A stretch of DNA of 63,903 nucleotides, filler included, from Octopus bimaculoides (taxonomy: Eukaryota): the NCBI RefSeq assembly GCF_001194135.2. It is 8 parts of 7 records of this genome, joined end to end, with 100 filler letters (N's around TTAATTAATTAA, not from the genome) between each part and the next. Parts side by side here need not be neighbours in the genome. Positions count along the whole stretch, not along the records: positions 20,830 to 42,065 come from NC_068987.1; 7 more parts are not named here. One strand, 5' to 3'. Below, in pieces: positions 1 through 63,903 of this stretch. The notes under the pieces were generated by a model that was not told where the DNA came from, made no database searches, and worked only from the letters and a program-made list of their open reading frames with translations. Both the position numbers and the translations under genes were made by a program. The stretch's first letter is position 1. The number at the start of each line of letters is the position of its first letter.

Positions 1-716
1 TATACATACATACATACATGTATACATACGTATATATGTATATGAATGAAATGTCAACTACATCCATCACAGTTTGCGTTATTCAAAAGCTGACACAGAA
101 AGGATGCAGAGTTGAAAAATGTTGCTAATGAATTCCACGCACGTGTTTCTATGCACTCAAGTGTGTATATATATATATGTACATATATATATATATATTT
201 ATGCATATATATATATGTGTGCGTGTGTGTGTATGTATGTATATGTGTAGAAAGGCGTGTGTGTGTGTTTGTCTACGTATGTATAGTGTATGTATATATG
301 TGTCTGTAATCATGTATATATATATATATGTTTGTATATATACACATGCGTGTATGTCCGTACACACACACACGCACACACACACATGCATATACACACA
401 GAAACACACAGACATACACACACACACAGAGACTCACTCGCACGCACATTCTTCGTGTAGGAATCATTAAGAAAACGATGTCAGCTATGTACACATTTTT
501 TGTGAAAAGAGCGCATTCGCACACTTCCATCTATCTAGCTGCATGCCCGTCTGCCTGCCTACCTGCCTGCATGCCTGTCTGCCTGTCTGACTGCCTGTCT
601 TACTGTCTGCCTGTCTGTCTGTCTACCTGTTTGTTTTTATGTTTGTTTTGTGTGTCCATCTATCTCTCTATGTATGTATGTATGTATGTATGAATGTATG
701 TATGTATGTATGTATG

Positions 717-799
<83 letters not shown>

Positions 800-923
800 A
801 TGTATGTATGTATGTATGTATGTACGTCTCTCTGTCTGTCCATCTCTCTGTCTGTCTGTATGCGTACATTCTACGTATATGTCTGTCTGTTTGTGAATCT
901 ACACACACACACACGCACACACG

Positions 924-974
<51 letters not shown>

Positions 975-1192
975 ATATATGCATATATGTACTTACACCC
1001 ATACACAGGCGCACGCATACACAAACGCGCGCACACATTCTTGTGTAACAGATTTCCCGCTCTCTTTCGCTTTCTCTATCTTACATTATCTACATATCCG
1101 TAATTCTAGGCTTCTTTTGTAACCTCTGTTGCACATATAAATCTTTCTCTACATATAAAGAGAGAAATGCGCATATGCATATATATATAAAC

Positions 1193-1223
<31 letters not shown>

Positions 1224-1799
1224 TGTATATTTGTGTATATATATACATGTATACTTATACACACTCATTTACTCGTTTATATAAGTATATATATAAGCAT
1301 ATACATATATACATATATGTATATTTGTGTATATATACATGTATACTTATACGTACTCATTTACTCGTTTATATATGTATATATATATTTATATACGCAA
1401 ACACGCAAACTCATACCTATACGAAGTGATATTTAATACGTATAATATATCGCAGAACGTAGGCTAAAATAGCGAAGAAAGGAACATAAACATTCCGCCA
1501 TATTTTTTCCTCTGTTATTTCTCCGCTATTTCAGTAACACACACACAGAGACGTGTGCACACACACAGAGACGTGTGCACATACGCATTCATCTATGTAT
1601 GTATATTATATATATATATTTCTTTCTCCCTATATCTATTTTCCCCTGCTTTTGCCCACAAAATGTTCATTGTGTATATCTTTTGTTTTAGCAATGCTGT
1701 TATTTGGTCTTATATTATCGTGTGTTACCTCGTGGTTTATTACTTTCTATTTTCTCGGCATATGAATGTATCAATATATATATCAATATATATATATAT
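1..1799. repeat. Compound microsatellite block (TA, CA/TG, TATG, TATC, TGTC)
   Basis: Directly visible di- and tetranucleotide runs; the ORFs here are only their translations. Confidence 0.95.
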
Positions 1800-2403
1800 N
1801 NNNNNNNNNNNNNNNNNNNNNNNNNNNNNNNNNNNNNNNNNNNNNNNNNNNNNNNNNNNNNNNNNNNNNNNNNNNNNNNNNNNNNNNNNNNNNNNNNNNN
1901 NNNNNNNNNNNNNNNNNNNNNNNNNNNNNNNNNNNNNNNNNNNNNNNNNNNNNNNNNNNNNNNNNNNNNNNNNNNNNNNNNNNNNNNNNNNNNNNNNNNN
2001 NNNNNNNNNNNNNNNNNNNNNNNNNNNNNNNNNNNNNNNNNNNNNNNNNNNNNNNNNNNNNNNNNNNNNNNNNNNNNNNNNNNNNNNNNNNNNNNNNNNN
2101 NNNNNNNNNNNNNNNNNNNNNNNNNNNNNNNNNNNNNNNNNNNNNNNNNNNNNNNNNNNNNNNNNNNNNNNNNNNNNNNNNNNNNNNNNNNNNNNNNNNN
2201 NNNNNNNNNNNNNNNNNNNNNNNNNNNNNNNNNNNNNNNNNNNNNNNNNNNNNNNNNNNNNNNNNNNNNNNNNNNNNNNNNNNNNNNNNNNNNNNNNNNN
2301 NNNNNNNNNNNNNNNNNNNNNNNNNNNNNNNNNNNNNNNNNNNNNNNNNNNNNNNNNNNNNNNNNNNNNNNNNNNNNNNNNNNNNNNNNNNNNNNNNNNN
2401 NNN

Positions 2404-2438
<35 letters not shown>

Positions 2439-2491
2439 GTTGTGATGATGATGATGATGATGGTGATGATGAAAGTGATGATGATGATGGC

Positions 2492-2530
<39 letters not shown>

Positions 2531-2532
2531 AG

Positions 2533-2563
<31 letters not shown>

Positions 2564-2643
2564 GATGGTGATGATGAAAGTGATGATGATGGTGATGGTG
2601 ATGGTGATGGCGATGAAGAGGATGATGATGATGGTGATGATGA
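2404..2643. repeat. (GAT)n trinucleotide repeat with GAAAGT/GGT variants
   Basis: Visible GAT run between two N gaps. Confidence 0.95.
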
Positions 2644-3969
2644 AAAGCTGAAATACCTACAAGTATAATAACCATCTCTGCCGCTTGTACCACAACCTAA
2701 CTTGCCACCACCACCACCACCACCACCGTCTCCNNNNNNNNNNNNNNNNNNNNNNNNNNNNNNNNNNNNNNNNNNNNNNNNNNNNNNNNNNNNNNNNNNN
2801 NNNNNNNNNNNNNNNNNNNNNNNNNNNNNNNNNNNNNNNNNNNNNNNNNNNNNNNNNNNNNNNNNNNNNNNNNNNNNNNNNNNNNNNNNNNNNNNNNNNN
2901 NNNNNNNNNNNNNNNNNNNNNNNNNNNNNNNNNNNNNNNNNNNNNNNNNNNNNNNNNNNNNNNNNNNNNNNNNNNNNNNNNNNNNNNNNNNNNNNNNNNN
3001 NNNNNNNNNNNNNNNNNNNNNNNNNNNNNNNNNNNNNNNNNNNNNNNNNNNNNNNNNNNNNNNNNNNNNNNNNNNNNNNNNNNNNNNNNNNNNNNNNNNN
3101 NNNNNNNNNNNNNNNNNNNNNNNNNNNNNNNNNNNNNNNNNNNNNNNNNNNNNNNNNNNNNNNNNNNNNNNNNNNNNNNNNNNNNNNNNNNNNNNNNNNN
3201 NNNNNNNNNNNNNNNNNNNNNNNNNNNNNNNNNNNNNNNNNNNNNNNNNNNNNNNNNNNNNNNNNNNNNNNNNNNNNNNNNNNNNNNNNNNNNNNNNNNN
3301 NNNNNNNNNNNNNNNNNNNNNNNNNNNNNNNNNNNNNNNNNNNNNNNNNNNNNNNNNNNNNNNNNNNNNNNNNNNNNNNNNNNNNNNNNNNNNNNNNNNN
3401 NNNNNNNNNNNNNNNNNNNNNNNNNNNNNNNNNNNNNNNNNNNNNNNNNNNNNNNNNNNNNNNNNNNNNNNNNNNNNNNNNNNNNNNNNNNNNNNNNNNN
3501 NNNNNNNNNNNNNNNNNNNNNNNNNNNNNNNNNNNNNNNNNNNNNNNNNNNNNNNNNNNNNNNNNNNNNNNNNNNNNNNNNNNNNNNNNNNNNNNNNNNN
3601 NNNNNNNNNNNNNNNNNNNNNNNNNNNNNNNNNNNNNNNNNNNNNNNNNNNNNNNNNNNNNNNNNNNNNNNNNNNNNNNNNNNNNNNCACCAACACCACC
3701 ACTACCACCACCACCAACAACAACAACAACACCATGGCCACGGCAGTTATTTTCTGAGTTTCCTATGCAATAGGTAATCATTGAGAAGAGGGAAAAATCT
3801 ATCAAATTTTGTGAGAAAACTGTTTTTCTCTCTGTCAAATGTTTCTTATGAGACGTTATAATTATCAAGCTATCTATTGTTCTGTCTGTTTGTCCATCTG
3901 TCGCTTTGTCTCTCTGTTTGTCTGTCTGTTTGCCTGTCGGTGCAATCGGTCGGTCTGTTAATATATATT

Positions 3970-4519
3970 TTTGTTCGTATTTCTATCGATATAAATGGAT
4001 AAATACATAAATATATATATAACTATGTACATATAGCAAAGATAGATTGATTGATAGACGAATAGACGGATAAATAGACAGATGGATGCGTTGATAGAGA
4101 GATAGATGGATGGCTAGATGGATGTGACTGGACTGATAGGTGGATAAACGGATGGATAAATGGATGCATAGATAAATCGATATATAAGTCGATAGATAGA
4201 TATATGGATAGCTAAATTGATGAATGGGCAGATATATAGATAGATGGATTGATATATAGATAAACGGGTAGACAGAGAGCTGTATGGATGAATGAAGAGA
4301 TGAATAGATAGGTGCATAGATAGATAGATAAATAGATAGATAAATAAGAAAACAACAAAAGGACGGACATATGGAATGCATTATCTTGACGCTTAGTGAA
4401 AGTAGAAAAAAGAGTGGGCTATTTACATTTCGAGCATAGCTCTTTGTCAGAAAATGGAGAAAGGAAAGGTCCAGAGAAGGAGAAAAATTCAGGAAAACCA
4501 AATGTGTGGTTACATGTGG

Positions 4520-4582
<63 letters not shown>

Positions 4583-5000
4583 ACACACACTCACACGGAT
4601 ATATAGATAGGTTGATAGGTAAACAGATATGTAAATTCATTAATCTAATAGATATGCTGATAGTTAAATAAATTGATTGATAGGCGAAGAGATCGATAGG
4701 CAACTAAACAGATAAATATGCTGAACTAGAAAAAAAGATACGGATGTGTAGTTCGAAGGATTGATATATAGATATGTAAATTGATATGTTGAACAAAATA
4801 TTTAGAAATAGACAGATCGATAGATAGAAGGATAGGTGAATAAACCGCTATATTGAGGTAATTAGGGATATAGATATATTGATAGACAGGTAAATAGCGA
4901 GATCGATATATTGATAGATAGGTAAATAGCGAGATATGTAGATAAGCAATTAGATATGATGATAGATAAATAGACAGGTAGATAAGAATTTAGACAGACA
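3970..5000. repeat. Degenerate (GATA)n tracts around a (CA)n run
   Basis: Decayed gatagata units at about 3970-4345 and 4600-5000; (CA)n at about 4522-4590. Confidence 0.85.
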
Positions 5001-5260
5001 GGTGAAGGAATAGCGTGGTGAAAGATTGGTAATTGCATCGTTTTTTTTCTTCTCTTTCAGCTTGTTTTAGTCTTTGGATTGCCTTGAAGAATTTTAGACG
5101 AACGAATCGACCCACAATATATTTTAAACCTGGTCTTATTGTATCGGGATGTTTTGCCGACCCACTAAGTTACAGAGAGGTAAACGCACAAACACTGGTT
5201 GTCAAGCAGTGGTAGGATAGAAATAGACACAAAGACACACACACATTCATATATATATTT

Positions 5261-5450
5261 CGCCGGGCGAAATGCATAGCGTTATTTCTTGTCTTTGCGT
5301 TCTGAGTTCAAATTCCGCCGAGGTCGACTTTGTCGTTCATCCTTCCGGAGTCGATAAACTAAGTACAAGTTGCGTACTTGCGGTCGATCTAATCGATTGG
5401 CCTCCTACCCCAAAATTTCAAGCCTTGTGCCTAGAGTAGAAAAGAATCTA
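5261..5450 (+). mobile_element. tRNA-derived SINE (octopod-type), 5'-truncated
   Basis: cgccgggcgaaatgc...tgagttcaaattccgccgaggtcgacttt (B-box-like GAGTTCAAATTCC); homologous to copies at 7998, 31042 and 31404. Confidence 0.85.
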
Positions 5451-5539
5451 ATTAAGAGGCTTAATAGGATCATTTTCTTTGAATGTACTGTTTACTACGC
5501 ACGTCCATTTCACCTGCTATACGTACAGTGTATGGAAAT

Positions 5540-5880
5540 GCTAAATTTTTTCTTTAAGCAGGACGGCGTACAACCACACTATTGCGAAGAGGTGCCAGCT
5601 TACTTGGATGAAAAGTTATAAGGACACTTCTTAGGACGAAGAAGTGCAGTTGGGTTTTTTGCACGTTCTCCTTGTATAACACATACAAACTTTTACTTAT
5701 GCGGTACCCTATAGGATGTCGTGTATTGCAGAAAACCGGCTATACTGACGGCCCTTCAGGAACAAAGTGAAATAGCCTGTGCAGAAATCCCAGTGGACAC
5801 TGGCCAACGCTGCCCGAGCAGCAATTCACCCTGCTAATAAACGTCTGGAAACTAATGTTCTCCACCTTGATAATCTCTTC
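5540..5880 (+). pseudogene. Tc1/mariner (Tc3-like) transposase C-terminal relic
   Basis: One frame reads FFKQDGVQPHYCEEVPAYLDEKL*GHFLGRRSAVGFFARSPCITHTNFYLCGTL*DVVYCRKPA. This matches the QQDGAPPH...WIGRRG..WPARSPDLTPLDFFLWG.LK..VY signature, with stops. Confidence 0.75.
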
Positions 5881-7997
5881 CAATTGTGGAGGTTAAAGAT
5901 AGATTGCATTAATCCAGTGATATATGAATAAATTTACGTGTATATACAATTTTTTGGCGGACTTTGTATATACGTATATAATTATTTCTGGCACTCATTC
6001 GAATCAAGGTTCTTAATAATCAGAACACCAAGTCAGGGTCGAGATTATCATATGCGTGCAAATAGCGTATACGGACACACACGCATATATCAACGTATAT
6101 ACGTACATGTCCTAAAACTTAGATATGTGCGCATGAACAAATCGATATACACGTGTTGATGAATATGTAGTGCTAGGACATGTCCGTACATACACTGATG
6201 CAATATATATATAATATATATATATATTTATACATACACACACACACATATATATAATAGATTAGAACAATACGGACAGAGGTCTTCTTCATACGGACTG
6301 GGTTTTCAATTTTGCGAAAGCCGTTTTCCAATATATACCACTTATTACACACCTTAATGTTAGAAGACACATACGCATACACATACAAGTATGCATACAT
6401 ACATACATACATACATACATACATACATACATACATACATACATGCATGCATGCATACATAGTACACATGCAAAACATACAAGCATGCATAAGTACATAC
6501 ATATATATACATACTTGTTATACATACATATGCTTGGTACGAGTACACATACACACATGTCAAACACACACACACACACACACACTAAACACTTTCACAA
6601 TTCCCACAATTCCCATTCGCACAAACGAACACCCGCATACCCCCCCCCCCNNNNNNNNNNNNNCCCCCCCCACGTACTCCTCAGAACGAAAAGACGCACG
6701 CACTCTTAAAAATGTTGTCATATACACTTAAACACACTACTGATACAAGCATCCACAAAACACACACATGTCAAATGTCCACATACACACAAAAGCATAT
6801 ATATATACGCATACACCCAAGCCTATCGCCATACATGTATAACAACCACATTTAAACATACACACTCAGAGATACCTAAGATTGTCCACAGGCATGTTAC
6901 AATAACCATACGAACATATACACACACTCACCCACACATAACATCCCCCTTCACACACACACACACACACATATATATGCATACACATAAAGCACCCACA
7001 CACACATATATATGCATACACATAAAGCACCCACACTTAAACTTGTTCATATGCATGTACAATAACCACATTTACACGTACACACAATCGCCTTCATACA
7101 ATGTAATTTACTTTCTTGCACCTCGCCTCCATTTCATTAACTCTCTTACGTTAAAAAAAAGTACTTTTGTTTTGTCTCTCACTTCCGCCTCACTCTTAAT
7201 AATGGAAACTTCGTAAAACACATACATGCAATATTTTCGTTATGGTTATATTTTTCTGTCTTTATTTTCTTATTCCATTCGTTGAAATACCAATATCTTC
7301 GAAACGTCAAAATATATTTCTGTTTCTTTTCTTTTCATTAAGTAAAACTAATAGAAAATTCTATCGTGTTGTAGCCTGTCCTTGAGTGCGAGTGTTTGTG
7401 CATATTGTGCGCGCGTGTAAACACACACACACACACAAAGAATTTGTGTGTATGTATGTGTGTATGTAATGTATACAGTAAATCAAATTGCGAACAACAA
7501 AACACCATACAAAAAGACCTCAGAAGTTGAAGGAACGTTCATAGTTAATATTATTAGGCTGACGTCTAAAGAAGGTAAAAGTTATAAAGTGAACACACGA
7601 AAGAAACTAACACGCAACATGTTTATAGGGAGTTGCGAATATTGAAAAAAAAAAAAAAAAGGTTGACTCTTCTCCATATAGGTTTCGTAGCCGCAGATAC
7701 GTGCTTTTAACCTCAGATCTATCTATCTATCTATNNNNNNNNNNNNNNNNNNNNNNNNNNNNNNNNNNNNNNNNNNNNNNNNNNNNNNNNNNNNNNNNNN
7801 NNNNNNNNNNNNNNNNNNNNNNNNNNNNNNNNNNNNNNNNNNNNNNNNNNNNNNNNNNNNNNNNNNNNNNNNNNNNNNNNNNNNNNNNNNNNNNNNNNNN
7901 NNNNNNNNNNNNNNNNNNNNNNNNNNNNNNNNNNNNNNNCTTATCCCTGGATGAAAAGCCTGTCTTTTCCCTTAATGGTATCTCAACCTGATATGTC

Positions 7998-8231
7998 AAG
8001 GCGGCGAGCTGGCAGAAACGTTAGCACGCCGGGCGAAATGCTTATCAGTATCTCGTCTGCCGTTACGTTCTGAGTTCAAATTCCGCCGCGGTCGACTTTG
8101 CCTTTCATCCTTTCGGGGTCGATTAAATAAGTACCAGTTACGCACTGGGGTCGATGTAATCGACCTACCCTCTTTGTCTGTCCTTGTTTGTCCCCTCTCT
8201 GTTTAGCCCCCTGTGGGCAGTAAAGAAATAG
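7998..8231 (+). mobile_element. tRNA-derived SINE (octopod-type), near full length
   Basis: Head ggcggcgagctggcagaaacgttagc, B-box GAGTTCAAATTCC, tail gtttagcccc...gtaaagaaata. Confidence 0.9.
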
Positions 8232-8461
8232 TTATGTCAACCTGATAGAATTGTTGATTTTTGAGATTGGTCTTTCCTTTATCATACGGAGCTGGTCTTT
8301 ATTGCTATTTGGTAATTGTTACCACACTCTGGAAGCAGAGATAATATTAATGAATCAAGAATTTATGTTATACGGTCTGTGATATATAACTCTAAACGTT
8401 TATATTGTACAAACACAGGCCATTAAGCAGTCTGAGCTATTTTTCTTTCTACTTCTTTCTT

Positions 8462-8815
8462 TCTGGTGGTAGTGGTCATAGTGGGGTTGCTGATGGTGGC
8501 GGTGATGATGGCGGTGGCGGCGGTGGTAGTGGTGATGGCGATGGTGATGGCTGTGGTTGTGGTGGTGGTAGTGGTCATAGTGGTGTTGTTGATGGTGACG
8601 GTGATGATGGCGGTGGTGGTGGCGATGGTGATGACCGTGGTTGTGGTGGTGATGGTTGTAGTTATAGTGGTGCTGTGGTTGGTGGTGGTGGTGATGATGG
8701 ATGATGGTGGTGGCGATGGTGATTGTAGTGGTGGTGGTGGTGGTTATAGTGGTGTTGGTGATGGTGGTAGTAGTTGTGGTGATGATGGTGATGTTGGCGA
8801 TGGTAGTGCTTATGA
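8462..8815. repeat. Mixed (GGT/GAT/GGC)n trinucleotide repeat
   Basis: Visible; gives rise to the spurious Gly-, Val- and His-rich ORFs. Confidence 0.9.
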
Positions 8816-9098
8816 ATGGTACTAGGGTACGGCGATGTTGAGGTACGCTGTTCACCGAAAACGAAAATGTCAGTTCCCTTTTAACCCCTTTAAAATTTTT
8901 TATCAATTATTCTAATTCGCCAATTTCCGTCTTATCAGCAAGAAATTATGGCAGATTCTGGTGCACAAAATGTCTGCTAGTGCATGCAGCTGCATAATTA
9001 TGCACATATCTGCATTGACATTAAACGCGCAACATGCTCATGGTGTCACACACCCCTATACACACATACACATATATAGGTGTTTGTATATACGTGTG

Positions 9099-9137
<39 letters not shown>

Positions 9138-9227
9138 GAGAATATACAAATAATAACAACAGACGAGGACAGGTGGTGTAAATAACAAAAGTATATATAC
9201 GTGTATATATATATATATATATATATA

Positions 9228-9327
9228 NNNNNNNNNNNNNNNNNNNNNNNNNNNNNNNNNNNNNNNNNNNNTTAATTAATTAANNNNNNNNNNNNNNNNN
9301 NNNNNNNNNNNNNNNNNNNNNNNNNNN
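9228..9327. other. Assembly placeholder gap with TTAATTAATTAA linker (also at 11630, 20774, 42110, 47560, 61472, 62842)
   Basis: Identical 12-mer embedded in N runs; at this site 44 N + 12 + 44 N = 100 bp. Confidence 0.95.
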
Positions 9328-10020
9328 CATACATACATACATACATACATACAAGCATATATACAAACAAACAAACGTACGTACATACCTGTATACATAC
9401 AGGCTCACATATATACAAGAGCATACATACATATACTCATATTTATACACATTGACACTATTCAATCGACACACGTTTATATATACATACATACATAAAG
9501 AGAGAGAGAGAGAGCGGGGGAGAGAAGGAGAGAGCGAGACACTAAAATACATCTCTCTTTATAAATATATATACGCATGTATACATAAGTATAGGTAGAC
9601 TTATACATATACAAATACACTTACATACACTCTTAATGATAAACTCACATATATACATACACACACACACACACACATTTGTACATACACTTGCATATAT
9701 ACATATATGCTTACATTGTTACATATGCATATTAAAATACACTTGCGCACATATGCGAACACATACGTTAATTCGCAAATGCACATGCACACACATACGC
9801 ACAAATACATGCACGTACACACACACATACATACATACACATACACACACACGCATATCCACATACACACATACATACACACGTACATATATATATACAC
9901 ATCAGCTCATAAATGCACTGAAAGAGGGTCATATATATACAGCCAGACGTGTATGTATGTATGTATGTATGTATGTATGCATGTATGTATGTGTGTATGT
10001 ATACTTATATACACATGTGT

Positions 10021-10056
<36 letters not shown>

Positions 10057-10840
10057 ATATCCACACAAGCACGCTACATTAACTGTGAAGTACATATACA
10101 CCCACCAGGTAAAGAAACACAAAGTCACAAATGTACACACGAACATACACACACTTATACACCAACATACAATGTGATAGCAGAATATATACATACATAC
10201 ATACATACATACACCACAAAATACTATTATATACAAACAAGTACACAAATCCATACACGTATATGAATGCATACATTGATAGATACAGATGTACATATAC
10301 ATGCATTAACAAAAGTTACACACTCATACAGCCAACAAACAAATACACACACACAGACATACAGATACGCATTCAAACATACATTGATAAAAGCCACGTA
10401 CATATATCGACAACTAACACACACATGCATACTCACGCATATGTACACATACACATATTCGTACGAACACTAGAAGCGTGATATACTCACACTGCCCAAA
10501 CGATTGCTACTATTATATACACATACACACATGTAGACTTCAAAAGGCAGACATACAGACTCACAAACATACAGACAACATTTATATCCTTCTGCCCCCG
10601 CCCTTCTCTCACAGTTCACTCCTTCCTTTTCACTCCCTTTCCCCTTCCCCCTCCATCTTTCACATAAATGCATACATTTCTCAGTTATACACAAAGATGC
10701 ACACACACACAAACATACGCATATACGTGCATAGTCGTTCACACATGCCTATATACATAGATACATGCATACATACATGTCTACACACACACATACACGC
10801 GCGCACAGACTCTCACACACAGACAAACATATATATGTAT

Positions 10841-10879
<39 letters not shown>

Positions 10880-11286
10880 TGTATATATATATAATATATA
10901 TATATATATATACATACATATATGTATATATATTTATATTTATAAATATACATATACATATACATACCCATACATACATGCATACATATATATCCTTACA
11001 TATATAGATAAATGCATATATACATGTATTCATTTATACACATACAAACACGCATACATAGATACATGCATACATATGTACATACATGGATGCATACGTG
11101 TACCTAAGTACAAGCATAGATACATACATGCATATCCACATACATACAGGCGTAAATAAATGCACATGAACACACACGCACACATATCTATATAAAGATA
11201 TACATGCATATTTACTTAGAAATACACTTATAAACGTACAGACTTATATAATGACATACATATTGAGAGTTCAATACGCACACAGA

Positions 11287-11324
<38 letters not shown>

Positions 11325-11514
11325 GAGGAAAACACACACACATATACTTAGAAGCACAAACATACCGAAAAGGACACAACACACACAATACATACATACA
11401 TACATACATACATACATACACACACACAATTATGCAAAAGAATAAAAACAAACGTACACACACAGAGTTCATTAAACAGACACACAAGCACATATATAAG
11501 AACACAAGCGAAAC

Positions 11515-11585
<71 letters not shown>

Positions 11586-11702
11586 NNNNNNNNNNNNNNN
11601 NNNNNNNNNNNNNNNNNNNNNNNNNNNNNTTAATTAATTAANNNNNNNNNNNNNNNNNNNNNNNNNNNNNNNNNNNNNNNNNNNNGTATGTATGTATGTA
11701 TG

Positions 11703-11739
<37 letters not shown>

Positions 11740-11749
11740 GCCTACCTAC

Positions 11750-11795
<46 letters not shown>

Positions 11796-11805
11796 GCCTA
11801 CCTAC

Positions 11806-11880
<75 letters not shown>

Positions 11881-11900
11881 CCTATCTATCTATCTACTAT
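9328..11900. repeat. Extended CA/TACA/TA/TATC microsatellite-derived low-complexity region
   Basis: Continuous simple repeats and their decay products; (TATC)n with TACC variants at about 11700-11897. Confidence 0.9.
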
Positions 11901-12439
11901 ATTACATACCTATGAAACACAATGCATAATACGTATACGCCTATGTGTGTGTAGGTGTGCATGTGTGTGTGTGTATGTGCATATTCATACATGCATCAAC
12001 TCTGGACAGCAATTTATCACTCTTAATGAAGCATCATATTCGCTGATGTTGCTTTTGCTGTTTATTATCACGTCATTCACGTCAACTCTGATTAGAGACA
12101 TGTACAATCAAGAGCAGCCGACTCGTAATCATTGTGTCGTATAATTTTAAAGACATCGCGTATTGAGGTCAGCGTAATCAACACAGCATTATGTGATTTG
12201 AGGACAATTTTGCTACTATTTATAGAAAGCCAGTGACCACATAGTAATATGGTTTTCGACTGACTGAGACGAATATCATAAATTAGGAAGTTAATTTAAG
12301 TTGACACTCTATTGAATCGACTCAAACATTCTCATCTGTCAAGCAACGGAAACAATCTAAGCAAAAGTTGCCTACGCATAACATTTTGGAATGTTTACCA
12401 GTTTGAAGCGTCCGCTTTTTAACGTTAGGTGGAAGGGTG

Positions 12440-13260
12440 CGTTCCTCTGGTCAGGCGATCCACCTGCTGCCCATCCTTCGACTTGGTGCTTTTGACTTGT
12501 TCAGGCCCCTGATGCACAAACACGCTCTATGCTTCCGCTTCCTATAAAGGTTCTAGAGTGTTGGGACTGTGTGCTCGTCATTTGTGAGGCACACTGTTTC
12601 CGCAGTTTTGTCTACCAGACAACTGCAGTCGCGGGTGAAGTAAAGACCAAGATAAGTCACCTGGGACATAGAGTTTCGTCAGATACTCGTCGCCCTCTTG
12701 TAAGGCGCATAATGGCGGCGTTGGGAATTCCACTTCAGTAATTTCAGAAAAGTCACTAGCAAAGAAGTGCGGCGACGTTTTTGAGACTCCAATAGATAAC
12801 TTCTGAAATTCTCTGACGTGGGAGTGCTACGGCGGAGTGCTATCCCTTCCAGATTTACAGGCACGGACTACATTCAGACGAGTCTGACTGAGATTCGCAC
12901 AGATCGATGAAAACATTTTGCTAGCACTCGTTCAGTCGCAGGAATTGCTCACTTGCAGACTTATGTCGAACACCTGTTAACATATATGGGATTTAAAGAA
13001 CGAGCTCTTAGCGAATTTTTCAACTTTCCTTTGAAAAGAAAGGAAAGCTTGGAGCGTGAGTTACCGATCAGTGCTGAGATATTGAAAGTTGGGTGCGAGT
13101 GGCAAAACTGCACACAGTGGATGCAGTCGCATTTCACTTACATCTGGAAGTTAGAAGTCGCGTGCCCTTAATACTCAGAATGATCTTGGGTATATGGAGG
13201 TCCTGGATTGACCCTATGAAATGGTCCTCCTATACCAGAAATGATTTATCGCATTTATAT
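12440..13260 (+). mobile_element. Tx1/L1-like LINE 3' relic (zf-RVT region and ORF2 C-terminus)
   Basis: Frameshifted pieces LTWECYGGVL, IYRHG, DENILLALVQ, QTYVEHLL, FFNFPLKRKESLERE and MRVAKLHTVD lie in the order expected for L1/Tx1 ORF2 ends. Confidence 0.55.
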
Positions 13261-13385
13261 TTTTGTAATATGTAAATTCGTATTTCAGACTTTTTCTCAT
13301 TTATTTTATTTGTAATTCCCTGCATTTAATGTATATCTTTCTTTTTGTGCCTCATCCGTTGCCCCAGTGGCAATTAGAAGAACTT

Positions 13386-13395
13386 CTTCTTGTTC

Positions 13396-13472
<77 letters not shown>

Positions 13473-13577
13473 CTTCTTCTTCTTCTTCTTCTTCTTCTTC
13501 TTCTTCTTCTTCTTCTTCTTCTTCTTCTTCTTCTTCTTCTTCTTCTTCTTCTTCTTCTTCTTCTTCTTCTTCTTCAT
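13386..13577. repeat. Compound (GTT)~25(CTT)~35 microsatellite
   Basis: Directly visible and nearly uninterrupted. Confidence 0.97.
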
Positions 13578-13584
13578 GATTGAT

Positions 13585-13770
13585 TGAGAGAGCTGCACAC
13601 GCCATCCAAGTAACTCTAGTGTACAAATGCACACAGCCCAATACACCCTTCAAGGCTACACGTTTGATACGAGTACACGACGTACATGCATCAAAGCATA
13701 TGCGCACGACATGGTGACTTAATATCAAAATAAACTGCATGTGATCTTGCAGGCAGAGCCCAGTTGAACA
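13585..13770 (+). mobile_element. Partial copy of an unclassified interspersed repeat (also at 52228-52790)
   Basis: Shares gagagc.gc.ca.gccatc...gtacaaat...gcgacatggtga...gcccagtt with 52228-52420. Confidence 0.6.
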
Positions 13771-14065
13771 CTGGGATCGATTTAATCAACTTACCTTTCC
13801 ACGAAAATTACTAGTCTTGTACCAAACGTGAAACGCTTGCTACTACTACCTCTAAATTATCAGAGCGCTGTATCTATCTATCTATCTTTTTTTTTCTTCC
13901 CGCGATCCCTTTTGATCGAAATCCCCACCTTTTTTTTCCGCGATCCCTTTTGATCGAAATTACCCCCCACCCAAGAAAAGCTCTACTTTGTAATTTGTCC
14001 ATTTTCTGTATTTAGCCCTGTGTGGCTATAATAAAAAGATATCTATCTATCTACCTATCTATCTA

Positions 14066-14108
<43 letters not shown>

Positions 14109-14199
14109 GTCTATCTATCTATCTATCTATCTTCATATACGACAGTACGGCTGATTTCTTGTTAGACTTTGTCGCTAGATCGTTAGATAGTGTCAGATC

Positions 14200-15230
14200 G
14201 CTCTTGAGTGCTACTGGTAACATGTAATCCAGTGCAACCTGTCGCATGGTGGGGTCGTCGGCGACTAAACTGGTAACCCCACCAGGCTTACTTCGTGAGG
14301 AGGGTCTTGTTGGACACCCTGCGGGATGAAAAATAAAACCTGTTACAGGGCGCATGAACGCCTGAATAGTCAACGGCCATTCAACAAATTGTTTGTAAAT
14401 ATGTATATACCATTTTTATATGTGTTGATGTATATTTTTACTCTCTCTATATATATTTATTATTTTATGTCTTTTAATTGCATATCTTTTGCTTTTCTTT
14501 ATACAATATTATTTATATGTAATTCTTATTCACACAACGGACCTTTGTTTATTTTTTATTTTTGTTATTTGTATTTTTTATATGTATATTTTTACTTTTA
14601 TATATATACTTTGAGCCCGAATCCAGAAAACGTGGCTAACGGGGCTCTGTTATTGCAAGTCCTCAACGACGGATCTGTTCCTACTGAAGGCGAATGAGGG
14701 TGATGCCATGCAAGCTGGCTATAAAGGCGGACTACAACAAGCTGGTGTTCCGGAAGCTTGTTATAAGAAGCCTGCGAACAGGACCGGACGGGCTGGTCCC
14801 AAGGCGACGGGGGCAGACTAGGATGCATTTGGAAGCTTTTAGTTGGAGCTCTGCACGGCATAAGTAAGATGGTCGTTGTTAGATGGATCCGTGGATGAAC
14901 CTAGACGTTGTGTGCAACGCCTATTGTCGGGCTGGACTCCAGGTCAACACCAAGAAAACAGAGATCCTTCAACGCTCCAAAAATAGTTCACTCCCTGTGA
15001 TTCTTTCGATCCAAGAGAACCAGCTAAAGAACACCGAGAAATTCATCTATTTGGGTAGCATCATTTCAAGCAATGGTGTCATTGACCACGAAATTCAGAA
15101 TTGCATCTACCTTGCCTCCTCCGATTTTGGACGTCTCAAGGATAGGGTCTTTCTTAATCGTGATTTAAATCTCTCCACAAAAATCGTGGTTTATCGTGCT
15201 GTTGTAGTTTCCACTTTATCGTACAGCAAC
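14200..15230 (+). mobile_element. RTE-clade LINE, internally deleted (5' UTR joined to RT C-terminal region)
   Basis: ORF 14883-15266: CNAYCRAGLQVNTKKTEIL...EKFIYLGSIISSNGVIDHEIQNCIYLASSDFGRLKDRVF...LSTKIVVYRAVVVSTL is a typical RTE RT C-terminus. The upstream sequence resembles an RTE 5' UTR. Confidence 0.8.
14215..14275 (+). ncRNA. Candidate HDV-like self-cleaving ribozyme in RTE 5' UTR
   Basis: In HDV order: P1 aacat/atggt (one mismatch), P2 ccagt(14229-33)/actgg(14269-73), P3 gca/cgc (one mismatch), L3 acctgt with CC for P1.1 GG(14251-52), P4 tcg-tcgg-cga, J4/2 CTAA. Confidence 0.55.
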
Positions 15231-16689
15231 AGTTATAATAAACTCAGTAGTTACAAAAAAAACTAACGTAATTTTTAAATGAACCTGATAACAGTGCCGC
15301 ATTAACAATTACAGCAGCATTAGCTGTTCATTTCCGGAATTACAATGATAGCCGGTGGTAAAATATTGCACGTTTCGCGAAACCTACGTTTCGTAGACCA
15401 GGAGAGAAAAAATACAAATATTGTGATAAGTAAAAGACAAAGGGGTTGGACTACAGTAGTCACTTTTCCTGTAGTGGACGAGATTATTAAATCAAAACAA
15501 AATTTTACATTAAACTATAAAATTTGTATAAAATATCAAGAGATGAAGCACAAAACATACTACGTAAACTACATAAAATATAGTTAGGAGCATTTACGGG
15601 AGTGATTTGTAATAACATGAATAGAAGGAATAAAATTCTTTCTGAATTGAAAGTGTAAATTTACAACTGTTGCTTCGTGTTTGACGTCAGAGAATCTTAG
15701 ATATAGAAGTCCGATCATGTATGGTCTCCTTTTTCTTCCGACATAAAATGGAATTCCATTAGAATTAAATTATATTTTAGAATATAGGAATACACTTGAC
15801 CGGTTTTACATTAGAATTTCAAAAGTGTATAATATATGGAATTGTGCTGCGGATTATGTCTATTCTGGCCGCTGTTATAAAAATAGTTTCCCTTAGAAGT
15901 AGCAATGTGGCTGAGATTGCTATCCATTAACATGCAAATTGATTAGGCAACGTTGATGTGTTTTGGTTCATATGGCAGTTGGATGAGAGGATCATAAAAC
16001 AACTTTTCTCTTTTGCATATGTCATATGACAGTTAAAGAAGGAAGATATAAGTGATTAGCTGACTACCTGGTAATTCCAGGGAAAGAGTGGCATATCCAC
16101 TGGTTCCGTTTTCATATTTGTTTCGCTAATTCAATAAAACAATACAAAGTATGTAGCCCTTAAAACGGCTTTTGTGCTTTTACAGAGGACTGTCTTACCT
16201 GTCTTACACAGGATCTTGTTTTTAGGAATTCCCAATAAGTTATGAATACTCAAATTGCGAAGTCAGTTCTGTAATAAAATGAAATTAGTTACCCGATAGT
16301 AAGACTTCAAATAAAGTAGTCCCAAAAAGGGTTTTAATGAGTTCCCAGAGTATAGAACAGAGAAGGAAATGCTAATAAGGTATGTATAGTGAAGTCGTGA
16401 AGCATGTTACGTAATAACAGGTTAATCAGATATGAGATAATACCATTTCAAAGTAAATAACTCTGAAAAGGGCTTTTGTGCGTTCCCAGAGAATATTACC
16501 CCGAGGGGAGCTAGCCTTGGTATATTCGTGAATAATCACTAACCGAAATAAGTGGATCTATTGTTTAGGAAAATACTATTTACTTGTTTAAGGGCTGTAC
16601 TCGATAAATTGCGAAACTAACTCTAACAGTTCAAACACTTAGAAATAAGCATACTGAATTTGATCTATACCAAATTATTTAGGAAAATG

Positions 16690-16880
16690 AATGGGTTATT
16701 TCCCTTGGTTATATATAAGGATCCCTTCCAGAGCCCCTATTATCAATTTCTTCAATAACCTGAGTATGCCATGAGGTTTCCAGACATGAGTTCTACTCAC
16801 CTGTCAAGTTTCATCAAAATCGATAAAACGATGCAGGAGTTAGCTAACAACTCCACAAAAACACCCACAGACAGAATTTC
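16690..16880 (+). mobile_element. Helitron-like non-autonomous element 3' end (tentative)
   Basis: caagtttcatcaaaatcg...ggagttagc...cacagacaga...tatgtagtggat resembles ends of invertebrate non-autonomous Helitron-like repeats; recognised from memory only. Confidence 0.3.
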
Positions 16881-16954
16881 TCACATATGTAGTGGATAAA
16901 ATAATTGTTTACATAAGAGTGTTATGACAAAATATTGTTTATTATTCTGTCAAA

Positions 16955-17180
16955 GGTCAAGTCGCGTGGTTAAGTGGTTAGTGCATTGGACTCATGAACA
17001 TAGGATTATGGTTCCGATTTGAACTGAGCGACACGTTATGTTCTGGAACAAACACTTAATTTCACGTAGTTAATCCTTCGACAACCGCCATCCCATGCAA
17101 ATGGGAAATACGCATGCCATGGAAACTGGAAAACCGACCTTATGAGTCTATATAACTCGGGAAGGTTGTTTATACTTTAA
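16955..17180 (+). mobile_element. tRNA-derived SINE (second family)
   Basis: A-box-like gtggttaagtggttagtg and B-box-like ggttccgattt; homologous to the minus-strand copy at 49865-50112. Confidence 0.7.
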
Positions 17181-18203
17181 TTCTGTCAAAGAATAACGTT
17201 GTCAATTAGTACTAGCTCCCTCCCTTTGTACATGTTAAAATATCCATTCTTTGTTAAAAAGATGTTGGGTAAGTATGACAACAAGATGTGGAGTGAAAAA
17301 GACAGATGATAGCTGCTACAGGGATTTTAGCTTCCTTAAGAACTGGCACAAGTAGAGATTCTACAATAATTAATTCATATGAAAAACCAAATCATGTATT
17401 ACTGATGTTTTTATTATCTGTCCAGCAGTGGCTTTTGTCTTTTTCATAAACGAACTTTCCTTATTAATTCTTGTTTGATGTGGGGTATTGTCTGCACTTT
17501 GATAAAGTGGAAATAAAAGAAATTTGGGAAATTTGATTTTCGCACATGTGTCTAGATGATCACTAGGATAATTTGTCTACTTTCTATAACAACAGCCAGG
17601 ATAGACAAAGTTACCAACACAATGTAACATACTATAAACTTTTGAAAATCAAATGGGAAACCGGTCAAGTTTATACCTATATTTTAAAACAAGATTAAAT
17701 ACTTATTAACTCTAATATATTCATATATTCTCTGTACGTTTTCGATTTTATTTCTTCTGTTCCTCCACTTGTTTGGATTAATAACTATACATATATATAT
17801 AGAGAGAGTAAAGTCTATTTGCCAACGTAAAGTGGCAGTCCTGATTAGAACGGTGTTACTATCTTTGTTCAGACACAGGGAAACATCATTTCCAGCTGGC
17901 TATCGAGGCACAACTGCGTCATTNNNNNNNNNNNNNNNNNNNNNNNNNNNNNNNNNNNNNNNNNNNNNNNNNNNNNNNNNNNNNNNNNNNNNNNNNNNNN
18001 NNNNNNNNNNNNNNNNNNNNNNNNNNNNNNNNNNNNNNNNNNNNNNNNNNNNNNNNNNNNNNNNNNNNNNNNNNNNNNNNNNNNNNNNNNNNNNNNNNNN
18101 NNNNNNNNNNNNNNNNNNNNNNNNNNNNNNNNNNNNNNNNNNNNNNNNNNNNNNNNNNNNNNNNNNNNNNNNNNNNNNNNNNNNNNNNNNNNNNNNNNNN
18201 NNN

Positions 18204-18263
<60 letters not shown>

Positions 18264-18476
18264 GCACATACATACAATTATAATGATGCAGTGTAACCTC
18301 ATAGTAATAATTTGAAATCATTTAATAGGTTTCTCGATAACCTACACTCTCTCAATTAGTCATAATGCATAATATATGATAGGAAATACATCAATACGTA
18401 AACCTTTTTCAGTTCAAGCGTTTTAAAAATTCCGGTACTGTGCATCCTTTCTTAGAATATCATGAAATATCTATCC

Positions 18477-18555
<79 letters not shown>

Positions 18556-18636
18556 CATCTATGTATAGAGATGCATAGATGTATCTCTCTCTCTGTATAT
18601 ATATATATATATACATAAACAAACATAGGTGCGTAC

Positions 18637-18682
<46 letters not shown>

Positions 18683-19509
18683 AAATTTTACTTCCGTTAA
18701 TTACATAAGAAATGCAAATCTTGATTGTTATTACAACACAGATTCTATGTATTTTGTTAAAGAAAATTATAAGAGCGAATCTCATCTTAATGTAGCGTGT
18801 TGAATAGTTCATATAAATTTGGTTGAGATGCTATAACTCTTGTTCTCGTATTTTCTTATGACCTTGTTTACAAAAGTGAATCTCTTCTATTGGATACAGT
18901 CGGTTATCATGATCCAAGAAAAGGTATAAAAATTCAGGAAGAATTATATGTATATGGTATTTCGTACAATTCAGCGAGACTCGATGAACAAAGCTAATTT
19001 CATTTGTTACATGATTTGGCAAAGTATCTGTGAATTTACGTGTTGCAAGTAACTCGAAATAGGATAACTTAACACGGTTTTCTGTACAATTCCAAATACT
19101 GGGTACAGCAGCAATACATATATAAGCTATAATTTTATCCATAACATTTCATATGTGCAAATTTATTAACTTTACAAATTTCTTATTAGCAACAATATAA
19201 CCTAATACAGTCCATTCCTATACTGTATCCTTCTTCCCACTGACAATATTCTTTCTCACTACTTGTCACATAGTATTTTCTTCATATATAGGATATTTCA
19301 CCGGTGGTACTCATTGTAATTTTGGATATTCGAGTGATGAAGGTGCAGTAAATTGCAATCCGGTACAGTTTACAGAGTTGTATATATTTACCATATCCTA
19401 CTTGATAAATCGTTTATGAATACCCAAAATATTAATGTTCGGAGATGTCACATACACAAATAGAGCGCGCATTCACTAAATACTCGCACAATTAGTTAAA
19501 ACCTGTTGT

Positions 19510-19574
<65 letters not shown>

Positions 19575-19829
19575 TAATTTTGAGACTAGTACTTGGGTGT
19601 TGAATTTCTTCCACGATAATTAACAACTAATTATCAAAAATTACAATGTGCGGAAAGAGACCTTGTCAGACCTTTGGCAACAAGCTTCAGTACGCTCTCA
19701 CAGAATCAACCAGAACAAACAATACCGAGCGCTCTGAGATGTAAAACAACAACAACAGCGACGACGACAACACCAACAACAACAATAACAGCAACAGTAA
19801 TAATAATAGTAACACAACAATTATAGATA

Positions 19830-20205
19830 ATGAAAAGCGAAGTTGGTTACTGTCGACCCATCATACCCGTTTGATTCCAGGATCGTAACAGAAAGAGAAC
19901 GGAAATAAATAAATACAATCCCTTCAAATTTGAACTAGGAAGAATTTGGAGCATGCGACCAGTAAAGGCTATGCCTATAATAATTGGTGCGTTGGGAACA
20001 ATAAACAAAAATATAGACAAATTGCTCAAGGAGATTGGAATCGAATGCCCGGTGGAACTCCTACAAAACGTTTGTCTCTTAGGGACAGCAAGGAGGGTAA
20101 TAAGCACTTGAAAGACAGCTGAATACTTGTGGCTACCTAAGGTTATAGATATTAACCCACGTAAATTCTACAAGGAATAAAACCTAACCTGAGCCAAACC
20201 AAAGC

Positions 20206-20269
<64 letters not shown>

Positions 20270-20270
20270 G
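19830..20270 (+). mobile_element. R4/Dong non-LTR retrotransposon 3' end with (AAT)n tail
   Basis: EINKYNPFKFELGRIWSMRPVKAMPIIIGALGTINKNIDKLLKEIGIECPVELLQNVCLLGTARRV*, then 3' UTR and (AAT)n. Confidence 0.85.
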
Positions 20271-20729
20271 CAATTAAGGCCAATAGGCCAGATATAGTTG
20301 TCAGAGATCATGAAGGAAGAAAATGCTTTCTAATTGATGTATCAATACCAGCAGATGACAACGTTTCCCTAACAGAAATGGTGAAACTTTCAAAATACAA
20401 AGACCTGGAAATCGAATGTGGAATCTAAAAACAGAAACAATTCCTACCATAGTAGGCGCCTTAGGTATGATAAAAAAAATATTCAGACAAATACATAACA
20501 AAAACACCAGGACTTACTAATATATATAACATACAGAAAATTGCACTACTGGGCACTGCACAGATCCTACTCAAAACACTTTCAATACAGTAACCATAAG
20601 AGCATCACAGCAAACCACAGCACATACCCAAGGCACACAGAGCTGCTCTCGGTAGTGAAGTGAAAGCACGCCATAAAAATAAAACTACTGAATAATAATA
20701 ATAATAATAATAATGATAATAATAATAAT
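20270..20729 (+). mobile_element. R4/Dong non-LTR retrotransposon 3' end (RLE domain) with (AAT)n tail
   Basis: AIKANRPDIVVRDHEGRKCFLIDVSIPADDNVSLTEMVKLSKYKDLEIE...IVGALGMIKK...IQKIALLGTAQIL; PD..D restriction-like endonuclease motif, frameshifted. Confidence 0.9.
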
Positions 20730-20829
20730 NNNNNNNNNNNNNNNNNNNNNNNNNNNNNNNNNNNNNNNNNNNNTTAATTAATTAANNNNNNNNNNNNNNN
20801 NNNNNNNNNNNNNNNNNNNNNNNNNNNNN

Positions 20830-20862
<33 letters not shown>

Positions 20863-21924
20863 GGGCGTGTGTTTGTGTTTCTGTGAAGAAGGGTATTTAT
20901 TCCATAATACTAGGAGGAGTTCTTATTATAAAAATGTGATTAAGCAAAGAAAGGACAGAAAAAGAAGCAGAGAAAATTGTATGAAAGTAAAACGAAGGAA
21001 CGTTTACACGTCACACTCAATACCGATATCAATGTTAATAACAGCAATGTTTAAATATTTTAATTTTATTTTTAAAATAATATTTAAAAATCTTATTACC
21101 AGCGTAATAGCATTTCTTATCTTTTCAGTCTCGTATTTTAATATAATATTAATTTTTAATTTAATATTTTGATAATACCATCATAATAACATTACTTATC
21201 TTTATGTTTTATATTATTAACAAGCATATAGATATATTGACTTAACGTTTTGTCTTTTATTTTTCATTGAAAAAACGACAAACCCAGCAAATGCATGTTA
21301 TAAAGGGGAGTGAAAACAAACCTATTGACACGAAAATCATGGACGATCACTTCACAAGATTTTCAGTATCGGCATTTTTCTTTATTTCTTATATTCCTTT
21401 ACATTTTTATTTTTTAATATTTACTTACTACTTTCGGTATTTTCTCTTATCTTCTTGTTGTAACCACTTACACTTTTCTAATAGGAAGCCCTGCCAATTT
21501 TATAAAATAACTGCTTCTCATTTGCATTGTTAACACAGAAAATAATATATTGCTATAACAAATTCTTACGGTGGCTGATAACTTTCCCCAGTTGGATTGA
21601 AACAGGTTTACACTCACAATTTAGACATTTACTAAGCAGATATGCCCACAGACTCATACGCACGCACACACGCACACAAACACACTGACGCACACATATA
21701 TAGTTGAAAAGGGGTTAAGAATCTGTACAAATAGAAAGTTATAGTTAGAAAATATACATGGAAATAGTACGGAAGTATGTTTCAGTTTTTTTTAAAACTT
21801 TTTTCACCTTTTAATAGGATTGGATAGTTATTTTTATATTTTTTACATTAAGTAACCTTCATAAAATATCATCGGTTTCGATGTATGTGTACATCTTATG
21901 AAATATTAGAAATTTGAAGTCACA

Positions 21925-22330
21925 GCGCAGGCGTGCCTGTGTGGTAAGAAGGCTGCTTCCCAGCCATATGGTCCGGGTACAGTCCCACTGCATGGCACCT
22001 TGAGCAAGTGTCGTCTCCTCTAGGCTCGGGCTGACCAAAGTCTTGTGAGTTGATTTGCCAGACGAATCTGAAGGAAGTCAGTCATATATGTGTGCGTGCG
22101 TGTGTGTGTGTGTGCATGTGTGTGTGTGTGCATGCGTGTATGTGTGAGTGTGTGTGCATGTGTGTTTGTGTCAGTGTGTATAAGCTTTTTGCGTTCGTGT
22201 TTGTCCCCCACCACCGCTTGCCAACAGTCCATTAGTGTGTTTACGTACCAGTAACTTAGCGTTTTGGCGAAAGAACAGAGTGATAAGGTTCGGCTTGAAA
22301 GAGCAAATAAGGCTTTAAAAAGCGAATAAG
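21925..22330 (+). mobile_element. tRNA-derived SINE with internal (TG)n
   Basis: Head gcaggcgtg.ctgtgtggtaagaag, ttgagcaagtgtc, internal TG repeat, tgtttgtccccc..cgcttg.caac...gtaacttagc; same family as 57086 and 63600. Confidence 0.85.
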
Positions 22331-23479
22331 GAAATATTGGAAATTAAAACAGTGTGTTCCCATATTCTGTGCATAGTTAAGAACATGTTTGGTGCAACGG
22401 AAGCAGTATCTGTAATGAATAGCAACCCTTATTTCGAACGTAACATGGATATACTTTGGGAACACCATAACACCGTTCTGAGAAAGCTATTCGTATAAGC
22501 ATATAGTGCTAAAACGCAGCGGAAAAAAATCCCCTATCAGCAGTGGAATTACTAAATCACGTGATGTCTGTTTGTAATTCATCAGTTGTAATTATCCACT
22601 ATCATTCTGTGGTAGTCAAATTTCGTCCGAACTGATATGTAGAAAAATAGTGACCAATCAGTTACTAGTGTTATAAATAGAGAGCTGTTCAAAAAGCCTG
22701 GTATTTGACAGTCACTTATTAGTGCCTTTAAGTATGAGCTGACAATAACAGTCTCGAGACAGATGGAAACTCATGTACATAGAAGTACTGATGACTGAGG
22801 CTTGCATGAGGAACAAATTCCTAACGTCCAAGAAAGGTCAAAAGTAAGTTCTTTGTACTTAGTAGGAGTCAGCTGTCAGGCGTCATTGAGAAACTATTGA
22901 GGAGACTGGAAAGGTGTTTCGTTACAGTATGAGACACATCATATATCTGAGCGTCGAACAAGTGATGGAAACTTGACAAGCAACACTAGGCAAATCCACT
23001 GAACGCTTAGATACATTGACATAGCATTCTTGCGAAGATTATCTGTCTACAATTGCCCTTTAGGGGGTCTTGATATCTACAGTAAATGATTTTGAGATAC
23101 GGGTCAGACGATTCCCTCCGAAGAAGCAGACAATACCTAAGATCTTGATCAAAATTGACCTATACGTGTAAAGCAACACGTTGATGCTCTCCGTAAGCAA
23201 CATGAAAGAAAGCCATATATTTACCTGTACAAGTATACTGAAATGCAGAAAATACTGTGATCCAAATGTCTCTTATATTATTATTGAGAGGATAACTATA
23301 CGGAAATCGAGGGTAGAAGGAGCAGATGTTGTGCTGTCGTAATGTCACGACTAATACAAAGTATCATCAGGCATGGTTATGTGTGGAAGAGCAGGCCGAA
23401 ATAACATAACAATGTCTTGTGACAATAAGGCACATAAAAAGAGGAGTCTGATGGCTGAAGCTGTAGTGTGTGTATGTAA

Positions 23480-24150
23480 CAAGAGAGAGTGAGCAGTATC
23501 TTTGGCAACTATGCGCCTGGACAAGACAGAATCAAAAAGTGGTACGTAGAACTTATGATTCGACTATTGGGACGCCTAGATCTAAACAAAAAAAGATCAG
23601 CCTGTCGATGGAATTATAGCAAATCCATTGATTCTTCTACAAAGGGAAGGCGGACTCTTTTTTTTTTACGGAAATTGATTCTGAAAAGCATTTTCAATTG
23701 TTCCAAATCTTAGCGGACACCAACTGCGGTTGGATTAGTCATTGCTAGCGACTCCGCCTAGTGCAAAGAAGCAGCGAACCACTGCAGTGTGGAATTTTCC
23801 ATCACGGATATCAGATTCGCGATCCTGTTTTCTGATAGCAGGATTGTGTATCTGTAATAGACACCCACATGTATTTTTATGTGCCTTCTTATTGTCACAA
23901 GACTACGAGATAAAAGGGAAATGGAAGACGAATTTTAGGCGCTCAAATACTAGAGCAATAAGATCTCTAATACCCAACCTGGCGTTGATCACAGAAATTT
24001 CCAAGTAAATAATTTATCACAATTCACTGTTCCTTGCGAAGATCACCTTCAAGAGTCAATGGGGAGAATAGGGCAATATATATTGAACTTCTCGTGGCGA
24101 TGGATACTGCTAGTTGATTAAGATAGAATGCAGATGTTTCGAAATCACGC
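23480..24150 (+). mobile_element. Highly decayed Tx1/L1-like LINE (APE endonuclease region)
   Basis: SIFGNYAPGQD (VYAP-like) and a later GKWKTNF (G.WKLN motif) in the expected order; many lesions. Confidence 0.4.
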
Positions 24151-24544
24151 ATGTGATCATGACCCACAATGGAATGAATATCACATCGGCTATTATAAGA
24201 ACGGCCATAAAATAATCCACAAAAACAGCATATGTTACTTCAAGTGGTTATAGATGGAATAGTACGATCTGTAGTGACGCTACCTGAACAAATTTGACCA
24301 CAAATCGAGATTTGATCAGCAAAATATGACGGTGACTTATTTTTGAAAGACCTACAAATAATTTTGGTATCAGTTAGCATCATTGATGAATTCTGAAGTG
24401 ATTATAAAAACGTGCGTGCATAAACGTACATAAACACACGTACGCACACACTCACACACACTCACACACACACATACACACACATGCACACACACAAGTT
24501 GTGTATACGTTTGTGAATCCGTAATGAACACCCATATATATGTA

Positions 24545-25794
24545 TTGGGTTGGCAACTAAGTTCCCGCGGTTTTTTTTTAATTGGGGAATTTATTGCGTT
24601 TTTAAATTTTGGAATCAATTTTTTTCGAGAATTTTGAATCATTTTGGAATCTATTTTTTTTCGAGAATTTTGAATCATTTTGGAATCTATTTTGTTTTTC
24701 TTTATCTAGTTAAGTTTAGTTAATCTTTGTTTATTTTCAGATCATTAAAATGGAATGTCAAGTTAAGAAAAACGAACATTTTCGACACCTTCTTTTTGCT
24801 TTTAATCAAGGTTCTAAGGCCGCAAAAGCTGCCCGCGACATTTGTGCTGTGTATGGAGAGGGTGCCATTGCTGAAAGAACCGTGATTAGTATGCCAAGTT
24901 CAAAAATGGAAATTTTGACCTCAAAGTCGCACCTCGTTCTGGCCGTCCAGTTGAGTTCGATGAAGAGCGATTAAACCAAATTTTGCACGAAAATTCTCGT
25001 CAAACGACAAGGGAACTAGCAGAAACGCTCCTTCACTCGATGGGAAAGGTTCAGGAGTATGGAGCATGGTTCCGCATGCTTTAAGTAACAACAACAAAAA
25101 TCAACGAGCCGCAATGTCCGCTGGTTTGCTTGCTCGTCACCGCTCAACTCATGGACACAAGCAACGATTTCTTTGGCGATGAAAACTGGTGCCTGTACAT
25201 TAATATGAAGCAGCGTAAGGAATGGCTTAACCCCGGTAAACAAGCGATACCGCGCGTGAAACAAGATCTTCATCCGCGTAAAACGATGTTTTACATATGG
25301 TGGGACTGGGAAGGAATTAACCATTACAAATTGCTTGAACGGAACCAAACGGTCAACGCGGAACTCTATTTTCAACAGATGGAACGACTCAACACGGCTA
25401 TTCAAGGGAAAAGATCTAATCGGCAACATGGAGTTCTTCTGCTGCACGACAACACCCGCCCTCATATCGCCAATATGAACAAGGAAGCCATTCAAACGCA
25501 TGGCTGGGAAGTGCTACCACACCCGCCGTACTCTCCTGATTTGGCACCAACTGATTTCCACCTCGTTCGATCTCTTTCAAATGTGATGCAGAATTGAGAG
25601 CTTAGTTAGATCAATTTTTCGAGTCGACTTCGGGTGATTTCTACCTACGAAGTATTGAAAATCTTGTTCAACGTTGCGAAGAAGTTGTAAACAACAAGAG
25701 TGAATACATTATTGATTAATTAGTTGTTATTTTTTATTAAACCTTAGAAAAAAATTAATTTTAAAAAACAGCGGGAACTTAGTTGTCAACCCAA
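24545..25794 (+). mobile_element. Mariner transposon (DD34D, mellifera-like TIR), near full length
   Basis: TA|ttgggttggcaactaagttcccgcggtttttt ... aaaaaacagcgggaacttagttgtcaacccaa|TA: about 30-bp TIRs with 2 mismatches, 1250 bp in total. Confidence 0.97.
24750..25719 (+). pseudogene. Mariner transposase, frameshifted
   Basis: MECQVKKNEHFRHLL...GDENW...WWDWEGI...HDNTRPH...HPPYSPDLAPTDFHL; 34 residues between the 2nd and 3rd catalytic Asp; ends EYIID* at 25717-19; several indels. Confidence 0.95.
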
Positions 25795-26126
25795 TATACA
25801 TACAGATAGATACACCTTAATCTACACAGGAGACACACACATACTAACATACATACAGACATATGTTCATACATACAAACATATATTCATGCATACATAT
25901 ATAAAAACACTCATACACACGCACACTCTCACACCCAAACACGCACACACATACATATACACATGCTATTTCGGTTAGGAACATTGGATCTCGAAGTTGA
26001 TAATAAAGCTTTAAATAGTAATGTGTAAATAGTGGATTAAAATACCTTTTGAATGAAAAATGTTGATGGTTTACTCCTCAGCTCCGAAGTTTATAAATGT
26101 TTATGAAGTCATCAACATATACATAC

Positions 26127-26177
<51 letters not shown>

Positions 26178-26212
26178 TGTGTATGTGTGNNNNNNNNNNN
26201 NNNNNNNNNNNN

Positions 26213-26272
<60 letters not shown>

Positions 26273-26455
26273 TGTGTTGTGCATATGCGTGTATGCAAAC
26301 ACATGAAATTATATTTGTTATGTACTTAGAGTTAGTTGGACTTTACGTCGTCTCTGCATTCAGCAGTTATCAGTTTACGATGGAATGAAACAATGAAGGC
26401 TATATTTGAATCGATAAACACATTTTCATACGTACATCGAACTTTTCTCTGTGTA

Positions 26456-26498
<43 letters not shown>

Positions 26499-26865
26499 AT
26501 ATACACTCATGTGTACATTTTACTGAGTTACAGAAACAAGACAATGATTAACACTCAGTATCCGGAGAAGGATATTTGTACAAGCATTCGATGGCGCGGT
26601 ACGATAAGAATCATTCAACAGTTGCATATATCATAAGCATCAGAAGCCATTGTATGATTGTCTAGCTTTTCTATCCGATGCTAACAAAACAAAATGAGCT
26701 TGAATTGCATGCATCGGTCCACAGGTGGCGCTCTGCGATTACTTTTACTGTTTTAACAACTATGGCCTAAAACTAGGAACTTTTTGCACGCCAAAATCGA
26801 AGCTGAGATTCACTTTTTATAGATCAAATATGTTCCGAACCGTTTTGAACTGATTTAAAACTGTA

Positions 26866-26911
<46 letters not shown>

Positions 26912-27272
26912 TGTGTATGTGTGTGTGTGTTTGTACATGCATGCATACATGTATATTTATTTAATTTTAAATAGAGTCAATTACTTATGCTTTCGTACAT
27001 GTTCGTAATGAAACAGATAACCTTCGATTGTTTATACAATTGCTGAGGCTTCATTGAGCCAATGGTTTTCAATTTCAAGGTTCTGTTGCTTTCTGTTATA
27101 TCTTGTTTTATTTTGTCGTCCCTTAACGTTTGATCGTTTTTGCCACCGTCTTCTGCGTTCGTTCATTTATTTTCAACAGATCTTTGCTGTTCTTACGATC
27201 AAAATAAACAATCCTATCGTCAAAGACGCGAAACTGTCGTGAATTTTGGCCGATAACCGACGAGGGAAGACA

Positions 27273-27330
27273 ATGTCTATGACTAGCGTGCAATATTTTG
27301 GTGTATTTCTTTCCATCCTTCTATCCTCTT
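27273..27330 (+). CDS. Candidate first coding exon of a secreted/membrane protein (exon 27180-27330)
   Basis: Acceptor tcatttattttcaacAG at 27178-79; in-frame upstream TGA at 27240-42; acaATG at 27273; MSMTSVQYFGVFLSILLSS; phase-1 donor T|GTATGT at 27331. No homology evidence. Confidence 0.4.
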
Positions 27331-27351
27331 GTATGTATATATAATATATGC

Positions 27352-27394
<43 letters not shown>

Positions 27395-27769
27395 ATATAC
27401 TACGGTAGTTTCGTCCGTCCATGCTTGCTGGTTTGCTTTCTTAGATAAGAATTTCTTGCATGTCATATAAGAAGGGTTTAAGCCTTCCCTTCCGTTGCTT
27501 CATCCTCCGCTATTTCTTGGAAGGGAGGGCTCTATCATGAGACTTAACGCCACAACCGCAGTGCTGCGAGAGTGGCTAAAGAGAAAATAGCCTAAACCCA
27601 AGTACATAACTGATAATGGATGAAACATCTGAGGTGTGGCTGAGGGTAAATTCGCTCTTGGTGAGATATGACCTCTGTATGCGAAGAACCGTTGCAATTA
27701 CCACGACGCACTTATCAGACGATCTAATGATTCTACAAATCGATTCGATTGTCTGTAATATATATATAC

Positions 27770-27818
<49 letters not shown>

Positions 27819-27866
27819 CAGATAGACGGAGACAGAGACAGACAGATAGACAACCAGAGAGATAGC

Positions 27867-27953
<87 letters not shown>

Positions 27954-30432
27954 TAATTTATATGTTTCGCATTCGTAGAGTGCAAATATGTACCTAGATG
28001 TGTCCCACCATCTTATCATGTGCCATTCATATTTTGCTGATGCTTTACTATTCAAGACTTCCACCAACAGGAAATATTACTAATGTATATGGCGACGAAG
28101 ATGGAGACTTCAATAACATTAACAAACAGAACAAAAACGACAATAAAATAGCCAATAATCAAACAAATACAAAAGCAATAGAACATTCCCGTTAAATTTC
28201 GTATTACTTATATAAACGAAATATCTATATCGATAATTTTTACCTTAATTAAATGAGCTTAAATATAATATAATATAGTCGTTTCAAAAACCAATATGTT
28301 CCTAAAATGAACGTCGAAATATAGTACGAAATAAAGTAAAGGAAAAATAAACAAGATATAAAATAAAACAAACCAAGCGAAATTATATCTTAACTTATGT
28401 TACATATATCCGATGTGATAGTAATTGAATGTCTTCCGGTTTATTTGCTTTTATTATGATATTTAGGAAACCGAGTATAGTTTTCTGATAGGAATATATT
28501 CAAAGAAAAGAAATCTGAATTCAAGAGGTATACAAATAAGGAACAGTGATGGGGAATGAGTAAGTGAGCGGGGAAGTTCTAGTAGTTCCAATATGAATGT
28601 TTGTCATATGAATTGAATATATGAGATTGCGTTTCGTAAAGCATGATTGGTTACTTTCGTTCCTGTATACACGCACACACACACACACATACACACAGAG
28701 AGAAGCACTTAGTACGTACAAACTCACGCAATACTCACAAACTCATACACATACGTGGGAACATATGTAATGATATTACATATATGTCTATATATATTTG
28801 TATATATTATTGTATAAATTATATTATATTTCGTAAATGGTTTCACAAACAAAGCCAATCGTGTCGCCAGTGCGTTTTGTAGACAATTTATGGTCGTTGG
28901 TTTACGTAGATGTTGATCGGTGTACGATCCATTGATTGGTGTACCGCCTTTAGGATACTTTTGAGACTACAGCTTTGAATTTAGGCTTGAAAGTTCTTCG
29001 GCATTTAGGACAGTTCCGCGTTTAGGACATACGTGACAATCTACTGGCGTGCTGAGCAAAGAAAAATATCTTTTAAGGTACAAGTCATTGAATATTTTCT
29101 CAGTGAGAAAATATAGTATTTAATGCTGTTCCTTGTTTTTATATACACTTATAATATTACATATACCAATATTTTAATCTAATTCTGATTCACGTCTGTA
29201 TATTAATGAAGTTTAAAATATTTCAAAGACATCTCCTGTGAAACACTTCGCTTACCTTCCAATATCGTCAGTATGCTGTCCAGTCTACGAAGCCTAAAAG
29301 ATCTTGGTAATTAACACAGTGTTTTACACAGACACATATTAGCATTAGTTAGAAAATACACGATCAGAGAAGACTCCTCGTCAGAGACCCCTACCAACCT
29401 GTTTTATTAGATGTATGATGATATAGAACTTCATCATCAAGATTCTCGACGCAGAAGAAGTGACACCGAAGATAATGAAAGTGATCCACCTTTTCTAGGT
29501 TTGTAGCAAGGAATCGATATAATGTCTCAGCTGTTAAAATTTGGCAAATGGTATTATTTTTATGTACATATGAGGTGGTAAGGATCTTTTCGAGGAATAT
29601 ATTTCTTAGAAATCTGCTACATTATTGCCATACACGCATTGGAACTCACTAAGGGAACGTCTTGATTTTGGAATGACCAGAGCGAAACTGAATCGTTTGC
29701 CATGTATTCACAGATGAAGTTAGAAAATACTCCCATGATCACTGCTGCGATTACCATACTCCTTTTACTGTGAATTAAACTTCTCACGACTCACTGTTAT
29801 TAATGTTAACTGTTGCCACCATGTCGTCCTTGAGGCTCCGCAGGATTTTCCTATACATCTGAAGATAGCCATAAGGATATACGGCATCCCATTCAACTCC
29901 TTTTCATAACGATTCAAATGCTTTAGAGGTGGACTGCCATAAAAATGGCCTGACGTTTTAAATTCTCTTTTCTTTGCAGCGTTGCAAACATCATGGCTAT
30001 TCTACCACGCGATGGTCTTAAACGTCGTTGTGTTTCTAGAACGATCTACTCGCTAGGTTATTTCGGCTACTTGTTCATACTGCAAGCGAGGTTCTTGCTT
30101 GTTGCAAACAGGGAAATTTTCAGATAAATTTCCGGATCCGTCCCTAATTATCAGCGTACAACTAGTATGCGATCCTGTACAATCGTATATAACCAACGGT
30201 CTGTACTGATGAGAAACAGATACTTTCGGTAAGAATGTATTGATTTCGAAACATGTCTACAGGTAATTGTATTCTTTTATGTAATTTTCACTGTTCTTGT
30301 CCGTTTTACGTTTTTGGTGCTTCGCTAAATTCAATTTTGAGAATTATCCGGTCTTAGTAGACACATGACATGTGATCTTCTTCTAGCACATTAGCAGTCC
30401 ACCTAGTGGCCTCCGTTATATATATTTTATAG

Positions 30433-30474
<42 letters not shown>

Positions 30475-30479
30475 GTATG

Positions 30480-30517
<38 letters not shown>

Positions 30518-30929
30518 TAGATATATATGTATGAGAGTAGTATAAAATATTTATACGCACACATATACAGTGAGAGACGTCCGTTTATGTCTGTGTGGTG
30601 CATCTGTGTTTGCGTATGTGTGTTTGTGAGAAAGGGACAGAGAGAGAGAGTGATAGAAAGAGAGAGATTGCATGTGTATATGTTGTTTTAAGTATTATAC
30701 TCATAATTATTAATCGAGTACAACACAATACAATAGTAGCAATATAGTTCAAAGGTTGAAATGCTGTAACTAACGTCCTTGTTGTTAGAATTCGACTCAA
30801 CCCTAAGTAAGTAAGCATATAGTCAAAGACATTCCATTCTAACCATGACATACTCCTAGTATTTCCTTCAAACGTATCGGATTACATTGAAAACTGTGCT
30901 TCATGTTATCACTTTCAGCGCTTGCATAG

Positions 30930-30977
30930 ATGTTACCTATTTGGTTGGATTAACTAACAATACGTTTCCACCAGCAG
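30930..30977 (+). CDS. Candidate 48-nt symmetric (phase 1-1) second coding exon
   Basis: Acceptor cactttcagcgcttgcatAG|, open frame (Y)VTYLVGLTNNTFPPA(G), donor CAG|GTACAG; extends the hydrophobic leader of the 27273 exon. Confidence 0.33.
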
Positions 30978-31041
30978 GTACAGTTTTTAGTTTTGATTTC
31001 TGTTCCTTGTTTTTGAGTTTTTCTTTCGTCGGATACTGTTA

Positions 31042-31262
31042 AATATTGGTTTCAAGTTTTGGCACAAGACCAACAAGTATAGCGGATGGAGGTTAGTCGA
31101 TTACTTTGACCCTAGTGCTTAACTGGTGCTTATTTCATCGACTTCTAAGGAATGAAAGACAAAGTCGACCTCGGCGGAATTTGAACTCAGAATGTAAAGA
31201 CGAAAGAAATGCCGCTATGTAATTTGCCCGATGTGCTTACGATTCTGCTAGATCACCGCCTT
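31042..31262 (-). mobile_element. tRNA-derived SINE (same family as 7998)
   Basis: aaagtcgacctcggcggaatttgaactcag is the reverse complement of the family core. Confidence 0.85.
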
Positions 31263-31403
31263 GATTCTATCAAACATTGAGCAAATGTATTTTAGAGCTT
31301 GCTACAGCGATTGAAACAGCAATGTTTCGTTTCGAATACATTGCCTATCCGCTATTCTAAATATTTTACTTACATTGAAGTGGAATATAATTGATTAATA
31401 TTG

Positions 31404-31615
31404 ATTTCATATTTTGGTACAAGGCGGGCAATTCCAAAGGAAAGGCTAAATCGATTACATAGACCCTAGTGCTCAACTGATACTTATATTTTTTCAGCCC
31501 CGAATAGATGAAATGCATAGTTGACCTCGGTGGAATTTGAGCTCAGAATACAAAGAGGAAAGAAATGCCGTTAAGCATTTTGTTCGACTCTAACGATTCT
31601 GCCAGCTTGTCGCTT
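31404..31615 (-). mobile_element. tRNA-derived SINE (same family as 7998), second tandem copy
   Basis: gttgacctcggtggaatttgagctcagaat...gattctgccagct. Confidence 0.8.
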
Positions 31616-33929
31616 TTAATATATTAAACATTAGGCAAATATATTCTAGAGTTTGCTACAGCGATTGAAACAGCAATGTTTCGCTTGGAATACATTGCCT
31701 ATCAGCTATCCTAAACATATTAGTTACATTGAAGTGCTATATAATTGATTAATATTGTGGTGACACTGTTTTCCTTCAATTCTTTACACAAACCATGGAA
31801 ATTTCCACAGAAATAACTCTCCCTGTCATTCTCTTTCACAAATCTCACTAATGATATTTATCATTTAACATTGACAGGATTTTACTCATACATGAAGGAA
31901 ACAGCAAAATAAGAAAAAATAAAACTACACTAGTTGTGTTTCTTCATATTAAATAAAGCACTTAGTGTGCTTCCCTGTTTGAAAAGCTTCACTAGATCTC
32001 CACTTCTTTGAGAAAAATAATCCTCATATCTTTCACTAGCTTAAAATTATCAGACAATGAACGGAAATGAACGGATTAAAGAAGAAAAACAAACATACCT
32101 TCAATACAAACAAACATTAAAAAAAAATCACAGTACATTTAGAAAGTGTAACATTTCTGTAAATGAGTAGAATTATTAATAACATAGGAAGAAAACAAAC
32201 TACATAATGTGAATGTAGCTATAATCTCACATTCATGTGTAGGGAAGCAACTATGAATGCAGCTTTTAAAAGTAAACGTCATTCCGCTTTCTTCATACAC
32301 AAAATTTTCATTCCACAACTGTTACATTCCACAGATAAATCATGAACAGTAAATGCATAAATGTATGTATTAATATACATGTGTGCATGTGTAAGTGTTT
32401 GTACGTATGTATTTAATTATCTATGTATGCATGTATGTATGAATATATGTATGTATTACTTAAGTGCTTATTTTATCGATTACCACTTTAATAAAATTCA
32501 TATGTGCAGCCAAAACGCATTCCCAAATTTAGTGCATATCTGATGAGAAACGAGACAGCTGCTCAACTACGTGAAACTAACACTTGTAGATATTCACTTT
32601 GTAAATATCCAAATAGATGTGAAACGTATATATAATTATTTGAATGTGTATTACTCCAGCATGACGGTCTTTTAGGTCTGAATTTCATGTATCACATAAG
32701 TCATATTATTGCGCCTAACAACTGACCATAATATATAAACGGAAGCTAGTGTCCGAAGAGCGTGTTAGACGACTTAGTCTACAACTTAAAAGCTTGTAAA
32801 AGTATATAGACCATTGGAAATTATTGCCGGAACCGTCAATTTCTTTTTTTCAATATAGGGGTCCTCTGAAATTTTGGATTTGAACAAATGAGGAATATCT
32901 CTGAGCTTCAGCGGGTTTCATCGATTACAACACGCTGTGTTTTGTTAACCATAAATATTTGTTGAAGTAATCTCTGTCAGTGTCATAAGGGAACATTGCC
33001 TATTTGGAATATACTCAACAAATATGGCTGTTTTGGTGCCGACAGCCGAAGACTCTTTCTAAGACGTGTGAAAAGTGACATAACCATCCGGCACGCACTC
33101 ATCCAATTTCCTGCATAGCTCATTTGCGAGTTGGTGTCAAACAGATGCTGATAATTAGGGACGGATCCGGAAATCAGCCGACACTCCCATGATAGCCAAA
33201 GCATCGCCTTCCTCTCACAATTAAGAACAGGTATTCTTCTGTCTTGTAGATATAGCGAAGAACACTGTATTATCGACGCGTTTCAAAGTTTGAGGAACAT
33301 GGTTTTCCTCTCATCAAATTCTTAATGTACAATTGGTGAAAAAAATCAGGGTGATAAATGAGTGACGGCCACCGAGTAAATTTGAACAAAAACAGTTGAC
33401 AGTGACTGGTTTTATGTCTAAGAATACCTGCACTTGGTGTGTAGCTAGCAGTCAAAAGTGGGGGAAGATGTTTGTCTTTAGTCTGCCAGACTGATCTGGT
33501 GGAATGTGGGATATTTTACAATTTTATATACCACTCTCTTCTTGCTTTTATTTGTTATTTGTTATTTTTGCTATCCAAACATTACGTAGTTACTGATTAA
33601 ATAATGTCTTTATAACTGTATTGGTCTCACACGAGACCGTTCCCTAATAACGTGGGAAACTTAAATATTTTATACAAAAGCCTTTCTGCAAGGCCAGATA
33701 AATGACGTTCTCCACCATATTTTATTCTCACCCTAGGTAGCTCTACTAAAGGCAGTCATGGAAGTATAAAACAGCGTGAAGTGAGATCGGCAGAGAAGCA
33801 GTGACACCTTTTCAATAATATCAAAGTTACTGTGTCAGGATGTGATAATTATTACCGAGACCGGTTGAACACCTTATAGAAGACTAAGAGGCTTAGGCTC
33901 TCACACGAATCAATTATGTGATGTTGAGT

Positions 33930-34920
33930 GCTGTTTCAGGCAAGATAAAACATTGATTTAAATACGTTTTTTTCGTGACCCAGAAGGTAATCAAGTTTTC
34001 CTATAAGTGGGCAGCCGTAAGGCCGACAACGAGGTTCTTGAATTATACGCTTCGGCTAGAAATGATGAATTACATTTCCTTAAGCGACGAGAGATACTCC
34101 TAAAAGGATTTCACACATTAGTGTCAGTGGCCGATTGGAATTACATTTCGGATGTACGCACGTATTGTGTAGATACAGCCGATAGGTGTAGGTCAAAAGT
34201 TTCCGAAGATTTCTCAACAACTGTCTGATAAATTTCGCTTTGATTTCTTGCAGATTCGTTAATTTGGATTCTGACCTAAATACAAAGTGTCGTCTAGGAT
34301 GTGTTCAGATAGAATTTTCATCGGGCTACAACATAGAACTGACGTACTTTGTCCACAGTTCTGTTAGTTGGATATCTGCACGAGAGAAGGCGCAGAACAT
34401 ATCTGAGATGTCGTGATGCGGCATACCCTGAAGCGGTTCTGGTCTTAGCCGCTGCTATGCAGTGTATTTGCATTAGCAATGTATGCAGCTGGTGTCGAAT
34501 AGCTGTTGTGGCGTGCAGAAGGTCTCCCACAACCAGAGAAATTTGTAGTAAAATCGACAATCCGCCTTCATTTAGACGTGAAGGGCGTCTAGCTTGCTAT
34601 TCTTGAGTTTTGTCTTTATGGAAACGAAAATAATAGAGTGAACTGGTGTCAAAGGTTTGGAGACAGGCATTATACTGTCTTTCAAGCTCGTATCAGTTAC
34701 TCCAAGTACCAACAAACGATGACGATGAAACTAGTAAAGGAGATGCTGCTTTCTATTGGGCTCACTGAATGATGGGAGAGAGCTGTGAGACTGACGAGAT
34801 CGCCTGTGTCTGACTTTAGTTTTTCAAGTAGGAGGAAAGGACCAGAGCGAAAACACTTTAATTCATGGCATATAACAAAATATTTCAAGCGTTTATATGG
34901 GATTTTACGTGAGACAGCAC
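33930..34920 (+). mobile_element. Decayed Tx1/L1-like LINE ORF2 (APE endonuclease and downstream)
   Basis: FRDPEGN...VLELYASARND...LVSVADWNYISDVRTYCV aligns by eye with ..VYAP...GDWNAILD.R.D..; later KYFKRLYG. Confidence 0.55.
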
Positions 34921-35239
34921 AGGTAACTATCTCAGATTCCGAGAAAAGATTTTGTTACAATTTCTTTTTTTATATATCAATAAATTAGCGAATTTATTTA
35001 TTGTTCTTCCTGCGTAAATTAAATTTTGGTAGAATCCTTATTCGTCATTGAATTATTGGCAGAATTTTAGAATCGATCCTGAGATCAATAAAAAGACAAT
35101 GCTCACCATCTAGATTGACATCATTAGCTACATCATCATCATCATCATTATCATCATCATATCATCATCAGCATCATTGTCATTAATATTGCCATCAACA
35201 TCATGGTCAGTAGTAGTAGTAGTATCTAAGTAGTATGGT

Positions 35240-37200
35240 GAAAATTACCAAACCAGGAGTGCCACCAGAACTAGATTTCTGATGGATTCTCGCTTGTGTG
35301 GTATTGGAGGAGAGTGAAACTCTCCTGCAGGACAAGAGATCAAGGAAGGAGAACTGAACTGGTCACACTGGCTGTACTCTTTCATGTAAATCCAGCTAGA
35401 GAGGATCCTAGACATGATCTGTCTGCTGATAGGAACAGAGTCAAGATTGTGTATGGAGAGCAGTGAACCGAGATTCCATGTCTGTGGAATGAAGGATCTT
35501 CTATAGGCGTTCTACACACAGAACAGAAACAAAAGGGAAGAAAGGAGGGCTCCAACGCTGATGTCACCACCACTGCTACAACATCAACAACAAGGTAAGA
35601 AAAGTGACAGCAACAACAGACACACTGGAAAAATCAAACTGCCAAAATCCACAAAACCAAAATGACGGAGGCGGTATCGATGTCTCCAGCGCTAGCACCT
35701 GCAGCAGCAGCAGCAGCAGCAGAAAGCAGTAGTAACAGAGACAGTAGAAGCAGCAGCACCGGTAGCAACAGTCGCAACAGCACTACTACTACTCACCACC
35801 AACATCGATGAGAATATGAGCAGGGAGGACCATCCTGGGCGTCCTTCACCACAATTTTTCCATCTCAACCTCTCTCGAACACACAGGCAACTACAGAAGC
35901 ACAAATAAACACTCGCCACATCAGGGATGGATTCCACAGACTATGGTTTCTTCATATCTCGAAGTGAAGACGAGGAGGTACCCAAAAACCGAAGCAAAAG
36001 GAATACAAGAAAATAACACCTGGTTTCACACCAACCCACGCAGTGAACGTCGCAGAGAGCGCTCTCGTAGCAGGCACGCCGATAATAGCACCAACTCCGC
36101 CAGCTCCAAACCGTCAACACAATGCTGCCACCAACACAATCACAAACCCACCTCGCCCCAAACAAATGCATACAAAAGAACAATCAATGACATAGACTCC
36201 AAATTTCGAGCTAATGTGGAGAGCCAACATAGAATATATGGCAGTCAAAACTCGAAATAACGAGATTGAAAAGAGAGATGCAATACCGAGTTCGCATGAC
36301 ACTAAAACCATATTCAAACATTAGAGAAGTTTTCCCCTACGACGCAGAAACTCCTAATGTAAAAGCAACTAAAAGACTTTTAAAGATGTTCCTAAAGGAA
36401 CACCAGCCAGAGCCGATGGACGGGCTACCCAACTGCTAACAACACCAAGAGGGTAATTAACCCTGGTCTTTTCTTTTCTCTCAAATATTTCAGTCCAACA
36501 TGGCAATTACTAGACAGTTTATATCAATGTTTGTGGCCTAATGTTGTCCTAACAGCCAATGAATTCAGATTGCTAACTTTGGATATGTTGGCCGACAGTG
36601 AGACCCAGAGTTTTGAATATGTTCACATTAGTCCTGATTCTTAAAAACTTTGAGATCTAAGCATCACTGGATCGACCACGAATGAAGGACGGGGTGACAG
36701 CGTTGTTTAGGAAAGGCTTGGCTCTCGAGTTACAGACGATCTTCCTGGACATGAACGATAAATTGGTGGTCCTGGATGTGATTATTATCGACATTGTTGG
36801 TTTTAAACTACTCGCTGTGTACACCCCGATTGGCGCGGGAAATCCACACTTCTTCAGACGCTAGGACGGTTTCCTCGAGACGCCTTGCATTTTAGGTCCA
36901 GTGGGCGTCTGAAACGCCACTTGGACACACGCTTAGATAGAGTGGAGCTCACAAACTTACTCAGACGCTTCGAATTGGCTGACAGGTACTGACTGGATTT
37001 CTCGAAAGCGCCAATGTGGACATGAGCAAATAGCATTGGGCAAATGGCATTATGAACAAATGGCAAGTGGACACGAGCAAATGGCATCGTGTTCTCTCGA
37101 TCGGATGTAGTATATTTTGAAGGCCTGCAGATGAACGTAACATACAGTGTCTACAATTCAAAGTTGTTGGCTATACAGACCACAAATTTTGGTCTGTACG
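35240..37200 (+). mobile_element. Tx1/L1-like LINE 5' relic: ORF1 with degenerate zinc knuckle plus ORF2 APE endonuclease
   Basis: ORF1-like PRFHVCGMKDLL*AFYT (CCHC relic, about 35470-35520). Endonuclease GVTALFRKGL...LVVLDV...LLAVYTP...LDRVE...ADRY*LD...SLDR...GYTDHKF. Confidence 0.8.
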
Positions 37201-37593
37201 GTCGACCTACAAACGATCCAGAGCCAGAATACCGGATATTGAAATAAAGTTGTATCGTCCCTTTTTTGTTTTGCGTTATGTCCTTGTGTCCAATAAAGAA
37301 AACATTATTAGTGTTATTGTTGTTGTTGTTGTTGTTGTTGTTGCTGCTGCTGCTATTATCATCATCATCATCATTATTACTATTCTTAATATTAATATTA
37401 ATATTTGACTTATTATTAATCAATGGATTTTTTTGTTTCTATTAGTTTTTTGATAAATGTATTTTGTCGCAGCTTTAATCATGCTATTTTTTTAAAACTT
37501 CTTCAATACGTTTTTCCTTTTTTTTCCTTTTGTTGTTAGTATTATTGATGATGGTGCAGAAGATTATTATACAACCGACATTGCTGCTACTGT

Positions 37594-37657
<64 letters not shown>

Positions 37658-39253
37658 GGTGGTGTGGATGAATCGAAAAAAAAACAAGAAATATGTATAA
37701 TAAATATAAACAAAAAAAAAACGAATGAAGACCTAACACATATTTCATTGGTGGTTATTCCTAATAGAACAAAGTAAACTTCAACGCAAAACCAGTTACT
37801 TTTGCGAATTTAAGAGCATTAGAAAAAGTAACAACGACAGAAAAAGTTGGTGTGCGAGAGCGAGAGATGCAGAGGAAGAGAACGACCATCTCTAAAAAAA
37901 ATTATGCATATTGTGTTAATGCTTATTACCAAAAGAGGAATCTGAAAATGATTAATGATGTTTGACGACTTGATGCCGTAATGAAATAATCTGAAAATAT
38001 GACTTAAGTAATATGGTAAGTCTTCATAATTTTGATCAAATATACCCAAGGGAAAATGTATATTTTCACATGACTGGGAATCAACACAAGTGTACATAAA
38101 CTAACATAAGAGCAAAATGTTGAATTTAATATATAAATTCGTGGTAAAAACAAAAATTTCTAATTCACTATGTCTAAATGTATAATGGCAAGACGTCTGG
38201 CTGAACCTGTGTATATATGTGAGTGCGTGTGTATGAGAGGGAGAGAGAGAGAAAGTCTGTGAGTGTGTGGGTATCCTTACGTATGTGTGTGTAAGTGCGT
38301 GTGTTCCTCTGTGTGTGTAAAGTAATCCGGATAATGGTAAGGAGGAGAACGAACTTCGTGGCAGACGCACCATTGTGGTTGAAAAAGAATATAAAAGTAT
38401 TTTGAAAAAATAGAAATCAAGAAAAGAAAAGCAATGACATAAATACAGAACTGGTATATTAGATTCACGCTCATAACATAAAAAGATCCCACTAAAGTGT
38501 CTGTGATCTGGACTAAATCCCCTCTTCATTGGAAAAAAAACATTGCAAGAACGAAAATAGGTGGAGCATTTGCGTCGATGGTATTAGATGGTAGTTTGTG
38601 GGAGTGGAGAAAGGGCAAGATTTTTTTTTGAAAAAAGAACTGGTTTTTGAAACTTGAAGAGTGAGTACGCCTACGAATTGGACTAAATGCCTTTCACCAG
38701 AGAAAAGTTTAAAAATACCATTAAAAGAAAGGCGAAAGGGGAGAGAATTGTTGTGTCGAAACGTTGTTTTGGCTAGTAAGTTAGTTGGATAGGAAAGAGC
38801 GCATGGAGAATAAATAACAGAGAAGATAACGGGTGAGTGTAAAATTGTATATGCATATAAATCTAGTTTATCTTCGTGTGCAGGGGAATATACCATTTGT
38901 GATTCTATTGTTGAAACAGCTGTAAGAGACTATCTGCGCACCTTGTTTTCTTTTTCTCTATTCTATTCCGTTTAAATACATAAATGTAATAACCTAAAAA
39001 GATACCAGTTGTTTGTCAAATCAATCTCTTATTTTGCACATACCTGCAAAAGATAAACCGTTTCTACCTATTTATTCCTAGGTAGCTGTAACAGCACTAC
39101 ATTTTGTTTTAGATGCAGTTGAAGTTGGAAATTTAGGAGACAGGTCGTCAATTTGATCACTAATTGTATATAATTTTTACATCATGTTATTAGACGGAAT
39201 ATTACCTAAACTCTCTCTCTCCCTCTCTCTCTCTCTATCTCTCNNNNNNNNNN

Positions 39254-39289
<36 letters not shown>

Positions 39290-40554
39290 ACTATCAGTTC
39301 AATGAAAATAATGCCTCTTTCTATAAACACATTTTCTTGAGATTGATTTAGTTAATTCCGGATATGGATATTAATAGTTCCGACCACAAGATTCTTCGAA
39401 TTATTTTTGGGCTCTCCAATTACCTGTACTGTGCCACACGCATCACCACAATTTTTTCAACAATGGCACTAATGACTGTGGACACGATTCATGCATAACT
39501 ACTGTGGATATACTTGGACATCACTCTGTAAAGAGTTATGAAACATATGAACTATGCCTGTCAACTTGCTTCATCTTTAGATATAATCAAGATGCACAAG
39601 CTCTCGTATGCCCTGCCACAGATGAGAGTGCACTAATCCTGTCATGCATTAGGCAATTTTCCTTCCAACTCAACTTTTGATGACATATATAAACTGCCAA
39701 CATTTTCTTCTTTTCTTTTCTTTAATATTTACGGCATTATCAATTTACTGCTGCTTTTTTTTTTTCGATGAATTTTCGGGAAAAGAAGCACCCACTTTTG
39801 GAACATACATTTTTCATATATATTCATTTCTCGGAAGCTGAATCATATCTTCAACTCGTATGACTCACTACGCTAACAAAAGCTGCACTGTTATTGTTCT
39901 TCGTAAGGGCGTTGCTGGTTATTTGAAACTTTGCTCGTTTGTATAAATCTTAGGTTTTCAGTTTATTTATCCGTGATTTTCCAGAAAAGTGAAGGCATAT
40001 TTAGTGCTACTCTCATCATGGCTACATTTTTTTTTGCTTCACACCTGGCTTCCTTTGCGATAAAACAAACAAGGTGAATAAATATATGCATATGTGTGTA
40101 CGTGTGTGTGTGTGTGTATGTGTGTGTGTGTGTGTGTGTTTGTTTGTGTGTGTGTGTGTGTGTGTAAGTGTAGATAGATGTAGATATATATCAGCATATA
40201 TATATATATATATATGAGTGAGTATAATTAATATATATATATTTGTATGTATATATGTATATATGTATGCATGTATGTTTGAATTATGCATTCATTAATG
40301 TATGTATGTAAATGTACACACACACACATACACACACACACATACACACACACACATACACACACACACACACACACACCGCATATAGATAATTAAGAAT
40401 GAGAGAATGCGAAATAAAATAGACTGGACTTTCTGAAAACTTGTTATAAAGAATCATAACGAATCTTTGATTAAGTACATCCGAAAGAAATCATTTCCTG
40501 ACCGGGAGATGTTTCAACGCGCATGTGCACAGTAAGAGAACTGTCACAAAATAG

Positions 40555-41294
40555 CAACAACAACAACGACAACAGCAGCAAGAAGAAGAACACAACAAAG
40601 ACAGCGACAACATCTACAACAAGAAAGGGTTGTATTTTGAGTTCTTACCTACGGTAGTGACAAAATTTCTTTTAAATATATGTTAGAATATGATAAAAGA
40701 CAGCGGTGATGATAATGTCGACAAGAAGGAGGAAGAGGCGGAAGGTGCTGATGGTGATGATAAGCAATGGTGAGGAAAATGTGGTGGGGTGAAGAAAACG
40801 AAATAATAAAGAAAAGAATATGAGAAATAATTATTCAAAAAAAAATAGTAATAGCAAGGTGGCAGTGCTGCCGCTGCTTATACTGCTGCTAACACTGCTG
40901 CCCCTGCTGTTGTTCCTGATGCTACTGCTACCGCTGCCACTACTTCTCCTACTGCTGTTCCTGCTGTTGGTGTTAGTACTGGTGCTAGGTGTAGTAGGGG
41001 GTGGCATTTTGAGATTGGGATGATGATTGGTGCCTGTGATTGTCGTTGTGGTGGATTTCATGATGGTGTCGTTGTTGCTGGTGTTGGTGGTGGTGGTGGT
41101 GGTGGTGTTCTTTATGATGGTGATGATGATGGTGGAAATGATGATGGTGCTTGTTGTTGTGGCCGTGGTTGTAATGATGAAATTGATGAAGAGGAAGGGG
41201 ATGGAGGTGATGATGAAGACGACTACGATGACGAAGATGAAGAGGAGGAGAGGAATAACGATGGTGATGATGATGACGACGATTACAATGACGT

Positions 41295-41327
<33 letters not shown>

Positions 41328-41380
41328 CGATGACGATGATGATGATGATGAGATGACAGTGATGTTCATGATAATAGAAA
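40555..41380. repeat. Mixed trinucleotide low-complexity tract (CAA, CTG/CTA, GGT, GAT)
   Basis: Visible; source of the spurious Leu-, Asp- and Met-rich ORFs. Confidence 0.85.
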
Positions 41381-41640
41381 AGAAGAAATTTTTTTTTTCA
41401 AATAACAATAGTCATATATTCGGTTTAAGAGACAAAAACAATCAACTAGACACTTCCATTTTGTTGTCTCCCAAGATATCGATGAAGTTTTCGTAAAGTT
41501 CTTCAGGGGCGTCTGCTTAATTCGATTTTTTCTTGATTGGCAGCTGCGTCCCACAGTGAAGGAAGTAAATCTATTTCAAAAAAGAGAAAAAAAATCCTCG
41601 TGGAAAGCGTCTGAGCAAAGGAAAAAAAAAGAATAAAGAC

Positions 41641-41702
<62 letters not shown>

Positions 41703-42021
41703 TAATAATAATGTAAAAAAATACATATGATGCTGAAGATAAAGTTTTGATAAATGAAACAATAGTGAAGATGCTACCAGTCTCATTCATATTGGCAAGC
41801 TGATTGGAGTATAATTTTAATTAGCGCTTTTTCTTCCGATAACAGGAAAAAAGACAGGCTTCTGATGAATTTAACCAAAGTGATTATAATGTATTGTAGA
41901 TAACCAACAGGTGTGAGCGTTACACAACATATGATTGGATTTAAGAAATTACATCATAAATACATACATATCTACATACACACACATACATGCATACATA
42001 CATACATACATACATACACAC

Positions 42022-42065
<44 letters not shown>

Positions 42066-43899
42066 NNNNNNNNNNNNNNNNNNNNNNNNNNNNNNNNNNN
42101 NNNNNNNNNTTAATTAATTAANNNNNNNNNNNNNNNNNNNNNNNNNNNNNNNNNNNNNNNNNNNNTAAAATTTGAAAGAATTTTAATTCATTCTTGCAAT
42201 CGCTTCAAACAGCGATATTAAAACATGCAAATTTATGGTAGAATAATTGAATTAATTTGATTGAATTTATTATATATCACTGTTCTCCTCACTGCAAGAA
42301 GTATAAACAAAAAATTATTATTACAGAAGACTTGATAAAGGAAATAGCAGAGAATAATTTTGGATATTCATATTCATCCTTATGAAAATTATGAGTATCA
42401 TAATAAAGAATGTGTGTCTAGTTATGTATAAACTAAGACCAAGGCAACTAGCAGTTATTTGAAAATATAGATGAAAAGGGTTTTATGAATTGTTCCCTCT
42501 ATAGAAGAGTAAGTAGATAATTTAAACTCCAAATAAGTCATGTATGTAAGTAAGTTTTATAGAAATGGCCAATGGAAAAGCATAGTTATGTTTGAATTAG
42601 GATATGAACAATATTGTAACAATATTAGGTATGGTTTGTATTTTAAAAAATTGTGCATTGGAATGAAATTAAACTAGTGAATGTAGTATATAGGATGTTG
42701 CTAGAATGCAACAAAAACAAGTATTAAAGGGTAAAAATGCTTAAAGAGCTACCTAAATGGAGTTGTGGTAGTGTAAGAACTAATATTCGTTTGTATGTAT
42801 TAAATATGAGGTAAAACAAATTAAAAAATAGGAAATTAGTTGTTAATATTACAGATTTAGATCGTAAATACTTGCTTGTGGCTATAAATAACTTTCAGAG
42901 TTTTAATTAGAGGTAGTAAACTGAAAATAACAATGTAGATAATATACTTGGGAAAGAAAGGTAGAAAAAATTTTATGTTAGAAGTATCGATATTTAATAC
43001 ATTGAATACGTTTAAGTATAAATAAAAGTATGAGTTAAGAAGCTAGTTTGGCATAAAGTGAAAGAGAAGTATATAGTAATATTATGTAAGTAATAAGTAT
43101 TCAAGTAATAGAAGGTTATTGTGTATTATGAAGATAAGAAAAAAGTTTTTTATGAGTAGTGGATGCACATAAGTATACAAAATATATAAGATAATTCACA
43201 TATAATGTCATATAAAAAAATCTTACAAGGGAAAAAATTTTCAAGTGAATACTAATATGTTAGTAGAGGACATATCTGCAAAATAGTATACATGGATATA
43301 GGTATTCTAGTTGTTTTATTTGAGGGTGTACATAAACGAAAAAACACCATATAAAAATAAATAAGTATACTCATACCGGTGCAAAAAGGGAGGAAGAAAA
43401 AGCCAAACAGATATGGATATAATTATAATTACACACACATATAAGAAAATTTTATATACATATATAATTTATATGTGTGTGTGTATATATATATATATAT
43501 GTGTATGTGTGGAACATACGTAAATGTGCACACGTTCATATTGAAAATACATATTAGTGGTAACAGTTAATAAGCACACAATAATAATGATAGATATACA
43601 CACAGTGACAAATTGGAACAATATCTAGAATTGCACATTGTTGTAGGCAAGTTGGACACCAAGAAGTATTATATGTGTTTGCATATATCAGCTGTAAAAT
43701 ATTAAATATCAGGTAGATTGGCAAGTAACATAAAACATTTTTAATTAAAATAGGTAAGTGAAGGTTTTTTTTGTTAGGGACACATGCAAATAAAATAAGT
43801 TTAAAAAAGATATATACTAAGGGAAGATATAAAAGTATATTGAGAGAAAGGGAGATGTAGGGAGATTTGGAGTAAATGTTAGTCCAATATAAGGTTGGT

Positions 43900-45470
43900 C
43901 ATGTAATTATTAGAGGGAAGAGTTAAATAATAAATATATATCAATATAGTGTAAGATATAGTGATGTGCAGAGGATGTGATGAGTAGTCGAATTCCATAG
44001 AAAGAGTTAATATTCTATATATTTTAAAAAAGATAGAGGTATTACAAAAAAAGGAAATGTTATTAAAAAATTCAAGTAAGCGGGGTGGGTATTTAAGATT
44101 AATAAAAAGGAATTTGGTCATCCCTAGTATTAACTAGATGTCCATTCATTCTCATTATACTGTAGCTTTCTTCCAAACATAACCTACAAATTTTATTATA
44201 TTTATAATATGGGGCAGAAGATAGGATTTTCAAAGATATTGAGTATTTGATATTGTTTCTTTTGAGTTGCCAAATTTTTTTAGATAGACCTCTGCTATAC
44301 CCTCTTCTAGAGTCATTAAAGGAAGATCTATGATTATTGATTCGTGCTTTTATAGAGTTTTTTGTGCAACCAATATATATATGATTAGAGGAGTTATGAG
44401 TAATAATAGTTGCTTGGTATACTACTACTTTCATTTTGCAATTTCTATCTACTTCACAAGTATTTGGGTCTCTGCAATTACAATTTCAATTATTGGGTGG
44501 TACTATGTTTTTATATCTATATTTATTAGGGATAATGGAGTTTTGGTTATTATCATAATAGTCATTAGTTATAGAATTATTGGAGTTGCTAGGTATATTT
44601 GATGAACTTTTTTTTTTATAGAATAGGTCCAATTTTGTAGAATGAAGAGATTATCCTAAAAAGGTTTGGAGAGACTGAAAATCCAAATCTGATTTTTTTG
44701 TTATTAAATATTTTTGCATGGAGTTTTTTAAAGTTTTTATTAACTATATTTCTAATGGATTTAATAAAATTAGATTTTAGATGGTTGGCAAAAGGTATTA
44801 TGATCTAAGTAGTGTTATTGCTGTTTTCTATATTAGAGTGATGGGTTATGTTTGGTAGGTGGGGGGTCATCTATTCTTACACATGGTATTGGTTTTTTCT
44901 ATTTTATTTCTGTCTATATTAAAATGATTTATGTGGTTGTGTGTATTATTGGAGGGATTAGGGGAGATGAGATTATTTTCATTTTCTGTTTATTGGTTTA
45001 ATGTTCTTATTTTTATATATATAGATTATGTGTTTTTGGTGTTGTCAGTATTCTTGGGTTTTTTCATATTAGTATTAGTGTAGTTAGTGATTTGGGAATT
45101 GCTAAAATTAATATTTTTTCTTTTTTTATAATATTTTTTCTTTTAATAAAGTTTTGGTTATGGTGCTCATATTGATTAAGTTTATTAGTATGTTTATTGT
45201 GGTTGTGAATTCTGTGTCTATTGCTAATGACTATCATTGAGAGTTTTTATTTGTTTGTCGAGATGTACTAAATCAGCAGTTGACTTAGGTTCACTAATAT
45301 TATCTATGTTGTTCATGTCAAGATAAATTTTCGTATTATTAGTATTGATGCTCTCGTTTTTATTTTACTTAATTTCATATTTATATCATGCTTTTTTAAG
45401 TTCTAGATTATAGTAATCTTTGTTTGTTAAAAATTTCTTCATTAGATGATAATAAATTCTTCTTTCTATT
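43900..45470 (-). mobile_element. Penelope-like retroelement (Naiad-type) RT C-terminus, linker and GIY-YIG endonuclease, degraded
   Basis: Minus strand: LLSSNEEIFNKQKDYYNLELKKA...IIPFANHLKSNFIK...CNCRDPNTCEVDRNC-KMKVVVYQATI...IYIGCTKNSIKARINNHRSSF...LSKKIWQLK...ICRLCLEE. Confidence 0.85.
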
Positions 45471-45675
45471 TTAGTGGTCAGGTTTTTTATAATGTTATGT
45501 ATATGTGTGTGTGTGTACATAAATATATATACCTATATGCATAATGTTATATATATATATGTATATATATCTGTATATGTATGTATTTATATGTATGTGT
45601 GTATATATATGTATGTATATATTGTGTGTATATGTATGTGTGTATATACATGTATGTATATATATGTGTATATCA

Positions 45676-46180
45676 ACGTCACCTTCCTGGCACCTGTGCC
45701 AGTGGCACGTGAAAAGTCATTCGAGCGAGATCGTTGCCAGTGCCGATGGACTGGCTCCTGTGCAGGTGACACATAAAATACACCATTTCGAGCATGGCCG
45801 TTGATCGTTACCAACATTGCCTTGCTGGCACTTGTGCCAGTGGCACGTGAAAAGACATTTCGAGCGTGGCCTTTGCCAGTAAGACATCTGAGCGAGATCG
45901 TTGCCAGTGCCCCTGGACTGGCCCTGTGCAGGTGGCACATAAAATACACCATTTCGAGTGTGGCCATTGCCAGTACCCGCCTGACTGGTCCTCATGCCGG
46001 CGGCACGTAAAGCACCCACTACACTCCCGGAGTGGTTGGCATTAGGAAGGGCATCCAGCTGTAGAAACTCTGCCAAATCAGATTGGAGCCTCGTTTCGCC
46101 TCCTAGTCCACCAGTCCTCAGTCAAATTGTCCAACCCATGCTAGCATGGAAAGCGGACGTTAAACGCCGACGATGGTTAT
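45676..46180 (+). mobile_element. SINE with internal tandem repeats, Deu/Nin-like core and RTE-type 3' tail
   Basis: Core ggttggcattaggaagggcatccagctgtagaaa; tail ccaacccatgctagcatggaaagcggacgttaaa. Confidence 0.8.
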
Positions 46181-46218
46181 ATATATATATATATATATAT
46201 ATATGTTTATGTATGTCT

Positions 46219-46947
46219 ATTTCACTATTATCAGCACTTGCTGTTTCATTAAATTATGTTACCCAAAATCCCAAAAGAATTTTTTTTCTCCCTCGTGATC
46301 TATCCCCAACCACCCTAACTCTGGCCCCCTCTCTCTCTCTACCTCACTCGCTCTCTCTCTCCCTCTCTCTCTCTCTACCTCACTCGCTCTCTCTCTCCCT
46401 CTCTCTCTCTGTCTTTATATTACCACTTGCTTCGCCAATACTTCTCCATCCTCCACCACCACCCTATATAAACTAGTGCACGCACTCGGATCCCCCTACT
46501 CGATTTTAAATAACTCCACCGAAAGAATACTAATCCAGAAGATGCTCCAATAAAAAATTTTGTTTTTTTTCAACCTCGTACATCAATTCCCCTATTTCTG
46601 CGCAGATCCCCTTATTAGTTTTTTTCATTATTCTATCTATTTCATTACCATGTAAACATAGTTTAAATATAGTTTTGTGTTCCTCACTGCTGTCTTAAGA
46701 CAAAATTATGCATATTCGCTATTCATCACTTATTCATTTATTCAAGTTTGTCACATTGTCACTTATTTCTCTAATTTTGTCACAGATTGGCTGATTGAAA
46801 ATTCTAAGATTTTTCAATTCCATTTCACTATTATCAGCATTTGCAGTTTCATTAAATCATGTTACCCAAAATCCCAAAAGAATATTTTTCTCCCTCGTGT
46901 TCTATCTCTGACCACCCTAACTCTGGCCCCTTCTCTCTCTGCCTCAC

Positions 46948-46980
<33 letters not shown>

Positions 46981-47059
46981 GTTTCGATTACCACTCGCTA
47001 TGCCAACATTTCCCCTCCTCCTCCACCACTCCACCCTATATAAACTAGTGCATGCACTC
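46219..47059. repeat. Pair of about 240-270 bp direct repeats (46219-46487 and 46822-47059)
   Basis: Both run atttcactattatcagca...gttacccaaaatcccaaaagaat...accaccctaactctggcccc...(CT)n...accctatataaactagtgca.gcactc. Confidence 0.9.
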
Positions 47060-47132
47060 AGGTTGCCTAGATGAGATGTAAGATGGTTTTTGGCTATAAA
47101 CACTGAAAATGTGCAGAAAACAGCTTCTGTCT

Positions 47133-47440
47133 TGAGTCAAACTGTCCAACCCATGCCAGCATGGAAAGCGGATGTAAAATGATGATGATGATGATGATAT
47201 ATATATGTATGCATATATGTGTATTTATAGATATATGTATATATGTGACACGTAAAAGCACCTACTACACTCTCGGAGTGGTTGGCGTTAGGAAGGGCAT
47301 CCAGCTGTAGAAACTCTGCCAAATTTAGATTGGAGCCTGGTGTTGCCATCCGGTTTCACCAGTCCTCAGTCAAATCGTCCAACCCATGCTAGCATGGAAA
47401 GCGGACGTTAAACGATGATGATGATGATGATGATGATGAT
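47133..47440 (+). mobile_element. Two 3' fragments of the RTE-tailed SINE, each ending in (GAT)n
   Basis: ccaacccatgc.agcatggaaagcgga.gt.aaa.gatgatgat at about 47145-47198 and 47379-47440, with the same core as 45676. Confidence 0.85.
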
Positions 47441-47912
47441 GTATCTATATATATATGTATGTATATTTGTATATGTCTGTATGTGTATATGTCTGTATGT
47501 GTGAAACTTGGTTCTNNNNNNNNNNNNNNNNNNNNNNNNNNNNNNNNNNNNNNNNNNNNTTAATTAATTAANNNNNNNNNNNNNNNNNNNNNNNNNNNNN
47601 NNNNNNNNNNNNNNNCTCCACGAAAAGAATTTAATTTGTGTTCGTGGGAACTCTTCGAAACGCCGGTGTTTTAATGGTGGCAGCTGATGAAGGGTATGTT
47701 CTTTATGTGGCCTGCTTGTTTGTTGTACCTTGTTTATCATTTTGTCCATGTTCTTTTGCAGCGTCATGTACCCAGATATGTATCTATATGTACATGTAGA
47801 TGAAGGTATGTACATACATGTACATATATATGCATATACTCATATATCATAAATATATATATATATATATACGCACACACAGAGAAAGAGAGAAAGAGAA
47901 AGAGAGAGAGAG

Positions 47913-47958
<46 letters not shown>

Positions 47959-47968
47959 AGACAGAGAG

Positions 47969-48167
47969 CGGGGACGTATGGCTTAGTGGTGCGTTGTGTT
48001 CTTGAGCAAAACACTTCATCTCACATTGTTCTGCAAACACTTCATTACCTGACAATGTGGTACGCTTGTTCAGGTAACGTCGATTTGATGGAGGGAGTGA
48101 GCTAGTGTACGACGCATACATTTGATCACTATAAACAAATAATATATGCAGATCGTTCGACAAAACA
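47969..48167 (+). mobile_element. tRNA-derived SINE (family shared with 56660-56885)
   Basis: gtatggcttagtggt...ttgagcaaaacacttcatc.cac...tgttcagg.aacgtcgatttgatggag...tataaacaaat. Confidence 0.75.
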
Positions 48168-49190
48168 AGGTTGATAATTTTTTTTTAACTAAACATTTTC
48201 AAACTTCGTATACTGGTAGAATGTGTCATATAGAACATCTTTTACTCTTAGCATTGTTGAGAAAAGTTTCTATTTACAAAGTTAGTTCGTGTTAAAGTTG
48301 TCGTATTTCGGTAATTTCAACCAATCAATGACGTGTATTCAGCTGAATAAAATTACTGCTGTTGTTTGTCAACAACAACTATCGGCGGTGTATATTTCGT
48401 TTATCACTGTTATTATCATCGTTCGTGCGTTTGTACAGGTTTTAGCTTTAGGTTTTTAAGGTTAGGGTTAGGGTTTTAGGGCCAGGGTTAGGGTTTTAGG
48501 ATTAGGGTTAGGGTTTTAGGATTAGGGTTAGGGTTTTGGGTTTAGGGTTAGGGTTTCAGGGTTAAGGTTAGAGCTTTAGTGTTAAGGTTAGGGTTAGGGT
48601 TTTAGGGTTAGGGTTAGGAAAAGTGAAAAAATGAAGTAATTGGAGGGGGGTAAGGGGAGGGCAAAAAATTCCAAAATTCCGATTTTTGGCAATTTTCCGG
48701 AATTTCCGTATCCGAAAAGCTGGGTTTTTGGCAAAAAAAAAAAAAATTTTAAGCAATAGTTTGCGAGAAAATGGCAGGGGTGGGGGGAGGAAGTCTTTCC
48801 GAAAATAGTAGCTGAAAAACAGGAAAAAAACCTAAAAGCAGTAGAAATGCATGAACGATTATGGTAGTGTCATGAAGTAAACGTGCTTCAGATACACTCG
48901 TTTATTCATCCGAACGAAACTGAGATGAAATATTTCATAAATAACAGTGATAAACGAAGTATACACCACCGGAAGTTGTTGTTGACAAACAACAGCAGTA
49001 ACTTTTTTCAGCTCTATAGATATCATTGATTGGTTGAAATTACCGAAACACGACAACTTTAACACGAAATAACTTCAAAAATACAAACTTTTCTCAAGAA
49101 CGCTAACAGTAAAATATGTTCTATATTACACACTCTACCAGTATCCGAAGTTTGAAAGTGTTTAGTTTAAAAAAATTAATTTATCGACCT
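48168..49190. mobile_element. Fold-back/MITE-like element with about 245-bp TIRs and an internal telomere-like tract
   Basis: 48168-48414 is the reverse complement of 48940-49190 (roughly 85% by eye), both starting AGGTYGATAA; no ORF inside. Confidence 0.9.
48436..48617 (+). repeat. Interstitial telomere-like (TTAGGG) repeat
   Basis: 14 perfect TTAGGG hexamers plus variants, with a 20-nt higher-order unit TTAGGGTTAGGGTTTTAGGR. Confidence 0.92.
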
Positions 49191-49289
49191 GCCGATCAAA
49201 AGGAAAAGATCCAGTGGGAGTCTTCTGTAATTTTTTCATATTCATATGTTAAAAATATTTTTTAATCCACATCACTAACTGATTATATT

Positions 49290-49760
49290 ATTGTTGTTAT
49301 TTCTGTTCAGAACAGGTTTGAACATTTTATTAAAACGCTTTCCTTTTATCTTTCTTCCAACCTCACTTATGTCATGTAGTTTGTGGAAAGAAAAAATTAG
49401 AAACATTTTCTGACCACATGCTTCTATATATTCTCTCAATGGAATTTGGCAAACATTTGTGCTACGGACTTGTTGCCCGTGAACTCGTGAGCGTTCCGAT
49501 AATACCTTCCCTGTCTCGCCAATATATAGTTCCTCGCAATTAGGGCATTTAATGCAGTAGATCAAATTTTTACTTTTGCAGTTCATTTCTCCATTTGTGA
49601 AAATCTGTCCATTTTTTTGTTCTAATGGATCTACCAGTATGCATGTATTGACATATTCCTCATCTGTTATCATTACACTTGGATACTGTGAATGTTTTAT
49701 CCTGTTTATTCGTGTTGAATTTTGCCTTTGTTAATAGTTTCTCTAGGTTATGTCATTGCC
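49290..49760 (-). mobile_element. Penelope-like element GIY-YIG endonuclease relic (Neptune/Poseidon-type)
   Basis: MNCKSKNLIYCIKCPNCEELYIGETGKVLSERSRVHGQQVR (ORF 49275-49673). Confidence 0.85.
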
Positions 49761-49795
49761 TTTTGCATAAGATAAGTGTTTGATTAATTATTATG

Positions 49796-49834
<39 letters not shown>

Positions 49835-49864
49835 ACGTGCGCGTGCGCATGCGTGTGTATGTAT

Positions 49865-50112
49865 ATTATTATAAAGGATCAAAGGGTTTTCCCAAGCCAT
49901 AGGCTCATAAATCCGGTCTTCCGGATTCTATGAGGAATATATTCAGCCTCTAAACGGGACGTCGGTCTGTGGCGAGATTATTCAATTTTGTAGGCTGAGC
50001 GGAGTGAAGCATCGTCAAATGAAATGTTTTGCTCAAGAACGTAACTCATCGCCTGGTCCAGGGATCAAAACCACAATCTTATCGTGAATGCAACAACCTA
50101 ACGATTAGACCA
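49865..50112 (-). mobile_element. tRNA-derived SINE
   Basis: Reverse complement begins gaggtgcatggtctaatcgttagg...ggttttgatccctggacc...ttgagcaaaacatt. Confidence 0.75.
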
Positions 50113-50126
50113 TGCACCTCTACAAT

Positions 50127-50159
<33 letters not shown>

Positions 50160-50304
50160 CACACAAGCATACATACATACATACATACATACATACATAC
50201 ATACATACATACATACATACGTACGCACCACACATACATACATACATACATACACACATACATACATACATACATACATACATACATACATACATACACA
50301 CATA

Positions 50305-50640
50305 CATATAATTATTGGGGCACCAGGATATATAATACACTGCTTAAATACCAATCTTGAGAAATTAGGCTTCTCAAAACCAGAAAGGAGAAAACTGACT
50401 CGAAGACTACAGACCCAATCCATTACTGGAACTGTAAAAATCTGTAAAACTTTCCAGAAGTTTATCATTTAAATATATTTGTATGTATTTAAGTATATAT
50501 GGATTTGAGTATGAGTATGTCGAGATATGCAAGTATGTGCATGAGAAGACATATATGAATCTACAAAATATACAAAATATACAAAAATACCCTGGTGATG
50601 TTGATATTCCAATAAAGGAATAGAAACTGGCTCTTTTTCT
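50305..50640 (+). mobile_element. RLE-type non-LTR retrotransposon (CRE/Hero/NeSL-like) 3' end
   Basis: IIIGAPGYIIHCLNTNLEKLGFSKPERRKLTRRLQTQSITGTVKICKTFQKFII* followed by a UTR; clade not resolved. Confidence 0.6.
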
Positions 50641-51899
50641 ATTGGCAAAAAATCTTGAAATAAAACTGAATAATGATATACATACACACCTACATACTAA
50701 CATATATATTTACAAACACATATACATTTATATATGCATACATATATGTATATATATATATATCACATTTATATGTATATATGTATTTATATATATAAAT
50801 ATGTTTGCATGTATGTATGTATTTATGTATGTATGTATTTATGAATGTATGTATGTATGTATGTATGTATGTATGTATGTATGTATGTATGTATGTATGC
50901 ATACATTCATATGTTCATACATAAGCACATACATGTATATTTGCACCGAACAATATACACGTGTCGAATAACAAGAGCAATAATAATCCAAAACGACCTA
51001 CCCGCCCGGCTAATCTCTGACACCCTGTTCGGATGTTGCGTGTACCGACGGGTATCGCATGAACCGTTATTTTAACAGCATTTGTAATGAAGCATCTCAG
51101 AGAATGTTTAACAAAGAAAAAACAAGAAATATTAAAAGACGGGGGAAGATGCTTAAGAAAACAAAGAAATACATATTGCAAGAAAAGAAAAGAAAAACAG
51201 GGAAGGGAGGTGAAAGAGAGAGGTGAAAGAGAGAGTGAGAGAAAAATAATAAAGATGTATTGAGAAAGGTATAGCATGTCGTTAGATGTATTCAATGTGA
51301 GGTTTTGACTACCAGCACTGCAATTAAGTGTTGTACCGTAAATTTCTCTTTGCACCCACGCCAGCATTAGCGAAGAAAGTGGTAAACAGTGAGAGAAAGA
51401 GAAAGAGAGTAAAAGAAGGGTGGAGAGAAAAAGAGTGGAGGAAGATCAATTAACTGTGACATAAAAAAAACGCCATCAACGTGTGTTTATTGAGTCCCAG
51501 CAATTTAGTTAAACATGCACCCGAATGTCGACCGCTTCTACTGAGCGACATCGATAGCAACAATCAGAGATAAAGTCACCACCAAATATCATCAAACATC
51601 ACTCCTAGAAATAATAACGTATGATGAGTAGTAAAGGAGTGTCTGTGAAACCTTAAACTATGGTAAACTTCAACATAATTCCACGAATTAATGCAATGTT
51701 TAAAAAATAGCATTAGTGTATAGATAGATATCTGGTCTATTAGCATTTATTTGCATGCCTGTATGTATCCCATAATCCCATAGGATGATCACAGTCTCTT
51801 CCTCAGTGACGGACTCTGGATGATATCTATACTACTTCTTAGGGTACGGGATATCATAGGGACGGTATATGCTCTAGTACATTTATTGTCCAACTCAAA

Positions 51900-52200
51900 C
51901 ATGCTTGGTTTTATAAGGTTTCTGTCGGGACAAGGACTAAGCAACTGGCAACAATGTAGTCAATACTCTCAATCTTGTCATTTCAGAGACTACATTTTTG
52001 TGTCTACTTCATTGTGTGTGACATTAGCTTGATGGTTTTGCGTGAGGAGGCCCTGATCTCGTACTGCTAGGATAAATCCTTCTGTTTCGGCATTCAAACC
52101 AGCACTCTGCAGCCACTAATAGGTTCTTCTCATATCTATATCAGCTTCCCCATCTCGTTTGGTGTATTGCCCATACAATGTTTTTGTGCCACAGTCTCGA
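51900..52200 (-). mobile_element. R4/Dong fragment (post-RT region towards zinc knuckle)
   Basis: KTLYGQYTKRDGEADID...WLQSAGLNAETEGFILAVRDQGLLTQNHQAN. Confidence 0.8.
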
Positions 52201-52227
<27 letters not shown>

Positions 52228-52235
<8 letters not shown>

Positions 52236-52790
52236 GAGTGAGAGAGCAGTGCATACCATCAAAATGACACTGGGGTACAAATATACGAAGCCCAGTATAC
52301 CCATCATGACTACCTGTCTGATAACAGTACGCCAGGCACATGCATTACAACCATATGTGCGCGACATGGTGATCTCATATTAAGATAAAAGGTGTATGAC
52401 CTTCAGGTGGGGCCCAGTTAGAATTTTCTTCAGGTCGAGTAGCCCATCCCACTCAAAAGAACCCTGAATAAGGGTTGCTTGAGTTGTTGAACGAAACACC
52501 CATGTTTCCAAAGATGAATTATCCAAACCACAAAGAATATCTCTCAACACATGGCTATGATGCTTCCCCACTACTTCTGCTCATGATCAGAGATGCACAT
52601 ATCGTCAGCCACTAAGAGACATGCTCAACTGGTTAAGGTCAAGCAACTGACAAGGAAATCGGTGGTATTGAGCAGAATATTTGCCGTAGCCCATCTTTTA
52701 TACCAAGACAAAGCAATGTGCGTGATAACACTTCCAATCAGTTAAGATCAGAAGCCATGAGAGCCATTGCCTGGTACTGCATCAGGGCAT
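52228..52790 (+). mobile_element. Unclassified non-coding interspersed repeat, about 560 bp
   Basis: Partial second copy at 13585-13770; no ORF; starts directly after (ATT)n. Confidence 0.6.
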
Positions 52791-52819
52791 TTCATTATTA
52801 TCATTGCCTTTGCACAGCT

Positions 52820-52932
52820 TCTAACGCTGGAGATGTACTACGGTGTCAGCTGTTCACTACAAGTGAACTATGGTAACACCTCTCATTTTTCGAGTACCTT
52901 CCGGAATATTCAAGCGGTTCCAAGTAGTGCTG

Positions 52933-52935
<3 letters not shown>
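52820..52935 (-). mobile_element. R4/Dong extreme 3' end
   Basis: TALLGTA*IFRKVLEK* plus UTR, abutting (ATT)n. Confidence 0.7.
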
Positions 52936-52987
<52 letters not shown>

Positions 52988-52999
52988 ATCATCATCATC

Positions 53000-54420
53000 A
53001 TTCCTTCATAACACAGTGTAGGTAAAAATGCACCTGAGTCTTTAGTCATCTGTCAGGTCACGACAAGGACATCAGACAGATAATACTTTCCTTAAGATGT
53101 ACGCTATGCCCAATAAGGCTGCTTTTTGCAAGACATCAATCTTGCATGGGATTTCCAGTTGCCTTTAAGAAGTCTTGAAGTTTCAATGGGATTGAGCCCA
53201 ACGCTCCGATCTCCACTGGTATCGCTTTTACATTACCCTCTCGCATTCCAAACAATCTCGCCATTTCCACTGTCATTTCGGAGTACTTGGTGAATTTTTC
53301 AACCCCTTTACTCACAATATTGTAGTCATTTGGACTGGCTGCATCAATGATCTGACAGTATTTGTCTCTCTTATTCAATATGACAATATCCGGCCGACGG
53401 TGTTCGAAAACACGATCCGTCTGAAAATCATAGTCCCAGAGTATCGTTACTTTTCCATCCTCNNNNNNNNNNTATGACAATATCCGGCCGACGGTGTTCG
53501 AAAACACGATCCGTCTGAAAATCATAGTCCCAGAGTATCGTTACTTTTCCATCCTCCTGCATAACTTTACTTGGTACATGCTCATACCAGTTCTCTGTTG
53601 CTTTATATTGGTATTTACGGTATAAGAGCCAATAGAGATACACACACATTTTATCGTGGAGGCGTTTGTATTCTTTTTGTGCAAGGCTCTCACATCCACT
53701 TACCAAATGGGTTACATTTTCCACACTCTTTCCACAGTCTGCATTTCTGGGTGTCAGAAGTTGTATAGATGTTATACTTCACTGAATTGGTAGCGAGAGC
53801 CTGATCTTCTGCAGCAATCATCAGGCTTTCGGTGGTACACTTCAAATCACCTCGCTTAAGCCATGCCCACGATGCTGTATTGTCCTTAACGTTTTGTGTA
53901 TTCCTTTCAAATTGTCCATGCATTCTTATTTCAAAAAGGTCTTCTTTTCTCTTCTCCTCAGCTCTTTGGTTAAATTCTGCTTTGCCCATCATTTCATCTG
54001 CATTTATACCCATATCTTTCGCGGCATATTGCAGCAGGTCTTCATCACTATTTATCAAATACTCGGCAAGCGTTCTCCTTTCACTCTTTATACAATGGTT
54101 TCTACTAATTAGTCCTCTGCCACTATTCTTTCTTTTCATATACAGTATGTTTACGTTTGCTCCGTGTGGCGCCCCATGCAGTGTCATGAGCTTTCTCGTC
54201 CTTCCATCCAGTGTTGATATTTCCTCCTTAGTCCATTTGAGGATGGACGCACTGTATTTGACCATCGCAACTGCCCAGATATTCATTGCGGTAATCAAAT
54301 GTTTGGCATTCAGGTTGGATTTCAACACCATCTTCACTCTTTTTTTGATAAGCCTCGCTGATCTTGACTTTCATTTCTCTGTGTAGAATGTCATCCAGTT
54401 CCAAAATCCCTTTATTATTG
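53000..54420 (-). mobile_element. R4/Dong LINE, 5'-truncated (RT C-terminus, CCHC knuckle, RLE)
   Basis: LKSNLNAKHLITAMN...GGR-like SGRGLIS...MHGQF...WLKRGDLKCTTESLMIAAEDQAL.TN...KCRLW..ENVTHLVSGC...ILWDYDFQTDRVFEHRRPDIVI...IIDAASP...IGALG. Confidence 0.93.
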
Positions 54421-54452
54421 TTGTTGTTGTTGTTGTTGTTGTTGTCGTTGTT

Positions 54453-54494
<42 letters not shown>

Positions 54495-54569
54495 GTCATT
54501 ATTGTTGTTGTTGTTCTGAAAGACTCGGATAGTTCTTAATTACCGCTTATTCTTTAGTTGAAAGCAGGC

Positions 54570-56150
54570 AATAACAAATCACCAAAGGTTTCAATTAATG
54601 CCTTCTCCTGTGTCTCAAAGAGACAATACTTTCCTTAGAATGCGAGCTGTACCCAACAATGCTGTCTTCTGGATCACCTCAAGCCTGACAGCATCTCCAA
54701 TATTCTTGATATGTTTTTCAAAGCCCTTGGAAACCGCTCCTAATGTTCCAATTACCACCGGTATCACCATCACTTTCCTCATGCTCCATAACTTTCCTCA
54801 TGCTCCATAACTTTCCTATCTCGTCCTGCGGTGGCTGGTATTTCTCAATCTTTTCTGTTTCCTTACATTCCACCCTCGAATCGCTTTGTATTGCCACATC
54901 TATTACCGTTACTTCTTTTTCATCTTTATGGATGAGCACGATACATGGTCGTCTCGCCGCTATGACTTGGTCGCACTGCATGTTAAAATCCCAGAGTATT
55001 ACGTAATGTTCGTTTTCCATTACTCCCTTGGTTTGTGTTCATACCATTGTTCGGTTCTCCCGAGGTTTGCTTTACCGCACAACAGCCAGTGGACATATAT
55101 GGCCATATTGTCGTGTCTCCTTTTGCATTCGCGTTGTGCGAGCTTACGGCACTCACTAACAATATGGCTTATACTTTCTCCCTTCTCAGAGCACATCCTA
55201 CACTGTGGCGAGTCAGCGCTTTTATCCATGTGATATTTGGAGTAGTCTGTTCTGATAGCATGTTCTTGAGCGCTGCACACTAATGCCTCAGCGGATCCTT
55301 TTAAGTCTCCTTTCTGCAGCTATTGTCAGGTCCTATTCCAATCAATCTCAGCTTTATTTTTCAGGAATTGACTGTGCATTTTCTTGTCCTGCCAAATTTT
55401 CTTCATCTGCTCTCTCTGGTCATTCCTAAATTGCGTTGGATCTACGGCTTCGTTCATTTTTAAGGTTCCCTGCATTTTCACTGCTTCAATCATTTCTTCT
55501 TTACTCCCCTTGACATACCAAACCAGGCTATTCTCCTCTTCCCTTACGCACCCTTCACAACACACCAATCCCCGTCCTCCTTCTTTCCTCTTTACATACA
55601 ATCTTGCCACATCATTCTTGGTATGCAGTTCCTTGTTCTTTGTCATTAATTTACGTGTTCTCCAGTCTATCTCTTGTAATTCATACTTCTTCCAAGATAC
55701 TATTTCTGCCCCATATCTCATCAAAGCAACCGCCTACGTGTTAATTGCTCTAATCTTATAGCGGCCATTTAGCTTCAATTAAAGCACAAGCCGTGTTCTC
55801 CTCAAATACTCTTTCCTGTACATTTCTTTCATCTCGTGTTCATTCATCTTATCTCTTTCAATTATACCCAGGTACTTATATCTTTCCTCTCCGACTTCTT
55901 TTATAGTTTCACCACTTTCCAGCTTGATCCCATGGCTTTTACTGATTTTCCCCCTTTCGAGAATCATTACTTCACATATTTCTCGATCCTAAATTCCATG
56001 ACAATATCTTTGCTAATCATTTGCACAGTTGCTGTCAAATTCTCAATTCCTTCGCGAATGGCTTCAGGTAATCCATAAACCACAGGTTGTTTGCTTTCAC
56101 TTTGCCTAGCATGTATTCCACATGCATCTTTCTTTAAACGCTCGTTAGTG
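54570..56150 (-). mobile_element. R4/Dong LINE, 5'-truncated (RT motif 5 to RLE)
   Basis: NLWFMDYLK (YMDD-like)...YKYLGI...KEGGRGLVCCE...MHSQF...QCRMCSEKGESISHIVSEC...ILWDFNMQCDQVIAARRPCIV...IDVAI...LLGTARIL. Confidence 0.93.
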
Positions 56151-56151
56151 G

Positions 56152-56205
<54 letters not shown>

Positions 56206-56222
56206 TATCATCATCATCATCA

Positions 56223-56274
<52 letters not shown>

Positions 56275-56469
56275 TATTATTATTATGTTGTTGTTGTTGT
56301 TGGTTTTTTTTCTTCTTTCTTCAAATTTTCTTCCATTTCTCGCCGAGTGTTTTCCGTATACCTAGGGCAGAGAAACCCAGTTTACACACGCAAATTCACA
56401 GGTAAAATATGTATTTTAAAAAAAATTGATAAATAAAAAAATTCATGAATGGATGTTGTTTTCACAGCG

Positions 56470-56600
56470 ATAATGCTCTTCTCAGTACATGAGTCGTTCC
56501 AGTTAACACGATTTTTTGCACTTCCTGTAGGGATGGTAAACCTGGTATCATTTTCAAATAGGCTTCAGTACCGTTTTTTATCATTCCTAGTGATCCTACA

Positions 56601-56605
<5 letters not shown>
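56470..56605 (-). mobile_element. R4/Dong extreme 3' end
   Basis: IVGSLGMIKNGTEAYLKMIPGLPSLQEVQKIVLTGTTHVLRRALSL*, abutting (ATT)n. Confidence 0.85.
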
Positions 56606-56649
<44 letters not shown>

Positions 56650-56659
56650 GCACTATTAT

Positions 56660-56885
56660 CTCGCGATCGTGATTACAATTCATAGAACGTGTGGTGCATT
56701 GTGTTTTTGAGCAAAACACTTCATCACACGTAGCTGTGTGATCACTTCGACACCTGACGCGTGGTATTCCGTGCACATGTTCAGGCAACGTCGATTTGAT
56801 GGAGAAAGTAAGCTAATATGCGGCACGAACGTTTGAGCATTATAAACAAATCATTGGTGCTGGTCGTTAGGCAAAAGCTGAACAT
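56660..56885 (+). mobile_element. tRNA-derived SINE (family shared with 47969)
   Basis: ttgagcaaaacacttcatcacac...tgttcaggcaacgtcgatttgatggag...ttataaacaaat. Confidence 0.75.
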
Positions 56886-57085
56886 TTACAAACTACAAAC
56901 AAGCCCCCTCCCTCCCTTCCGTTTTTTCATGCAAAAACTAATGCAATTTCGAACGAGGTATAGCTGTGAAAAGAGCCCCCCAAAATGGGTAAGACCTCCT
57001 GCAAAATGGGCGGAGGAGAAAAGTTGCCAACAGGTGGCTACACAAAATTCAACTCTATACTTTAAAGATTGTTTTCTACTATAAC

Positions 57086-57131
57086 CTCGGGCCGAGTGAA
57101 TTTGGTAGATGGAAACTGAAAGAAGCCTATC

Positions 57132-57167
<36 letters not shown>

Positions 57168-57398
57168 TATATTTTCATCTGTGTGTCTTCGTGTCTGTGT
57201 TTGTCCCAACCATCATCATCGCTTGACAACTGACGTTGGTGTGTTTGCGTCCCCGTAACTTAGCTGTTCGGCAGAAGAGACTGATAGAATAAGCATAAGG
57301 CTTACAGGGAATAAGTCCAGGGATCGATTTCTTCGACTAAAGGACAGTGCTCCAGTATGGCTACCATTAAATGACTGAAACAAGTAAAAGAATAAAAA
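57086..57398 (+). mobile_element. SINE with internal (TA)n, 5'-truncated
   Basis: gaatttggtagatggaaactgaaagaagcc...gtaacttagc.gttcggca...gctccagtatggc...tgactgaaacaagtaaaagaataa. Confidence 0.85.
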
Positions 57399-59549
57399 AC
57401 TACCAGAAGAATGTTCTGCACCACTAAACCAAGAAGGTTCTTTGAATACGTACGATGTATTTTAAGGCTAAATAGTAATTCTGTTTACATTTGCATAACT
57501 GAGATGTTTTGGTTGGATTATATAGTCATCGGTTTTACACGTTTTTCTATATTCTGTGTCACAATATAGAAACATTTCTCCTGGCACCAGCACACAATTT
57601 ACTGATGCTTGAATTTTTTATATTTTCCGTGAATTTTCACGGGTCCAGCTAGTTATTATTATCATTTATACTATTTTATAGTCTCAAACAACCAAATGTA
57701 CTGATTGGTTATATGTCAGAAATAACGTGAATCCAACAATCATCAAAAATGACTGAATGGAACAGAATAACCTGGACTCTTTGCTACTTAGCCTGAAAGC
57801 GTAAGACCCATTTTTTTAGATTGTAAGAGTGATATAAAAACCCGGAATGAAACTCATGAATGAAAGCTACAGACCAAAACCAAATAGGAAAGGACAAATT
57901 TAGATCATTTAGCCTATCGGAATTACGCCTCTGGGATCGGTTTCTTATAGTCAGTGGCAATAACGTCGTTCCAATATATATGATAACTGATAGTAGAGAG
58001 AATGGGATCGGTACGGGTGCAAGAAGAGGGGGGAAGATATGCGGCGGGTAGAGTGTTAACTTTAAAATTGTATGCGGTCGTGTAAATGCATCTCTGTTTA
58101 GACTTTTTCTTATATCGATACTGGATATGGAATTATAAAAATTCATATTAATTCTTTAATTGTGATGAGGGAAACAACGATCGCAGAAGTGCCGAAACTT
58201 GCTACCAGCTTGCTAAAGTATACTTGTGTTCATAAGTGAAGAAAACTTTACATTTCAAGTTTAGGCCGACCCCTTGGGTGAAAGGATTTCTTCAGCGTGA
58301 TTCTTTTCTCTACCAAGCAGAATTTGCATTTCTCACAGCTGTTAAAGGAAAGTTTACACTTTTCCGGTATCTTTCATTTGATGTAGAGTCCTAGTCTATG
58401 TTCTTTTGCCATCATTAAGCTTTCTGGTTGATTTGAAGAAGGCTTGACTGCAGTTTCTAGCATGAAGAATAACCATATAAAAGCTCTCGTATTTGTGAAT
58501 ATGTATGTATATGTTAGTAAAATTTGTTGCAAACAATGAATGTCAAAGGGAATTTTTAACAATATTTTTTTTCCCGTGGATTATAGCAACTTGAATATCG
58601 TAGCTCAAACTTTGTCACGCATTAACAAAATGTAAATGATAAGTTTTAGTGAATTATTTCTATTCATAAAAAGGAATGCCTTTATATTTAAAAAAAATAT
58701 TTCTTAGTTTATCCACAAATATTTAAGTGGAGAATATATCTACGTTCCAATCTGCAGAATTGATTGTTTTCGTGAAATAGTTTACCTTCCTCAATTGAAT
58801 AAATTAACTGTTCTGCTGATTAAAAATTTTAGTAAATCTCTGACTACCTTTATTACCTTCTTTTTCTTTAAGCCTCTGTCATTATCATTTTGTTTTCATT
58901 ACACAAAGTATTGTTATATTTGAGAGTGTAATTTGACCAAAAGTAAAACAGGAGCCATATTTTTCATTATGCGAGTGAGTTCAATAAATAAATTAAAGAA
59001 ATTCACTGCCTTTATTTGGTTTCTCCAAATAAATAACGTAAAACTCATCTTCATCTGAGAATAACGTGTGACGAACGCACAGACGGCTTGTATTTTCTTG
59101 TAAATATATTGTCTTGCAAGTTCATTAATTAGTCTCAAAATATCAGCTTCAAACAGAAACGTTTTTGGACAGCAGTTATATGGTCACAAGTATTTTAAAG
59201 AATATCATATTATACTTTCATGTTATCCTTAACATATGGCAGCAAGCAGAAATTATTTACCATCTGTTCGAAAGCATATATCGAGAAATTATGAGAACAA
59301 TTCCGTCTGCAAATTAATGTAATAGCATATTTTCTATTTAAAATTTCATAATGATAGTGGTTTGTGTAATTAAAAATTTTGTGTCAAGCTAAAAGTTAAA
59401 TCACAGTAAAATTTTTTTAATGGCTTCAAATTTATTTAGGTTAACCAGAAAAAAATAATTTATAAAACCATAGATAATGATTCTTATACTGAAAACCTAG
59501 GAATACAATGTTATAGCCTTATAACAAGGAATTAATTGAATAACCGTTA

Positions 59550-60024
59550 ATAGATTTCGCTTGTTACAGTGTTCAGCAGTATTCTTTCTCACGGACGCGC
59601 CAATTGACTTTTTTTTACCCTGCATACAATCCACGGATGTTAACGGTAACAAATAATGTTTGAATATCTTTGCCATGCTGTAAGCAGTCGACATTTGCCC
59701 GGCGCAGCAGTTTTTGGGGCCTTGTATCTTGTTGTTCTTAACACTTGCAAGTTTGCAGGGAGGGTGATGTTTATGTTCGATAAGTGCAGCACGCTTTCTC
59801 TCCAAAAGCTTTCAGTACTGTGGATGGTGTTCCTCAAAGAATTCCATTTCAGCTGTGCATTTCTGTCTGTCAGATCTGCAGATCGGGATCTTCCAGTAAC
59901 CTGATGAACTCTTCTGCTTTATTTATATGCGATGTTTGTCGAGTTCTTTCATAAAGAGTATCTTCTTTGACTAAGTAGAAACTGGCAGCTAACCAAAGAG
60001 TAACCCTCGTCACAGTTGACACTC
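59550..60024 (-). mobile_element. RTE LINE segment (endonuclease end and linker), inverted relative to the adjacent RT segment
   Basis: Minus strand: SVNCDEGYSLVSCQ...AQLKWNSLRNTIHST...KRAALIEHKHHP...ANLQVLRTTRYKA...DIQ...VNIRGLYAG*KK.SIGASVRKNTA. Confidence 0.7.
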
Positions 60025-60029
60025 TGGAA

Positions 60030-61115
60030 GGAGACAAAGGCAAGCGAATAAAAAGACGGGTGGAGCATTATTCCAAATTTTACTCCATAGAAAACAACAT
60101 CTCAGACTATGTGTTAGATACCGTGGAATGCCTGCCAATAATAAAGGAACATGGTGCACAGCCGACTGTTGTAAAACTGAGTAAATCCATTGACTGTCTT
60201 CCCACTAACAAGTCACCACGATTGGATTATATCCTCCAATGGCCATCAAGTGTGCAAAAAGCATTCTTTTGCATTTTGTGATCAAACTGTTGTGCTAGTA
60301 CTGGAAATAAGGAGCACTCCCACATAACGAGAAACTGTAATACTGTTACCCCGTGCAATAACAAAAGTGATAAAATCGACTGCAGCAACAACTGAGGAAT
60401 CTCGTTGCGGAGCATGATTATGGTGTTCTTCATTTGTCTGGCCGTAAAGAGATTGCAGGAGATAGCTGAAAGGCTATGTCTCAAGTCTCGCTACAGCTCC
60501 ACTTTAGAAAGCCTCATAATTAACTTGATTTGCCTTCGACAATCACTTAACAATCGACAGCCACTTCACAATCGCTTTCATCAATTCCAAGAAGGCCTTC
60601 GGCTTTATGATTAAAATTAGCCTATTCAGAACCTTGCTAAGATTGGGTACCTTCCGAGGTCACTCAAGATTGTTCAGTCATTCCACACAGACATCTTTAC
60701 TGCCATACTGAAGCGCGCCTTTTGAACATCAACTCATGGTGCTTACCTTCACACAAGATAAAATAGGAAACTGCTCAGCCAGTCTCCATTGAAGATAAAA
60801 GACAAATATACGACGCACTCATGAAGGATGATTCAACACTGGTAACACACTCAGAATAGCAACTGCCGTGCTTCATGGACAGTCTCGCAATAGCCTGTCA
60901 AACCTTTGGCTTGACCAACAGTGTGAAGAAGACAAAACTGCTGGACGAAGGTTTTCAAGACTCAGCAATTAACATCAACAACTGTAAACTGGAAGTTGTC
61001 TACGAGTTTACATACCGCGGCTCTACCATCACAGACAACATTCTCTAGTAACTGAGATAAATAGATGTATTGCAAAAGCTGCCTCAACACTAGCTTCATT
61101 GACAACGATAGTCTC
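60030..61115 (+). mobile_element. RTE LINE reverse transcriptase relic
   Basis: DKGKRIKRRVEHYSKFYSIENNIS...VECLPIIKE...KSP..D; DCSNN*GISLRS; later FGLTNSVKKTK...LEVVYEFTYRGSTIT. Confidence 0.85.
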
Positions 61116-61274
61116 GAATAAAAAAAGCGGCCTCTTATATACGAAAAGAAATAGTAGTGGTCGAAAAGGCACAGGGAGAAGACAGTGCGCTAGCGAGTCG
61201 GAAGCTGGACCGTATTTGTGAGTGATCTTATACTAATCAGTAGTGTGATTGTTTTCTGGATGAGGTGTAAGATG

Positions 61275-61323
<49 letters not shown>

Positions 61324-61382
61324 CTTAAATAAGAAAGGAAAAGGATACACTCCCTAATGTAACCCTTGGAATAGTTCAGTAA

Positions 61383-61427
<45 letters not shown>

Positions 61428-61939
61428 NNNNNNNNNNNNNNNNNNNNNNNNNNNNNNNNNNNNNNNNNNNNTTAATTAATTAANNNNNNNNNNNNNNNNN
61501 NNNNNNNNNNNNNNNNNNNNNNNNNNNCTAACACATAATGTATCTGTGTTAATAGATAAGCACATTTATTGCCCTTCAGGGAGATGAACATCGTTTTAAT
61601 GCTGCTATTTTCAGCAGCAATATATTTGTAAAATATTTCATAATCATCACTCAGTCAATCAATTCAGCTATTGATTTCTAATTGGTGGGTAAGTGTGTTC
61701 CTTTCATTTCTCCATAACGTTAGGTTGNNNNNNNNNNTGGGATTGGAAGATATCCAATTTTTGTCATATCCATTTCATTCCTCCATCTTGTTTGTTGTTT
61801 CTTTTGTTTCCCAGAATCCCCCCTCTCTCTCTCTCTTGTTATCATCTACCTATGACTTTGACAATAGCATTTTGTTTTGTTTGTTTTTGAATCCCATTCA
61901 TTTCTTTTTAGTCATCATCATCATCGTCATCATAATTTT

Positions 61940-62300
61940 TAATGTCTCCTTCTCATTGATTGCATGGGTCGGATAGAGTTTTCTGAAGCAGGTTTTCTAT
62001 GACCAGACATATTTTCACACAATACTGGAAATGAATGACATTTATTTACAACAATCATGAAGTCAAGACAAGGTGACACAAATATGCACTTACTCATACC
62101 TACATATATATAAATAATTACATACATATGTGTGTGTAACCAATAGGCTTCTTTCAGTTTCCATCGATCAAATCCCCTCACAAAAGCTTTGTCAACCTGG
62201 GACTTCAGTAGAAGACACCCAAGATGCTATGCAGTGAGACTGAACCTGAAACCATGTGATTCAGAAGCAGACTTCTCAACCACACAGCCATGCCTCTGCC
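61940..62300 (-). mobile_element. SINE(s), minus strand
   Basis: Reverse complement begins ggcagaggcatggctgtgtggttgagaagtctgct (family head as at 21925); also ggcttctttcagtttccatc. Confidence 0.7.
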
Positions 62301-62479
62301 TGTGCAGCCACACCTCTGTCCTTTCCTTATATGTGCTGCTCTTAACCTCCATCGTAAGTCTAGACAGATTCAGTGTTCCTGCATCATAAAAAATTCTCTG
62401 GTTGCAGACTAGTCTTTTAAGGTTTAGCAGCATTTAGTTTCAAAGATGAAAGTTGCCATTCCAAATACTTGACAGCTTA

Positions 62480-62790
62480 AATTCTTTTTGAAGAAGCCAC
62501 AGCTGAGATATATTTCAAAATGGCATGCTAGGAGTCTTCATCTCCAATTATCTTTGTTAATGTCTTCAAGTTCATGTTGTGTGTCTGCCAATAACATCCA
62601 TGTAACAGAGTGGTCTTTGTCCTCCTTTAGAGTATTGTACTTGCCAAAATATATCTGATATGGTCTGTTGTTCAGAATAAGTGTATTGACCAGCCAAAGC
62701 TACTCTGCATTGAGCAATGATAGAGTGGAATGTGTTCATAAATCTCCTCTTATGTCTTATGCTCATGCTATGAAATGTTTTGAGCCATTG
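62480..62790 (-). mobile_element. Possible LINE RT relic
   Basis: LCYMDV.. followed by frameshifted LLADTQHELED and KYLE, weakly resembling YADD..LLA...EL..YLG. Confidence 0.3.
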
Positions 62791-63031
62791 TGAAAAANNN
62801 NNNNNNNNNNNNNNNNNNNNNNNNNNNNNNNNNNNNNNNNNTTAATTAATTAANNNNNNNNNNNNNNNNNNNNNNNNNNNNNNNNNNNNNNNNNNNNATT
62901 TACATTGTTATTTAACTGAACGCCACACATCCATTTCCAAGTCAGTTTATCTTCGCCTATTTGATGCGTTTCTACTCTATACTGTTTTCTTCACCAACTC
63001 TTCTCTAATTCCTTTTTTCTCACCTTCACCA

Positions 63032-63088
<57 letters not shown>

Positions 63089-63599
63089 CCTTTTGTCCAT
63101 CATTCCTTTCCTCACGTGACCATCTTTCTTTTCCTGCATGACGTTCTAGAGACTGGACGTTTTCTGTCTCTCTCTTCTATCTTTTCTCTTTTTAAAGAAA
63201 ATATTTCTCCCAGCGTTCACTATTTTCCTCTCGTTCCGGTCAAACGACCCTCCATGGTTTGTTTTCGTTCGGTTTCCTGTTTATGTTCCCAACTTTGATC
63301 CTCCATAAATCCCAAATTTTATTTTGTAATTTATGGAAGCTACTGTCTTTGAAGACTGATATTGCCGTTGAATGCTCGAAATGAGGATTAGATAGACAGC
63401 CGACAACAGATGAAAAGTCCTTTAGCGTTTAAACACATGTATTGTGTCCTTTAAGTAAATAATATTTATCTCTCACCAGACGGAATACATTTTTTGTTGA
63501 ATTTTCTTTCTTGGATCAGTACGTTATACATACATACATACATACATACATACATGCATACATACATATATATATATATATACACACAGACACACACAC

Positions 63600-63815
63600 A
63601 CACACACACACATATTTGTGTGTTTGTGTCTATGTTTGCCCTCCATCACCTCCACAGTCGCTTGACAACCGATGTTGGTGTGTTTACGTCCTCGTAGATT
63701 AGCGGTTCGGCAAAAGAGACCTCGGGGTCGATTTGTTCGACTAAAACCCCTTAAGTTGATGCTCCAGCATGGCTGCAGTCAAATGACTGAAACAAGTAAA
63801 AGAATAAAAGAACAT
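63600..63815 (+). mobile_element. SINE 3' part (same family as 57086)
   Basis: cgcttgacaaccgatgttggtgtgtttacgtc...ttcgactaaa...gctccagcatggc.gcagtcaaatgactgaaacaagtaaaagaataaa. Confidence 0.85.
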
Positions 63816-63903
63816 AAAAATATACCAGTATTAGAGTAAAATAGGCGCATCTACGCGACAAATATATTCATTACAGTATAACAACAGTGTTTCATATCCA
63901 CAC

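What the first reader, a model, noticed from the sequence alone, without database searches (positions are those of the whole stretch)
30128..33174. Isolated perfect 28-bp inverted pair 3 kb apart, bracketing the candidate cassette exon
ATTTCCGGATCCGTCCCTAATTATCAGC (30128-30155) is the exact reverse complement of GCTGATAATTAGGGACGGATCCGGAAAT (33147-33174). Similarity stops abruptly on both sides, I see no target duplication, and neighbouring sequence is heavily decayed. Hypotheses: (a) a long-range pre-mRNA duplex that loops out the 48-nt exon, or serves as an ADAR substrate in this editing-rich lineage; (b) a duplicated regulatory module, since it packs TGATAA (GATA), TAATTA (homeodomain) and CCGGAAAT (ETS-like) into 28 bp; (c) a locally templated repair insertion or the TIRs of an eroded 3-kb element.
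Basis: partly seen in the sequence, partly recalled or inferred. Interest (0 to 1): 0.7.

Follow-up and report, generated by a model that had tools for sequence, protein, structure and literature searches.

The report
Isolated 28-bp inverted duplication, origin unresolved
Two perfect, oppositely oriented copies of a 28-base sequence really do sit 3 kb apart, but everything testable points to a scar of DNA break repair or rearrangement rather than a splicing, editing or regulatory device, and the supposed exon between them has no support.

Summary
ATTTCCGGATCCGTCCCTAATTATCAGC (30128-30155) is the exact reverse complement of 33147-33174. The piece holds no other copy, even at 3 mismatches, and chance cannot explain the pair.

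Similarity ends at the 28 nt on all four sides in gapped alignments and k-mer tests. There is no target-site duplication. No transposase or reverse transcriptase remnant was found in the frames scanned, and no protein homologue for the ORFs spanning the arms.

The 3-kb interior looks like ordinary old non-coding DNA: microsatellites and a 354-bp tandem duplication only 78% identical. The perfect arms must therefore be younger than their surroundings.

My best reading (about 0.35) is a small inversion with one staggered break, whose fill-in duplicated the 28-mer in inverted orientation. Close rivals are a template-switch insertion and transposon terminal repeats that lack a target duplication.

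The 48-nt "cassette exon" matches no known protein. The RNA-duplex idea is thermodynamically possible (-51 kcal/mol) but has no supporting evidence.

Genome-wide copy number and conservation could not be tested, because no collection here holds this organism's DNA.

In passing, I found a hammerhead-ribozyme-like motif 44 nt inside the left arm.

The parts
30128..30155 (+). Left arm of the inverted pair: ATTTCCGGATCCGTCCCTAATTATCAGC. It contains the 8-bp palindrome CGGATCCG. It begins immediately after the TAA stop of a 44-codon ATG ORF (29995-30127).
33147..33174 (-). Right arm, the exact reverse complement of the left arm. It lies inside a 99-codon open frame on the minus strand (32986-33282) that has no real homologue.
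30156..33146 (.). The 2991-bp interior: non-coding-looking, AT-rich DNA. Under the favoured model this is the inverted segment.
   Evidence: No Pfam domain above its cut-off in the frames scanned: all six frames to 32600, minus-strand frames only beyond 32600. No ORF with homologues. Composition shows no step at the arms.
30428..30540 (.). (CA)n/(TA)n/(TATG)n microsatellite inside the interior.
   Evidence: It is the source of the sub-threshold pseudo-miRNA Rfam hits.
31037..31757 (+). Two tandem copies of a ~354-bp unit, 78% identical. The first ~230 bp of each copy look SINE-like. This shows that the interior sequence is old.
   Evidence: (D3, D5, D8)
30930..30977 (+). It is not supported as an exon.
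30199..30264 (+). Type I hammerhead-ribozyme-like motif, 44 nt inside the left arm. It has a CUGAUGA core, a GAAA, a GUC cleavage triplet, a 6-7-bp helix I, a long interrupted helix II and a palindromic ACAUGU 'helix III'. Its relation to the inverted pair is unproven.
   Evidence: architecture compared with PMC4209133

Best explanation
The pair is a single-event, DNA-level inverted duplication of a 28-bp stretch of otherwise unremarkable sequence. It is a repair scar, not a device.

The most likely history is that the ~3-kb segment between the arms was cut out by two breaks and rejoined in reverse. One of the breaks was staggered by 28 nt. Filling in the two overhangs left the same 28 nt on both the fixed and the inverted end, so after end joining the 28-mer flanks the inverted segment in opposite orientations. 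This is the staggered-break inversion model of Ranz et al. 2007.

Shown: the pair is real, perfect and isolated. It has sharp edges, no target duplication and no extended homology. The interior and flanks are much more decayed than the arms.

Inferred: that the interior is inverted relative to the ancestral state, that one break was staggered, and that the event is recent and neutral.
For: - The inverted repeat is perfect (28/28) and non-random.
- Similarity ends exactly at the arms on all four sides, as expected when only the overhang is duplicated.
- There is no direct repeat at the outer flanks. End joining makes none, whereas transposition would.
- The interior is ordinary old DNA with no mobile-element genes found: microsatellites and a tandem duplication 78% identical. 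The nearby mariner terminal repeats are 90% identical. By arithmetic, at 10% divergence a 28-mer pair stays perfect with probability 0.05, and at 22% with probability 0.001. The duplication is therefore younger than its surroundings, which fits a rearrangement of pre-existing sequence better than an old element.
- Literature (PMC1885836): 59% of Drosophila inversions carry inverted duplications of non-repetitive breakpoint sequence. In 12 of 18 such inversions only one breakpoint region is duplicated. Duplication sizes go down to 46 bp.
Against: - No outgroup or second assembly could be consulted, so the inversion itself is not demonstrated.
- At 28 bp the duplication is shorter than the shortest one (46 bp) reported by Ranz et al.
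- The documented cases are megabase-scale inversions in flies, not 3-kb ones in this lineage.
- The same end product can arise from a template switch without any inversion.
- Composition and skew profiles show no reversal inside the segment, although 3 kb is too short for that test to have power.
Confidence: 0.35

Rival explanations
1. Template-switch or polymerase-theta-type templated insertion. A break or stalled fork at one arm's site was repaired by copying 28 nt from the opposite strand 3 kb away, and the interior was not inverted.
For: The length (28 nt), perfect identity, sharp edges, absence of a target duplication and arbitrary sequence all fit.
Against: No microhomology is visible between either arm's flanks and the sequence next to the putative template, in any of the four priming geometries I checked by eye. 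Microhomology could, however, be hidden inside the identical tract. From general knowledge, templated insertions are usually copied from within tens to hundreds of bp, not 3 kb.
Confidence: 0.25
2. Terminal inverted repeats of a 3047-bp non-autonomous DNA transposon whose target-site duplication was never made or was lost.
For: A 28-bp terminal inverted repeat with an unrelated interior is the classic anatomy. The same piece holds a mariner with ~40-bp terminal repeats and another ~29-bp inverted pair 490 bp apart, so such elements are present in this genome.
Against: - No target duplication of any length from 2 to 10 bp, although perfect repeats imply a young insertion whose duplication should be intact.
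- No transposase remnant in the frames scanned.
- No subterminal repeat motifs.
- From memory, the termini (ATTTCC...) match no superfamily motif.
- The interior carries an old 78%-identical tandem duplication and microsatellites, which is inconsistent with a young element.
- No other copy in 21 kb.
Confidence: 0.17
3. Remnant of a Penelope-like (PLE) retroelement insertion unit. The main copy would run on the + strand from 30156 to 33174, and a very short (28-nt) inverted 5'-truncated copy of its 3' end would sit at 30128-30155.
For: - A hammerhead-like type I motif with a palindromic helix III lies 44 nt from the putative 5' end on the + strand.
- PLE hammerheads sit in the pseudo-LTRs, and metazoan ones have exactly this short palindromic helix III (PMC4209133).
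- PLE units are ~3-4 kb, are often flanked by inverted repeats made by an inverted truncated copy, carry 30-40-bp 'tails', prefer microsatellites and sometimes lack target duplications (PMC8557442; PMC3846280; PMC11167929).
Against: - No direct pseudo-LTR pair: 30156-30430 has no match near 32900-33146.
- No second hammerhead.
- No RT or GIY-YIG signal in any scanned frame.
- The hammerhead reaches only 15 bits against an Rfam gathering score of 56.
- A fully decayed ORF is incompatible with perfect arms.
Confidence: 0.07
4. A selected long-range RNA duplex: intronic complementary sequences that loop out an exon, promote back-splicing or recruit ADAR.
For: The two arms would form a perfect 28-bp duplex of -51.2 kcal/mol on a transcript of either strand. 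From general knowledge, that length is in the range known to support back-splicing and ADAR binding.
Against: - The bracketed 'exon' has no protein or domain support.
- There is no evidence that the region is transcribed.
- Perfect DNA-level complementarity without G-U pairs or compensatory changes indicates recent copying, not maintenance.
- Each arm is predicted to be partly engaged in local structure.
Confidence: 0.05
5. Assembly artefact, for example a mis-oriented contig with a retained overlap in a gapped, scaffolded assembly.
For: The piece contains an N gap (about 26190-26212), so it is a scaffolded draft. A 28-nt overlap would equal k-1 for k=29.
Against: A flipped contig with retained overlaps would give two crossed inverted pairs, one at each junction. 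The sequences next to the arms are not complementary. There is no gap at either arm.
Confidence: 0.05
6. A duplicated regulatory module (GATA, homeodomain and ETS-like sites).
For: Only that the 28-mer contains TGATAA, TAATTA and CCGGAAAT.
Against: Short motifs like these occur in any 28-mer of this composition. Exact 28/28 identity reflects copying, not convergence. No conservation or chromatin data are available.
Confidence: 0.02

Closest known systems
Inverted duplications at inversion breakpoints from staggered breaks (Ranz et al. 2007, PLoS Biol, PMC1885836)
   Same: An inverted copy of non-repetitive sequence sits at the two ends of a segment, often from only one breakpoint. There is no target duplication and no repeat family is involved.
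   Different: This duplication is 28 bp, against a minimum of 46 bp and a median of 321 bp. The segment is 3 kb rather than megabases, the lineage is different, and the inversion itself is not demonstrated.
Short template-switch or templated-insertion mutations (replication template switching; polymerase-theta end joining)
   Same: A short, perfect, reverse-complement copy of nearby sequence with sharp edges.
   Different: From general knowledge, the template is usually much closer than 3 kb. No junction microhomology is visible here.
Terminal inverted repeats of class II DNA transposons (for example the mariner copy at 24537-25802 in this same piece)
   Same: Inverted repeats of ~28 bp bracket an unrelated interior.
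   Different: There is no target-site duplication, no transposase remnant, no recognisable terminal motif and no second copy in the piece.
Penelope-like element insertion units with inverted pseudo-LTRs, a 'tail' and a hammerhead ribozyme (PMC8557442, PMC3846280, PMC4209133)
   Same: A ~3-kb unit is flanked by an inverted repeat. A hammerhead-like motif lies near one end on the matching strand. A microsatellite is nearby, and a target duplication is optional.
   Different: The inverted part is 28 bp, not ~200 bp. There is no direct pseudo-LTR pair, no RT/EN ORF and no second hammerhead.
Intronic complementary sequences that drive exon circularisation or skipping
   Same: A perfect ~30-bp complementary pair a few kb apart.
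   Different: No supported exon lies between them, there is no evidence of transcription, and conservation cannot be tested.

Membership tests
Class II DNA transposon (TIR element) | Terminal inverted repeats | tested here: met
   28/28 inverted pair at 30128-30155 and 33147-33174.
Class II DNA transposon (TIR element) | Target-site duplication flanking the repeats | tested here: not met
   Flanks are ...TTTTCAGATAA | ... | CAGCCGACAC.... No direct repeat of 2-10 bp is present.
Class II DNA transposon (TIR element) | Transposase gene or its remnant, or subterminal binding-site repeats | tested here: not met
   Pfam found nothing (six frames for 29000-32600, minus-strand frames only for 32500-35000). 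Subterminal k-mer sharing is at null level.
Class II DNA transposon (TIR element) | Multiple copies in the genome | not testable with these tools
   The 28-mer is absent from the metagenome, viral and prokaryotic collections. A repeat-unit control shows that the metagenome collection lacks this organism's DNA. There are only two copies in the 21-kb piece.
Staggered-break inversion with breakpoint duplication | Inverted duplication of non-repetitive sequence at the two ends of a segment, with no target duplication and no extended homology | tested here: met
Staggered-break inversion with breakpoint duplication | The segment is inverted relative to an outgroup that has a single copy of the duplicated sequence | not testable with these tools
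   No genome of this or a related species is reachable. The best protein matches to the piece's mariner are only 83-85% identical.
Templated insertion / template switch | A short copy of nearby sequence inserted at a junction | tested here: met
   A 28-nt copy lies 2991 nt away in inverted orientation.
Templated insertion / template switch | Microhomology between the primer end and the template flank | tested here: inconclusive
   None is visible outside the identical tract (by eye). Any microhomology inside the tract cannot be seen.
Penelope-like element | Hammerhead ribozyme in the pseudo-LTR | tested here: inconclusive
   My descriptor gave a single hit at 30199-30264 and 0 hits in 300 shuffles. 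Rfam gave only 15 bits against a gathering score of 56.
Penelope-like element | Direct pseudo-LTR pair flanking an RT + GIY-YIG ORF | tested here: not met
   No direct repeat between the two ends. No RT/EN domain.
Intronic complementary pair controlling splicing, back-splicing or editing | A stable duplex between the arms | tested here: met
   -51.2 kcal/mol with 28 bp paired.
Intronic complementary pair controlling splicing, back-splicing or editing | A genuine exon between the arms | tested here: not met
   The ORF holding the 48-nt candidate has no protein match at all and no Pfam domain.
Intronic complementary pair controlling splicing, back-splicing or editing | Co-transcription, conservation or compensatory change, and A-to-G signal | not testable with these tools
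   No RNA-seq data and no related genomes are available.

The most novel reading that the evidence does not exclude
The 28-mer pair may have been retained because it forms a 28-bp dsRNA stem. That stem would loop out ~3 kb of a primary transcript and so drive back-splicing or exon skipping, or act as an ADAR docking site. A further possibility is that it works together with the adjacent hammerhead-like motif to process a non-coding RNA.
Probability: 0.05. Interest if true: 0.6.

Novelty: new member of a known kind. Interest (0 to 1): 0.22.

Why it matters
If it is a repair scar, it matters little on its own. It is one more example of how small inversions or template switches leave short inverted duplications, and it gives a ready-made polarity marker for a 3-kb rearrangement once relatives are compared.

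It would matter more only if both arms prove to be conserved and co-transcribed. In that case a perfect 28-bp long-range duplex would be a clean, mutable test case for RNA-structure-driven splicing or editing.

Tried and rejected
1. Mariner/HTH reading of the ORF across the right arm (ISGSVPNYQ...). I rejected it. Pfam found nothing and the word-indexed homologue search found nothing. The full HMMER search gave only leucine-rich-repeat proteins that match through the LSGSIPNF repeat motif, which is a chance hit summed over repeats.

2. Looking up window ORFs in public assemblies to find the source or orthologous loci. The 73-aa ORF is not on record. I used the mariner ORF as an anchor, but the best hits were only 83-85% identical. 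The two contigs fetched share only the mariner with this piece.

3. Counting the 28-mer elsewhere. There were 0 hits in the metagenome, viral and prokaryotic genome collections. The control with the piece's own repeat unit gave only 3 chance hits with no further similarity, so at least the metagenome negative says nothing about copy number in the source genome.

4. Literature full-text search for the sequence: 0 hits.

5. Rfam. Only microsatellite pseudo-miRNA hits below threshold, and nothing at the arms.

6. A second CTGATGAGAAAC at 32540 as a possible downstream pseudo-LTR hammerhead. There is no flanking similarity and no fold.

7. A sub-cutoff Pfam hit to the beta2-adaptin appendage on the minus strand of the tandem unit. 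It is not backed by a PDB sequence search, so I treat it as chance.

8. GC and AT skew as an indicator of inversion. It was uninformative at this scale.

Full report
**Observation**

The 28-mer ATTTCCGGATCCGTCCCTAATTATCAGC is at 30128-30155 on the + strand, and its exact reverse complement is at 33147-33174. These are the only two matches in the window even when 3 mismatches are allowed, and none occurred in 100 dinucleotide-preserving shuffles. By arithmetic, a perfect 28-nt inverted pair in a 21-kb piece is expected about 3e-9 times by chance. The pair is therefore real and non-random.

**Extent**

- Ungapped comparison of 120 nt either side shows nothing beyond the arms.
- Gapped local alignments of the outer and inner flanks at 100, 300 and 600 nt score like shuffled sequence. 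The 600-nt inner comparison scored highest, with 7 of 200 shuffles reaching it.
- Subterminal 6-8-mer sharing is at null level.
- The outer flanks (...TTTTCAGATAA | CAGCCGACAC...) share no direct repeat of any length used by known transposon superfamilies.
- In a repeat-masked self-comparison of the piece, the notable non-simple repeats are this pair, the terminal repeats of a mariner copy (90% over 40 bp), a 354-bp tandem duplication (78%) and one weaker inverted pair near 23.4-23.9 kb.

**What lies around and between the arms**

- The interior (30156-33146) holds a (CA)n/(TA)n microsatellite, low-complexity GT/GA sequence, two tandem copies of a 354-bp unit whose first part looks SINE-like, an A-rich stretch and a (TATG)n tract.
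- Pfam scans of 29000-32600 in all six frames, and of 32500-35000 in the minus-strand frames, found no transposase, reverse transcriptase, endonuclease or other domain above its cut-off. The plus-strand frames of 32600-33146 were not scanned.
- A concatenate of every ORF that crosses or abuts either arm found no homologue among 5.8 billion proteins.
- The 99-codon frame that runs through the right arm on the minus strand was searched exhaustively against 1.84 billion representatives. It matched only two leucine-rich-repeat proteins, through their reiterated LSGSIPNF motif. That is a chance resemblance inflated by repetition.
- Rfam finds nothing at the arms. No tRNA genes were found.

**The 'cassette exon'**

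Its only open frame belongs to a 60-codon ORF. That ORF shares not even three 5-residue words with any protein in the collection and has no Pfam signal. By eye, its acceptor has a poor pyrimidine tract and its donor is GTACAG. I found no other credible coding exon in the piece, so neither a host gene nor its strand is established.

**Age**

The neighbourhood is old. The mariner terminal repeats are 90% identical and the internal tandem duplication is 78% identical. By arithmetic, a 28-nt pair stays perfect with probability about 0.05 at 10% divergence and about 0.001 at 22%. The duplication is therefore clearly younger than the sequence it sits in. The alternative would be constraint, for which there is no independent evidence.

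**Attempts to bring in related sequence**

- Exact scans for the 28-mer in the JGI metagenome, IMG/VR and GTDB genome collections gave no hit.
- As a control I scanned the metagenome collection for a conserved 20-mer of the piece's own repeat unit. The three hits share nothing else with the piece. That collection therefore holds no DNA of this organism, so its negative result says nothing about copy number in the source genome. It and the viral and prokaryotic scans mainly argue against a vector or adapter contaminant.
- The mariner ORF's best protein matches are only 83-85% identical, and the contigs fetched share only the mariner with the piece. The source genome is therefore not in the protein or contig collection either.
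- A literature full-text search for the sequence found nothing.

**Mechanism: transposon**

The anatomy is a perfect short inverted copy with knife-sharp edges, no target duplication, an arbitrary sequence, and an interior and flanks of ordinary old DNA. A transposon explains the inverted repeat. It fails on the target duplication, which should be intact if the repeats are perfect. It also fails on any transposase remnant, on subterminal motifs and on the age of the interior.

**Mechanism: Penelope-like element**

A PLE unit is worth naming for two reasons:

- Such units are often flanked by inverted repeats created by an inverted truncated copy. They carry 30-40-bp tails and sometimes lack target duplications (PMC8557442, PMC3846280, PMC11167929).
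- A hammerhead-like motif lies 44 nt inside the left arm (see below).

However, there is no direct pseudo-LTR pair, no second hammerhead and no RT/EN signal.

**Mechanism: break repair**

Two break-repair routes fit every tested feature.

- In the staggered-break inversion model, fill-in of an overhang at one breakpoint leaves that sequence at both ends of the inverted segment in opposite orientation. In Drosophila 59% of fixed inversions show this. Usually only one breakpoint region is duplicated, and sizes go down to 46 bp (PMC1885836).
- A replication or end-joining template switch that copied 28 nt from the opposite strand 3 kb away gives the same product without an inversion.

I see no junction microhomology for the template switch, and 3 kb is far for it. 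On the other side, 28 nt is short for the inversion model. I put the inversion slightly ahead (0.35 against 0.25), but only an outgroup can separate the two.

**RNA and regulatory readings**

On a transcript of either strand the arms would form a 28-bp duplex of -51.2 kcal/mol. The duplex is therefore physically plausible. Perfect DNA-level complementarity with no wobble or compensatory changes is what a fresh copy looks like, and it carries no information about selection. With no supported exon between the arms and no evidence of transcription, this remains a low-probability reading (0.05). The regulatory-module idea rests only on short motifs within the 28-mer (0.02). An assembly artefact is unlikely: a flipped contig with retained overlaps would give two crossed inverted pairs, and the sequences next to the arms are not complementary.

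**Side observation: a hammerhead-like motif**

At 30199-30264 (+) the sequence reads, 5' to 3':

- helix I, 5' strand: UCUGUA
- core: CUGAUGA
- helix II: long and interrupted (G-AAA...GAUAC / GUAU...UUU-C)
- GAAA
- ACAUGU (palindromic)
- C, followed by the cleavage site
- helix I, 3' strand: UACAGG

My type I hammerhead descriptor finds this as the only hit in the piece on either strand, and found none in 300 block shuffles. A relaxed descriptor still finds only this locus. The minimum-free-energy fold recovers helices I and II.

Rfam gives only 15 bits to a hammerhead model whose gathering score is 56, so the motif is a candidate and not a call. The short palindromic helix III is the architecture described for metazoan type I and PLE-associated hammerheads that act as dimers (PMC4209133). 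Its link to the inverted pair is unproven.

**Verdict**

The pair is most likely a neutral scar of a small rearrangement. It is an ordinary kind of feature and of low interest unless comparative or RNA data show conservation.

Noticed in passing
window 30199-30264 (+): Type I hammerhead-ribozyme-like motif: CUGAUGA core, GAAA, GUC cleavage triplet, 6-7-bp helix I, long interrupted helix II and a palindromic ACAUGU in place of helix III. It is the only descriptor hit in the piece, with 0 hits in 300 shuffles. Rfam gives only 15 bits against a gathering score of 56. The architecture matches the metazoan and Penelope-like-element hammerheads described in PMC4209133.
   Followed up: partly
window 24537-25802 (+): A ~1.27-kb mariner-family element with ~40-bp terminal inverted repeats (90% identical) and a 155-codon transposase ORF (25130-25597). 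The frame upstream is broken. The best database relatives are 83-85% identical.
   Followed up: partly
window 23413-23441 and 23874-23903: A second non-simple inverted pair (~29 bp, ~90% identical, ATGTCTTGTGACAATAAGGCACATAAAAA / its complement) brackets ~430 bp. It may be a MITE-like element. No clear target duplication was seen by eye.
   Followed up: no
window 31037-31403 and 31392-31757: A tandem duplication of a ~354-bp unit, 78% identical. From memory only, the first ~230 bp of each copy resemble an abundant octopus SINE; I could not verify this. The minus-strand translation of the unit's second part gives a sub-cutoff Pfam hit to the beta2-adaptin appendage C-terminal subdomain (20.6 bits against a 22.6-bit cut-off). 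PDB sequence searches do not back it, so it is probably chance.
   Followed up: partly
window 29995-30127 (+): A 44-codon ATG ORF (MAILPRDGLKRRCVSRTIYSLGYFGYLFILQARFLLVANREIFR*). It has a good Kozak-like context, a hydrophobic stretch and an upstream ttctttgcag acceptor-like site. Its stop codon ends exactly at the first base of the left arm. No homologue was found. This may be coincidence.
   Followed up: partly
window ~26190-26212: A run of N inside a (TG)n microsatellite. This is an assembly gap, so the source is a scaffolded draft.
   Followed up: no
window 35300-36300 and 40800-41500: A GC-richer, strongly A-over-T skewed stretch (GC 0.46, AT skew +0.38) with (GCA)n-type repeats, and further on a long (GAT)n/(GAC)n tract that gives poly-Asp ORFs. 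Their nature is unknown. No domain search was run on them.
   Followed up: no
window 30207-30218 and 32540-32551: The 12-mer CTGATGAGAAAC occurs twice in direct orientation 2.3 kb apart. The second copy has no flanking similarity to the first and does not fold as a hammerhead. It is probably chance.
   Followed up: yes
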